Origin: Candidatus Ozemobacteraceae bacterium
Lineage (GTDB): Bacteria > Muiribacteriota > Ozemobacteria > Ozemobacterales > Ozemobacteraceae
Length of the DNA: 10,015 nt
Direction of reading: 5' to 3'
Assembly: GCA_017998915.1 (NCBI GenBank)
Contig: JAGOCE010000136.1
Location: 1-10,015 of the forward strand
Shown here: positions 1 to 10,015 of the stretch, piece after piece
Layout: each line of letters opens with the position of its first letter
How positions within the stretch are numbered: the first letter of the stretch is position 1
Position numbers and translations under genes: made by a program
The notes under the pieces: model-generated
Told to the model about the DNA's origin: nothing
Seen by the model: only the letters and a program-made list of their open reading frames with translations
Databases searched by the model: none

Positions 1-1
1 G

Positions 2-391
2 ACGTGCATCGACGAAACAGCCCGCCGGCGCGAGATCCAGGATCGGTACAACAGGGAACATGGCATCGAGCCAGCCTCGATCGTGAAGAAGCTGCCGAAG
101 ATCTTTCTCCCCGGCCAGGAAGGCGGCGAACAGGGGGCAGGCGGTAAAATCGACCAGGATCGCCTTGCCGAACTGGTCAGAGAGCTCCAGGCCGAGATGG
201 ACAAGGCCGCCCGCGAGCTTCAGTTCGAGCGCGCCGCGATGATCCGTGACGAGATCATCGCCCTCCAGGACGAGCATCTCGAAGCCGATGTCCTCATGGG
301 CCTCGGAAAAGCGCTCCGCTCCGGCCGCGACAGAAGCATGGCCAAGAAACGCAACTCCCGACGCTCCCGTTCCCCGCAGAAACCGGGCTGA
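2..391 (+). CDS. uvrB: Excinuclease ABC subunit B (UvrB), C-terminal fragment including the UVR domain; 5' end lies outside the window
   Basis: Frame-2 translation from position 2 reads TCIDETARRREIQDRYNREHGIEPASIVKK..., matching the conserved UvrB C-terminus (RRRE.Q..YN.EHGITP). It is followed by a UVR-domain-like helix, ELQAEMDKAARELQFERAAMIRDEIIALQ. Stop codon at 389-391, followed by a G/C hairpin. Confidence 0.85.
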   Translation, partial: TCIDETARRREIQDRYNREHGIEPASIVKKLPKIFLPGQEGGEQGAGGKIDQDRLAELVRELQAEMDKAARELQFERAAMIRDEIIALQDEHLEADVLMGLGKALRSGRDRSMAKKRNSRRSRSPQKPG

Positions 392-408
392 TATCCCCCC
401 GAACGAAC

Positions 409-437
409 GCCGGGGCGGGTTTGAAGCCCGCCCCGGC
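409..437. terminator. Perfect 11-bp G/C stem (GCCGGGGCGGG / CCCGCCCCGGC) with a 7-nt loop, between convergent uvrB (+) and the 454..1083 (-) gene. Likely a bidirectional intrinsic terminator without a U-tract, as is common in high-GC genomes
   Basis: Inverted repeat read directly: 409-419 gccggggcggg, loop tttgaag, 427-437 cccgccccggc. It sits 18 nt after the uvrB stop and 17 nt after the minus-strand gene stop. Confidence 0.55.
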
Positions 438-453
438 GCGTGGTGTCGGGAGA

Positions 454-1083
454 TCAGCGAGTCGGTTTGAGGGGTTTGTTGAACACGTCGAAGGGAATGT
501 CTTCCTTCAGCTCGGTTCGCAGGAACGTGAGAATGTCCATCGAGAGGGAACGCATCTTCTCGCTGTCGGTCCAAAACAGCTCGAACACGACACGTTCGGC
601 CTCTTTGCGCAGAGCAGCGAGGTTCGTCGAGTGGTGGTTGATCTTCAGGTTCTCGATGTGCGAGGCGATCTTGTAAAACTCGGCGCTGATCAGCTCGGGA
701 CCTTCGGGTGAATCATCGAATCCCTTCGGGAAGTTTGGATACTTCTCGCAAAATTCTATTTCAGCCGCTATATGGCGAAACAACGCGGGTTTGTCCTCGA
801 GACCCATCCGGACAGCCAGCAAGTGAGCCGCGACAACCCGGGGATCGTCGTTCTTCTTCGCATACTGGAGCGCGGCCACGAGGTCGTTGATGCCGGCATA
901 CGCCGAGTTGATCGAGCCGCAGGTATACAGCATCTTCTTGAGAACGACCTGTTTCGTGAGCTGGTACGGATCACGATGCAGTGCCGCAAACTCGGGGGTC
1001 ACCGCCCCGGCGGGCGCCTCAAATGACAATGCGAACACCATGACGAAGATTCCGACCATCGACGCAATCGCTCGTTTACCCAT
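454..1083 (-). CDS. Hypothetical secreted protein with an N-terminal signal peptide (MGKRAIASMVGIFVMVFALSFEAPAGA). The longest ORF extends to 1149
   Basis: Minus-strand ORF with high GC3 over most of its length. The textbook n/h/c signal-peptide arrangement begins at the internal Met (ATG at 1083-1081). The 22 codons upstream of that Met have GC3 of only about 50%, versus about 74% downstream, so 1083 is the favoured start. No recognisable family. Confidence 0.55.
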   Translation of the reverse strand: MGKRAIASMVGIFVMVFALSFEAPAGAVTPEFAALHRDPYQLTKQVVLKKMLYTCGSINSAYAGINDLVAALQYAKKNDDPRVVAAHLLAVRMGLEDKPALFRHIAAEIEFCEKYPNFPKGFDDSPEGPELISAEFYKIASHIENLKINHHSTNLAALRKEAERVVFELFWTDSEKMRSLSMDILTFLRTELKEDIPFDVFNKPLKPTR

Positions 1084-1161
1084 GTATGCATTGTACACAC
1101 CAATGCCCTGATTGGCAACCCGCCCACCAATCCGTCCAAAGACGCTCATGGTCGTGAGCGC

Positions 1162-2211
1162 CTATGGCAACGGCTTGTGGGGATTCGAGGCGTGGTCGAC
1201 GAGACGATCGAGTTCGGAACGGAGTTTTCGGAGTTCCTCGACGCGCCCGTTGAGAACGAGATACTGGAAATTCGGGTTTCGGAAGATTTCCATCTTCCGG
1301 AAATCCGGCTCGAGAAACCACCCTTCCGTCAGACGCTGGATCAACATGTTTGCAGGAGCAATCAGAAGAGCGACCGCAAAAGAAGGAAGAATCTGGGCCC
1401 ACCAGGAAGTTTCGTCGATATACTTCTGAAGATCGTTCTGGAGAATGTTTTCGACAGTTTTATACAGAGCCGCCGTTCCCAGGGTCAACAGCATGTAATA
1501 CACTCCGGTGCCGATGACCACGTCGATATCGATCAGCTTGAATCGCATCGTGGCGTACACCACGATGATCATGAACGCGAGAGTCGCCAACTCGACGATC
1601 GGGAACTCGAACACCCAGAAGATCTGATGCCTCAACAGCATGTCGTGAAGGGCGCACAGGCAGTAAAATGCTTCGCCGAGCAGGATGAACTCCACCCTGC
1701 GGCGCATCATCTCGTCCTCGTGCGTCAGGCGCGCTTTGACGAGCCGGTATGCAATCCGTATCAGGAGCACGCCCATGACGAAGGCATACGCCTTCATGAG
1801 CGGCCCGCCGATCGCCAGCGGGCCGTCGGGCGTCATTTCGAGTCCCGATCGGAAAATCATCTCGGTCGGCAATGCCGCGAGGAACACGGCGGTCGCAGCC
1901 CATGCGAGCCCCCGCGTCCTCTTGTTCGCGTATCTGCCTTCGAGAACGGCATCTGGAAACTCGGCCAGCAAGGGAATCAGCAGGATCGTGCCTATCCATC
2001 CGGCTCGCACGAACCAGATCGTCGGCAGAACAAAAAACAGCACCTGGAAGACGTTGTACAGCATCGATGCCGTCGCGATGCCCGCAATGACGCGGTTAAC
2101 CGGCTGGTGTCGAGCCCGCGCCAGGACGAACCAGGCCACGAGCCCCGAAATGCCGGCCGAGATCATCGACGTGGCCAAGCGCAGGGTGGGTGTCAGCACG
2201 ATATCTTCCAT
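1162..2211 (-). CDS. Polytopic inner-membrane protein with about 8-9 predicted TM helices and an approximately 70-aa charged, coiled-coil-like cytoplasmic tail. Function unknown, possibly a sensor or transporter-like protein
   Basis: ORF 1162..2307. The preferred start is Met33 (MEDIVLTPTL...), preceded by GGAGG 7 nt upstream (reverse complement of 2212-2225: ggaggaatggcATG). There are multiple hydrophobic segments of about 20 aa each. The tail reads ...RVEELRKLRSELDRLVDHASNPHKPLP. The + strand antisense ORF 1177..2370 translates to a low-complexity D/E/H/R-rich sequence and is rejected. Confidence 0.75.
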   Translation of the reverse strand: MEDIVLTPTLRLATSMISAGISGLVAWFVLARARHQPVNRVIAGIATASMLYNVFQVLFFVLPTIWFVRAGWIGTILLIPLLAEFPDAVLEGRYANKRTRGLAWAATAVFLAALPTEMIFRSGLEMTPDGPLAIGGPLMKAYAFVMGVLLIRIAYRLVKARLTHEDEMMRRRVEFILLGEAFYCLCALHDMLLRHQIFWVFEFPIVELATLAFMIIVVYATMRFKLIDIDVVIGTGVYYMLLTLGTAALYKTVENILQNDLQKYIDETSWWAQILPSFAVALLIAPANMLIQRLTEGWFLEPDFRKMEIFRNPNFQYLVLNGRVEELRKLRSELDRLVDHASNPHKPLP

Positions 2212-2295
2212 GCCATTCCTCCGGGCCCATCTAAGCACGAGTGGCTCTCTCCGTGCAACAAGACGGATACGGTTCGGCACCGATTTTTCCGGGGC

Positions 2296-2324
2296 TTGCC
2301 AAGGCATACGACATGTGGTATGTT
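2296..2324 (+). promoter_or_regulatory. Candidate sigma70-type promoter, TTGCCA-17 bp-TATGTT, with a second TTGACA hexamer at 2341-2346. Predicted transcription start near 2331
   Basis: Read directly: 2296-2301 ttgcca, 17-bp spacer, 2319-2324 tatgtt. It lies in an approximately 330-bp region of lower GC between divergent genes. Confidence 0.35.
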
Positions 2325-2565
2325 TCTAGTAGAGGCTGGTTTGACAATCATGTCCCTGCGCTGTCCGTGATGATGCAGGTTTAATTGAGCCGACACCTGT
2401 ATCTAGAGGGAATCTGTCTTCAACCCCCGCTGAGATCCCCTTACGAACAGGATCACTCCTGTTACGAAGACCTCATTGTGAGGCTGAGCAGACAACCGTT
2501 TACCGCGAGGTTAGGGTTCAATTGTCCTTCACACGGCAGAGGCGGGGGCCTACCCGCACCTCAAC

Positions 2566-2601
2566 GAAGCCGCCGGTAGTTTTCCGGCGGCTTCGTCTTT
2601 T
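2566..2601 (+). terminator. Rho-independent terminator on the + strand. Perfect 11-bp stem GAAGCCGCCGG / CCGGCGGCTTC, loop tagtttt, then GTCTTTT
   Basis: Inverted repeat 2566-2576 / 2584-2594 followed by the T-rich tract 2595-2601. On the opposite strand the hairpin is not followed by a T-run, so it is orientated for + strand transcripts, 40-90 nt upstream of the next + ORF. Confidence 0.6.
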
Positions 2602-2643
2602 CCCACGGTCCATGGCTCCCGAGGCGCGAGATACCGGTAATTT

Positions 2644-3747
2644 TTGTTCTGGGTGTTGCCTTTCGCCGTCCAGGTGGGTATATTTACCCCCATCATGAAG
2701 GCACGCCCTCTTCTCATCGCATCCGAAACGCTCAAAGCCGCCGATCTCATTGCTCCGCCCTTCGGACTCGAGCCCGAAGAGTTCATGCTGACCAGACTCG
2801 AGTCTCTGAATGTGATGGGGTTTGCGCGTTTCGCCGCCGTCGTGATTCATGAACCGCCTGCCGACCTGTTTCGCAGGTTGTCCCTCGGACTCCGCGACCG
2901 CCCTGATGCTGAAGCGCTCTGGTCACTTATTTCGCAGGCTCGATCCGTACCAGTTTACGTGCTGTCAGCCAAGATAGAGCGCCCCCCCACGGAACTTTCC
3001 GATCTCGGCATCGGTACAACCTTGCCCCAGCGACTTCGCGAACTGTGCGCCACGCCCGCAGCCTTCGCGCTTGACGGTTCCGGACCTTCGGTTTCCGCCG
3101 CTTCTTTGCTGACCGCCGATGATGTACGGGCCATGCATCTGAAGGGTGTGAAGACGCTCGACGAGAACACCCCGATGACCGACTGGGCCAGGGAAACGGC
3201 GACCGCGCTCGGCATCAGGCTCACGCCGGCAGCTTCCCGCCGCGTTCTGATTCCCGTCGAAGCCCGGGGCGTCAGGCACCTGGCGAGCTTCGGCGAGCTT
3301 TTGCACGGTTTCGCATCGTTCCCGCTCGCGCCGCTGTTCGTCGTTGCGGAGCCCCTCATGCCGGCGTTCAACGAGCTTTTCCCGTCGCTGCGCGGCAGGC
3401 TCGTCGCGCCAAGCATCCACTGGGAGAAACAGGGCGCCTTCACGGGTGAAATATCACTTGCTATGGCGCTCGATCTCGGGTGCGAGGGTGCGATCGTCCC
3501 CGATCTGCCGGCGTATGCTGAGCCGAAGCGATTCGCGCAGTTGTGCGCCGCCGCGGCTGGAAAGCAGTTTTCGCTTTATGTGCCCTCCCCCCTTGCCGCC
3601 CGGGATTGTTGTGCTATAATTGGCAACCGGATCTTCCGGCTCACGGATGGCCGGGGCCGCTCCGCATCGGAGCTGCCGAAAGACGGAGCCCTCATCATGA
3701 AGGGCTGCGAACTCGAGAAGATTGTCCAGGAAAGGAACAAGCCGTGA
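2644..3747 (+). CDS. Hypothetical protein whose C-terminal half carries a degenerate triosephosphate isomerase (TIM)-like segment. Possibly a decaying or pseudogenised TIM-family gene of the BMC locus. The start is uncertain (TTG 2644 or ATG 2695)
   Basis: Residues about 199-285 (nt 3238-3498) read RRVLIPVEARG...APLFVVAEPLMPAFNELFPSL...VAPSIHWEKQGAFTGEISLAMALDLGCEGAIV. This is co-linear with the TIM N-terminal region (KFFVGGNWKMNG...VVCAPP.AY...GAQN..K..GAFTGEIS..ML.D.G...V.LGHSERR). However, the catalytic N/K (GNWK) and H (GHSERR) positions are replaced (PVEA; PDLPAY) and the protein ends well short of a full barrel. GC3 is about 80% in the middle of the ORF but only about 65% at both ends, versus about 80% in neighbouring genes. 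A consensus extended -10 promoter lies inside the last 150 nt. The stop overlaps the pduL GTG start (GTGA). Confidence 0.4.
   Translation: MFWVLPFAVQVGIFTPIMKARPLLIASETLKAADLIAPPFGLEPEEFMLTRLESLNVMGFARFAAVVIHEPPADLFRRLSLGLRDRPDAEALWSLISQARSVPVYVLSAKIERPPTELSDLGIGTTLPQRLRELCATPAAFALDGSGPSVSAASLLTADDVRAMHLKGVKTLDENTPMTDWARETATALGIRLTPAASRRVLIPVEARGVRHLASFGELLHGFASFPLAPLFVVAEPLMPAFNELFPSLRGRLVAPSIHWEKQGAFTGEISLAMALDLGCEGAIVPDLPAYAEPKRFAQLCAAAAGKQFSLYVPSPLAARDCCAIIGNRIFRLTDGRGRSASELPKDGALIMKGCELEKIVQERNKP
3593..3620 (+). promoter_or_regulatory. Near-consensus sigma70 promoter, TTGCCG-16 bp-TGcTATAAT (extended -10). It probably drives the BMC operon from about 3627, giving an approximately 117-nt leader before pduL
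   Basis: Read directly: 3593-3598 ttgccg; 3612-3620 tgctataat (TGnTATAAT). The region is locally AT-enriched within otherwise 65% GC DNA. Confidence 0.5.
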
Positions 3748-4388
3748 TCGACGAAGCCAATGTCAAGACCATCGTAGCCGAAGTGCTCAAGCACATCGAT
3801 CTCCAGGAACGCATCCGCCCCGGAACCGTTCCAGCCGGCGTCAGCGGCCGCCACATCCACGTCTCCCAGGCCGATCTCGAAACCCTGTTCGGGGCCGGGT
3901 ATCAGCTCAAGGAAATGAAGAAGCTTTCCCAGCCCGGCCAGTTCGCGGCTGAAGAGTGCGTCATGCTCGTCGGCCGCAAGGGTGTCATCGAGAAGTGCCG
4001 CATCCTCGGGCCGGTCCGGCCGGCGACGCAGATCGAGATTTCCGGCACCGACAGCTTCACGCTCGGCGTGCCGATCGTCTATCGCGACTCGGGCGACACC
4101 AAGGGGACCCCCGGCGTCATCGTCGTCGGCCCAAAGGGCCACGTGGTATTGAAAGAAGGCATCATCGTCGCCAACCGCCACGTGCACCTCAGCACGAAGG
4201 AAGCCGAGAAGATGGGCCTGAAGGACATGGACCGGGTCACGGTCAAGACACAGGGTCCGCGCGCGATCGCGTTCCAGAACGTTCTGGTGCGCGTCAGCGA
4301 CAAGTTCGCCGCCGATTTCCACGTCGACAACGACGAGGGGAACGCCGCCGGCCTCAAAACGGGTGATATGGTCGAGATCGTCCGCTGA
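3744..4388 (+). CDS. pduL: PduL-type phosphotransacylase (phosphate acyltransferase, EutD/PduL family) with an N-terminal encapsulation-peptide-like amphipathic helix
   Basis: Two PduL repeat signatures: ...VSGRHIHVSQADLETLFG... and ...VANRHVHLSTKEAEKMGL.... The GTG start at 3744 is preceded by AGGAA (3731-3735) and overlaps the upstream TGA. The N-terminus, VIDEANVKTIVAEVLKHIDLQE, resembles BMC encapsulation peptides. Length of about 214 aa is typical for PduL. Confidence 0.88.
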   Translation: MIDEANVKTIVAEVLKHIDLQERIRPGTVPAGVSGRHIHVSQADLETLFGAGYQLKEMKKLSQPGQFAAEECVMLVGRKGVIEKCRILGPVRPATQIEISGTDSFTLGVPIVYRDSGDTKGTPGVIVVGPKGHVVLKEGIIVANRHVHLSTKEAEKMGLKDMDRVTVKTQGPRAIAFQNVLVRVSDKFAADFHVDNDEGNAAGLKTGDMVEIVR

Positions 4389-4466
4389 TCACGACCACCA
4401 CATAGGTTTTAGGTTTTTCGACACACGGTACACATTTCTGACAAGCCAAAATCTCAGGAGGACGTC

Positions 4467-4763
4467 ATGCAGGAAGCTCTGGGTATGATCGAAACCAAAG
4501 GTCTGACCGCTCTTATCGAAGCCACCGACGCGATGGTCAAAGCCGCCAACGTGAAGCTCGTCGGCTGGGAAAAAATCGGTTCCGGGTATGTGACCGCCTT
4601 CGTGCGCGGTGATGTCGCCGCCGTCAAAGCCGCCACCGACGCCGGTGCCGCCGCCGCCAAGAAGATCGGCGAGCTGATCTGCGTCCACGTGATTCCGCGG
4701 CCGCACGGCAACCTCGATGAGGTCATGCCGATCCGCGACAACACCCAGACCTCCAAGAAGTAA
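4467..4763 (+). CDS. BMC-H hexameric shell protein (Pfam00936; PduA/CcmK/EutM-like)
   Basis: The N-terminus, [33 protein letters not shown], is near-identical in pattern to PduA/EutM. AGGAGGA RBS at 4455-4461. 98 aa. Confidence 0.95.
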
Positions 4764-4783
4764 TCCGGGGAAATCGTCGAGTC

Positions 4784-5065
4784 ATGAATCTCGGTCGAGT
4801 CTGCGGAACCGTCGTCTGCACGCGAAAAGAAGAGCGGCTCAACGGCATGAAGTTTCTGATCGTCGAGGAACTGACGATCGAGCGCAAGCCGACGGGCCAC
4901 TTCGTCGTCGCCGTGGACGCGGTCAGCGCCGGAGCGGGCGAAACCGTACTGCTGGTCAGCGGCAGCTCGGCTCGCCTCACCGAGCGCACCCTGAACTGCC
5001 CGGTCGACGCAGCCGTCGCGGCCATCGTCGATTCGGTCGTGATGGACCACGAACGCACGACCTGA
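4784..5065 (+). CDS. BMC-P pentameric vertex protein (Pfam03319; EutN/PduN/CcmL-like)
   Basis: MNLGRVCGTVVCTRKEERLNGMKFLIVEEL... matches the EutN/PduN N-terminal pattern (M.IARVIGTVVST.K...L.G.KLL.V). 93 aa. Lies 20 bp downstream of the BMC-H gene. Confidence 0.9.
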   Translation: MNLGRVCGTVVCTRKEERLNGMKFLIVEELTIERKPTGHFVVAVDAVSAGAGETVLLVSGSSARLTERTLNCPVDAAVAAIVDSVVMDHERTT

Positions 5066-5092
5066 CCCCCGGCGGACTCCTTTGATCGATCT

Positions 5093-5129
5093 CCCGGCCC
5101 CGCGCATCGTTTTTCGCGCAGGGGCCGGG
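5093..5129 (+). other. Intercistronic G/C-rich stem-loop (CCGGCCCCGCGC / GCGCAGGGGCCGG) with a T-rich loop, between the BMC-P and aldehyde dehydrogenase genes. Possible partial terminator or RNA-processing element
   Basis: Imperfect inverted repeat read directly. No downstream U-tract. Confidence 0.3.
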
Positions 5130-5184
5130 GGTCGTGTGGTCCGCCGGCCATACAGACAGCAAGCCTCACGGCACGGGGGAACGA

Positions 5185-6603
5185 ATGTCCATTTCTCGTG
5201 ATGAGCTGGGCGTCATCGTCCAGGAAGTCCTCAGGAACCTGAAAGCATCCGGCACGGTCGCCACCGCCGTCACGCGGGCGGCGGAGCCTTCGGGCAAAGG
5301 CGTCTTTGAAAATATAGAAGACGCTATTAAGTCAGCCGTCGACGCCCAGAAGAAGCTCGTCGAGCTTCCGGTCGCCCTGCGCAAAAAGATGATCTCGAAC
5401 ATGCGCAGCCGCTGCCTCGCGAAGCTCGAGGAGCTCGCCCGCCTCGGCGTCGAGGACACCGGCTACGGCCGCGTCGATGACAAGCTCCAGAAAAACCGGC
5501 TCGCCATCACGAAGACACCCGGCATCGAAGATCTCCAGCCCGTGTCGTATTCGGGAGACGACGGTCTGACGCTCGTCGAACAGGCCCCTTACGGTGTCAT
5601 CGGGGCCATCACCCCCTCGACCAACCCGTCCGAGACGATCATCTGCAACTCGATCGGCATGATCGCGGCCGGCAACGCCGTCGTGTTCGGCCCCCACCCC
5701 GGCGCAGCGAAGATCAGCCGATTCACCGTCGAACTGCTGAACGAAGCCGTCATCGAGGCGGGCGGACCCGCCAATCTGATGACGATGGCCTCGAAGCCGA
5801 GCATCGAGAACGCGCAGATCCTGATGACCCACCCGTCGATCCGGCTGCTGGTCGTGACCGGCGGCCCCGCCGTGGTCGCCGCCGCCGCCAAGTGCGGCAA
5901 GAAATACATCGCCGCCGGTCCGGGCAACCCGCCCGCCGTCGTCGACGAGACGGCCGACCTGAAAAAAGCCGCGCGCGATATTATATCCGGCGCCACACTC
6001 GACAACAACGTGCTCTGCATCGCCGAGAAGGAAATCATCGTCGTCGAGTCGGTCGCCGAGGAGCTGAAGCGGCATCTGCGCAACAGCGGGGCCTACGAGG
6101 CGTCGGCGCGAGAGATCATCCAGCTCGAGAAGCTGGTGATCGACCCGAAGACAGGCGGCCCGAACCGCAAGTTCGTCGGCAAGAACGCCGGCTACATCCT
6201 CGAGCAGATCGGCGTGCGCGTCCCCGATGACATCCGCATGGTGTTGTGCGAAACGGGCCCCGACCACCCCTTCGTCGTCGAAGAGTTGTTGATGCCGGTC
6301 ATCCCGCTGGTGCGCGTGCGCGACGTGAACGCCGCCATCGATCTGGCCGTCAAGGTCGAGCACGGCAACAATCACACCGCCGTGATGCACAGCCGCAATA
6401 TCGACAACCTTCATCGCATGGCTGTTCGGTGCAACTGCTCGATCTTCGTGAAGAACGGCCCGAGCTATGCCGGCCTGGGAATGGGCGGCGAGGGCTATAC
6501 AACCTTCACGATCGCCTCCCCCACCGGCGAAGGCCTGACCAGCGCCCGCACCTTCACACGCCAGCGTCGCTGCGTCATCGTCGACAGCTTCCGAATCGTT
6601 TGA
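5185..6603 (+). CDS. CoA-acylating aldehyde dehydrogenase (PduP/EutE family) with an N-terminal encapsulation peptide
   Basis: The N-terminus, MSISRDELGVIVQEVLRNLKASG, is amphipathic and encapsulation-peptide-like, followed by a linker. The core motifs CNSIGMIAAGNAVVFGPHP and ...TLDNNVLCIAEKE (catalytic Cys) match EutE/PduP. RBS GGGGGAA before the ATG at 5185. ORF track start 5134 is in frame, but 5185 fits the RBS and the encapsulation-peptide pattern. Confidence 0.92.
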   Translation: MSISRDELGVIVQEVLRNLKASGTVATAVTRAAEPSGKGVFENIEDAIKSAVDAQKKLVELPVALRKKMISNMRSRCLAKLEELARLGVEDTGYGRVDDKLQKNRLAITKTPGIEDLQPVSYSGDDGLTLVEQAPYGVIGAITPSTNPSETIICNSIGMIAAGNAVVFGPHPGAAKISRFTVELLNEAVIEAGGPANLMTMASKPSIENAQILMTHPSIRLLVVTGGPAVVAAAAKCGKKYIAAGPGNPPAVVDETADLKKAARDIISGATLDNNVLCIAEKEIIVVESVAEELKRHLRNSGAYEASAREIIQLEKLVIDPKTGGPNRKFVGKNAGYILEQIGVRVPDDIRMVLCETGPDHPFVVEELLMPVIPLVRVRDVNAAIDLAVKVEHGNNHTAVMHSRNIDNLHRMAVRCNCSIFVKNGPSYAGLGMGGEGYTTFTIASPTGEGLTSARTFTRQRRCVIVDSFRIV

Positions 6604-6610
6604 GACAACA

Positions 6611-6762
6611 CACCACAGAGTCACAGAGACACAGAGGCCCTATTTCTCTCAATCCTGTAGCTCCGCGGTGAATATGATGAAAATCGCAAGATTTACAGCA
6701 GTTCGATCTTTGTATCCTTGTGGTGAATGATCTCTGTGTCTCTTTGCCTCTGTGGTAAACCA
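6611..6762. repeat. Long-range inverted repeat spanning the aldDH-pduS intergenic region: CCACAGAGTCACAGAGACACAGAG (6611-6634) pairs with CTCTGTGTCTCTTTGCCTCTGTGG (6738-6761). It encloses an AT-richer core with promoter-like TTTACA-15 bp-TGTATCCT
   Basis: 22 of 24 positions are complementary between the arms. The right arm contains the motif CTCTGTGTC-n7-CCTCTGTGGTAAA, which is repeated at 8859-8888. Confidence 0.5.
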
Positions 6763-6812
6763 GGGGAAACTCTCACGGACGATTATTGAATACTTCGAAA
6801 CGGATCAGGAAC

Positions 6813-8126
6813 ATGGGTGATATTGCAGTAGCGGAACTTGGGTTGGTGGGGTGCGGGGGCGCGGGATTTCCGACGCATGTGAAGCTTGCGGCGCAGAACG
6901 TCGATCACCTGATCGTGAACGCTGCCGAGTGCGAACCCCTCCTCCACAAGGACAAAGAGATCCTCAAGCACGCAACGGACGAGTTTTTCAAAGGCCTGAT
7001 CCGATCGATCGATCTCACGAGGGCAAAACAGGCGCATATCGCGATGAAGCGCAAATATGCCGATCTGCTTGAAACGCTCGAAAAGGCGATTCCCGACAAG
7101 CGGATATCGATGCTGCCCCTCGGCGACTTTTACCCGTCGGGCGATGAATACGAACTGGTATATGAAGCGAGCGGCCGGCTGATCCCGTTCGGCGGCATTC
7201 CGCTGCACGTCGGGTGCGTCGTCAGCAATGTCGAGACGCTGCTGAACCTCGGCCGCAACCGGCCGGTCACGACGAAGATCCTGAGCCTTGCGGGCGCGGT
7301 TCCCAACCCGATGACCGTCGAAGTGCCCGTCGGCATCACGGTGTTCGAGGCCCTTTCCCTTTCGGGCCTGAAATCGCTCGCCGGCCTGACGGTGATCGAC
7401 GGCGGCCCGATGATGGGGCGGCTCGTGCGCGATCCGCAGACCGATGTCGTCACGAAGACCACCGGCGGCCTGATTGCGCTTCCCAAAGATCATCCCCTGA
7501 TTCGACGGATGGTGACGCCAGAGGCCCACAACAGGCAGATCGCCCGTTCGGCCTGCGACCAGTGCACCGACTGTTCCGAGCTCTGCCCCCGTGCGCTTCT
7601 CGGGTATCCCATTCGGCCGCACAAAGCGATGAGGACAGCCCAGCTTGCCCCGTTCAACGACCAGAATTATTCGCGCGATTCAATCTTCTGCAGCGAGTGC
7701 GGACTCTGTTCGCTGTTTTCCTGCCCCGAAGGCCTGCCGCCGCGTGAGATGTGCCAGATGGCGAAGCGCCACCACCTGTCCCACGGTGTCAAGCCGACCG
7801 ACTGGAAGGACGCTCCGCAGGTTCACCCGATGCGAGGCCAGCGCCGCGTGGGAATCGAACGGCTGATCAAGCGTCTGGGCTTGCTCGATTACGACCACAA
7901 GGCTCCCTGGACAACCATCCAGACACGATTCGAGAGAGTCAGACTGCCGCTGAAGATGCATGTCGGGGTGCCGGCCGAGCCGGTCGTCCGCGTTGGCGAC
8001 ACCGTCAAGGTCGGCCAGTTGATCGGTGCCGTACCCGACAAGAAGCTCGGCGCGCCCGTGCATGCATCGATCAGCGGCCGCGTCACCAGCGTCGATTCCG
8101 GCGCCATCGTCATTTCCAGGGCATGA
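6813..8126 (+). CDS. PduS/RnfC-like Fe-S flavoprotein (NADH dehydrogenase 51-kDa-subunit-like domain plus two 4Fe-4S ferredoxin motifs). BMC-associated oxidoreductase
   Basis: GxGGAGFPTHVK motif (LVGCGGAGFPTHVKL). Two CxxCxxCxxxCP clusters (CDQCTDCSELCP; CSECGLCSLFSCP). AGGAA RBS before the ATG at 6813. The upstream TTG at 6786 is a less likely start. Confidence 0.88.
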   Translation: MGDIAVAELGLVGCGGAGFPTHVKLAAQNVDHLIVNAAECEPLLHKDKEILKHATDEFFKGLIRSIDLTRAKQAHIAMKRKYADLLETLEKAIPDKRISMLPLGDFYPSGDEYELVYEASGRLIPFGGIPLHVGCVVSNVETLLNLGRNRPVTTKILSLAGAVPNPMTVEVPVGITVFEALSLSGLKSLAGLTVIDGGPMMGRLVRDPQTDVVTKTTGGLIALPKDHPLIRRMVTPEAHNRQIARSACDQCTDCSELCPRALLGYPIRPHKAMRTAQLAPFNDQNYSRDSIFCSECGLCSLFSCPEGLPPREMCQMAKRHHLSHGVKPTDWKDAPQVHPMRGQRRVGIERLIKRLGLLDYDHKAPWTTIQTRFERVRLPLKMHVGVPAEPVVRVGDTVKVGQLIGAVPDKKLGAPVHASISGRVTSVDSGAIVISRA

Positions 8127-8159
8127 AGCAGCCCCTGAACCAGAACTGAGAGAACCGCC

Positions 8160-8717
8160 ATGAACATCTCGCAGAATGCCATCGGCCTCGTGGAACTGTC
8201 CAGTATCGCCATGGGCTACCAAACGACCGACGCCATGCTCAAGACCGCATCGGTCGAACTCGTCCTCTCACGCACCATCTGCCCGGGCAAGTTCATCGTC
8301 ATGGTCTGGGGCGATGTGGCGGCCGTCGAGGCGAGCGTCGCCGCAGGCGTTCGCGTCGGCCAGGGGTATCTCGTGAACGATCTCGTCATTCCCAACCTGC
8401 ATCCCCAGATCTACCCGGCGATGACGGCAACCAACCCGATTCCCGAGACGGATGCGCTGGGCGTCGTCGAGACGTTCGACGTCGTCTCGACGATCCTCGC
8501 GGCCGATGCATCGGCCAAGGCTGCCGACGTGCAGCTCGTCGAGATCCGCATTGCAATGGCGATCGGCGGCAAGGCGTTCTACACGATGACCGGCGACGTC
8601 GCCGCCGTCGAAGCCGCCGTGGCGTCAGGGCTGAACGTGCTCGAGGGCCGCGGCCAGGTCGTCTACAGCGTCGTCATCCCGCGCCCCCGCCCCGAACTCT
8701 TCCGCGAGTTCATTTGA
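8160..8717 (+). CDS. BMC-T tandem-domain shell protein (two Pfam00936 domains; PduT-like)
   Basis: Two BMC-domain repeats: IGLVELSSIAMGYQTTDAMLKTASVELV... and LGVVETFDVVSTILAADASAKAADVQLV.... 185 aa. Confidence 0.9.
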   Translation: MNISQNAIGLVELSSIAMGYQTTDAMLKTASVELVLSRTICPGKFIVMVWGDVAAVEASVAAGVRVGQGYLVNDLVIPNLHPQIYPAMTATNPIPETDALGVVETFDVVSTILAADASAKAADVQLVEIRIAMAIGGKAFYTMTGDVAAVEAAVASGLNVLEGRGQVVYSVVIPRPRPELFREFI

Positions 8718-8768
8718 GAGACACAACGGGAACAGCTTCAGCACAGAGAACACAAAGAGCACTGAGTT

Positions 8769-8888
8769 CTCACAGAGAACCGCTGTTTTCTGGTAATAGT
8801 CTTAATGCTGTATAATATAAACTTTACTTATACAAGCGGTTGTTTTTCTCTGTGAAACCTCTGTGTCCATTGTGTCCTCTGTGGTAAA
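8769..8888. repeat. Second copy of the intergenic element (BMC-T to rpiB spacer): CACAGAG repeats after the stop, an AT-rich core containing TGTATAAT, and the motif CTCTGTGTC-n10-CCTCTGTGGTAAA at 8859-8888
   Basis: The motif is shared with 6731-6759. Partial inverted complementarity exists between CACAGAGAACCGCT (8771-8784) and AGCGGTTGTTTTTCTCTGTG (8835-8854). Confidence 0.45.
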
Positions 8889-8926
8889 GTTTTTGGTGCT
8901 CGAAATTGCATTTGATGGAGATGGGT

Positions 8927-9391
8927 ATGCCGAAGATCGTGATTGGGGCTGATCATGGCGGGTTTCCGCTCAAGGAGGAGCTGAAGAAGCACCTGGCTAC
9001 GGCCGGCCACACGGTCGAGGACGTCGGCGCCTTTTCGACCGATCCGGTCGATTATCCCGATATCGCCTGGCTCGTGGCCAACGCGGTCGCGATGAATCCG
9101 CACACGCTCGGCATCGTCATCGACGGGGCGGGCATCGGCTCCTGCATGGCCGCGAACAAGGTCCCCGGCGTGCGGGCTGCCTGCTGCAACGATCTCTACA
9201 CCGCGCGCAACAGCCGCGAGCACAATCACGCGAACTTGCTCACCCTGGGCAGCATGGTGATCGGCCCCGGCTTGATGAAGCAGATCGTCGACCTCTGGAT
9301 CTCCACCCAGCCCGCTCCCGGCCGCCACGCCGCCCGCGTCGCCAAGATCACGCGCCTCGAGTCGCTGGGTGCACCGCCTCAGAAGGTATAA
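8927..9391 (+). CDS. rpiB: Sugar-phosphate isomerase of the RpiB/LacAB family (ribose-5-phosphate isomerase B-like)
   Basis: MPKIVIGADHGGFPLKEEL...GIVIDGAGIGSCMAANKVPGVRAACC...REHNHANLLTLGS...GRHAARV is co-linear with E. coli RpiB (KIAFGCDHVGF...GILICGTGVGISIAANKF.GIRA..C...RQHNDTNVLAFG...GGRHQQRV). GGAG RBS before the ATG at 8927. Confidence 0.88.
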   Translation: MPKIVIGADHGGFPLKEELKKHLATAGHTVEDVGAFSTDPVDYPDIAWLVANAVAMNPHTLGIVIDGAGIGSCMAANKVPGVRAACCNDLYTARNSREHNHANLLTLGSMVIGPGLMKQIVDLWISTQPAPGRHAARVAKITRLESLGAPPQKV

Positions 9392-9484
9392 CTCCTTCCA
9401 ATTTCCTTTTGTGAACAGACTTTCCAGGCGAATTTTCTACGTCTCGGGGAAGAGGTTGCATGAAATGTGGTATCATTTCTTGTG

Positions 9485-9742
9485 ATGCCTACCGTTCTCA
9501 TGATTTACGGCTGGAGATTCTTTTTCTACGCGAACGAGCGCAATGAGCCTATTCATATTCATTGCAAAAGCGGAGACAAGGAATGCAAATACTGGCTCGA
9601 CTGCGACGATTTTGACGCAATTGAAGCCTATTCGTACAATATGAGCCCTTCAGACAAGAGGCTCGTCAAGAAGCTGATTTTCGAATATTTCGAACTCATC
9701 GAGAATTCATGGAAAGAATTTCAAGAGAGAAAGTCTTTATGA
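9485..9742 (+). CDS. DUF4160-family small protein (about 85 aa) in a low-GC island. Function unknown
   Basis: MPTVLMIYGWRFFFYANERNEPIHIHCKSGDKECKYWL matches the DUF4160 hallmark (MPT...GyRFfFYsNE.nEP.HiHv...g.eaKfWL). Local GC is about 42% versus about 65% upstream. Its stop overlaps the next gene start (ATGA). Confidence 0.78.
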   Translation: MPTVLMIYGWRFFFYANERNEPIHIHCKSGDKECKYWLDCDDFDAIEAYSYNMSPSDKRLVKKLIFEYFELIENSWKEFQERKSL

Positions 9743-9999
9743 ATAAGAGTCACATAATCCAGGATGTTCGTTTCACGAACGGAACCATGCAGATCATGAT
9801 CGATGGAAAACCGTATGAGTTCAAGCTCAATGCTGTTTCTTCAAAATTATCTGAAGCCACCGTTGAGCAAAGAAATGCCTTTGAAGTTTCACCTTCGGGT
9901 TATGGCATCCACTGGCCGCTGGTCGATGAAGATCTTTCGATCGACGGGTTATTGAATATTTCCCATGCGCTTCCGGTAAAAAAGACGAAAGCGGCATGA
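9739..9999 (+). CDS. DUF2442-family small protein (about 86 aa), translationally coupled to the DUF4160 gene
   Basis: ...MIDGKPYEFKLNAVSSKL...GYGIHWPLVDEDLSIDGLL matches the DUF2442 C-terminal pattern (I.WP..DeDls.d.L). Its ATG at 9739 overlaps the upstream TGA, with a purine-rich RBS, GAGAGAAAG, before it. The alternative in-frame start at 9709 lies inside the upstream gene. Confidence 0.75.
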   Translation: MNKSHIIQDVRFTNGTMQIMIDGKPYEFKLNAVSSKLSEATVEQRNAFEVSPSGYGIHWPLVDEDLSIDGLLNISHALPVKKTKAA

Positions 10000-10015
10000 A
10001 TCAAGGAGCGAAATA
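9996..10015 (+). CDS. 5' end of a third small gene (MNQGAK...), translationally coupled by a second ATGA overlap. Runs off the window
   Basis: The ATG at 9996 overlaps the TGA at 9997-9999. Only 6 codons are visible. Confidence 0.3.

Follow-up and report, generated by a model that had tools for sequence, protein, structure and literature searches.

What is made from the promoter-to-terminator unit that lies directly upstream of the microcompartment (BMC) operon of a Candidatus Ozemobacteraceae bacterium (phylum Riflebacteria)? The window, a stretch of 10,015 nucleotides comprising positions 1 to 10,015 of contig JAGOCE010000136.1 (assembly GCA_017998915.1), was originally predicted to carry at this place either an attenuator leader of the operon or a free-standing small RNA. 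Its sequence has also been assembled from run SRR11235434. As judged from its sequence and from that of its relatives, the unit is very probably the ssrS gene for 6S RNA, a common bacterial small RNA which acts as a mimic of an open promoter and restrains RNA polymerase. By the same comparison, the RNA is a divergent, stand-alone gene, not a leader or riboswitch of the adjoining BMC operon. The features on which this reading is built are collected in Table 1.

Table 1. Features of the 6S RNA gene and of its downstream flank (window positions).
Feature	Coordinates	Strand	Evidence
6S gene promoter, sigma-70-type: −35 TTGCCA (2296–2301), 17-nt spacer, TG (2316–2317, extended −10), −10 TATGTT (2319–2324)	2296–2324	+	consensus scan and conservation
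Predicted 5' leader of the primary transcript	2331–2349	+	motif GCUnnUUUGA(C/A)AA at 2335–2347, kept in groups A and B
6S RNA (ssrS) core, 203 nt	2350–2552	+	full-length RF00013 match; equivalent matches in all related loci; rod covariation
Closing stem, 5' strand, pairs with 2532–2549	2352–2369	+	RNAalifold consensus; covariation
Inner helix P2 ("downstream duplex"), 5' strand, including UUGAGCC, pairs with 2515–2531; predicted pRNA template	2371–2391	+	pairing and compensatory changes
Central bubble, 5' strand, 13 nt (GACACCUGUAUCU)	2392–2404	+	unpaired in consensus fold; aligned with annotated E. coli ssrS
Apical arm ("upstream duplex")	2405–2500	+	RF00013 alignment; covariation
Terminal hairpin of the apical arm; CUUACGA (2440–2446) and UACGAAG (2463–2469) nearly invariant	2440–2469	+	covarying stem between the motifs
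Central bubble, 3' strand, 14 nt	2501–2514	+	unpaired in consensus fold
P2, 3' strand (GGUUCAAUUGUCCUUCA)	2515–2531	+	pairing, covariation
Closing stem, 3' strand (CACGGCAGAGGCGGGGGC)	2532–2549	+	RNAalifold consensus; covariation
Intrinsic terminator: 13-bp GC-rich stem (2564–2596), 7-nt loop, CUUUU tail	2564–2601	+	sequence, fold, conserved position
Promoter of the BMC operon itself, TTGCCT-17-TATATT (outside the RNA gene)	2656–2684	+	consensus scan; conserved in close relatives

The unit itself is delimited by two conserved signals. The promoter, first read as TTGCCA-17-TATGTT, is present and is made an extended −10 promoter by its TG. Such a match alone is not significant, with six sites in the window against 2.6 ± 1.6 in shuffled sequence; the promoter is taken as real because of its conservation. 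The pattern CTTGC(C/T)AAG ... TGnTAT(G/T)TT is conserved, at constant spacing from the RNA, in the loci of Candidatus Ozemobacteraceae and Candidatus Rifleibacterium, and the −35, TG and −10 elements and a hairpin-plus-U-run terminator occupy the same relative positions in every flank-bearing locus of both. The transcription start, predicted from promoter spacing alone, would lie at about 2331, and the resulting 5' leader probably either is processed away or stays on the RNA as a 5' extension. A TTGACA also listed as a promoter element is found at 2341–2346, inside the conserved transcribed motif of the leader; its use as a second promoter was ruled out, given that no −10-like hexamer lies 16–18 nt downstream. 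An extension of the closing stem by base pairs between 5' leader and 3' trailer was not consistent in the folds of 11 loci, and a pairing of leader GACAA with UUGUC of P2, proposed by eye, fails in loci L003 and L009 and in the Rifleibacterium group.

At the other end, the terminator had been described as an 11-bp stem at 2566–2601, and GAAGCCGCCGG (2566–2576) does pair with CCGGCGGCUUC (2584–2594), in a stem that extends to 13 bp. A simple terminator scan missed it, for the reason that the extended stem leaves four U in the 8-nt scoring window. A hairpin with a U run follows 10–25 nt past the closing stem in every related locus whose contig reaches there. The arms of these hairpins are wholly unlike between lineages (CGAAGCCGCCGG, AAAACCGCCC, AAACAGCUGUCUC, AAAGCCCGAACUUU and others), while the RNA upstream of them is conserved. 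The outline first proposed, a unit of about 270 nt with some 240 nt between promoter and terminator, is borne out, and both signals are retained in about 25 related loci. Transcription from the extended −10 promoter to the intrinsic terminator would yield an RNA of about 270 nt.

The identity of this transcript was approached with covariance models. In a permissive scan of positions 2150–2750 (601 nt), the 6S family RF00013 was the sole strong match among 4227 Rfam families, covering model positions 1–187 of 187 over window positions 2350–2552 with 37.1 bits (E 5.9e-6). The gathering score of the family is 46.4 bits, a value that the window RNA and most of its relatives do not reach, and a scan of the whole window at the gathering threshold returned no Rfam match. 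As the window RNA scores below it, default annotation misses the 6S gene; the gathering score is a cut-off of the model, not a biological property. Weak matches to P37, Pseudomon-groES, mir-1803, BjrC1505, RcsR1, CrfA and CcsR1 (E 0.29–8.5) all fall on the terminator hairpin and were attributed to chance. Searches for tRNA and tmRNA genes found none.

The match does not stand by itself. RF00013 is found at the same place in the Candidatus Ozemobacteraceae loci L002, L003, L004/5, L006, L007, L009, L010 and L013 (35.5–45 bits) and in the Candidatus Rifleibacterium loci (38.6–49.1 bits), among which L015 (49.1), L029 (47.1) and L037 (47.0) exceed the gathering score. These homologues are 63–68% identical to the window RNA, and the three that exceed the threshold are 63–66% identical to it. 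Scores run continuously from the window RNA through the relatives above the threshold to 6S RNAs of 92 bits. The window RNA also aligns with bona fide 6S RNAs (65–92 bits) and with annotated E. coli ssrS, with which it has in common the elements CCCUGC...GUxCGUG...UGAGCCGA on the 5' side and GGGUUCAA...CACGGCA...GCGGGG on the 3' side. The search pattern (TGAGCCGA, GGGUUCAA, CACGGCA) itself accounts for part of the invariance that the metagenome set shows near the bubble; this bias does not affect L013, the Ozemobacteraceae loci reached via the neighbouring protein, or the Rfam scores. The CACGGCA of the closing strand was fixed by the pattern in the metagenome search, yet it also occurs in the pattern-independent L013. 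A pattern scan of the genome collection contributed four loci, including one duplicate, and the metagenome pattern matches L021, L028 and L031, which lie inside coding sequence, were discarded as chance.

Evidence for the structure comes from folding and from covariation. Positions 2345–2605 fold with −106.5 kcal/mol, against −78.9 ± 5.2 kcal/mol in shuffled sequences (z = −5.3; none of 200 as good). In the consensus fold, the 203-nt core is the canonical 6S rod, with closing stem, P2, an open bubble of 13/14 nt and a long apical arm. The region is conserved across the related loci and rich in covarying pairs: over 30 sequences, 88.1% of the cells of the rod are paired, compared with 40–48% when the partners are slid, and 33 of the 65 pairs have changed on both sides. 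The covariation score of 0.266 was reached by none of 500 shuffles (0.146 ± 0.006), and slid controls gave 0.09–0.12. The closing stem and the adjoining base of P2 are 89.8% paired over the 30 sequences, with both sides changed in 5 of 19 pairs, and the core of P2 (2383–2391/2515–2523) is 99.3% paired. P2 also shows compensatory changes: two AU pairs are replaced by UA in group C, the bona fide 6S RNAs, and in L013 the UA pair at 2386:2520 is replaced by CG. RNAfold draws a 4-bp helix, ACCU/AGGU, within the bubble of the window RNA; this helix is not part of the consensus fold.

The apical arm is longer than that of the Rfam model, which has 35 nt where the window RNA has a 52-nt stretch. Both sides have changed in 15 of the 18 pairs of its main helix and in 9 of the 12 pairs of helix 6, in the terminal hairpin, the stem of which covaries (AGG/CCU to GAG/CUC, GG/CC and others). 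The internal imperfect hairpin noted at the outset, UUACGAACAGGaucacuCCUGUUACGAAG, belongs to this structure and is present at 2441–2469. Neither the group C RNAs, which are bona fide 6S RNAs, nor E. coli ssrS has its motif CUUACGA/UACGAAG. Together with the score below the gathering threshold and the longer arm, this phylum-specific hairpin distinguishes the window RNA from E. coli ssrS; being nearly invariant, it is a small point of interest for 6S specialists.

Set beside E. coli ssrS, the window RNA shows the same organization. Each is about 200 nt long and has a sigma-70-type promoter of its own, and the rod of each is built from a closing stem, an inner helix, a central bubble of about 13/14 nt that stays open, and an apical arm. 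UGAGCCGA lies just before the bubble on the 5' strand and GGGUUCAA after it on the 3' strand, followed by CACGGCA...GCGGGG in the closing strand. A hairpin of the freed P2 3' strand with the 3' bubble strand, possible in E. coli ssrS, is predicted for the window RNA as well. Overall identity is only about 42%. The 6S RNAs of group C end at the closing stem, whereas the window RNA has a separate strong terminator. Taken as a 6S RNA, the transcript would be expected to be discrete, non-coding and about 160–200 nt long, and the 203-nt core, with predicted ends, lies between conserved promoter and terminator; the elements that flank the bubble can be aligned to accepted 6S RNAs, and the rod with closing stem, inner helix, large open bubble and apical stem is conserved. 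The RF00013 gathering score is the exception (37.1 versus 46.4 bits).

This assignment supplies a correct annotation for an intergenic element, conserved and highly structured, that goes unannotated in most Riflebacteria genomes at default Rfam thresholds, and it keeps the element from being mistaken for a microcompartment riboswitch. No mention of 6S RNA in Riflebacteria was found in the literature searched, and 6S RNA is now extended to this uncultivated candidate phylum. The approximately 25 diverged sequences could be added to the family seed in order to recover such genes.

By analogy with the 6S RNAs of E. coli and B. subtilis, a working cycle can be proposed. The rod would mimic an open promoter and sit in the active-site cleft of the housekeeping sigma–RNA polymerase holoenzyme, and under nucleotide shortage this occupation would damp sigma-70-type transcription. 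During outgrowth, polymerase would copy the 5' bubble strand from about C2394, the predicted start of the pRNA, which aligns with and is taken as homologous to U44, the pRNA start of E. coli. The short pRNA, predicted to read 5'-GUCGGCUCAAUU..., would unzip P2. The freed 3' strand of P2 could then re-pair locally, GGUU with AACC (2494–2497) and UCCUUC with GAGGGA (2406–2411), and this re-pairing would collapse the bubble and release the polymerase.

[quoted passage not shown] The topology of the CBCH of B. subtilis 6S-1 and Aquifex aeolicus 6S RNA (PMC8876501) has its predicted counterpart in the pairing of GAGGGA (2406–2411) with UCCUUC (2525–2530). Exchanges at pair 2406:2530, where Ozemobacteraceae have G-C, Rifleibacterium A-U and L013 C-G, lend some support to this predicted helix. 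In the fold predictions, the alternative helices are 84–94% paired with few independent substitutions, and constrained folding places the alternative about 0–7 kcal/mol above the rod in most Riflebacteria sequences. Similarity to the B. subtilis and Aquifex RNAs at the sequence level is confined to the general 6S consensus, and the window RNA differs from this type by an additional conserved, potential hairpin in the 5' strand (2372–2380/2395–2403). Covariation that is consistent both with the promoter-mimicking rod and with the collapsed-bubble conformer is a further point of interest for 6S specialists. On a further, rather improbable reading, it would be comparative evidence, from uncultivated bacteria, of selection on the release conformer.

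An RNA that descends from or resembles 6S could also work in another way: by binding core polymerase as Ms1 does, by recruiting a lineage-specific protein through CUUACGA/UACGAAG, or by base pairing. The score below the gathering threshold, the apical arm that exceeds the model and the near-invariant motif missing from other 6S RNAs would all suit such a role, and Ms1 of Actinobacteria provides a precedent for a rod with a bubble and a different partner (PMC9130861). Like the window RNA, Ms1 is a long hairpin-like RNA with a central bubble which targets RNA polymerase; it is about 300 nt long, has extra terminal hairpins, binds core enzyme that lacks sigma, and occurs in Actinobacteria only (PMC9130861). 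By definition, 6S is set apart from Ms1 by specific binding to the housekeeping sigma–RNA polymerase holoenzyme (PMC9130861). The window RNA, in contrast, has a core of 6S size (203 nt), a single rod in place of additional 5' and 3' hairpins, a Riflebacteria host and the primary-sequence elements of 6S. The flanks of the E. coli pRNA template, GAGCCGA with the start position and GGGUUCAA, are kept almost letter for letter, the range of scores is unbroken up to 6S RNAs of 92 bits, and the sequence examined showed no second 6S candidate. A function of this other kind is therefore considered very unlikely.

The alternative with which the locus was first associated is a cis-acting attenuator, that is, a riboswitch, an ANTAR-type or a protein-controlled leader, which would sense a BMC substrate and control read-through of the hairpin at 2564–2601 into the operon. 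The arrangement invites this view: promoter, structured RNA, terminator and operon stand in line on one strand, as in the leaders of eut and pdu operons with their terminator hairpins, and in about 20 independent Riflebacteria loci, from two families, the BMC operon comes directly after the RNA. Unlike those leaders, the RNA matches no cis-regulatory Rfam family above chance (none at the gathering threshold, and only chance-level matches with E ≤ 10, on the terminator hairpin), and it matches 6S from end to end. Since the terminator arms differ between lineages while the RNA, including its 3' strand, is conserved, there is no conserved terminator/antiterminator pairing.

A conserved promoter intervenes between the terminator and the first BMC gene, which implies that the operon's own transcript is almost leaderless; its −10 element ends 10 nt before the ATG at 2695. 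L006 has an analogous TG-extended −10 element (TATGAT) that ends 7 nt before its ATG. The first gene has no Shine-Dalgarno sequence, and a read-through transcript would present it without one. The RNA and the operon are separated by inserts of about 0.9–1.2 kb in L014 and L037, and the RNA occurs without an adjoining BMC operon beside mnmA in L022 and, in L026, beside a lone pduL that is not accompanied by shell genes. Conversely, the BMC operon of L011 has a 477-aa gene directly upstream in place of the RNA. A family match, a conserved pair of mutually exclusive terminator and antiterminator structures, and a contiguous, constant operon partner would mark a leader, and none of these was found. 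The comparison thus largely refutes the attenuator, which is left as a highly improbable reading, and of the two original proposals only the free-standing small RNA is sustained.

That the unit is instead a small protein gene (ORF 2385–2579, 64 aa, TTG start) has next to no probability, for the frame, open in the window and in its closest relative, is broken by stops or 1–2-nt indel shifts in L003, L004, L006, L007, L010 and nearly all Rifleibacterium sequences, where nucleotide sequence and base pairs are kept; it has no evident ribosome-binding site, and its stop codon lies in the terminator loop, in agreement with the early judgment that it is non-coding.

With the 6S gene as the preferred reading, its genomic position can be viewed on its own. 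In Proteobacteria, ygfA is a frequent neighbour of 6S (PMC9130861). The neighbours of the window 6S gene are uvrB and the BMC operon, and ygfA was not among the flanking genes found. On comparison of the loci, the adjacency of uvrB, 6S and BMC across the phylum is inherited gene order, not cis-regulation. Two families retain the order of 6S followed by BMC, including in loci with a rearranged upstream side. It is conceivable, if rather improbable, that the two form a functional pair in Riflebacteria, with the apical hairpin as a phylum-specific contact. In that case, BMC expression could be coupled to the 6S cycle by partial read-through at the 6S terminator or by a common growth-phase control, and the CUUACGA/UACGAAG hairpin could, speculatively, be a "−35-like" site for sigma region 4 or the contact of a dedicated protein partner. 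The very persistent linkage of 6S and BMC is not explained by the function of 6S RNA, and the order uvrB, 6S, BMC is a curiosity worth a look in metatranscriptomes.

The promoter-to-terminator gene upstream of the bacterial microcompartment (BMC) operon was originally predicted to encode a riboswitch or other leader, or else a free-standing small RNA. The latter reading holds, as the RNA matches the 6S (SsrS) family, RF00013: on the criteria testable from sequence it is a family member and would work like a 6S RNA. We consider it highly probable that the matched segment is a 6S RNA. The Rfam scan of the whole window at gathering thresholds returned no match. In a permissive scan of 2150-2750, RF00013 was the single strong match (model positions 1-187 of 187, 37.1 bits, E 5.9e-6), below its gathering score of 46.4, while all other matches had E values of at least 0.29 and overlapped the terminator hairpin. 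In the alignment, CCCUGCG...GUCCGUG begins the closing stem, UUGAGCCGA immediately precedes the bubble, GGGUUCAA lies immediately past it on the return strand, and ACGGCA...GCGGGG ends the rod. In the literature, a 6S RNA is defined as a hairpin-like molecule, ~180-200 nt long, whose centre opens into an unpaired bubble resembling an open promoter (PMC9130861), and both the rod and the central bubble are present here. Its size, its covarying architecture and the sequence on either side of the bubble all agree with the family; the window sequence falls short of the Rfam cut-off, which homologues pass. None of the papers searched names 6S RNA and Riflebacteria together. The assignment is of use for annotation and of mild interest to 6S specialists, and brings no new regulatory principle.

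Homologues of the first operon gene's product are named Candidatus Ozemobacteraceae by NCBI, and the contigs encoding eight of them were compared (related loci carry L numbers). A full-length RF00013 match lies in the gap upstream of this gene in all five contigs where the gap measures 450-550 nt; upstream-gap matches score 38.2 bits in L002, 37.1 in L003, 40.3 in L004/L005, 38.0 in L006 and 35.5 in L013. Scanning species-representative genomes for a DNA pattern brought in L007 (42.0 bits), L009 (44.1) and L010 (44.9). A metagenome scan, using a pattern made from more universal 6S elements, returned 31 loci. These include more copies from Ozemobacteraceae (whose sequences make up group A), a second clade whose neighbour proteins carry the name Candidatus Rifleibacterium or Candidatus Riflebacteria (group B), and seven loci from other organisms with six distinct bona fide 6S RNAs (group C); three further loci, located within coding sequence, are chance matches. 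RF00013 scores are 38.6-49.1 bits in group B, with three members above the gathering score (L015 49.1, L029 47.1, L037 47.0), and 65-92 bits in group C, so that scores grade without a gap from accepted 6S RNAs to the window RNA. Identity to the window RNA amounts to 63-68% in group B, 39-48% in group C and ~42% in E. coli ssrS.

The predicted fold of 2345-2605 (z = -5.3 against dinucleotide shuffles) is a single long rod, with the terminator hairpin standing apart downstream, and the RNAalifold consensus of eight Ozemobacteraceae sequences divides the rod into four parts (see table). When 30 sequences of groups A, B and C were pooled, standard pairs occupied 88.1% of cells, compared with 40-48% when the 3' partners were slid by 1-3 columns, and 33 of the 65 rod pairs had changed on both sides. 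The covariation score of the rod is 0.266, against 0.146 +/- 0.006 in shuffled alignments (none of 500 reached 0.266) and 0.09-0.12 in the slid controls. Both sides changed at 15 of 18 pairs in the main apical helix. The bubble-bordering helix is near-invariant in the analysed set, which is partly due to the search pattern. Compensatory exchanges occur there nonetheless: A-U to U-A at 2383:2523 and 2384:2522 in group C, and U-A to C-G at 2386:2520 in L013, a locus found via its protein neighbour and not the search pattern.

Features of the 6S gene, its RNA and its surroundings (window coordinates unless a locus is named)
Feature	Position	Strand	Description
uvrB, 3' end			upstream of the 6S gene
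Two genes without known function			opposite strand, between uvrB and the 6S gene
6S-gene promoter	2296-2301, 2319-2324	+	TTGCCA, 17-nt spacer, TATGTT
Transcribed motif	2335-2347	+	GCUnnUUUGA(C/A)AA, between -10 and closing stem; conserved in Ozemobacteraceae and Rifleibacterium
RF00013 match	2350-2552	+	probable 6S RNA
Closing stem	2352-2369/2532-2549		RNAalifold, 8 sequences
Inner helix (P2)	2371-2391/2515-2531		RNAalifold, 8 sequences
Open internal loop (bubble)	2392-2404/2501-2514		13 nt opposite 14 nt; RNAalifold, 8 sequences
Long apical arm	2405-2500		RNAalifold, 8 sequences
Apical hairpin	2440-2469		flanks CUUACGA and UACGAAG
Alternative fold, hairpin	2372-2380/2395-2403		within 5' strand
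Alternative fold, helix	2406-2411/2525-2530		GAGGGA with UCCUUC
Alternative fold, small hairpin	2494-2497/2515-2518		AACC with GGUU
Terminator stem	2566-2576/2584-2594		perfect 11 bp; 13 bp over 2564-2596
BMC operon promoter	2656-2684		TTGCCT-17-TATATT, ends 10 nt before ATG 2695; conserved in close relatives
First operon gene	2695-3747		350-aa product with short triose-phosphate-isomerase-like (TIM-like) segment
BMC operon order			TIM-like gene, PduL, BMC-H, EutN, aldehyde dehydrogenase, RnfC/Nuo51-like flavoprotein, tandem-BMC protein, RpiB
DUF4160, DUF2442	9467-9742, 9709-9999		overlapping small genes after the microcompartment locus (9467-9999)
L004 insertion	2529-3456		ABC transporter genes
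L009 insertion			~1.8 kb between 6S gene (3350-3552) and membrane-protein gene (from ~5397)
L014 insertion	2870-4075		~1.2 kb between 6S gene and TIM-like gene; likewise L037

The promoter and terminator of the original prediction are both present. The former, with TG two bases upstream of its -10, is not significant as a match alone (6 sites in the window against 2.6 +/- 1.6 in shuffles); in both group A and group B, CTTGC(C/T)AAG-spacer-TGnTAT(G/T)TT is kept and its spacing to the closing stem is constant. The terminator loop measures 7 nt, and the tail is CUUUU. A GC-rich hairpin with a U run follows the closing stem by 10-25 nt in every locus whose contig reaches beyond the RNA, and since it is kept in position while its sequence is unrelated from lineage to lineage, it behaves as a terminator and not as an attenuator. 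The additional TTGACA, found at 2341-2346 with no -10 element downstream, is part of the conserved transcribed motif. This motif, for which no pairing held consistently among the loci folded, may be a signal for processing.

The leader or riboswitch reading is rejected as very unlikely. The proposed covariance-model scan yielded the 6S match instead: no cis-regulatory Rfam family matched in the window at gathering thresholds or in 2150-2750 at permissive ones, nor was a conserved antiterminator found across the related loci compared. Moreover, ~0.9-1.2 kb separate RNA and operon in L014 and L037, the L022 RNA is followed by mnmA and then a DUF1848 gene (L022 952-3198), that of L026 by a stand-alone pduL (short PduL, 193 aa) and a metalloenzyme-superfamily gene (L026 113-2318), and in L011 the operon is directly preceded by a 477-aa gene. 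The operon also has its own promoter 10 nt before its ATG, an arrangement kept in L003, L004, L007, L010 and L018; the counterpart in L006 is a TG-extended -10 (TATGAT) that stops 7 nt short of the ATG. Given the 10-nt spacing and the absence of a Shine-Dalgarno sequence before ATG 2695 (ACCCCCATC, 2656-2697), the operon mRNA would be nearly leaderless, and its first gene looks leaderless or nearly so. A small protein from ORF 2385-2579, whose stop codon does fall inside the terminator loop, can be dismissed because stops or 1-2-nt indel frameshifts interrupt it in most relatives.

For the 6S RNA, a start of the pRNA, the short transcript templated by the 5' bubble strand, can be predicted. 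The E. coli ssrS sequence used for comparison agrees at 100% identity with the gene as annotated in all 5426 complete E. coli genomes, and its GAGCCGA-U44 aligns over GAGCCGA-C2394 of the window. With U44, the E. coli pRNA start, as reference, the predicted first template base of the pRNA is C2394 and its predicted sequence 5'-GUCGGCUCAAUU...

RNAalifold on 24 Riflebacteria sequences favours another arrangement of the central region. When pRNA synthesis opens the inner helix of 6S RNAs, a hairpin forms in E. coli from the 3' bubble strand and the P2 3' strand thus released, while in the CBCH (for 'central bubble collapse helix') of B. subtilis 6S-1 and A. aeolicus the distal 5' bubble strand pairs with the P2 3' strand (PMC8876501). 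The AACC/GGUU hairpin corresponds to the former rearrangement and the GAGGGA/UCCUUC helix to the latter. At pair 2406:2530, Ozemobacteraceae have G-C, Rifleibacterium has A-U and L013 has C-G, and pair 2375:2400 is G-U, A-U or U-A. By constrained folding, the alternative costs ~0 to 7 kcal/mol more than the rod in most of the Riflebacteria sequences (median near 4), with outliers in L006 (13.1) and L013 (10.1); the mapping is inapplicable to group C. These computations, with few independent substitutions, are consistent with two conformers in a bistable design suited to the 6S cycle.

Compared with the RF00013 model, the window RNA has a longer apical arm, a separate strong terminator, and a near-invariant, phylum-specific terminal hairpin, CUUACGA...UACGAAG, whose enclosed stem covaries freely. 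This element, which includes the internal hairpin noted earlier at 2441-2469, does not occur in any other 6S RNA examined. It lies ~22 bp plus loops from the bubble, a distance that may fit a '-35-like' contact. At 2543-2556, GCGGG of the 3' closing strand has a second possible partner in most Ozemobacteraceae copies, CCCGC, five bases further downstream (GCGGGGGCCUACCCGC); the resulting small hairpin would compete with the closing stem and is missing from L006, L030 and the Rifleibacterium group.

The order uvrB-6S-BMC operon recurs in ~20 independent loci of Ozemobacteraceae and Rifleibacterium and withstands upstream insertions (L004, L009). The TIM-like gene is the first BMC gene throughout Riflebacteria (32-89% identity); the triose-phosphate isomerase profile matches residues 233-268 only (27 bits). 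Since 6S genes elsewhere keep taxon-specific neighbours (ygfA in Proteobacteria) without a universal pattern (PMC9130861), inherited gene order is the simplest explanation of the adjacency, and a functional link between 6S RNA and microcompartment is conceivable. Individual lineages have insertions to one side or the other of the 6S gene, which itself stays intact. In some Riflebacteria lineages (L022, L026), a 6S RNA of this type is encoded apart from a microcompartment operon, and no shell genes were detected in the 13 kb examined at L026. Beyond the window's operon, the DUF4160/DUF2442 pair resembles a type of two-gene module often proposed as toxin-antitoxin. Finally, the animal mir-499 model hits both strands of a near-perfect palindromic hairpin at L006 172-239 (42.8 and 34.7 bits, gathering score 60); a hairpin so long and perfect almost certainly matches by chance, and it is possibly a bidirectional terminator.

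Follow-up and report, generated by a model that had tools for sequence, protein, structure and literature searches.

Gene content and conservation of the operon

The window analyzed here is a 10,015-nucleotide stretch of DNA from a Candidatus Ozemobacteraceae bacterium. An initial annotation of this DNA had placed a BMC locus at positions 3744 to 9391, and all the genes that it named were recovered from the + strand, at those positions or close by, with strong profile matches. The operon comprises nine genes, which encode, in order, a protein composed of a pseudo-receiver (pseudo-REC), a BMC module and a dead TIM domain, followed by PduL, BMC-H, BMC-P, AldDH, PduS (MNdh), PduT, RpiB (Asp66), and DeoB. 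An identical nine-gene order was found in ~30 Riflebacteria/Ozemobacteraceae loci, wherever the contig covers those genes. Across these orthologous loci, AldDH identity is 69 to 98%, and the source MAGs are named Ca. Ozemobacteraceae, Riflebacteria, or Rifleibacterium. The complete Ozemobacteraceae genome OZ223236.1 also carries the operon. Unrelated genes bound the operon in relatives. None of the nine ORFs is disrupted in ~30 genomes, and dN/dS was 0.03 to 0.17 across every gene tested; the first gene (0.17) and rpiB (~0.1) are under purifying selection.

The aldehyde-oxidizing core and the Fe-S flavoprotein named in the initial annotation were both recovered. The PduL-type phosphotransacylase (PTAC; 3744 to 4388, + strand) matches PF06130 (250.7 bits) and NF011652 (257.5 bits); the latter match begins at residue 29, so a 28-residue extension precedes it, and the protein carries the N-terminal encapsulation peptide (EP) VIDEANVKTIVAEVLKHIDLQ, the helix of which is kept in 28 orthologs. 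The CoA-acylating aldehyde dehydrogenase of the EutE/PduP class (AldDH; 5185 to 6603, + strand; NF011927, 684.7 bits) likewise has an N-terminal EP, MSISRDELGVIVQEVLRNLK, which is followed by an Ala/Pro/Gly linker; among 30 orthologs, the amphipathic helix of this peptide is conserved and the linker is variable. The PduS-type Fe-S flavoprotein (MNdh, metabolosome NADH dehydrogenase; 437 aa; 6813 to 8126, + strand, with the start position taken from the called gene in related locus L002) contains PF01512 (129.6 bits), SLBB, Fer4_17, and RnfC_N domains. RnfC_N is C-terminal in this protein, and the four-domain set agrees with MNdh.

The shell genes include a single BMC-H hexamer gene (4467 to 4763, + strand; PF00936, 103 bits), which is also single copy in relatives and is preceded by AGGAGG, a strong ribosome-binding site. 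One BMC-P pentamer (vertex) protein is encoded at 4784 to 5065 (+ strand; PF03319, 101.7 bits), as is the case for the main locus of relatives. The third shell protein is a PduT-type tandem BMC-T (BMC-T^SE; 8160 to 8717, + strand; PF00936 twice, 152 bits). Full-length alignment with the PduT structures 3N79 and 3PAC revealed that its Cys41 is the counterpart of PduT Cys38, a ligand of the pore [4Fe-4S] center, and the TICPGKF motif is conserved. The proposal of a complete shell set holds only in that H, P, and T are each represented once; SPU compartments are described with three BMC-P paralogs, and one is present here; the SPU7 entry in Supplementary Data 2 of Sutter et al. (2021) assigns the other two (grey and orange clades) to a satellite locus. 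A second tandem-BMC gene (BMC-T^dp) was absent within 10 kb on either side of any ortholog. The color clades expected of SPU7 shell proteins (green-clade BMC-P; darkGreyBlue BMC-T^s) are predicted here from synteny with typed orthologs.

The operon ends with two sugar-phosphate genes. At 8927 to 9391 (+ strand), where an RpiB/LacAB isomerase had been annotated, lies an SPU-type RpiB of 154 aa (TIGR01120, 149.5 bits against a cutoff of 138.65) without a terminal extension. Alignment to 3HE8 and 1NN4 revealed that Asp66 replaces the catalytic Cys (GIVIDGAG versus GIVICGTG) and that His99 is kept. Asp66 and REHN are present in 31 of the 32 RpiBs of related loci, the motif being unreadable in the remaining one. 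The Cys66-to-Asp change with His99 kept is the hallmark that Dwyer, Sutter & Kerfeld (2024, Commun Biol 7:1562) describe for every SPU RPI, and the SPU6 RPI had negligible activity on R5P yet was found in complex with DERA (Dwyer et al. 2024). RpiB of the window, which carries this SPU-wide change, is likely inactive as a ribose-5-P isomerase and is probably a non-isomerizing DERA partner. The ninth and last gene is deoB (phosphopentomutase), of which only the first base (10015, + strand) falls in the window. The remainder was taken from the near-identical contig L001 (99.6% identity to window positions 8061 to 10015), where DeoB (L001:1955-3106) matches NF003766 with 507 bits (cutoff, 256); the gene follows rpiB in every related locus reaching that far.

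Three further elements in the window are insertions. A MITE-like hairpin element at the AldDH/PduS junction (6612 to 6756) has 25-nt terminal inverted repeats that are 92% complementary and a predicted RNA fold of -55.1 kcal/mol (z, -3.8), in a junction that spans 11 to 94 nt in relatives L003 to L006; it is not a functional part of the system. A second element of this kind (8731 to 8894), with 49-nt inverted arms and a fold of -59.2 kcal/mol (z, -4.7), separates BMC-T from RpiB, two genes that overlap or abut in L004 to L007. The RpiB/DeoB junction contains a DUF4160/DUF2442 gene pair (9467 to 9999, + strand; PF13711 and PF10387) with a GC content of 0.52 versus ~0.6 elsewhere; this insertion is specific to the window lineage, being present in the near-identical contig L001, in L012 and L014, and as a remnant in L003, and it is absent from the other relatives.

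The first gene and the upstream RNA

The locus was initially described as beginning with a TIM-like ORF. This ORF is real, but it lies just outside the start given for the locus (2695 to 3747, + strand; its stop overlaps the pduL start in GTGA), and it does not encode a functional TPI. Its 350-aa product is a three-domain protein in which the Pfam TIM model matches only 36 residues. Residues 1 to 126 form a CheY-like pseudo-receiver, residues ~136 to 177 resemble a ~45-aa BMC module that is common to EutQ (at its N terminus), PduM, and eut_hyp (both at the C terminus), and residues ~181 to 350 form a degenerate, truncated TIM fold that lacks catalytic residues and the phosphate-binding C-terminal half. 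A triosephosphate isomerase (pfam00121) has Asn11/Lys13, His95 (GHSERR), Glu165 (AYEPVWAIGTG), and a full (beta/alpha)8 barrel, and we rejected this assignment. A functional response-regulator receiver was likewise rejected for residues 1 to 126, which do not show the receiver set of an acidic pair following beta1, a phospho-acceptor Asp closing beta3, and a Lys closing beta5. We found no described counterpart of this three-domain architecture.

A 6S-like RNA gene lies just upstream of the operon and occupies the directly upstream position in 22 genomes. Together with the hairpin elements and the DUF4160/DUF2442 pair, this RNA and the domain make-up of the first gene are new details of the locus. 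One may tentatively suppose, although we consider it somewhat doubtful, that in Riflebacteria SPU7 operons the gene that SPU surveys list as a "TPI" encodes a dedicated non-catalytic organizer made of a pseudo-receiver, a ~45-aa BMC-association module, and a dead half-TIM, that the core is built around two enzyme fossils, this protein and the dead RpiB, and that the 6S-like RNA gene and the operon may be coupled in transcription. If true, this coupling would link a DNA-scavenging organelle to stationary-phase control.

Locus type and proposed pathway

The SPU-type reading of the initial annotation was supported and could be narrowed to SPU7 by the gene order shared with a catalogued locus. Locus L019, the CG2_30_54_10 contig, has the same gene order as the window; the BMC catalogue published by Sutter et al. 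(2021, Nat Commun 12:3809) types the BMC-T of this contig, AUK22_04385, as "SPU7 (main)", and P0012, a homolog of the TIM-like gene, is AUK22_04355, six genes upstream of it. The window has the SPU7 main-locus content, namely AldDH and PTAC with N-terminal EPs, pfam02502, a PduS/PduT pair, one BMC-H, and one BMC-P, and the hosts are Riflebacteria/Ozemobacter. SPU7 is an already catalogued locus type and an ordinary one for this lineage. Its proposed role is to degrade deoxyribose phosphate from scavenged DNA.

The signature enzyme had been expected either outside the window or among its unassigned ORFs. None of those ORFs encodes it, and DERA is absent from both strands of the window. Three unvalidated DERA probes and a Schiff-base motif regular expression also found no DERA in the 10 kb on either side of AldDH across 91 loci, among them the ~30 orthologs. 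The SPU7 entry in Supplementary Data 2 of Sutter et al. (2021) states that DERA lies in a satellite locus with two further BMC-P genes, and the satellite placement given here is that catalogue statement.

We conclude with considerable confidence that this is the SPU7-type BMC main operon of a Riflebacteria (Ozemobacteraceae) bacterium, which would serve a DERA-based deoxyribose-phosphate pathway with enzyme-derived core proteins. The pathway part draws on characterized families and the published SPU model, and it is a model because neither an SPU7 compartment nor an entire compartment of another SPU subtype has yet been isolated or studied in vivo. Nucleoside phosphorolysis would yield deoxyribose 1-phosphate, which cytosolic DeoB would convert to deoxyribose 5-phosphate (Dr5P) for entry into the shell. 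There, as proposed for SPU6, Dr5P would be cleaved to G3P and acetaldehyde, which EP-tagged AldDH would capture as acetyl-CoA with formation of NADH. EP-tagged PduL would regenerate CoA, with acetyl-phosphate exiting to yield ATP, while the PduS-type flavoprotein would regenerate NAD+ and export electrons via the [4Fe-4S] center in the PduT pore. Judging from their lost catalytic residues and their conservation, RpiB and the dead-TIM protein are most likely non-catalytic scaffolds, that is, enzyme-derived core-organizing or adaptor proteins. An adaptor role is suggested because the SPU6 RPI binds DERA and the first gene shares its module with the BMC accessory proteins EutQ, PduM, and eut_hyp.

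The missing DERA could instead mean that the operon is self-sufficient, with RpiB (Asp66) and/or the TIM-like protein taking part in a novel reaction that releases the aldehyde from ribose-, ribulose-, or some other pentose-phosphate and with DeoB feeding ribose 5-phosphate. Such a DERA-independent compartment would fit the lack of DERA in the 10 kb around AldDH at ~30 orthologous loci, the purifying selection on both proteins, and a compact, strictly conserved operon ending in DeoB, which also uses ribose phosphates; moreover, Dwyer et al. (2024, Commun Biol 7:1562) left open that SPU RPIs might act on rare sugar phosphates. We consider it improbable, however, since the TIM-like protein retains no TIM catalytic residue and no phosphate-binding half, activity was negligible in an SPU RPI that also has Asp66, isomerases yield no free aldehyde for a CoA-acylating AldDH, and a satellite DERA is reported in the catalogue's SPU7 entry.

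There is a very slim chance that the locus belongs to one of the other established metabolosome types (PDU, EUT, GRM, or PVM-like), with its signature enzyme elsewhere and RpiB and DeoB as unrelated neighbors. AldDH, PduL, PduS/PduT, H, and P are generic to many metabolosomes, and the nearest non-Riflebacteria AldDHs found (51 to 61% identity) belong to Firmicutes/Proteobacteria BMC loci without RpiB. Yet RpiB overlaps or abuts BMC-T and is followed by DeoB in every relative reaching that far, it carries the SPU-specific Asp66, and the catalogue's SPU7 entry includes these loci. As initially annotated, diol dehydratase, EutBC, and glycyl-radical enzyme are absent from both strands of the window; the flanks of near-identical and orthologous contigs, which had been named as the place to look for contrary evidence, also contain none of these enzymes or DERA. 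The other test named there, placement of the shell proteins in PDU, EUT, or GRM clades, cannot discriminate, since the clade of a shell protein does not follow the type of the BMC. Slimmer still is the chance of a decaying or inactive locus, despite the catalytic residues lost in TIM and RpiB and the two hairpins and DUF4160/DUF2442 insertion that interrupt the operon specifically in the window lineage: the catalytic residues were lost long ago and throughout the families rather than recently, every insertion is intergenic, and the intact ORFs and low dN/dS described above argue against decay.

Comparison with known systems

The SPU7 entry in Supplementary Data 2 of Sutter et al. (2021) covers 8 loci from Cloacimonetes, Riflebacteria, Wallbacteria, and Ca. 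Ozemobacter sibiricus. The window shares with it the EP-bearing AldDH and PTAC, pfam02502, PduS/PduT with the pore cysteine, one BMC-H and one BMC-P, the lack of BMC-T^dp and of DERA in the main locus, and the lineage, with CG2_30_54_10 as a direct ortholog. No essential difference from this entry was found; DeoB as the end gene, the nature of the first gene, and the upstream 6S-like RNA are not mentioned in it, and the window lineage adds the intergenic hairpins and the DUF4160/DUF2442 insertion.

The initial statement that no SPU member has been characterized is outdated, as DERA and RPI of SPU6 from Chloroflexi bacterium GWB2_54_36, the only characterized SPU enzymes, were purified and assayed (Dwyer et al. 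2024, Commun Biol 7:1562). SPU6 shares the acylating AldDH, the Cys66-to-Asp RPI, and the proposed pathway. In SPU6, however, DERA and RPI are adjacent in the main locus and BMC-T^dp is present, whereas DERA is elsewhere for the window operon. Its AldDH has a C-terminal EP and its RPI an N-terminal EP with a ~75-residue linker, in contrast to the unextended RPI of the window, and it lacks the PTAC and PduS that the window operon has alongside PduT.

The MNdh/BMC-T^SE electron-export module (Sutter et al. 2024, PMC11275729) is matched by a PduS homolog with PF01512, SLBB, two [4Fe-4S], and RnfC_N in the same permutation relative to RnfC, by the adjacent BMC-T with the PduT Cys38 equivalent, and by an AldDH in a locus that lacks alcohol dehydrogenase; electron export by the window protein is predicted. 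Enzyme-derived BMC scaffolds, such as the gamma-carbonic-anhydrase domain of CcmM, inactive EP-bearing GRM AldDH copies, and the SPU RPI, likewise combine a conserved fold, lost catalytic residues, and purifying selection in a BMC operon, whereas for the dead-TIM protein we only infer a scaffold role. SPU1/SPU4 loci have PTAC and a genuine TPI (pfam00121), some with N-terminal EPs, and the same TIM-PTAC-BMC-H operon head, which also occurs with an intact TIM in L008. The TIM of SPU1/SPU4 carries the same ~45-aa module at its N terminus and retains NWKMN, GHSERR, and AYEPVWAIGTG, whereas the window protein, which is shortened and has acquired a pseudo-receiver, has lost all three motifs.

Operon content and assignment to SPU7

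The operon lies on the forward strand and begins with a TIM-like ORF, whose true start is at position 2695 and whose stop at 3747 overlaps the GTG start of PduL by 4 nt. PduL, the phosphotransacylase (PTAC; 3744-4388; PF06130, 250.7 bits), is followed by BMC-H (4467-4763), BMC-P (4784-5065), the CoA-acylating aldehyde dehydrogenase (AldDH; 5185-6603; NF011927, 684.7 bits), a PduS/RnfC-like flavoprotein (6813-8126; PF01512, SLBB, Fer4_17, and RnfC_N), a tandem BMC-T (8160-8717), and RpiB (8927-9391; TIGR01120, 149.5 bits against a cutoff of 138.65), whose true start is downstream of that of a 161-aa ORF. Every gene named in the initial annotation was recovered on this strand with a strong profile match, the three shell genes included. 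A scan of all six frames of the window with probes for every family found one copy each of BMC-H, BMC-P, and BMC-T and no deoxyribose-5-phosphate aldolase (DERA). No alcohol dehydrogenase is encoded in the operon.

Alignment of orthologs revealed conserved amphipathic N-terminal helices, followed by a variable linker, in AldDH and PduL (MSxSR[DE]ELxxIVQEVLKxL and M(I)DExxVKxIVAEVLKHIDLQ); judged by sequence, these are textbook encapsulation peptides (EPs). The BMC-T can be aligned with PduT over its whole length, placing Cys41 at PduT Cys38, the ligand of the pore [4Fe-4S] cluster. The PduS homolog has all four domains of the PduS-type flavoprotein MNdh, with RnfC_N C-terminal. The role assigned to the PduS/PduT pair is NAD+ regeneration, with electrons exported through the shell (Sutter et al. 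2024, PMC11275729).

To compare gene order, we used five contigs carrying TIM-like homologs and roughly 25 species-representative genomes that an AldDH search returned (69-98% identity). The order TIM-like, PTAC, BMC-H, BMC-P, AldDH, PduS, BMC-T, RpiB, DeoB was constant wherever the contig reaches, and in four relatives (L004-L007) the start of RpiB either overlaps the BMC-T stop or directly adjoins it. The operon is also present at ~2.06 Mb in a complete Ozemobacteraceae chromosome, OZ223236.1. The near-identical contig L001 (99.6% identical to window positions 8061-10015) places the first base of deoB at the last base of the window (507 bits on phosphopentomutase NF003766; cutoff, 256). Downstream of deoB are unrelated minus-strand CarboxypepD_reg genes; on its upstream side, the operon is preceded by uvrB and by two minus-strand genes that carry no annotation. 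These two, conserved between uvrB and a 6S-like RNA, encode a 231-aa protein whose N terminus has a hydrophobic segment (454-1149) and a 381-aa multi-pass membrane protein (1162-2307), neither with a Pfam or NCBIfam match. The pair is kept in L003, a relative, but L005, another, has only the smaller gene, which makes a connection with the operon questionable.

In the SPU7 entry of Sutter et al. 2021 (PMC8217296, Suppl. Data 2), the listed hosts are Cloacimonetes, Riflebacteria, Wallbacteria, and Ca. Ozemobacter sibiricus. The main locus is described there as AldDh, PTAC, pfam02502, and a PduS/T pair, with N-terminal EPs on AldDh and PTAC, and the satellite as pfam01791 (DERA) with grey and orange BMC-P genes (PMC8217296). 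The architecture described in this entry is that of the window. In the tree from the same work, AUK22_04385 of bacterium CG2_30_54_10 is labelled an "SPU7 (main)" BMC-T (PMC8217296). The TIM-like homolog P0012 is AUK22_04355 of that record, whose contig (L019) has the gene order of the window. Since this contig is typed and shares the order, the link to SPU7 is direct. The initial proposal of an SPU-like metabolosome is thus borne out and narrowed by catalogue description and orthology: the window holds the main locus of the already catalogued SPU7 system.

The first gene and its module

The first gene (2695-3747) matches Pfam TIM over residues 250-285 only; its N-terminal domain and the following module of ~45 aa are both unrecognised by Pfam. 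An exhaustive profile search recovered about 33 representatives of ~350 aa, beyond which scores fall from 75 bits to 44 bits, where the matches are ordinary TIMs aligned over TIM residues ~43-99 only. Homologs were found in Ca. Ozemobacteraceae/Riflebacteria only. One contig labelled Candidatus Methylomirabilis sp. (L035, DYKG01000012.1) carries a complete operon of the Riflebacteria type, with both the dead-TIM gene and the 6S-like RNA (AldDH, 72% identical); it is probably mis-binned rather than a transfer.

The module, located between the two domains, is helix-strand-helix-strand (LTADDVR..H..G...L....PMTDWARETA..LG). It also occurs at the N terminus of fully catalytic TIMs (P0063, P0070, and P0133), one of these three heading a TIM-PTAC-BMC-H operon (L008), and at the C terminus of Asp66-type RpiBs in L009 and L011, after an EP-like helix. 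It further matches the N terminus of EutQ, the C terminus of eut_hyp (TIGR02536; 38.5 bits), and, weakly, the C terminus of PduM. In other bacteria (L009:10001-11730, L010, and L011:10001-11649), a catalytically intact TIM with the module at its N terminus is paired, in two-gene loci far from any shell gene, with an Asp66 RpiB that has an EP-like helix and the module at its C terminus. These pairs look like BMC satellite loci, in which the module appears to move between termini and between enzymes.

The first gene had a dN/dS of 0.17 in all three comparisons (its three domains, 0.07-0.26; the enzymes, 0.03-0.11). Its ORF is intact in 27 genomes, and with this dN/dS we rejected a decaying pseudogene. 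The initial annotation had the locus begin with a TIM-like ORF; the sequence shows that this ORF is not a TPI. We infer that its product has no catalytic role and serves as an organiser or adaptor, having evolved from a BMC TPI that bore the module. Published SPU schemes place a GAP-to-DHAP step inside the shell; since this "TPI" cannot be one, those flux schemes need correction for the SPU7 subtype. The recurrent module is a candidate cargo/shell adaptor, of possible use in BMC engineering.

A 6S-like RNA and inserted elements

Co-oriented with the operon and 143 nt before the first gene is a probable 6S/SsrS-like RNA gene (2350-2552, forward strand). Its match to Rfam RF00013 is full-length but sub-threshold (37.1 bits against a gathering score of 46.4; E, 1e-4), and matches recur at syntenic sites in L004:9711-9910, L005:9650-9849, and L025:7319-7521 (37-39 bits overall, against 46.4). 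By nhmmer it is present, in synteny, in 22 Riflebacteria loci and, weakly, before the intact-TIM operon of L008; compensatory changes occur at 19 of the 59 predicted pairs across 18 sequences. Rfam miRNA matches were dismissed as hairpin look-alikes.

Sigma-70-like sites at 2296-2324, 2656-2684, and 3593-3620 are consensus matches only. The last, the best in the region (forward strand; TTGCCG-16-TATAAT with extended TG, 10/12), falls within the 3' end of the first gene, ~125 nt upstream of where PduL starts, and might drive the shell and enzyme genes as an internal promoter. Since terminator-like sites were no commoner than in shuffled sequence (7 versus 7.0), we claim no operon substructure.

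Two related elements of ~145-165 nt, which fold into very stable hairpins, occupy the AldDH-PduS junction (6612-6756; fold, -55 kcal/mol; z, -3.8) and the BMC-T-RpiB junction (8731-8894; -59 kcal/mol; z, -4.7). Both have an AT-rich core and terminal inverted repeats (TIRs) of CACAGAG-like units (ACCACAGAG...CTCTGTGGT); TIR-like fragments occur in L012, L013, L014, and L052. The elements, possibly of MITE or REP type, could influence how the mRNA is processed. An overlapping DUF4160/DUF2442 pair (9467-9742 and 9709-9999; local GC, 0.52), possibly a small toxin-antitoxin-like module, lies between RpiB and DeoB in the window lineage only (L001, L012, and L014; L003 keeps a remnant of DUF2442). 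All of these insertions sit at intergenic junctions that are tight in relatives (0-94 nt in L004-L007 for the two hairpin junctions).

The deoxyribose-phosphate model and known systems

At the catalytic Cys position of 3HE8 and 1NN4, the window RpiB aligns an Asp (Asp66) and retains His99. Both residues are present in 31 of 32 RpiBs of related loci, the motif being unreadable in the remaining one. Cys66-to-Asp is reported for all SPU RPIs, and a tested SPU RPI had negligible R5P isomerase activity (PMC11585597). The SPU6 RPI bears a terminal extension, whereas the window RpiB has none.

Combining the observed gene content, order, and residue states with characterised families and the SPU model, we infer a pathway in which DeoB would convert Dr1P to Dr5P in the cytosol and a satellite-encoded DERA would cleave Dr5P to G3P and acetaldehyde inside the shell. 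AldDH would then yield acetyl-CoA and NADH, and PduL acetyl-P and CoA, while MNdh would reoxidise NADH to NAD+, with electrons leaving through PduT. DeoB as the last gene of the operon lends genetic backing to this model.

The evidence contradicts all three rival explanations. Chemistry independent of DERA is improbable, even though three unvalidated DERA probes and a [VIL]K[TA]S[TS]G regex gave zero matches among the ORFs of all 91 loci screened, and the relatives' loci have no DERA within 10 kb. When the window RpiB served as the query, to look for DERAs fused or adjacent to an RPI, the best 120 matches were single-domain RPIs only, and P0246, the closest non-Riflebacteria RpiB among those looked up, stands alone with no BMC genes nearby. 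Asking whether DERA shares the tag, a module-only profile search gave 73 candidates and one 50-aa match. Since neither DERA nor the two extra BMC-P were seen, the satellite element of the model rests on the catalogue, which agrees with the initial suggestion that the signature enzyme may be encoded beyond the window. The TIM-like ORF was rejected as the missing aldolase: its homology is to TIM rather than to class I aldolases, and its barrel is without any conserved Lys, His, or Glu.

Another metabolosome type, with RpiB and DeoB as unrelated neighbours, is highly unlikely: within 10 kb, the relatives' loci encode neither a diol dehydratase nor EutBC nor a glycyl-radical enzyme, so the absence reported for the window extends to the flanks. 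A decaying locus is the least credible of the three, given the purifying selection on every gene tested (dN/dS, 0.03-0.17).

The initial statement that every SPU member is experimentally uncharacterised no longer holds, as the SPU6 DERA, active on Dr5P, and RPI were purified and formed a complex (Dwyer, Sutter & Kerfeld 2024, PMC11585597). SPU7 itself is uncharacterised, and an order conserved in about 30 related loci offers a clean minimal inventory of single H, P, and T shell proteins, AldDH and PTAC with their EPs, MNdh, DeoB, a dead RPI, and a dead-TIM adaptor. The locus is not new in kind: SPU7 was catalogued from Riflebacteria/Ozemobacter in 2021, and 2024 brought the SPU pathway model together with the first enzymology. 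What remains novel is limited to the dead-TIM adaptor, the shared module, and the synteny of the 6S-like RNA.

Follow-up and report, generated by a model that had tools for sequence, protein, structure and literature searches.

A degenerate triosephosphate isomerase gene with a predicted promoter in its tail at the head of an SPU-type microcompartment operon

We report that the first gene of an SPU-type bacterial microcompartment (BMC) operon from a Candidatus Ozemobacteraceae bacterium encodes a truncated and, judged by its residues, catalytically dead relative of triosephosphate isomerase (TIM), here called pseudo-TIM, and that the 3' end of the same gene holds a strongly supported candidate promoter for the genes downstream. 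The gene lies in a 10,015-nucleotide stretch of contig JAGOCE010000136.1, referred to here as the window. An earlier note on this DNA had described a degenerate TIM-like gene with a promoter in its tail, and that observation as a whole is confirmed. The protein is most likely an organelle scaffold or shell-cargo organiser, a role that we call putative. We consider it moderately probable that the full account is correct, namely that the gene is functional and encodes a non-catalytic organiser of an SPU-type BMC, that it derives from an encapsulated TIM, and that it is equipped with both its own promoter and an embedded one.

The operon and its first gene

In every locus examined the pseudo-TIM gene is the first gene of the SPU-type operon and synteny is conserved. 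Other ORFs of the window match BMC-H, BMC-P, BMC-T, AldDH, PTAC, PduS-like and RpiB families in Pfam, and their order is that of the SPU locus L074 (TIM-PTAC-H-P-AldDH-PduS-T-RpiB...DERA). No DERA (DeoC, pfam01791) was found in the window or in flanks of up to 10 kb around the loci L001, L002, L004 and L008; L074 encodes DERA, whereas Ozemobacteraceae-type loci encode DeoB instead, this phosphopentomutase being the next gene after RpiB in the orthologous loci.

SPU1 and SPU4 loci carry a pfam00121 TPI (Axen 2014 PMC4207490; Dwyer 2024 PMC11585597). The earlier note had proposed looking for a full-length TIM at this position in related loci, and an intact catalytic one is indeed encoded in L074. 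This protein, P0163 (304 aa), resembles pseudo-TIM in being the product of the first gene, directly upstream of PTAC and with the same downstream gene order, and the two proteins have the EutQ-like N-terminal extension in common and are homologous in TIM strands 1-5. P0163 is, however, a complete catalytic TIM (NWK, GHSERR, YEPVWAIGTG, YGGS), whereas pseudo-TIM has none of these motifs and by homology is without strands 6-8. A receiver-like domain of 122 residues is extra in pseudo-TIM, and the 3' end of the L074 TIM gene, unlike that of the pseudo-TIM gene, contains no promoter-like site.

The 367-aa ORF reported in the earlier note (2644..3747, forward strand, TTG start) is present in the window, but its TTG start is rejected, because homologues start at the ATG at 2695 and because a conserved predicted promoter, P1, lies within 2644-2694. 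The true start is therefore most likely ATG 2695, which gives a protein of 350 aa (Table 1). Both P1 hexamers are conserved in 9 close orthologues although the surrounding sequence is full of indels, and a -10 box is found 6-10 nt upstream of the ATG in the distant lineages L014, L002, L008, L076 and L077. With 10 nt between the end of the P1 -10 box and the ATG, the pseudo-TIM mRNA is predicted, from a presumed transcription start, to be leaderless or nearly so. The loci L076 and L077 hold AT-rich members of the family.

Table 1. Features of the pseudo-TIM gene and the start of the PduL gene, in window coordinates
Feature	Position	Strand	Basis
Predicted promoter P1 of pseudo-TIM gene, TTGCCT-17-TATATT	2656..2684	+	consensus scan, conservation
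Coding sequence of pseudo-TIM protein, 350 aa	2695..3747	+	homologue starts; whole-gene dN/dS 0.14-0.18
N-terminal (beta/alpha)5 domain, residues 1-122, family motif K..LGIRD	2695..3060	+	CheY-like fold
EutQ N-terminus-like module (helices H1/H2), residues 136-178, LTADDVR...TPMTDWARETA..LGI	3100..3228	+	hhalign
Degenerate TIM half-barrel, strands 1-5, residues 181-305	3235..3609	+	hhalign vs TIM
Predicted internal promoter P2, TTGCCG-16-TGcTATAAT, codons P-L-A-A-R-D-C-C-A-I-I	3593..3620	+	consensus scan, conservation
C-terminal remainder, residues 306-350, doubling as PduL 5' leader	3610..3744	+	hhalign: no TIM match
PduL Shine-Dalgarno GGAAAGGAA	3729-3737	+	inside pseudo-TIM tail
PduL/PTAC gene, GTG start	3744..4388	+	Pfam PF06130 E 2e-74; NCBIfam

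The protein contains three modules, which from N to C are the receiver-like domain, the EutQ-like module and the TIM remnant; an AF2 model of the full length has a pTM of 0.49, too low to fix how the domains are placed. The earlier note had missed the EutQ-like module and the receiver-like domain. GC3 had been said to drop at both ends of the ORF. Dips are present near both ends (0.57-0.67 in the first 135 codons and 0.60-0.70 near 3550-3600, against 0.77-0.90 mid-gene), but they are modest only and the value at the very end is 0.80.

A half-barrel without its active site

The similarity to the TIM family is significant. The Pfam TIM profile PF00121 matches with E 3.3e-6 and 27.3 bits (gathering score 20.1), this match spanning only residues 250-285 of the 367-aa frame against profile positions 54-89, and TIMs from the PDB match the same stretch. 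In a profile-profile comparison (hhalign), residues 136-305 of the 350-aa protein align with TIM 1-137 together with an N-terminal extension (prob 99.3%, E 2.3e-20), which carries the homology beyond the stretch matched by Pfam. With the NCBIfam TIM equivalog models the protein reaches 12-18.5 bits, the cut-offs being 130.6-883.

As the earlier note had noticed, the catalytic Asn/Lys and His motifs are lost. Loop 1 with Asn10/Lys12 (GNWKMN) aligns to a gap of 6 columns directly after PVEA, the flanking columns being variable across the family, and GHSERR (His95, Glu97) aligns to P-D-L-P-A. The His95 column reads D8/N5/S5/P4/A3/T2/E2 in 29 family members, without a single His. For Glu165 with lid loop 6 and for the phosphate-binding loops 7 and 8 (YGGS, GGASL), neither an aligned region nor such motifs are found in the protein. 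The truncation of the barrel likewise holds up: a complete (beta/alpha)8 barrel of ~250 residues is absent, homology covers only TIM 1-137, nothing aligns to strands 6-8, and the last 45 residues stand in place of ~110 TIM residues. On this sequence evidence the TIM remnant is catalytically dead and the protein cannot be a TIM (EC 5.3.1.1; PF00121 / TIGR00419). The suggestion that a TIM activity supplied here would consume DHAP or G3P in the BMC finds no support, as the protein has none of the catalytic residues and no phosphate-binding half of the barrel.

What the family keeps is loop 3 of the dimer interface, GAFTGE, of which G247, A248, T250, G251 and E252 are invariant in the 29 members. 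In classical TIMs loop 1 is also part of the dimer interface, and with this loop deleted from pseudo-TIM, dimerisation of the TIM type is not assured.

The protein might still be an enzyme, with a new activity (a replacement for DERA or some other sugar-phosphate step) housed in a remodelled barrel with extra domains. DERA is the SPU signature enzyme, and its absence from these loci leaves room for an unrecognised enzymatic role: no Ozemobacteraceae-type locus has a DeoC/DERA gene, yet DeoB, RpiB, AldDH and PTAC are all present, no large protein of the operon other than pseudo-TIM is without a known role, and K61, D68, D142, E167, T250, E252 and C263 are invariant or nearly so. We nevertheless regard this as unlikely. 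The barrel contains no invariant Lys or His, the conserved residues are spread over the EutQ-like module, TIM loop 3 and the receiver-like domain and do not form one pocket, and TIM homology ends at strand 5 with the short tail after it. The conservation of C306 and I308 is explained by the promoter P2 discussed below, and DERA may sit elsewhere in the genome, as has been reported for HO-type BMCs, in which it is encoded outside the locus (PMC8217296).

Two further modules

Residues 136-178 align with residues 2-47 of E. coli EutQ (hhalign prob 94%, E 1.4e-7). The H1/H2 helices of EutQ have been shown experimentally to bind the EutL/EutM shell in Salmonella (Sci Adv 2025, PMC12487888), and from these ~43 residues of homology we infer a putative shell-binding module. 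A EutQ-like module also precedes TIM in the catalytic BMC TIMs P0045, P0048, P0055 and P0163, and P0055 gives a weak match to the NCBIfam EutQ model. The alignment ends at EutQ residue 47, with no counterpart of H3/H4, which bind the encapsulation peptides of cargo, and the Pfam search returned no cupin family that would correspond to the C-terminal domain of EutQ.

The N-terminal domain is receiver-like by its fold, which is CheY-like, and is without a conserved phospho-acceptor Asp. Its sequence has no match in Pfam or NCBIfam, its profile finds nothing significant among PDB sequences (the best receiver match has E 1.1), and it has no detectable sequence relationship to the pseudo-receivers of CpaE/TadZ (N-domain), FlrA (FleQ domain) or FrzS. 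The acceptor column reads H16/D12/N1 in the 29 members, the window protein having His52 at this position, and the column equivalent to Lys109 is variable. We know of no counterpart to the family-specific motif K..LGIRD..W.

The possibility that residues 1-122 are the missing second half of TIM, brought to the front by circular permutation, was rejected: hhalign against the TIM alignment gives a prob of 0.6%, and the fold is CheY-like rather than that of a permuted TIM half. A likeness can be seen by eye between LLIASETL and CVGETL and between VVIHEPP and AYEPVW.

Such a fold could also mean that the protein is a regulator, whose receiver-like domain takes up a signal (by phosphorylation in the members that bear an Asp, or from a partner) and controls the assembly or expression of the BMC. 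An Asp is indeed found at the acceptor position in 12 of the 29 members, and the window shows no further gene for a regulator. Against this, His occupies that position in 16, including the window protein, the Lys109 equivalent is not conserved, and the Response_reg profile (PF00072) matches none of the 29 at E <= 0.1; moreover, the protein has no DNA-binding or output domain. Pseudo-receivers are commonly interaction modules, and we think it improbable that this one is regulatory.

A predicted promoter within the coding sequence

The extended -10 promoter that the earlier note had placed at 3593-3620 is found at exactly that position, with 10 of 12 hexamer matches plus the TG in a scan for the sigma-70-type consensus. 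The window contains TTG-N16-TGNTATAAT a single time, and none of 200 shuffles contains it. TTG-N16-TGnTATAAT lies at the same codons in 17 of 17 family loci, down to protein identities of ~30%, compared with one other site in 60 unrelated loci, and it is kept across lineages with 25-44% protein identity and 41-65% GC. Around P2, dS falls ~10-fold, to 0.05-0.15 from ~1 elsewhere, and in the block 3562-3645 as many as 18 codon columns are invariant and 4 variable, as compared to 35 and 139 in the rest of the gene (Fisher p 1.6e-8). The protein motif that goes with it, L-x7-[C/Y]-[A/D/V/G]-I-[I/M], seems to be imposed by P2; only GNT-encoded residues precede the invariant ATA Ile, across deep divergence.

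That P2 is a promoter for the downstream genes is thus strongly supported by consensus and conservation, and its transcription start is predicted near 3627, which would place it 117 nt ahead of the start codon of PduL. Given that the gene has a conserved predicted promoter of its own at 2656-2684, P2 is neither the exapted remnant of a gene, as had been suggested, nor the sole promoter. A conserved 6S-like RNA gene adjoins P2.

Synonymous constraint by itself does not name the type of element, and the block might instead be a cis element of a different kind, for example one that folds as RNA, is processed or binds a regulator, the more so as close orthologues share a palindrome within it (CCGGATCTTCCGG, 3631-3643). 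What is retained across lineages, however, is precisely the TTG, the fixed 16-nt interval and TGnTATAAT, while the rest of the block, palindrome included, varies; ATA, a rare choice for Ile (6 of 128 codons), is kept without exception. The odds that the block is something other than a promoter seem to us slight.

The tail beyond P2 (the C-terminal 33 codons) has a dN/dS of 0.3-1.3 with reduced dS. A C-terminal helix acting as an encapsulation peptide was not established here, protein constraint being weak and the conserved ERNK/RKG overlapping the PduL Shine-Dalgarno; an encapsulation-peptide-like helix, MIDEANVKTIVAEVLKHI, is present at the N-terminus of PduL. The GTG start of PduL overlaps the pseudo-TIM stop TGA (GTGA). 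Of 9 close orthologues, 7 keep this arrangement; in L001 and L009 the gene stops 7 nt earlier at TAG.

Selection on the gene

We identified 13 homologues at 40-99% identity, and the family comprises ~31 clusters at 50% identity, nearly all 345-382 aa long. It seems confined to genomes of uncultured Riflebacteria/Ozemobacteraceae, a range that is a lower bound as narrow patterns were used. Every orthologue and locus has an intact reading frame, and the whole-gene dN/dS of 0.14-0.18 points to strong purifying selection, with 0.07-0.13 in the TIM-like part and 0.07-0.19 across all three domains. The earlier note had wavered between an inactive scaffold or regulatory paralogue and a pseudogene; the former branch is supported, and the pseudogene branch fails on the dN/dS, the ~31 clusters and the synteny. 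A TIM pseudogene in decay, with nothing but its 3' end preserved as the promoter of the operon, would account for the lost catalytic residues, the truncated barrel and the relaxed tail, but it is refuted by the selection on all three domains and the size of a family with intact frame and constant length, and the gene keeps a conserved start and a conserved predicted promoter of its own, so that we give this reading virtually no credence.

Discussion

We propose that the ancestor of pseudo-TIM was an encapsulated TIM at the head of related SPU operons, which would already have carried a EutQ-like H1/H2 module. The pseudo-TIM lineage would then have lost loop 1, His95/Glu97 and, with strands 6-8, all of the phosphate-binding half, kept the half of TIM that forms the dimer interface, including the GAFTGE loop 3, and gained an N-terminal domain of receiver fold without a conserved phospho-acceptor Asp. 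The EutQ-like module may dock the protein on the inner surface of the shell, and the TIM remnant, and likewise the receiver-like domain, may serve oligomerisation or contacts with cargo. The three modules would in this way hold the core (PduL, aldehyde dehydrogenase) to the shell, in the manner of EutQ, CcmN/CcmM and CsoS2. The gene would be transcribed from P1 as a leaderless mRNA. Because its 3' end holds P2 and the PduL leader, the shell and enzyme genes could be expressed independently of the scaffold, and probably at a higher level.

EutQ, the shell-cargo linker of ethanolamine-utilisation BMCs, is like pseudo-TIM a multi-domain protein encoded in a BMC operon. It differs in having H3/H4 cargo helices and a cupin acetate-kinase domain, for which no equivalent was found in pseudo-TIM, and its H1/H2 module is N-terminal, whereas that of pseudo-TIM is internal, between the receiver-like domain and the TIM remnant. 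Pseudoenzymes have been discussed as organisers of BMCs, examples being the gamma-carbonic-anhydrase domain of CcmM, the defunct AldDH of GRM1 loci and possibly the RPI of SPU loci (PMC11585597, PMC4207490). In these, as in pseudo-TIM, an enzyme fold has been kept in a BMC locus after catalysis was lost, presumably for assembly; they differ from it in fold and in domain combination, and none has been reported with a promoter inside its coding sequence.

A bolder version, which we offer as a long shot, is that the dead TIM is a recruitment device. With the dimer-interface half and loop 3 kept and its own loop 1 lost, pseudo-TIM could form an asymmetric heterodimer with the housekeeping TIM, or else a homo-oligomer, and fasten its partner to the shell through the EutQ-like module. 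Promoters with an extended -10 and a weak -35 are the class reported to be sensitive to 6S RNA in E. coli, and the promoter class of P2 together with the adjoining 6S-like RNA gene hints that organelle expression, set by P2, might be under growth-phase control. If true, the recruitment device would be a novel kind of shell-cargo adaptor, assembled from three degenerate domains.

With regard to annotation, P2 would be an unusually clean natural promoter embedded in a coding sequence, constraining both codon choice and amino acids, and should be useful for benchmarks of gene finders and annotation and for the engineering of operon stoichiometry. The database annotation "triose-phosphate isomerase" is a functional overcall for the pseudo-TIM family.

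SPU microcompartments are among the most widespread types and how their core is organised is not yet understood. In published models the TPI encoded in the locus is active and turns GAP into DHAP within the shell. As pseudo-TIM cannot, on its sequence, be a TIM, pathway models for these loci need revising, the more so as DERA is absent from them. At the same time the EutQ H1/H2 module is extended, by homology, to a new protein family and a new type of microcompartment, and SPU-type organelles gain in pseudo-TIM a concrete candidate for their shell-cargo linker.

A conserved, TIM-dead protein at the head of the operon

The open reading frame (ORF) that the earlier note had placed at 2644-3747 (367 aa, TTG start) is present as claimed; its homologues start not at TTG 2644 but at the counterpart of ATG 2695, and we refer to the protein read from that ATG as pseudo-TIM. 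The likeness to triosephosphate isomerase (TIM) noted earlier also stands (Pfam TIM, 27.3 bits against a gathering score of 20.1), but over only 36 residues around GAFTGEIS, the same stretch that solved TIM structures match, and the reported drop in GC3 at the ends of the ORF is roughly right (0.57-0.67 over the first 135 codons and 0.60-0.70 near 3550-3600, versus 0.77-0.90 in the middle). The suggestion that the gene might be a pseudogene is excluded by dN/dS among close orthologues (Nei-Gojobori), which lies between 0.14 and 0.18 over the whole gene and between 0.07 and 0.19 in each of its three domains. A word-indexed search returned 13 homologues of 40-99% identity, all about 350 aa, several of them from Candidatus Ozemobacteraceae and named "triose-phosphate isomerase", and an exhaustive profile search, clustered at 50% identity, gave about 31 clusters with E < 1e-30; almost all of these are 345-382 aa long, and a sharp gap sets them apart from ordinary TIMs (E > 1e-9). 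The carriers are Riflebacteria/Ozemobacteraceae genomes, including Ca. Ozemobacter sibiricus, while unassigned metagenome contigs supplied the more divergent, AT-rich members.

The GNWKMN motif with Asn10 and Lys12 is deleted, GHSERR has become PDLPA with His at that column in 0 of 29 members, and the profile alignment contains no counterpart of Glu165, the lid loop or phosphate-binding loops 7 and 8; the NCBIfam TIM equivalog models reach 12-18.5 bits against cut-offs of 131-883. Judged from its sequence, pseudo-TIM is catalytically dead as a TIM and cannot be one, and we regard it as almost certainly a functional, non-TIM protein. Loop 3, GAFTGE, is absolutely conserved in the family. In TIM the dimer interface is made by loops 1-4, with loop 3 as the interdigitating element, and phosphate is bound by loops 6-8; the surviving half of the barrel is therefore the interface half.

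An AlphaFold2 model (pLDDT 78) together with profile comparisons divides the protein into four parts. We call the fold of the N-terminal domain (residues 1-122) receiver-like, and not a receiver, because the domain has no sequence-level match to Response_reg or any PDB chain, and neither the phospho-acceptor (His in the window protein, H16/D12/N1 across the family) nor the Lys109 equivalent is conserved across the family. Its hallmark is K..LGIRD...W, with G65 and D68 invariant. With such a domain pseudo-TIM might be a regulator acting through it, a reading that we consider improbable. After a disordered linker, residues 136-178 are homologous to residues 2-47 of E. coli EutQ (hhalign 94%, E 1.4e-7), and hence to its helices H1/H2; in Salmonella these helices span residues 9-41 and bind the shell at EutL/EutM, and cargo-to-shell coupling requires EutQ (PMC12487888). 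The TIM remnant (residues 181-305) follows, and residues 306-350 have no TIM homology.

The operon and its neighbourhood

From 2.7 to 9.4 kb the + strand of the window carries a microcompartment operon whose order by Pfam is pseudo-TIM, PduL/PTAC, BMC-H, BMC-P (EutN), aldehyde dehydrogenase, PduS/RnfC-like flavoprotein, tandem BMC-T and RpiB, the gene set of sugar-phosphate-utilisation (SPU) loci (PMC4207490, PMC8217296, PMC11585597). In every recovered locus the pseudo-TIM gene comes first, directly 5' of PTAC, and the shell and enzyme genes that come next are the same. DERA (DeoC), the SPU signature enzyme, was found neither in the window nor in the sequence examined around orthologous loci, where RpiB is followed instead by the phosphopentomutase DeoB (L001 14689-15840, L008 8190-9341; NCBIfam equivalog, 509-530 bits). 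The lack of DERA in these loci would speak for pseudo-TIM as a neo-enzyme, but pseudo-TIM has no conserved catalytic constellation and we think such a role unlikely.

The Pfam domain of RpiB begins at residue 11 with a stop codon just upstream, so that the protein has neither the N-terminal encapsulation peptide nor the linker of roughly 75 residues that SPU RPIs are reported to carry (PMC11585597); its orthologues are 150-154 aa. The DUF4160/DUF2442 pair after RpiB occupies a low-GC stretch (about 41%) at the DeoB position of the orthologues and has the look of a small insertion, mobile or toxin-antitoxin-like, and a DUF2442 gene is found at the corresponding place in L001 too. Two divergently oriented genes that match no Pfam family hold a syntenic position, between uvrB and the 6S/BMC locus, in the close orthologues L001, L004, L005 and L007. 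The 477-aa protein of the distant L008 lineage, which matches nothing in Pfam or NCBIfam, may be an additional locus component.

Features of the window and of one related locus
Feature	Position	Strand	Remarks
231-aa gene	454-1149	-	divergently oriented
381-aa gene	1162-2307	-	divergently oriented; apparently membrane protein
Promoter-like site near 6S-like RNA	2296-2324	+	
6S (SsrS)-like RNA gene	2350-2552	+	Rfam RF00013; directly 5' of operon
Terminator hairpin of 6S-like RNA	about 2565-2601	+	
P1, putative promoter of pseudo-TIM gene	2656-2684		TTGCCT-17-TATATT
Pseudo-TIM gene	2695-3747	+	350 aa
P2, putative internal promoter	3593-3620	+	within pseudo-TIM coding sequence
Perfect palindrome	3631-3643	+	just downstream of predicted P2 start
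PduL	3744-4388	+	encapsulation-peptide-like helix at beginning
RpiB	8906-9391	+	161 aa
DUF4160 gene	9467-9742	+	Pfam E 4e-15
DUF2442 gene	9709-9999	+	Pfam E 2e-16
477-aa protein	L008 201-1634	+	directly 5' of pseudo-TIM gene, same strand

Two conserved promoter-like elements

P1 is conserved amid indel-riddled surroundings. In all lineages a -10 box ends 6-10 nt 5' of the pseudo-TIM ATG and no Shine-Dalgarno sequence precedes that ATG, and for these reasons a leaderless mRNA is predicted. P2 lies in the tail of the ORF exactly where the earlier note had put a promoter, as TTGCCG-16-TATAAT with an upstream TG (10/12 hexamer matches), and TTG-N16-TGNTATAAT has a single occurrence in the window and was seen in 0 of 200 shuffles. 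Among nine orthologues (77-90% protein identity), windows over nt 3560-3650 show a synonymous-difference fraction of 0.01-0.09, down from about 0.35-0.5. Within the 3562-3645 block dS is 0.05-0.15, versus about 1 elsewhere, and at columns with identical degenerate amino acids the codons are invariant in 18 of 22 cases, versus 35 of 174 outside (Fisher p 1.6e-8). Since the GAFTGE region, strongly conserved as protein, yet keeps normal synonymous divergence, the selection around P2 acts at the DNA or RNA level and not at that of the protein.

In L014, L002, L008, L015, L076 and L077 (25-44% protein identity, 41 to 65% GC) TTGnnn-16 nt-TGnTATAAT is written in the same codons, and across 77 loci the pattern is present exactly once, on the coding strand, in 17 of 17 family-member loci and once in the 60 unrelated loci; L074, an SPU locus headed by a catalytic TIM, has no P2-like site. 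The protein motif at positions 306-309 follows the promoter. Cys or Tyr stands at 306, with TGT or TAT as its codon wherever locus DNA was read; 307 takes no residue other than the four that GNT codons specify (D, A, V, G); 308 is Ile without exception, and wherever locus DNA was read its codon is ATA, which makes up just 6 of the 128 Ile codons of this operon; and 309 is I or M. This pattern of conservation argues that P2 is probably a working promoter; that the block is a non-promoter cis element seems to us quite doubtful. Most close orthologues keep the palindrome CCGGATCTTCCGG, L005 and L013 with a single base changed, but it is not conserved in L014 or L002; it could be an operator or a 5' stem-loop.

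PduL starts at a GTG that overlaps the pseudo-TIM stop codon (GTGA), behind a conserved GGAAAGGAA. The last 33 pseudo-TIM codons, with relaxed protein constraint and reduced dS, seem more important as a PduL leader than as protein. The PduL gene calls on two retrieved contigs begin about 23 codons later (191 aa versus 214 aa; L001 8781-9356, L006 4384-4959), the same start-site annotation problem that Dwyer et al. noted for BMC enzymes (PMC11585597).

The 6S-like RNA matches RF00013 over the full length of the model, but its 37.1 bits (E 1e-4) fall short of the 46.4-bit gathering score; L002, L004 and L014 have the same match at the same place (36.6-38 bits). Its sequence is highly conserved in nine orthologues, with a compensatory change in the terminator stem, and the rod-like RNAalifold structure includes 12 pairs that still pair after both sides have changed. 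In E. coli, 6S sensitivity has been reported for promoters that combine an extended -10 with a weak -35. P2 shows both features, and a link between it and the 6S-like RNA is speculative.

Origin and proposed role

The exhaustive profile search also recovered P0045, P0048 and P0055 (303-315 aa), in which the same EutQ-like module is followed by a complete catalytic TIM. A relative, P0163, with all catalytic TIM motifs present, is the first gene of the canonical SPU locus L074 (TIM-PTAC-H-P-AldDH-PduS-T-RpiB-...-DERA), and because a catalytic TIM with this module heads such a locus, the window ORF corresponds in position to the SPU TPI that Axen et al. (2014; PMC4207490) and Dwyer et al. (2024; PMC11585597) described. 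Compared with that TPI it holds the same locus position but has degenerated catalytically and gained the receiver-like domain.

We infer that the EutQ-like module would anchor pseudo-TIM to the shell, while the TIM remnant and receiver-like domain would supply oligomerisation or cargo contacts; pseudo-TIM may therefore be a shell-core linker or scaffold. This scaffold mechanism, drawn by analogy with EutQ, CcmM/CcmN and CsoS2, is the one towards which we lean, with some reserve. P1 and leaderless translation, together with P2, might then uncouple the amount of scaffold from the amounts of shell and enzymes.

SPU loci were already known to carry TPI genes, and microcompartments to have pseudoenzyme organisers. 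A limited literature search found no paper on this degenerate TPI form or on the EutQ-like nature of the TPI extension. What appears to be new is the degenerate architecture of three domains, the presence of a EutQ-type module on SPU TPIs, the predicted leaderless start of the pseudo-TIM gene, and a coding-embedded putative promoter that has shaped protein sequence over deep time. Of practical value is that "triose-phosphate isomerase" is a misannotation for the pseudo-TIM family.

Follow-up and report, generated by a model that had tools for sequence, protein, structure and literature searches.

The closest characterised relatives of the elements described here are the intervening sequences (IVS) of 23S rRNA that bear an open reading frame (ORF) and the STRR hairpins of cyanobacteria. 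In the 23S IVS of Coxiella, a small ORF is preceded by a heptamer, GACAGAT, repeated three times in tandem, and the ends of the insert pair into a 28-bp stem; RNase III cuts this stem at the first repeat, and the pieces are not religated (PMC4990558). 23S IVS frequently have a decaying ORF or none, and an origin from mobile elements has been proposed (PMC4990558). STRR are 7-nt units in intercistronic spacers such as hupS-hupL that can form hairpins, for which a role in transcript stability or in translational coupling was suggested, not shown (PMC2670836). The TAACTGA repeats of Beggiatoaceae, Cyanobacteria and Bacteroidetes occur sporadically across phyla, a pattern explained by horizontal transfer for which there was 'no mechanism evident' (PMC4679880).

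Two further groups of short repeats were included in the comparison. REP, BIME and REPIN sequences are short, extragenic, palindromic and of high copy number, and they often lie directly behind a stop codon or between convergent genes. Each REP is one G+C-rich imperfect palindrome with GTAG conserved at its 5' end; REPs are lineage-specific and are mobilised by RAYT (IS200-like Y1) transposases; REPINs are inverted doublets, and in some E. coli operons REPs stabilise the upstream mRNA. Correia elements (CREE), the MITEs of Neisseria, to which they are confined, are intergenic insertions of ~100-150 bp that end in inverted repeats and encode no transposase. Their interior is conserved, their target duplication is TA, and they carry IHF sites and outward promoters; they are co-transcribed with their neighbours, form hairpins that RNase III cleaves, and vary between strains.

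The elements studied here are in a microcompartment (BMC) operon on a contig of Candidatus Ozemobacteraceae bacterium (JAGOCE010000136.1, assembly GCA_017998915.1), of which positions 1-10,015 were analysed (hereafter, the window). All features below are on the + strand. Two spacers of this operon, 209 nt each, contain the elements. The first (6604-6812) separates the aldehyde dehydrogenase gene (aldDH, 5185-6603; PF00171, start taken from the 472-aa gene call in orthologues) from the gene of a PduS-like flavoprotein/Fe-S protein (pduS, 6813-8126; PF01512, PF13375 and PF13534). The second (8718-8926) lies between the gene of a BMC-T shell protein with two BMC domains (8160-8717; PF00936 twice) and that of an RpiB-type sugar-phosphate isomerase (rpiB, 8927-9391; PF02502). 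The starts at ATG 6813 and ATG 8927 were taken from gene calls on identical contigs. The G+C content of the spacers is 0.38-0.45, compared with about 0.62, and the arms of the elements are arrays of a heptamer word with a G+C content of ~50%. The window has 10 copies of this word, as CACAGAG or its complement CTCTGTG, where 0.85 would be expected (none of 200 shuffled sequences reached 10), and all 10 are within the two spacers. An exact match to CCTCTGTGGTAAA is present in each spacer, at 6747-6759 and 8876-8888; by chance, only 0.09 matches are expected in the window even with two mismatches permitted.

Element 1 begins 8 nt past the AldDH stop codon with a left arm of three words (6612-6636; ACC-CACAGAG-t-CACAGAG-a-CACAGAG). 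It is followed by a 95-nt A+T-richer interior (6637-6731), in which we found neither an ORF of the cargo family introduced below nor conserved sequence, and by the right arm (6732-6759; CTCTGTG-t-CTCTTTG-c-CTCTGTG-GTAAA). Element 2 has four words per arm: CACAGAG (8742), CACAAAG (8751), CACTGAG (8760) and CACAGAG (8771) on the left (8731-8779), and CTCTGTG (8848), CTCTGTG (8859), CATTGTG (8868) and CTCTGTG (8877), then GTAAA, on the right (8846-8894). Its A+T-rich interior (8780-8845) is 66 nt long and includes TGTATAAT. The paired arms of element 1 (6612-6636 and 6732-6756) are 25 nt long and 92% complementary, and those of element 2 are 49 nt long and 78% complementary; the two inverted repeats (I3 and I1, respectively) rank among the three longest in the window. 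A sequence-only reading of this DNA had described one shared architecture of CACAGAG repeats, motif and inverted repeats, which was recovered in both spacers. Its estimate that the right-hand motif is the reverse complement of the left repeats (22/24 in spacer 1) agrees with the 92% measured here, and the motif, said to lie ~40-55 nt before the next start codon, ends 53 nt (ATG 6813) and 38 nt (ATG 8927) before it.

RNA folding predicted one long hairpin for each spacer (z = -2.1 for spacer 1 and -2.8 for spacer 2). The energy of the arm-arm duplex is -40.2 kcal/mol for element 1 and -47.6 kcal/mol for element 2, and the predicted pairing probability in a 511-nt context is 0.91 and 0.81, respectively, so the predicted stem is robust. 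The long-range stem that had been suggested from the letters alone is thus possible in the transcript, and the folding that had been proposed as a check bears it out. The covariance check that had been proposed alongside gave no support: across 45 CACAGAG-type elements, the variable positions of one arm show no covariation with those of the other (0.67 for arms of one element and 0.68 after partners were shuffled). Because of this, arm pairing is not demonstrably the property under selection, and the arms could be independent arrays of protein-binding words.

We searched the spacers for conventional signals. A scan for the sigma-70-like promoter consensus (-35/-10, spacing of 16-18 nt), which covers sigma-70-type sites and not other promoter types, called 0 sites between 6500 and 9000, compared with 0.7 expected. 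The -10-like box and enclosed internal promoter suggested earlier therefore found no support, and the interiors are unconserved (0.38-0.43 identity to a relative, see below). Intrinsic terminators were called at two sites, where 2.1 are expected, and the only one in a spacer is a 6-bp stem at 8766-8780; the long stems themselves precede GTAAA, not a T run, and do not have the form of an intrinsic terminator. Rfam searches of the window and of seven canonical copies elsewhere returned only eukaryotic miRNA-hairpin models far below the gathering score, consistent with the earlier remark that the motif is not a named element. No rRNA match was obtained in the Rfam search of the window.

Database searches revealed that the arms are widely dispersed. 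The two-part right-arm motif was found in at least 120 stretches from more than 20 bacterial phyla among the matches listed, isolates included, against ~29 chance matches estimated arithmetically at equal base frequencies. Most of the listed matches carry a third word and/or the partner arm, as 61 pairs with the left arm first (L..R) and 24 in the reverse order (R..L). The left arm consists of 2-4 CACAGAG words spaced by 1-4 nt, usually after TT(T/C)ACC, and the right arm is its reverse complement, ending in ...CTCTGTG-GT(A/G)AA; the arm consensus is tttTTcACC-CACAGAG..., without GTAG. Solo arms and tandem arm arrays also occur. The short elements are intergenic in 54 of 64 cases, often 6-60 nt from a stop codon, and a single Sediminibacterium chromosome has at least 7 sites. 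Gene-less copies are far commoner than ORF-bearing ones (~57 of the 61 L..R pairs among the matches listed), are scattered over unrelated intergenic regions, and have no orientation bias relative to the flanking genes (6 vs 11). Direct repeats of at least 5 nt abut 17 of 45 elements, compared with 6 of 45 in a displaced control; their flanks are A/T-rich, and the repeats have no consistent length or sequence. The ~18 kb of host-lineage DNA covered contain just two copies, both in the BMC operon. Viruses were considered as a reservoir and rejected, as the 11 IMG/VR matches are near a rough chance estimate and GxxExxY, the protein family discussed next, had no PHROG match.

Among the matches listed, GxxExxY is the sole small-protein family that recurs across ~120 unrelated loci. 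The family of the arm-bracketed ORF was confirmed as TIGR04256/PF13366, with a PD-(D/E)xK nuclease fold. In many phyla, CACAGAG arms of unchanged polarity bracket small GxxExxY genes between co-directional host genes, with the layout stop, left arm, ORF, right arm, next ATG. We examined 77 GxxExxY genes from metagenomes that were picked independently of arms. Their arms were scored by ungapped inverted repeats (score of at least 11); RNA duplex energies of the 145-nt cassette flanks were dropped because own and foreign partners both score large. Inverted word-repeat arms were detected in the own flanks of 57 of the 77 genes, against 7.1% when the partner came from another cassette and 4.3% in displaced windows. 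The strand polarity of the upstream arm is strongly biased (46 vs 6), and the cassettes are mostly co-oriented with their neighbours (43:13 upstream and 51:10 downstream). The word varies between cassettes, and both arms of one cassette share a word. CACAGAG is the commonest word in this arm-independent sample (40 occurrences); eight cassettes have exact CACAGAG/CTCTGTG arms, and one cassette is nearly identical to element 1.

We defined a GxxExxY-cassette arm family operationally for this analysis, as 2-4 words of the form C[AG]C[ACG][AG]AG with 0-5 nt spacing, and the window arms (CACAGAG x3 and x4) fit it. They also share the cassette polarity relative to transcription (L..R, purine-rich arm upstream). 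Both window right arms end in GGTAAA; the left arms retain ACC or AGC without the consensus TTTAC, which fits decay. No GxxExxY ORF or remnant was detected in the 95- and 66-nt interiors (tblastn, all E > 0.1), nor was a cargo-gene remnant found in the interiors of the window's relatives. The window elements are derivatives that have no gene, as is the case for most of the copies counted. Other cargo between CACAGAG-type arms was limited to one DUF2513 ORF, and the remaining candidate cargo genes were rejected as ordinary host genes between two separate elements. A gene of the IVS-protein family PF05635 with word-repeat arms was found at one locus between protein-coding genes; as a single intact example this link is an anecdote only. 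To look for four-helix-bundle genes, a consensus served as a search lead only, and matches were confirmed with Pfam.

The ORF-bearing counterpart encodes a 125-aa PD-(D/E)xK-fold protein that is not a known transposase; in the alignment of the family, the D...ExK residues D65, E75 and K77 are conserved. Among the matches listed, no transposase families emerged beside the arms, where GxxExxY alone recurs, and a sequence search of the GxxExxY protein against the PDB gave no relative. We know of no mobility mechanism for GxxExxY proteins. A defence role for the cargo was considered and set aside, the only hit being a faint similarity to Cas4b (PADLOC, E = 0.002). The family is abundant and scarcely mentioned in the open-access literature searched. 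That literature gave no description of GxxExxY/PDDEXK_3, of the arm strings or of IVS-like elements outside rRNA, although such an absence is weak evidence.

Like the 23S rRNA IVS of Coxiella, Leptospira, Salmonella and other bacteria, the window elements are small insertions with complementary, stem-forming termini, and their 25-nt (92%) and 49-nt (78%) arms fit an IVS-type stem of ~20-30 bp. They differ in location (between protein-coding cistrons, whereas IVS are in rRNA helices 9, 25 or 45), in the word (CACAGAG, in contrast to GACAGAT in Coxiella) and in the cargo that goes with the arms (GxxExxY (PF13366) for CACAGAG-type arms and the four-helix-bundle S23p for IVS). As with STRR and TAACTGA repeats, close relatives often have shorter, repeat-free spacers. 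However, STRR and TAACTGA units follow one another in strict tandem, mostly as direct repeats, while 1-4 variable bases separate the window words, which form inverted pairs of arms whose ends are defined (ACC... / ...GGT). Moreover, the published accounts of those repeats name no associated gene (PMC2670836, PMC4679880), whereas CACAGAG-type arms bracket GxxExxY genes. The window-type arms also differ from REPs and REPINs: they are word arrays, not single G+C-rich palindromes, they have no GTAG, no RAYT transposase emerged beside them among the matches listed, they are linked to a PD-(D/E)xK-fold protein, and their word is common across phyla. Terminal inverted repeats, small size and the lack of a transposase are shared with MITEs; a parent insertion sequence encoding a transposase was not found, the counterpart ORF being the GxxExxY protein. 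Unlike Correia elements, the window elements have interiors that bear no relation to one another, and the consensus scan found no promoter in them; a target duplication was not discernible among the direct repeats that abut the elements.

We compared seven orthologous BMC loci. Homologues of the window genes indicate a Riflebacteria (Ozemobacteraceae) origin, and a planctomycete-type BMC, which the gene content had suggested, was rejected. PduS identities place the window and L124 as sisters (94% identity) with L126 (88% identity to the window) as the outgroup. L126 is the only relative that shares the elements, with three copies, all in the BMC operon in the DNA covered, and CACAGAG-type arms are missing from the other six. 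In L124 only 11 nt correspond to the 209-nt spacer 1 of the window, so element 1 is gone, and element 2 survives only as debris. The orthologous BMC operons of Riflebacteria are compact, four further relatives are without any such element, and in more distant relatives the BMC-T and RpiB genes abut or overlap. Two relatives (L129 and L222) have their own, different hairpin at the AldDH-PduS junction. Between the window and L126, four-fold-site identity is 0.60. The spacer-1 arms are 0.92 (left) and 0.87 (right) identical, and the interiors are unalignable, at 0.43 (element 1) and 0.38 (element 2) against the neutral 0.60; the element 2 interior is 66 nt in the window and 151 nt in L126. The two arms of spacer 2 changed in step (four words in the window, three in L126), and all four stems remain strong (-37 to -48 kcal/mol). 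This comparison shows arms that were kept or homogenised while the interiors drifted, and a sister lineage, L124, that lost or eroded the elements.

We consider it likely that the two spacers hold gene-less copies of a promiscuous inverted-repeat element, as selfish insertions whose main effect would be a stem in the mRNA. An inserted selfish hairpin is indicated, instead of a BMC-specific control element, because the same arms elsewhere bracket GxxExxY genes. The elements were probably inserted in the common ancestor of the window, L124 and L126 lineages, and would be passengers outside BMC regulation. Their spread probably needs a GxxExxY nuclease acting in trans. Within the polycistronic transcript, the arms would pair into a stem of 25 to 45 bp, which is likely to be an RNase III substrate because the ORF-bearing 23S rRNA IVS share the tandem heptamers, the terminal stem and RNase III excision. 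RNase III cleavage is a property of the IVS and extends to the window elements by analogy only; on that basis the stem is plausibly a cleavage site or a barrier to 3' exonucleases. Cutting or protection would split or differentially stabilise the ...aldDH, pduS-BMC-T and rpiB... segments. An effect of the hairpin on the relative mRNA stability of the flanking cistrons is possible, as a side effect or a later co-option.

Such a co-option could mean that, despite a generic origin, the stems have been kept in this clade to tune the operon, for example by protecting the aldDH and shell segments from 3' decay, by uncoupling translation or by providing processing sites that set enzyme-to-shell ratios. 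The spacer-1 arms, conserved well above the neutral rate, could reflect local function instead of homogenisation, and the concerted change of the spacer-2 arms with all four stems remaining strong points the same way. The separate hairpin of L129 and L222 suggests that a stem at the AldDH-PduS junction may be useful, and the STRR hairpin between hupS and hupL is a precedent (PMC2670836). However, in the sister L124 element 1 is deleted and element 2 is reduced to debris, the operon is compact and free of such elements in four other relatives, and quasi-palindrome correction, or conversion that pulls arms towards the family consensus, could explain the arm conservation equally well. We regard a retained regulatory role as unlikely.

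The arms could also work as single strands, in RNA or DNA, whose heptamer arrays are bound by a protein, either the GxxExxY nuclease itself or one that binds RNA generally (such as S1, Csp or CsrA), with the stem incidental. The lack of fine-scale covariation between arms is consistent with this, as are the existence of solo arms, tandem arrays and both arm orders, and the upstream-arm polarity of ORF-bearing cassettes. MacGregor 2015 proposed that a post-transcriptional regulator binds heptamer repeats (PMC4679880). Against it, the arms of one cassette share a word (57/77 vs 7% with foreign partners), as is needed for pairing or for recognition by a dimeric protein, no orientation bias is seen in gene-less elements, and the predicted pairing probability is high. 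We find this distinctly improbable as the main explanation.

A BMC cis-regulatory module, with the repeats as operators of a BMC regulator and the A+T-rich core as an internal promoter for pduS and rpiB, is very hard to sustain: both copies are in one operon, the cores are A+T-rich (with TGTATAAT in element 2) and the host-lineage DNA covered has no further copy, but the motif is spread across more than 20 phyla at loci that have nothing in common and flanks GxxExxY genes, the arms are missing from 6 of 7 orthologous operons, no sigma-70-like site was called and the cores are unconserved. The sequence-only reading had itself named dispersal over many unrelated intergenic sites and lack of conservation in orthologous loci as the outcomes that would count against it. 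Both were found, by the motif search (at least 120 stretches, at least 7 in one genome) and by the comparison of related genomes, and on those terms the BMC-specific role is refuted. The transcription-factor site that it had offered as another option is likewise unsupported, as the motif is at unrelated intergenic sites and missing from most orthologous loci.

The finding of one 7-nt word with the same arm ends in more than 20 phyla, and of about three-quarters of sampled GxxExxY genes between arms, is of wider interest, as is the match of the cassette architecture to the experimentally studied 23S rRNA intervening sequences. We propose tentatively, and with some doubt, that word-repeat arms with GxxExxY (or, with other words, PF05635) are one undescribed cross-phylum class of mobile mini-cassettes excised by RNase III. 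The 23S IVS would be its rRNA-borne special case, gene-less copies its non-autonomous majority, and STRR and TAACTGA repeats its footprints or arms. If true, this class colonises spacers inside operons and structural-RNA genes, riding on host transcription, and it supplies the missing mechanism for the horizontal spread of STRR and TAACTGA repeats. If the link holds, that mechanism for the spread of heptamer repeats between distant bacteria is testable, and many operons are predicted to be physically split at the RNA level by passengers. In microcompartment research the result calls for caution: this operon's long spacers should not be taken for internal promoters, and they would represent recent generic insertions, not conserved regulatory architecture.

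The BMC operon of the window runs on the plus strand in the order TIM-like gene, PduL (PF06130), BMC-H, BMC-P, aldehyde dehydrogenase (AldDH), PduS-like flavoprotein, BMC-T and RpiB, with gene starts taken from gene calls on identical contigs. Two 209-nt spacers, AldDH to PduS (6604-6812) and BMC-T to RpiB (8718-8926), have a G+C content of 0.38-0.45, versus ~0.62 in coding sequence. The window has 10 copies of CACAGAG or its complement (0.85 expected), all of them inside these spacers, each of which also contains an exact match to CCTCTGTGGTAAA. The arms of element 1, in the first spacer, are 25 nt long and 92% complementary (6612-6636 and 6732-6756), and those of element 2, in the second, are 49 nt long and 78% complementary (8731-8779 and 8846-8894); both pairs are among the window's longest inverted repeats. 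The CACAGAG element described in a sequence-only reading is therefore real and common to both spacers. RNA folding predicts a single long hairpin for each, with arm-arm duplex energies of -40.2 (element 1) and -47.6 kcal/mol (element 2) and left-right arm pairing probabilities of 0.91 and 0.81 in a 511-nt context, so the proposed stem is a real prediction as well. The '-10-like box' fared worse, as a consensus scan called no sigma-70-like promoter site in the spacers. No ORF or ORF remnant was detected within the two elements.

We scanned one genome per species with the pattern CTCTGTG-N(4-30)-CCTCTGTGGTAAA, which matched at least 120 stretches, compared to ~29 by chance (our own arithmetic, equal base frequencies). 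The matches listed include cultured isolates and come from Bacteroidota, Acidobacteriota, Chloroflexota, Planctomycetota, Verrucomicrobiota, Cyanobacteria, Chlamydiota, several proteobacterial classes, Nitrospinota, Gemmatimonadota, Hydrogenedentota and others. Their common left arm is tt(t/c)ACC-CACAGAG-n-CACAGAG-n-CACAGAG, followed by an interior of 4-130 nt and the inverse right arm ending in GGT(A/G)AA, an arrangement not expected of chance matches. Left-right arm pairs (61) and right-left pairs (24) were found among the matches listed, along with solo arms and tandem arrays, some mixed with sister types of other words (e.g., CTTGGCG...GGTTAA and CTCTGCG...GGTTAA). One Sediminibacterium chromosome has at least 7 sites, at 1.3-4.3 Mb. 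By a crude longest-ORF caller, 54/64 short elements are intergenic, many of them 6-60 nt from a stop codon, with no orientation bias relative to genes (6 co-directional, 11 anti-directional) and with convergent gene pairs outnumbering divergent ones 8 to 3. This is the behavior of a dispersed palindromic repeat. Its presence in unrelated loci of many phyla contradicts the suggestion of a BMC-specific control module.

Some arrays are more elaborate. Whole elements repeat head to tail every ~125 nt in a Mariprofundaceae MAG (locus L009, about 4400-4815), and successive arms of different types (CTCTGTG...GGTAAA, CTCTGCG...GGTTCAA, CTTGGCG...GGTTAAA) occur in two Chloroflexota loci (L109, 6498-6804; L033, 3463-3620). 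These arrays suggest local amplification, or repeated insertion beside existing copies. In a Gammaproteobacteria MAG (L057, 3980-4328), a CACAGAG arm pair surrounds a 288-nt interior that is an unrelated long inverted repeat (score 46), one palindromic element nested in another.

Rfam searches of the window and of seven canonical copies gave only eukaryotic miRNA-hairpin models, scoring far below threshold, and hence no family for the element. We rejected REP/REPIN, as the arms consist of word arrays and both GTAG and a RAYT gene are absent, and a Correia-type MITE, as interiors are unrelated between copies, no target duplication is clear and no promoter was called. In the size of its units, its position between genes and its patchy distribution across phyla, the element is like the STRR and TAACTGA repeats, but it differs from them in that its words are spaced, its arms are paired and inverted, and it is associated with a gene. 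Repeats of that type spread by no evident mechanism (MacGregor 2015, PMC4679880).

The gene emerged when all ORFs of 80-260 aa from ~120 otherwise unrelated loci of the scan (at least 120 matches) were clustered. One small family recurred, at five loci in four phyla: GxxExxY (TIGR04256, E down to 1e-44; PF13366 PDDEXK_3, E = 3e-40). These cassettes sit inside unrelated operons in the order host stop codon, left arm, same-strand ORF, right arm, next host start codon. As a control for bias, we scanned metagenomes with a GxxExxY alignment, ignoring arms, and took the best 80 of 596 relatives, 77 of which had enough flank. An inverted repeat between a gene's own flanks (score threshold at least 11) was present for 57/77, versus 7.1% with a foreign cassette's partner and 4.3% in displaced windows. 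The arm word (CACAGAG, CGCAGAG, CACGAAG, CACCAAG, CACGGAG and CGCAAAG, among others) varies between cassettes and is identical in both arms of one cassette. On the sense strand, the purine-rich arm is upstream in 46 and reversed in 6. Cassettes lie ~90 nt from each neighboring gene and are mostly co-oriented with it (43:13 upstream, 51:10 downstream), and thus evidently ride on host transcription.

The window elements match these cassettes in arms and in polarity. Eight cassettes have exact CACAGAG/CTCTGTG arms, and locus L179 is nearly identical to element 1. Gene-less copies outnumber ORF-bearing ones about ten to one among the matches listed. PF13366 is given as of unknown function, with 'mixed clades' and 'multiple transfers', in a published listing (PMC3424549). 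A sequence search returned no related solved structure, PHROG gave no match and PADLOC only a faint Cas4b match. The open-access literature held no account of the arms or of their link to GxxExxY genes.

The PduS-like protein puts the source of the window beside Candidatus Ozemobacteraceae (Riflebacteria), and about 18 kb of the host lineage was covered. We compared seven related loci by PduS identity to the window and by the AldDH to PduS and BMC-T to RpiB spacers, respectively: L124 (94%; 11 and 112 nt), L126 (88%; 172 and 273 nt), L128 (71%; 64 nt and overlap), L129 (71%; 94 nt and overlap), L222 (68%; 105 and 0 nt), L221 (67%; 14 nt and overlap) and L223 (61%; 2 and 6 nt). Only the window and L126 have arms that follow the general word grammar; about 88 kb of the other related loci yielded none. 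The elements of L126 are orthologous at both spacers, and their leader and tail sequences are conserved. In L124, element 1 is missing and element 2 is reduced to debris. By protein and DNA identities, the window and L124 are sisters, with L126 as outgroup. The elements therefore most simply entered a compact operon in the common ancestor of the three lineages and were later lost from L124. The BMC operon can evidently work without them, and their absence from six of the seven related loci speaks against a BMC regulatory element.

Other repeats occupy the same junctions. The AldDH to PduS spacers of L129 (5907-6000) and L222 (5896-6000) have their own unrelated hairpin, a[ga]a[ag]gctgtatc ... 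gatacagc[ct]t, which apparently differs between the two by a compensatory change; this junction may in general tolerate a stem or benefit from one. In the BMC-T to RpiB spacers of L124 (11906-12017) and L126 (4119-4391), arrays of a second word type (ATCCGCAGA / CGCAGAT / CACAGAT) are nested in or adjoin the CACAGAG element, and their words resemble the GACAGAT heptamers reported for a Coxiella 23S rRNA intervening sequence (IVS).

The window and L126 share an identity of 0.60 at four-fold sites. Their element interiors cannot be aligned (0.38-0.43), their spacer-1 arms have identities of 0.92 and 0.87, and in spacer 2 both arms changed jointly (four words versus three) with stems still strong. 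This conservation may reflect selection on a co-opted stem, although the complete loss of element 1 in L124 argues against necessity. It may also reflect homogenizing mutation, by quasi-palindrome correction or conversion to the family consensus. Within the CACAGAG type, variable positions do not covary between the two arms, and we therefore make no claim of a structure proven by compensatory change. The lack of covariation also keeps protein binding to the word arrays as a rival.

The anatomy, distribution, cargo-gene link and insertion history of the element are observed, and from here we infer RNA-level effects. By analogy with the 23S rRNA IVSs, stems of 25 to 45 bp in the BMC transcript could plausibly be RNase III substrates or 3' exonuclease barriers, and would set ...aldDH, pduS-BMC-T and rpiB... 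apart in the mRNA. For gene-less forms there is a published parallel in cyanobacteria, where 7-bp repeats form an STRR hairpin in the hupS-hupL spacer, with effects on stability or translational coupling proposed rather than shown (PMC2670836). The best-characterized elements with this arm grammar are ORF-bearing 23S rRNA IVSs. In Coxiella, three tandem GACAGAT heptamers precede a small, decaying ORF, the termini form a 28-bp stem that RNase III cuts at the first repeat, and the excised RNA is degraded (PMC4990558). In locus L094 (4754-5168), inverted arrays of another word (aagcNNa / tNNgctt) enclose a PF05635 gene (23S rRNA-intervening sequence protein, E = 2e-21) that sits between protein-coding genes; the IVS cargo family is therefore also an armed cassette outside rRNA, in one intact example. 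In L075 (2644-3166), a frameshifted PF05635 gene adjoins a hairpin made of word repeats and a series of CACCAGT / CCCCAGT heptamers, which resemble cyanobacterial STRR units.

A better candidate for intercistronic control than the CACAGAG elements is a native G+C-rich hairpin at the shell/enzyme gene boundary, in the BMC-P to AldDH spacer (18 pairs, -35.6 kcal/mol). It is kept in the window (5088-5136), L126 (455-505) and L124 (8472-8522), the last of which has lost the CACAGAG elements, and across these lineages no pair is broken, with one compensatory and four wobble-compatible changes. Directly upstream of the operon, a full-length 6S/SsrS RNA match (RF00013; 2350-2552, plus strand) is followed by a terminator-like hairpin (~2563-2600) and recurs at the same position in L124 (5657-5859) and L129 (1778-1977). 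Its scores of 37-43 bits fall short of the 46.4-bit gathering score, and a divergent 6S RNA gene of Riflebacteria is the probable identity. Pfam and NCBIfam gave no match for two sizeable minus-strand ORFs (454-1149 and 1162-2307) that diverge from the operon, or for their L123/L124 counterparts (209 and 348 aa). Between rpiB and the next operon gene, overlapping small plus-strand ORFs with a G+C content of 0.37-0.46 encode DUF4160 (9467-9742; PF13711, E = 4e-15; weak DhiT-toxin match) and DUF2442 (9709-9999; PF10387, E = 2e-16), which look like an inserted toxin-antitoxin pair. Only DUF2442 was called at this site in L124, and L126, L128, L129 and L221-L223 are without the pair. This second small insert in the operon has no CACAGAG arms.

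The window elements are not a BMC control module. They are gene-less members of a widespread, horizontally moving family, recently inserted in this operon, and the interest of the finding lies in the element family rather than in the BMC operon.

Follow-up and report, generated by a model that had tools for sequence, protein, structure and literature searches.

The DUF4160 toxin and DUF2442 antitoxin encoded by the dhiTA genes of Dickeya dadantii 3937 (DDA3937_RS07415/RS07420) have been characterised experimentally: DhiA neutralises DhiT, a toxin active against both Dickeya and E. coli, and together the two proteins form a complex that represses the promoter by 70-99% (PMC8198452). The two genes have the unusual toxin-first order with an overlap of a few nucleotides, encode proteins of ~80-90 aa (Table 1 in PMC8198452), and are chromosomal and inherited vertically within the clade. 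In Thermus thermophilus a pair composed of the same domains (DUF4160, 87 aa; DUF2442, 92 aa) has been named the 'Persistence Enhancing Module'; it is plasmid-borne, located downstream of a rep gene, and acts as an addiction module, in that plasmids are stabilised and their persistence enhanced by the pair, ORF2 cannot be dispensed with and a plasmid without this second ORF cannot establish; in E. coli the pair has no effect (PMC12724237). A further DhiTA, which carries the same name and is likened to these by description, is borne by the Bacteroides thetaiotaomicron prophage Wilby 1; its DhiT is mildly toxic in E. coli, the full system rescues the cells, and the pair is proposed to maintain its carrier element (bioRxiv 10.64898/2026.06.25.734096). 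DUF4160 has also been found fused within the multi-domain defence protein NsnC of Menshen (PMC12065111).

In this work we analysed a stretch of DNA of 10,015 nucleotides (the window) from a Candidatus Ozemobacteraceae bacterium, the end of which holds a low-GC tract with a gene pair of this kind. The pair resembles dhiTA in its DUF4160 toxin and DUF2442 antitoxin, gene order, overlap, protein size, chromosomal location and vertical inheritance within a clade, and the Thermus module in domains, order and size. It differs from dhiTA in its only distantly related sequences, in belonging to another phylum (Riflebacteria) and in being embedded in a metabolic operon. Unlike the Thermus module it is chromosomal, between rpiB and deoB, unlike the Wilby 1 system it has no surrounding phage genes, and in contrast to NsnC its DUF4160 protein is stand-alone (85 aa) and has a dedicated antitoxin. 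HigBA, HicAB and MqsRA are likewise toxin-first type II systems with the antitoxin translationally coupled to the toxin, their protein folds being unrelated to DUF4160/DUF2442; in MqsRA extra internal promoters supply the antitoxin.

Gene pair and family membership

The DhiT-like toxin gene (9485..9742, forward strand, 85 aa) and the DhiA-like antitoxin gene (9739..9999, forward strand, 86 aa) both start with ATG and share the letters ATGA at 9739-9742. The initial annotation had described two small, translationally coupled genes on the basis of this overlap, and the description holds; the overlap is also kept in L005 and L009, which belong to two further cassette-bearing lineages introduced below. 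The start of the antitoxin at 9739 agrees with an alignment of 52 homologues in which M1 is nearly invariant. Some gene callers choose an alternative ATG at 9709, which gives a protein of 96 aa.

Profile searches confirmed both of the families that had been proposed. The first protein matches DUF4160 (Pfam PF13711) with 56.5 bits (E 3.2e-15, cutoff 23) over profile positions 1-65 of 65, and the second matches DUF2442 (Pfam PF10387) with 60.7 bits (E 1.6e-16, cutoff 23.9). Against the NCBIfam equivalog model of DhiT (NF048015) the toxin aligned over the full length but scored just 18.7 bits (E 0.0019), far below the cutoff of 100, which makes it a remote relative within the family and not an equivalog of DhiT; the antitoxin had no match among the NCBIfam models. 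Homologues on enterobacterial and Legionella plasmids likewise reach only 19-21 bits on the DhiT model, and the enterobacterial plasmid homologues were for this reason discarded as a bridge to the true DhiT equivalog. Of 80 metagenomic relatives of the toxin, 76 are immediately followed by a DUF2442 gene in the same orientation, in most cases with an overlap. Judged from these profile matches, the pair is a distant new member of the DhiTA family, from Riflebacteria. The resemblance to toxin-antitoxin modules that had been remarked upon was thus correct, DUF4160/DUF2442 being the DhiTA type II family, while the accompanying view that no function is established is outdated, members having been tested in Dickeya (PMC8198452), in Thermus (PMC12724237) and in a Bacteroides prophage (bioRxiv 10.64898/2026.06.25.734096).

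Structural comparison was informative for the antitoxin, the model of which (pLDDT 75) resembles 3K8R of Rhodospirillum rubrum and 2X8N of Chromobacterium violaceum (CV0863) with a Foldseek TM of about 0.65 and phmmer E-values of 2-3e-4. Both are structural-genomics entries which share the antitoxin fold and the DUF2442 family and for which no function or partner is described. Searches of the toxin sequence against solved structures returned noise alone (E of at least 0.47), and its predicted fold gave no mechanistic clue. The invariant set of Arg, Glu, His-x-His and Lys residues suggests that the toxin may be an enzyme; that it might be a nucleic-acid-directed hydrolase is a guess.

Composition and extent of the low-GC tract

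The abrupt fall in GC content after rpiB and the foreign composition of the pair were both borne out: in 200-nt windows GC drops from 0.66-0.675 at 9000-9399 to 0.40-0.45 at 9400-9999, and the overall value is 0.429 for 9392-10015 against 0.607 for 1-9391. In a 16.6-kb composite obtained by joining the window to contig L003 this region is the lowest-GC 600-nt stretch, and downstream of the cassette GC is back at once to 0.58-0.65. As the next gene is deoB, with a GC of about 0.6, the low-GC tract is only ~620 bp long; it comprises two genes. Its position, with rpiB on one side and deoB on the other, is within the microcompartment locus. Ordinary non-coding composition of the host is not supported as an explanation, given that host spacers have an average GC of 0.53-0.57 versus 0.42-0.44 for the cassette. 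The contrast between the window cassette and its ±3-kb surroundings is -0.158; by the same measure one of 49 relatives shows a larger contrast, and the window is thus not the extreme case among them. The composition of the cassette shows no drift toward host GC and may be at equilibrium near a GC3 of 0.48. Its substitution patterns are unlike those of genes a few hundred bases away.

The rpiB-deoB junction

On the left the cassette is flanked by rpiB for ribose-5-phosphate isomerase B (8927..9391, forward strand, 154 aa from the ATG at 8927), which matches Pfam LacAB_rpiB with 169.6 bits and NCBIfam rpiB (TIGR01120) with 149.5 bits and has a GC of 0.654 and a GC3 of 0.865; the same 154-aa ATG start is chosen by gene callers on L001, L003 and L005. 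To the right, the end of the window was bridged by the near-identical contigs L001 and L002, both of which continue beyond 10015. These place the start of deoB (phosphopentomutase; TIGR01696, 448.7 bits, cutoff 341.2) at window coordinate 10016, a single base outside the window, and the gene is host-like with a GC of 0.61 and a GC3 of 0.79. Hence the pair does not stand immediately after the BMC locus, as initially annotated, but between two genes which are adjacent in the same locus of other Riflebacteria.

The distance from the antitoxin stop to deoB is 16-17 nt, and the 16-nt spacer of the window contains AAGGAG at 10003-10008, the Shine-Dalgarno sequence of deoB, 3 nt past the antitoxin stop. 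A third coupled gene had been proposed to begin at 9996. The letters ATGA are indeed present at 9996-9999 but open no real gene, the reading frame being ATG AAT CAA GGA GCG AAA TAA, that is six codons and a stop. This mini-ORF (MNQGAK, 9996..10015, forward strand) lies over the ribosome-binding site of deoB, as seen from L001, L002 and the spacers of the three lineages; it has six codons in the window and five in L009, and in L005 it reads in frame into deoB. As the mini-ORF differs among the three lineages, the Shine-Dalgarno sequence is the sole conserved part, and a third gene is ruled out by the early stop together with the lack of conservation.

The surrounding locus encodes BMC-H, BMC-T, EutN, AldDH, PTAC, an RnfC/PduS-like protein and rpiB, with a weak TIM match. 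SPU microcompartment loci encode shell proteins and an aldehyde dehydrogenase, have DERA as signature enzyme, and frequently include RPI, PTAC, a PduS-like protein and a TPI-like protein (PMC11585597). No match to DERA (PF01791) was obtained among the scanned ORFs, and we describe the host operon as an SPU-like sugar-phosphate microcompartment operon.

Leader and candidate regulatory elements

Between rpiB and the toxin gene lies an AT-rich leader of 93 nt (9392..9484, forward strand, GC 0.43) which takes the place of the rpiB-deoB spacer of relatives. It measures 93-96 nt in the three lineages, where its 3' block AAATGTGGTATCAT is invariant. No conserved terminator was found in the leader, the sole hairpin (9382-9398) having five pairs and being unconserved; the RNA structure predicted for 9375-9500 is not notable (fold z-score -0.99), and an Rfam scan of 8500-10015 gave no match near the gathering score.

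The element TGGTATCAT (9468..9476, forward strand), whose end lies 8 nt upstream of the toxin ATG and which does not vary between the window, L005 and L009, resembles an extended -10 promoter element. A sigma-70 scan did not call it, because there is no -35. There is no Shine-Dalgarno sequence between TGGTATCAT and the ATG, so that the toxin mRNA may have little or no leader. Among the upstream sequences of 69 metagenomic relatives, inspected by eye, many show TGGTAnnAT behind GTGACA-like boxes, these relatives differing in having a leader of 25-30 nt plus a Shine-Dalgarno sequence. The -10-like element is straddled by an imperfect inverted repeat, CATGAAATG / CATTTCTTG (9459..9482), with 9-nt arms which are 6 nt apart and 89% complementary. 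The repeat is conserved only partly in L005 and L009 and is a weak candidate for an operator of autorepression; both the promoter and the operator are predicted from resemblance to consensus.

An internal sigma-70-like promoter for the antitoxin alone, as in MqsRA, was also considered. The match at 9612-9640 (TTGACG-17-TACAAT, 10/12) is unsupported by codon conservation, since the synonymous codons on which it would depend (F43 TTT and N52 AAT) are no commoner in 75 relatives than elsewhere in the genes, and it was dismissed as a family feature.

Filled sites, empty sites and selection

The cassette occupies the same site in three diverged Ozemobacteraceae lineages, composed of the window with L001-L004, of L005-L008, and of L009-L011, which are separated by a dS of about 0.25-0.65. 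The dS of the cassette genes (0.24-0.52) resembles that of the flanks; their dN/dS ratios, 0.07-0.14 (toxin) and 0.18-0.22 (antitoxin), indicate that both evolve under purifying selection. An empty rpiB-deoB junction is found in L012, L013, L014 and L031 (Ca. Ozemobacter sibiricus), with a terminator-like hairpin in the spacer of L012 and L014. The presence of empty junctions in these more distant Riflebacteria confirms the claim of an insertion. What did not stand is the placement of that insertion at the border of the locus: the cassette is an old resident within the operon, and a tract of ~620 bp conserved at this position in three lineages is the very pattern which had been named beforehand as refuting the initial reading.

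The hallmarks of an island that had been suggested for a downstream search (integrase, tRNA, direct repeats) were not found. No tRNA gene was detected anywhere in L003, L005 or L009, which reach ~6.6-10 kb downstream of the cassette; flanking direct repeats amounted to short chance matches which differed between lineages; and among the Pfam families of the genes called nearby, which include BMC genes, deoB, CarboxypepD_reg, TGT and QueA, there were no integrases or transposases. A foreign tract of 620 bp with two genes and with no integrase, tRNA or consistent repeats does not have the make-up of a genomic island. Relatives of the pair were found in two of 50,697 phage records, at 11 IMG/VR loci and in 32 of 72,556 plasmid records. 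The phage, plasmid and island contexts ascribed to such pairs were thus recovered in part, some relatives being located on plasmids and in ICE-like regions, but the association with phage is weak. None of the 80 cassette relatives has rpiB, deoB or BMC genes as neighbours, which speaks for mobility of the cassette as a unit.

Contig L003 (99.6% identity to the window) lacks one base of the toxin gene, at window position 9590; should this 1-bp deletion be real, some strains would manage with only the antitoxin. Retention of the cassette over such divergence with no GC drift is unexpected for a purely selfish passenger, and leaves room for a host-beneficial role.

Discussion

In our judgement the tract is quite likely a DhiTA-type toxin-antitoxin cassette which was inserted between rpiB and deoB and has been kept under selection, probably as a selfish addiction module. 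It would constitute a self-contained type II unit, in which a promoter-like element is followed by the toxin gene and this by the ATGA-coupled antitoxin gene. By analogy with the tested members, the DUF4160 protein would arrest growth, the DUF2442 protein would bind and neutralise it, and the complex of the two would repress the cassette promoter. The cassette presumably landed in the non-coding rpiB-deoB spacer of an ancestor shared by a subgroup of the Ozemobacteraceae (Riflebacteria) and has been retained ever since under purifying selection. As there is no terminator and only 16-17 nt separate the antitoxin stop from the start of deoB, the cassette and deoB most likely now share a transcript. 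The most probable role would be that of a selfish addiction module which is hard to lose, with stabilisation of the cassette-bearing operon segment as a side effect.

Phage defence has been demonstrated for many type II toxin-antitoxin families, and the pair could by extension be chiefly an abortive-infection (anti-phage) module, not a plain addiction element. DUF4160 is moreover an effector domain in Menshen, where DUF4160/DUF2442 pairs are grouped with toxin systems (PMC12065111). We consider such a role rather unlikely here, since neither protein matched any of the PADLOC-DB defence families at E <= 1, the neighbours are metabolic genes with no defence island among them, and PMC8198452, PMC12065111, PMC12724237 and bioRxiv 10.64898/2026.06.25.734096 give no experiment tying a stand-alone pair to phage resistance.

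The possibility of domestication, whereby the host would have come to rely on the pair to express or control deoB or the microcompartment pathway, is suggested by the junction itself and is in our view unlikely. The empty-site spacer (100-380 nt) contains a terminator-like hairpin and, as judged by eye, a TTGCAT-17-TATATT box before deoB; both are gone in the clade of the window, where the Shine-Dalgarno sequence of deoB follows the antitoxin stop at 3 nt with no terminator in between, and in L005 deoB is read in the frame opened by the ATGA at the antitoxin stop. The autoregulated promoter of the cassette, together with coupled translation, could in this way have replaced the terminator and promoter of deoB and tied the supply of deoxyribose-5-phosphate to the state of the toxin-antitoxin system. 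The pair is also kept under purifying selection without GC amelioration, and deoB supplies what is presumed to be the SPU substrate (PMC11585597). On the other hand, read-through past rpiB, where there is no conserved terminator, accounts for deoB expression with no role for the cassette, the junction mini-ORF is unconserved, any active toxin-antitoxin system shows purifying selection on both genes, and members of the same cassette subfamily turn up in 80 unrelated contexts, all of which lack BMC, rpiB and deoB genes. The specific version in which the autoregulated system is the entry point for deoB expression, its AT-richness being selected and the former terminator and promoter replaced, appears quite improbable. 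If true, it would make a domesticated toxin-antitoxin system a metabolic control element in an organelle operon, with the supply of deoxyribose-5-phosphate wired to its state.

That the GC drop is the edge of a recent phage, plasmid or defence island abutting the locus and extending downstream is very unlikely, for although the change at 9392 is sharp and remote relatives of the pair are carried by plasmids, ICE-like regions and a few viral contigs, the low GC stops after ~620 bp at a host-like deoB, the site is identical in three diverged lineages with a dS comparable to the flanks, tRNA genes (in L003, L005 and L009), consistent direct repeats and integrase or transposase families are absent, and chimeric near-identical contigs, which would revive this reading, are unlikely across four independent samples.

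The cassette is thus an old insertion and does not mark where a recently acquired island begins. An annotation trap is hereby corrected, in that an apparent island border is a 620-bp toxin-antitoxin cassette inside an operon, and the supposed third gene stems from the window being cut at this point. The current understanding of toxin-antitoxin systems and of microcompartments is unchanged by this finding, and the cassette is overall ordinary apart from its missing drift to host GC, which poses a small puzzle as to what holds toxin-antitoxin cassettes compositionally distinct. The recently defined DhiTA family gains a member from Riflebacteria, and the filled and empty sites together provide a clean natural example of a toxin-antitoxin system inserted between functionally linked microcompartment genes and retained across species.

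Results

Directly after the rpiB stop the DNA changes composition as abruptly as the initial annotation had stated, with a GC content of 0.429 over 9392-10015 against 0.607 for the 9391 bases before; in 200-nt windows the values are 0.66-0.675 in rpiB and 0.40-0.45 from 9400 to the window end. This is the lowest GC of any 600-nt stretch in a 16.6-kb composite of the window joined with the near-identical contig L003. The two open reading frames occupying the tract, both on the plus strand and starting with ATG, were likewise correctly described as a small overlapping pair and correctly assigned by domain: a DUF4160 gene (toxin; 9485-9742, 85 aa, Pfam E 3.2e-15) and a DUF2442 gene (antitoxin; 9739-9999, 86 aa, Pfam E 1.6e-16) share the ATGA at 9739-9742. 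The antitoxin start at Met 9739 is backed by an alignment of 52 homologues beginning there, which disfavours the ATG at 9709 chosen by some gene callers. L003 (Logan SRR31702755), which matches the window at 99.6% identity, lacks one base at window position 9590 (L003 1530; AAATAC to AAA-AC). This 1-bp deletion frameshifts the toxin gene past about 35 codons and leaves a gene caller with no more than a 52-aa fragment. Either a natural toxin-null allele or an error of assembly could account for it; of the seven differences between L003 and the window over 1955 bp, three lie within the cassette.

A third coupled gene had been proposed at 9996. Four contigs from other samples (L001-L004) are 99.6-99.9% identical to the window, and the two which extend beyond its end, L001 and L002, read ATG AAT CAA GGA GCG AAA TAA at this point, that is six codons and then a stop; the "third gene" owes its appearance to where the window stops. 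What follows instead is deoB (phosphopentomutase, 383 aa, plus strand; TIGR01696 448.7 bits, cutoff 341.2; NF003766 507 bits), which starts at 10016, is preceded by an AAGGAG ribosome-binding site on the same strand (10003-10008) and has a GC of 0.61 and a GC3 of 0.79. Since a GC of 0.58-0.65 is regained immediately 3' of the cassette and deoB begins at 10016, the foreign tract is only about 620 bp long, made up of a 93-nt leader and the two genes. In L005, from a diverged Ozemobacteraceae lineage, the ATG that overlaps the end of the antitoxin gene (ATGA) shares the frame of deoB and reads into it without a stop (10258-10281); DeoB there could gain seven N-terminal residues, with its translation coupled to that of the antitoxin. 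The corresponding ATG opens a frame of only 5-6 codons in the window and in L009, which belongs to a second diverged lineage.

Upstream in the window lie genes for a PduL-type phosphotransacylase, BMC-H, EutN, an aldehyde dehydrogenase, an RnfC/PduS-like flavoprotein, tandem BMC-T and rpiB. This set resembles the sugar-phosphate utilising (SPU) microcompartment (BMC) loci, in which RPI has an accessory role and the presumed substrate, deoxyribose-5-phosphate, is provided by deoB (Dwyer et al., PMC11585597). DERA, the proposed SPU signature enzyme (PMC11585597), had no match (PF01791) among the ORFs scanned, and the SPU assignment is therefore tentative. The BMC gene row is headed by a 367-aa ORF (2644-3747) whose sole match, to triosephosphate isomerase, is weak and short (residues 250-285). 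The cassette had been placed immediately after this locus, but it lies inside it. Empty sites were traced by a DeoB search with one genome per species, which returned other Riflebacteria: in L012, L013, L014 (HGW-Riflebacteria-2) and L031 (Ca. Ozemobacter sibiricus BY5) BMC-T, rpiB and deoB are consecutive, with a non-coding rpiB-deoB spacer of 100-380 nt, which indicates that this adjacency is ancestral. Directly 3' of rpiB, L012 (828-849) and L014 (3761-3782) have an identical 9-pair terminator-like hairpin, GGGGTTCAACATGTTGAACCCC; their spacers also share short tandem GATTAC/GAGCAC-like repeats upstream of deoB. In L015 (Ca. Riflebacteria bacterium MM_PC_MetaG.mb.182) a different insert of 2.7 kb (1262-4000) occupies the spacer between rpiB and deoB; it contains two ORFs on the minus strand (346 and 402 aa) and lacks a toxin-antitoxin pair, so this spot tolerates insertions and has been struck independently. 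GC is low a second time in the window at 8718-8926 (about 0.42-0.45 in 200-nt windows), in the 209-nt spacer that separates BMC-T from rpiB. Conservation between lineages is lower here than anywhere else in the locus (0.69-0.73 identity); the spacer carries a terminator-like hairpin at 8766-8780 and is probably a boundary between transcription units of the locus.

Searching with the antitoxin reached relatives at 84-85% identity with fetchable contigs. The order rpiB-DUF4160-DUF2442-deoB is identical in two further lineages, L005-L008 (several metagenomes, one labelled Ca. Ozemobacteraceae) and L009-L011 (GCA_964389325.1), and the L005 and L009 lineages retain the ATGA overlap, a leader of 93-96 nt and a 17-nt spacer to deoB. 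Pairwise values by the Nei-Gojobori method were dS 0.24-0.27 and dN/dS 0.07-0.14 for the toxin, 0.36-0.52 and 0.18-0.22 for the antitoxin, and 0.33-0.66 and 0.04-0.11 for BMC-T, rpiB and deoB; the cassette has diverged to the same order as its flanking genes, and the dN/dS values indicate purifying selection on both of its genes. Neither a tRNA nor consistent flanking repeats were found in the loci of the three lineages, nor did any integrase or transposase family turn up there. A short tract found at the same position in related genomes is what the initial annotation itself had named as refuting its reading, and the tract is not the border of an island; that the tract is a foreign insertion is upheld by its composition and by the empty rpiB-deoB sites of the relatives. 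A sliding comparison of the three lineages paired the window most closely with L009 along most of the locus (0.88-0.97; 0.72-0.94 to L005). Over about 8570-10046, which takes in rpiB with the spacer preceding it as well as the cassette, all three are roughly equidistant, and the usual pattern resumes at deoB. This pattern suggests a recombination tract, its right end at the cassette-deoB junction, which moved rpiB and the cassette between relatives. A similar patch is found at about 5724-6323.

Throughout the divergence of the three lineages the cassette (window 9485-9999; L005 9747-10261; L009 9777-10291) has been located between GC-rich genes. In the L005 and L009 loci the GC3 of its genes is 0.43-0.54 against 0.62-0.90 for the other called genes (16 and 18, respectively), with GC1 and GC2 also lower, and host spacers have a mean GC of 0.53-0.57. 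Among 49 relatives with enough flank, cassette GC follows host GC (r = 0.89, slope 0.95) but averages 0.07 lower; by the same measure the contrast in the window is -0.158, larger in just one of the 49. Lineage-specific third-position changes, polarised by majority among the three lineages (a three-taxon parsimony with small counts), numbered 17 AT>GC and 19 GC>AT in the cassette (85 AT and 87 GC sites) and 50 and 113 in the flanks (85 and 609 sites). Per AT site, AT>GC changes are about threefold rarer in the cassette (0.20 vs 0.59; Fisher p = 3e-7), they make up 47% of cassette changes against 76% expected under flank rates (binomial p = 2e-4), and the implied equilibrium GC3 is 0.48 for the cassette and 0.76 for the flanks. 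The low rate and share of AT>GC changes indicate that the cassette is not drifting towards host composition.

The leader holds an extended -10-like element, TGGTATCAT, inside the block AAATGTGGTATCAT, which is invariant in the three lineages. The element stops 8 nt short of the toxin ATG with no Shine-Dalgarno sequence between, which suggests that the toxin mRNA would be leaderless or near-leaderless. In many relatives, from upstream sequences read by eye, GTGACA-17-TGGTAnnAT precedes a leader of 25-30 nt that contains a Shine-Dalgarno sequence. A poorly conserved, imperfect inverted repeat straddling the -10-like element (9459-9482) could be a candidate operator. A sigma-70-like match within the toxin gene upstream of the antitoxin (9612-9640; TTGACG-17-TACAAT, 10/12) was rejected as a family-wide internal promoter; it is probably due to chance, as synonymous codons in 75 relatives showed no preference for keeping it.

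Discussion

The resemblance to toxin-antitoxin modules first remarked upon for this gene pair proved well founded, and the statement that no function is established is outdated, as DUF4160/DUF2442 pairs form the DhiTA toxin-antitoxin family, tested in Dickeya (PMC8198452). The genes DDA3937_RS07415/RS07420 of Dickeya dadantii 3937, named dhiTA, are listed in Table 1 of that work with DUF4160/DUF2442 domains, toxin first and overlapping; DhiT inhibits both Dickeya and E. coli, co-expression of DhiA abolishes the growth inhibition, and the dhiTA promoter is repressed by about 50% by DhiA alone and by 70-99% by the complex (PMC8198452). In Thermus thermophilus a DUF4160/DUF2442 pair confers plasmid persistence, and the plasmid could be introduced without the first ORF but not without the second (PMC12724237). 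A Bacteroides prophage DhiTA behaves likewise in E. coli (bioRxiv 10.64898/2026.06.25.734096), and a comparative study of the Menshen antiphage system lists DUF4160 among the effector domains, with DUF2442 as the usual partner (PMC12065111). Against the NCBIfam equivalog toxin_DhiT the window toxin aligns over its full length with 18.7 bits, far below the cutoff of 100, which places it in the family as a distant member rather than an orthologue; similarly low scores were obtained for homologues on Salmonella, Legionella and Erwinia plasmids.

Toxin relatives at 60-75% identity number in the hundreds across many phyla in metagenomes. A DUF2442 gene lies immediately downstream on the same strand in 76 of the 80 toxin loci fetched, and rpiB, deoB or BMC genes were near none of the 80; the pair therefore moves as one context-independent unit. 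More distant relatives occur in 32 of 72,556 plasmid records, where the surroundings are often ICE-like or Tn3-like, and in 2 of 50,697 phage records plus 11 IMG/VR contigs. The link to phage originally claimed is weak. Some JGI records (P0005, P0090, P0092) label 84-85-aa DUF4160 proteins "formylmethanofuran dehydrogenase subunit A", which looks like an annotation error spread through metagenome records.

An alignment of 12 toxins (three metagenomic, from the window's own clade or subfamily-like relatives, four from plasmids, three from viral contigs, the window and L005) has M1, P2, L5, R11, F12, F14, Y15, E18, H24, H26 and K35 invariant, with H24 and H26 in a predicted strand (residues 23-29). 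This charged, histidine-rich set suggests a catalytic or metal-binding site, and our guess is a nucleic-acid hydrolase. For the antitoxin, a model (pLDDT 75) gave matches to two structural-genomics entries of DUF2442, 3K8R and 2X8N, both without a described function.

The lack of amelioration may reflect toxin-antitoxin genes free of selection on codon usage, selection for AT-richness, or re-seeding by recombination. Judged from its sequence, the pair is a new, distant member of the DhiTA type that sits in a microcompartment operon, flanked by rpiB and deoB, and has been retained across species, and what is unusual about the cassette is confined to this context and to its non-ameliorating composition.
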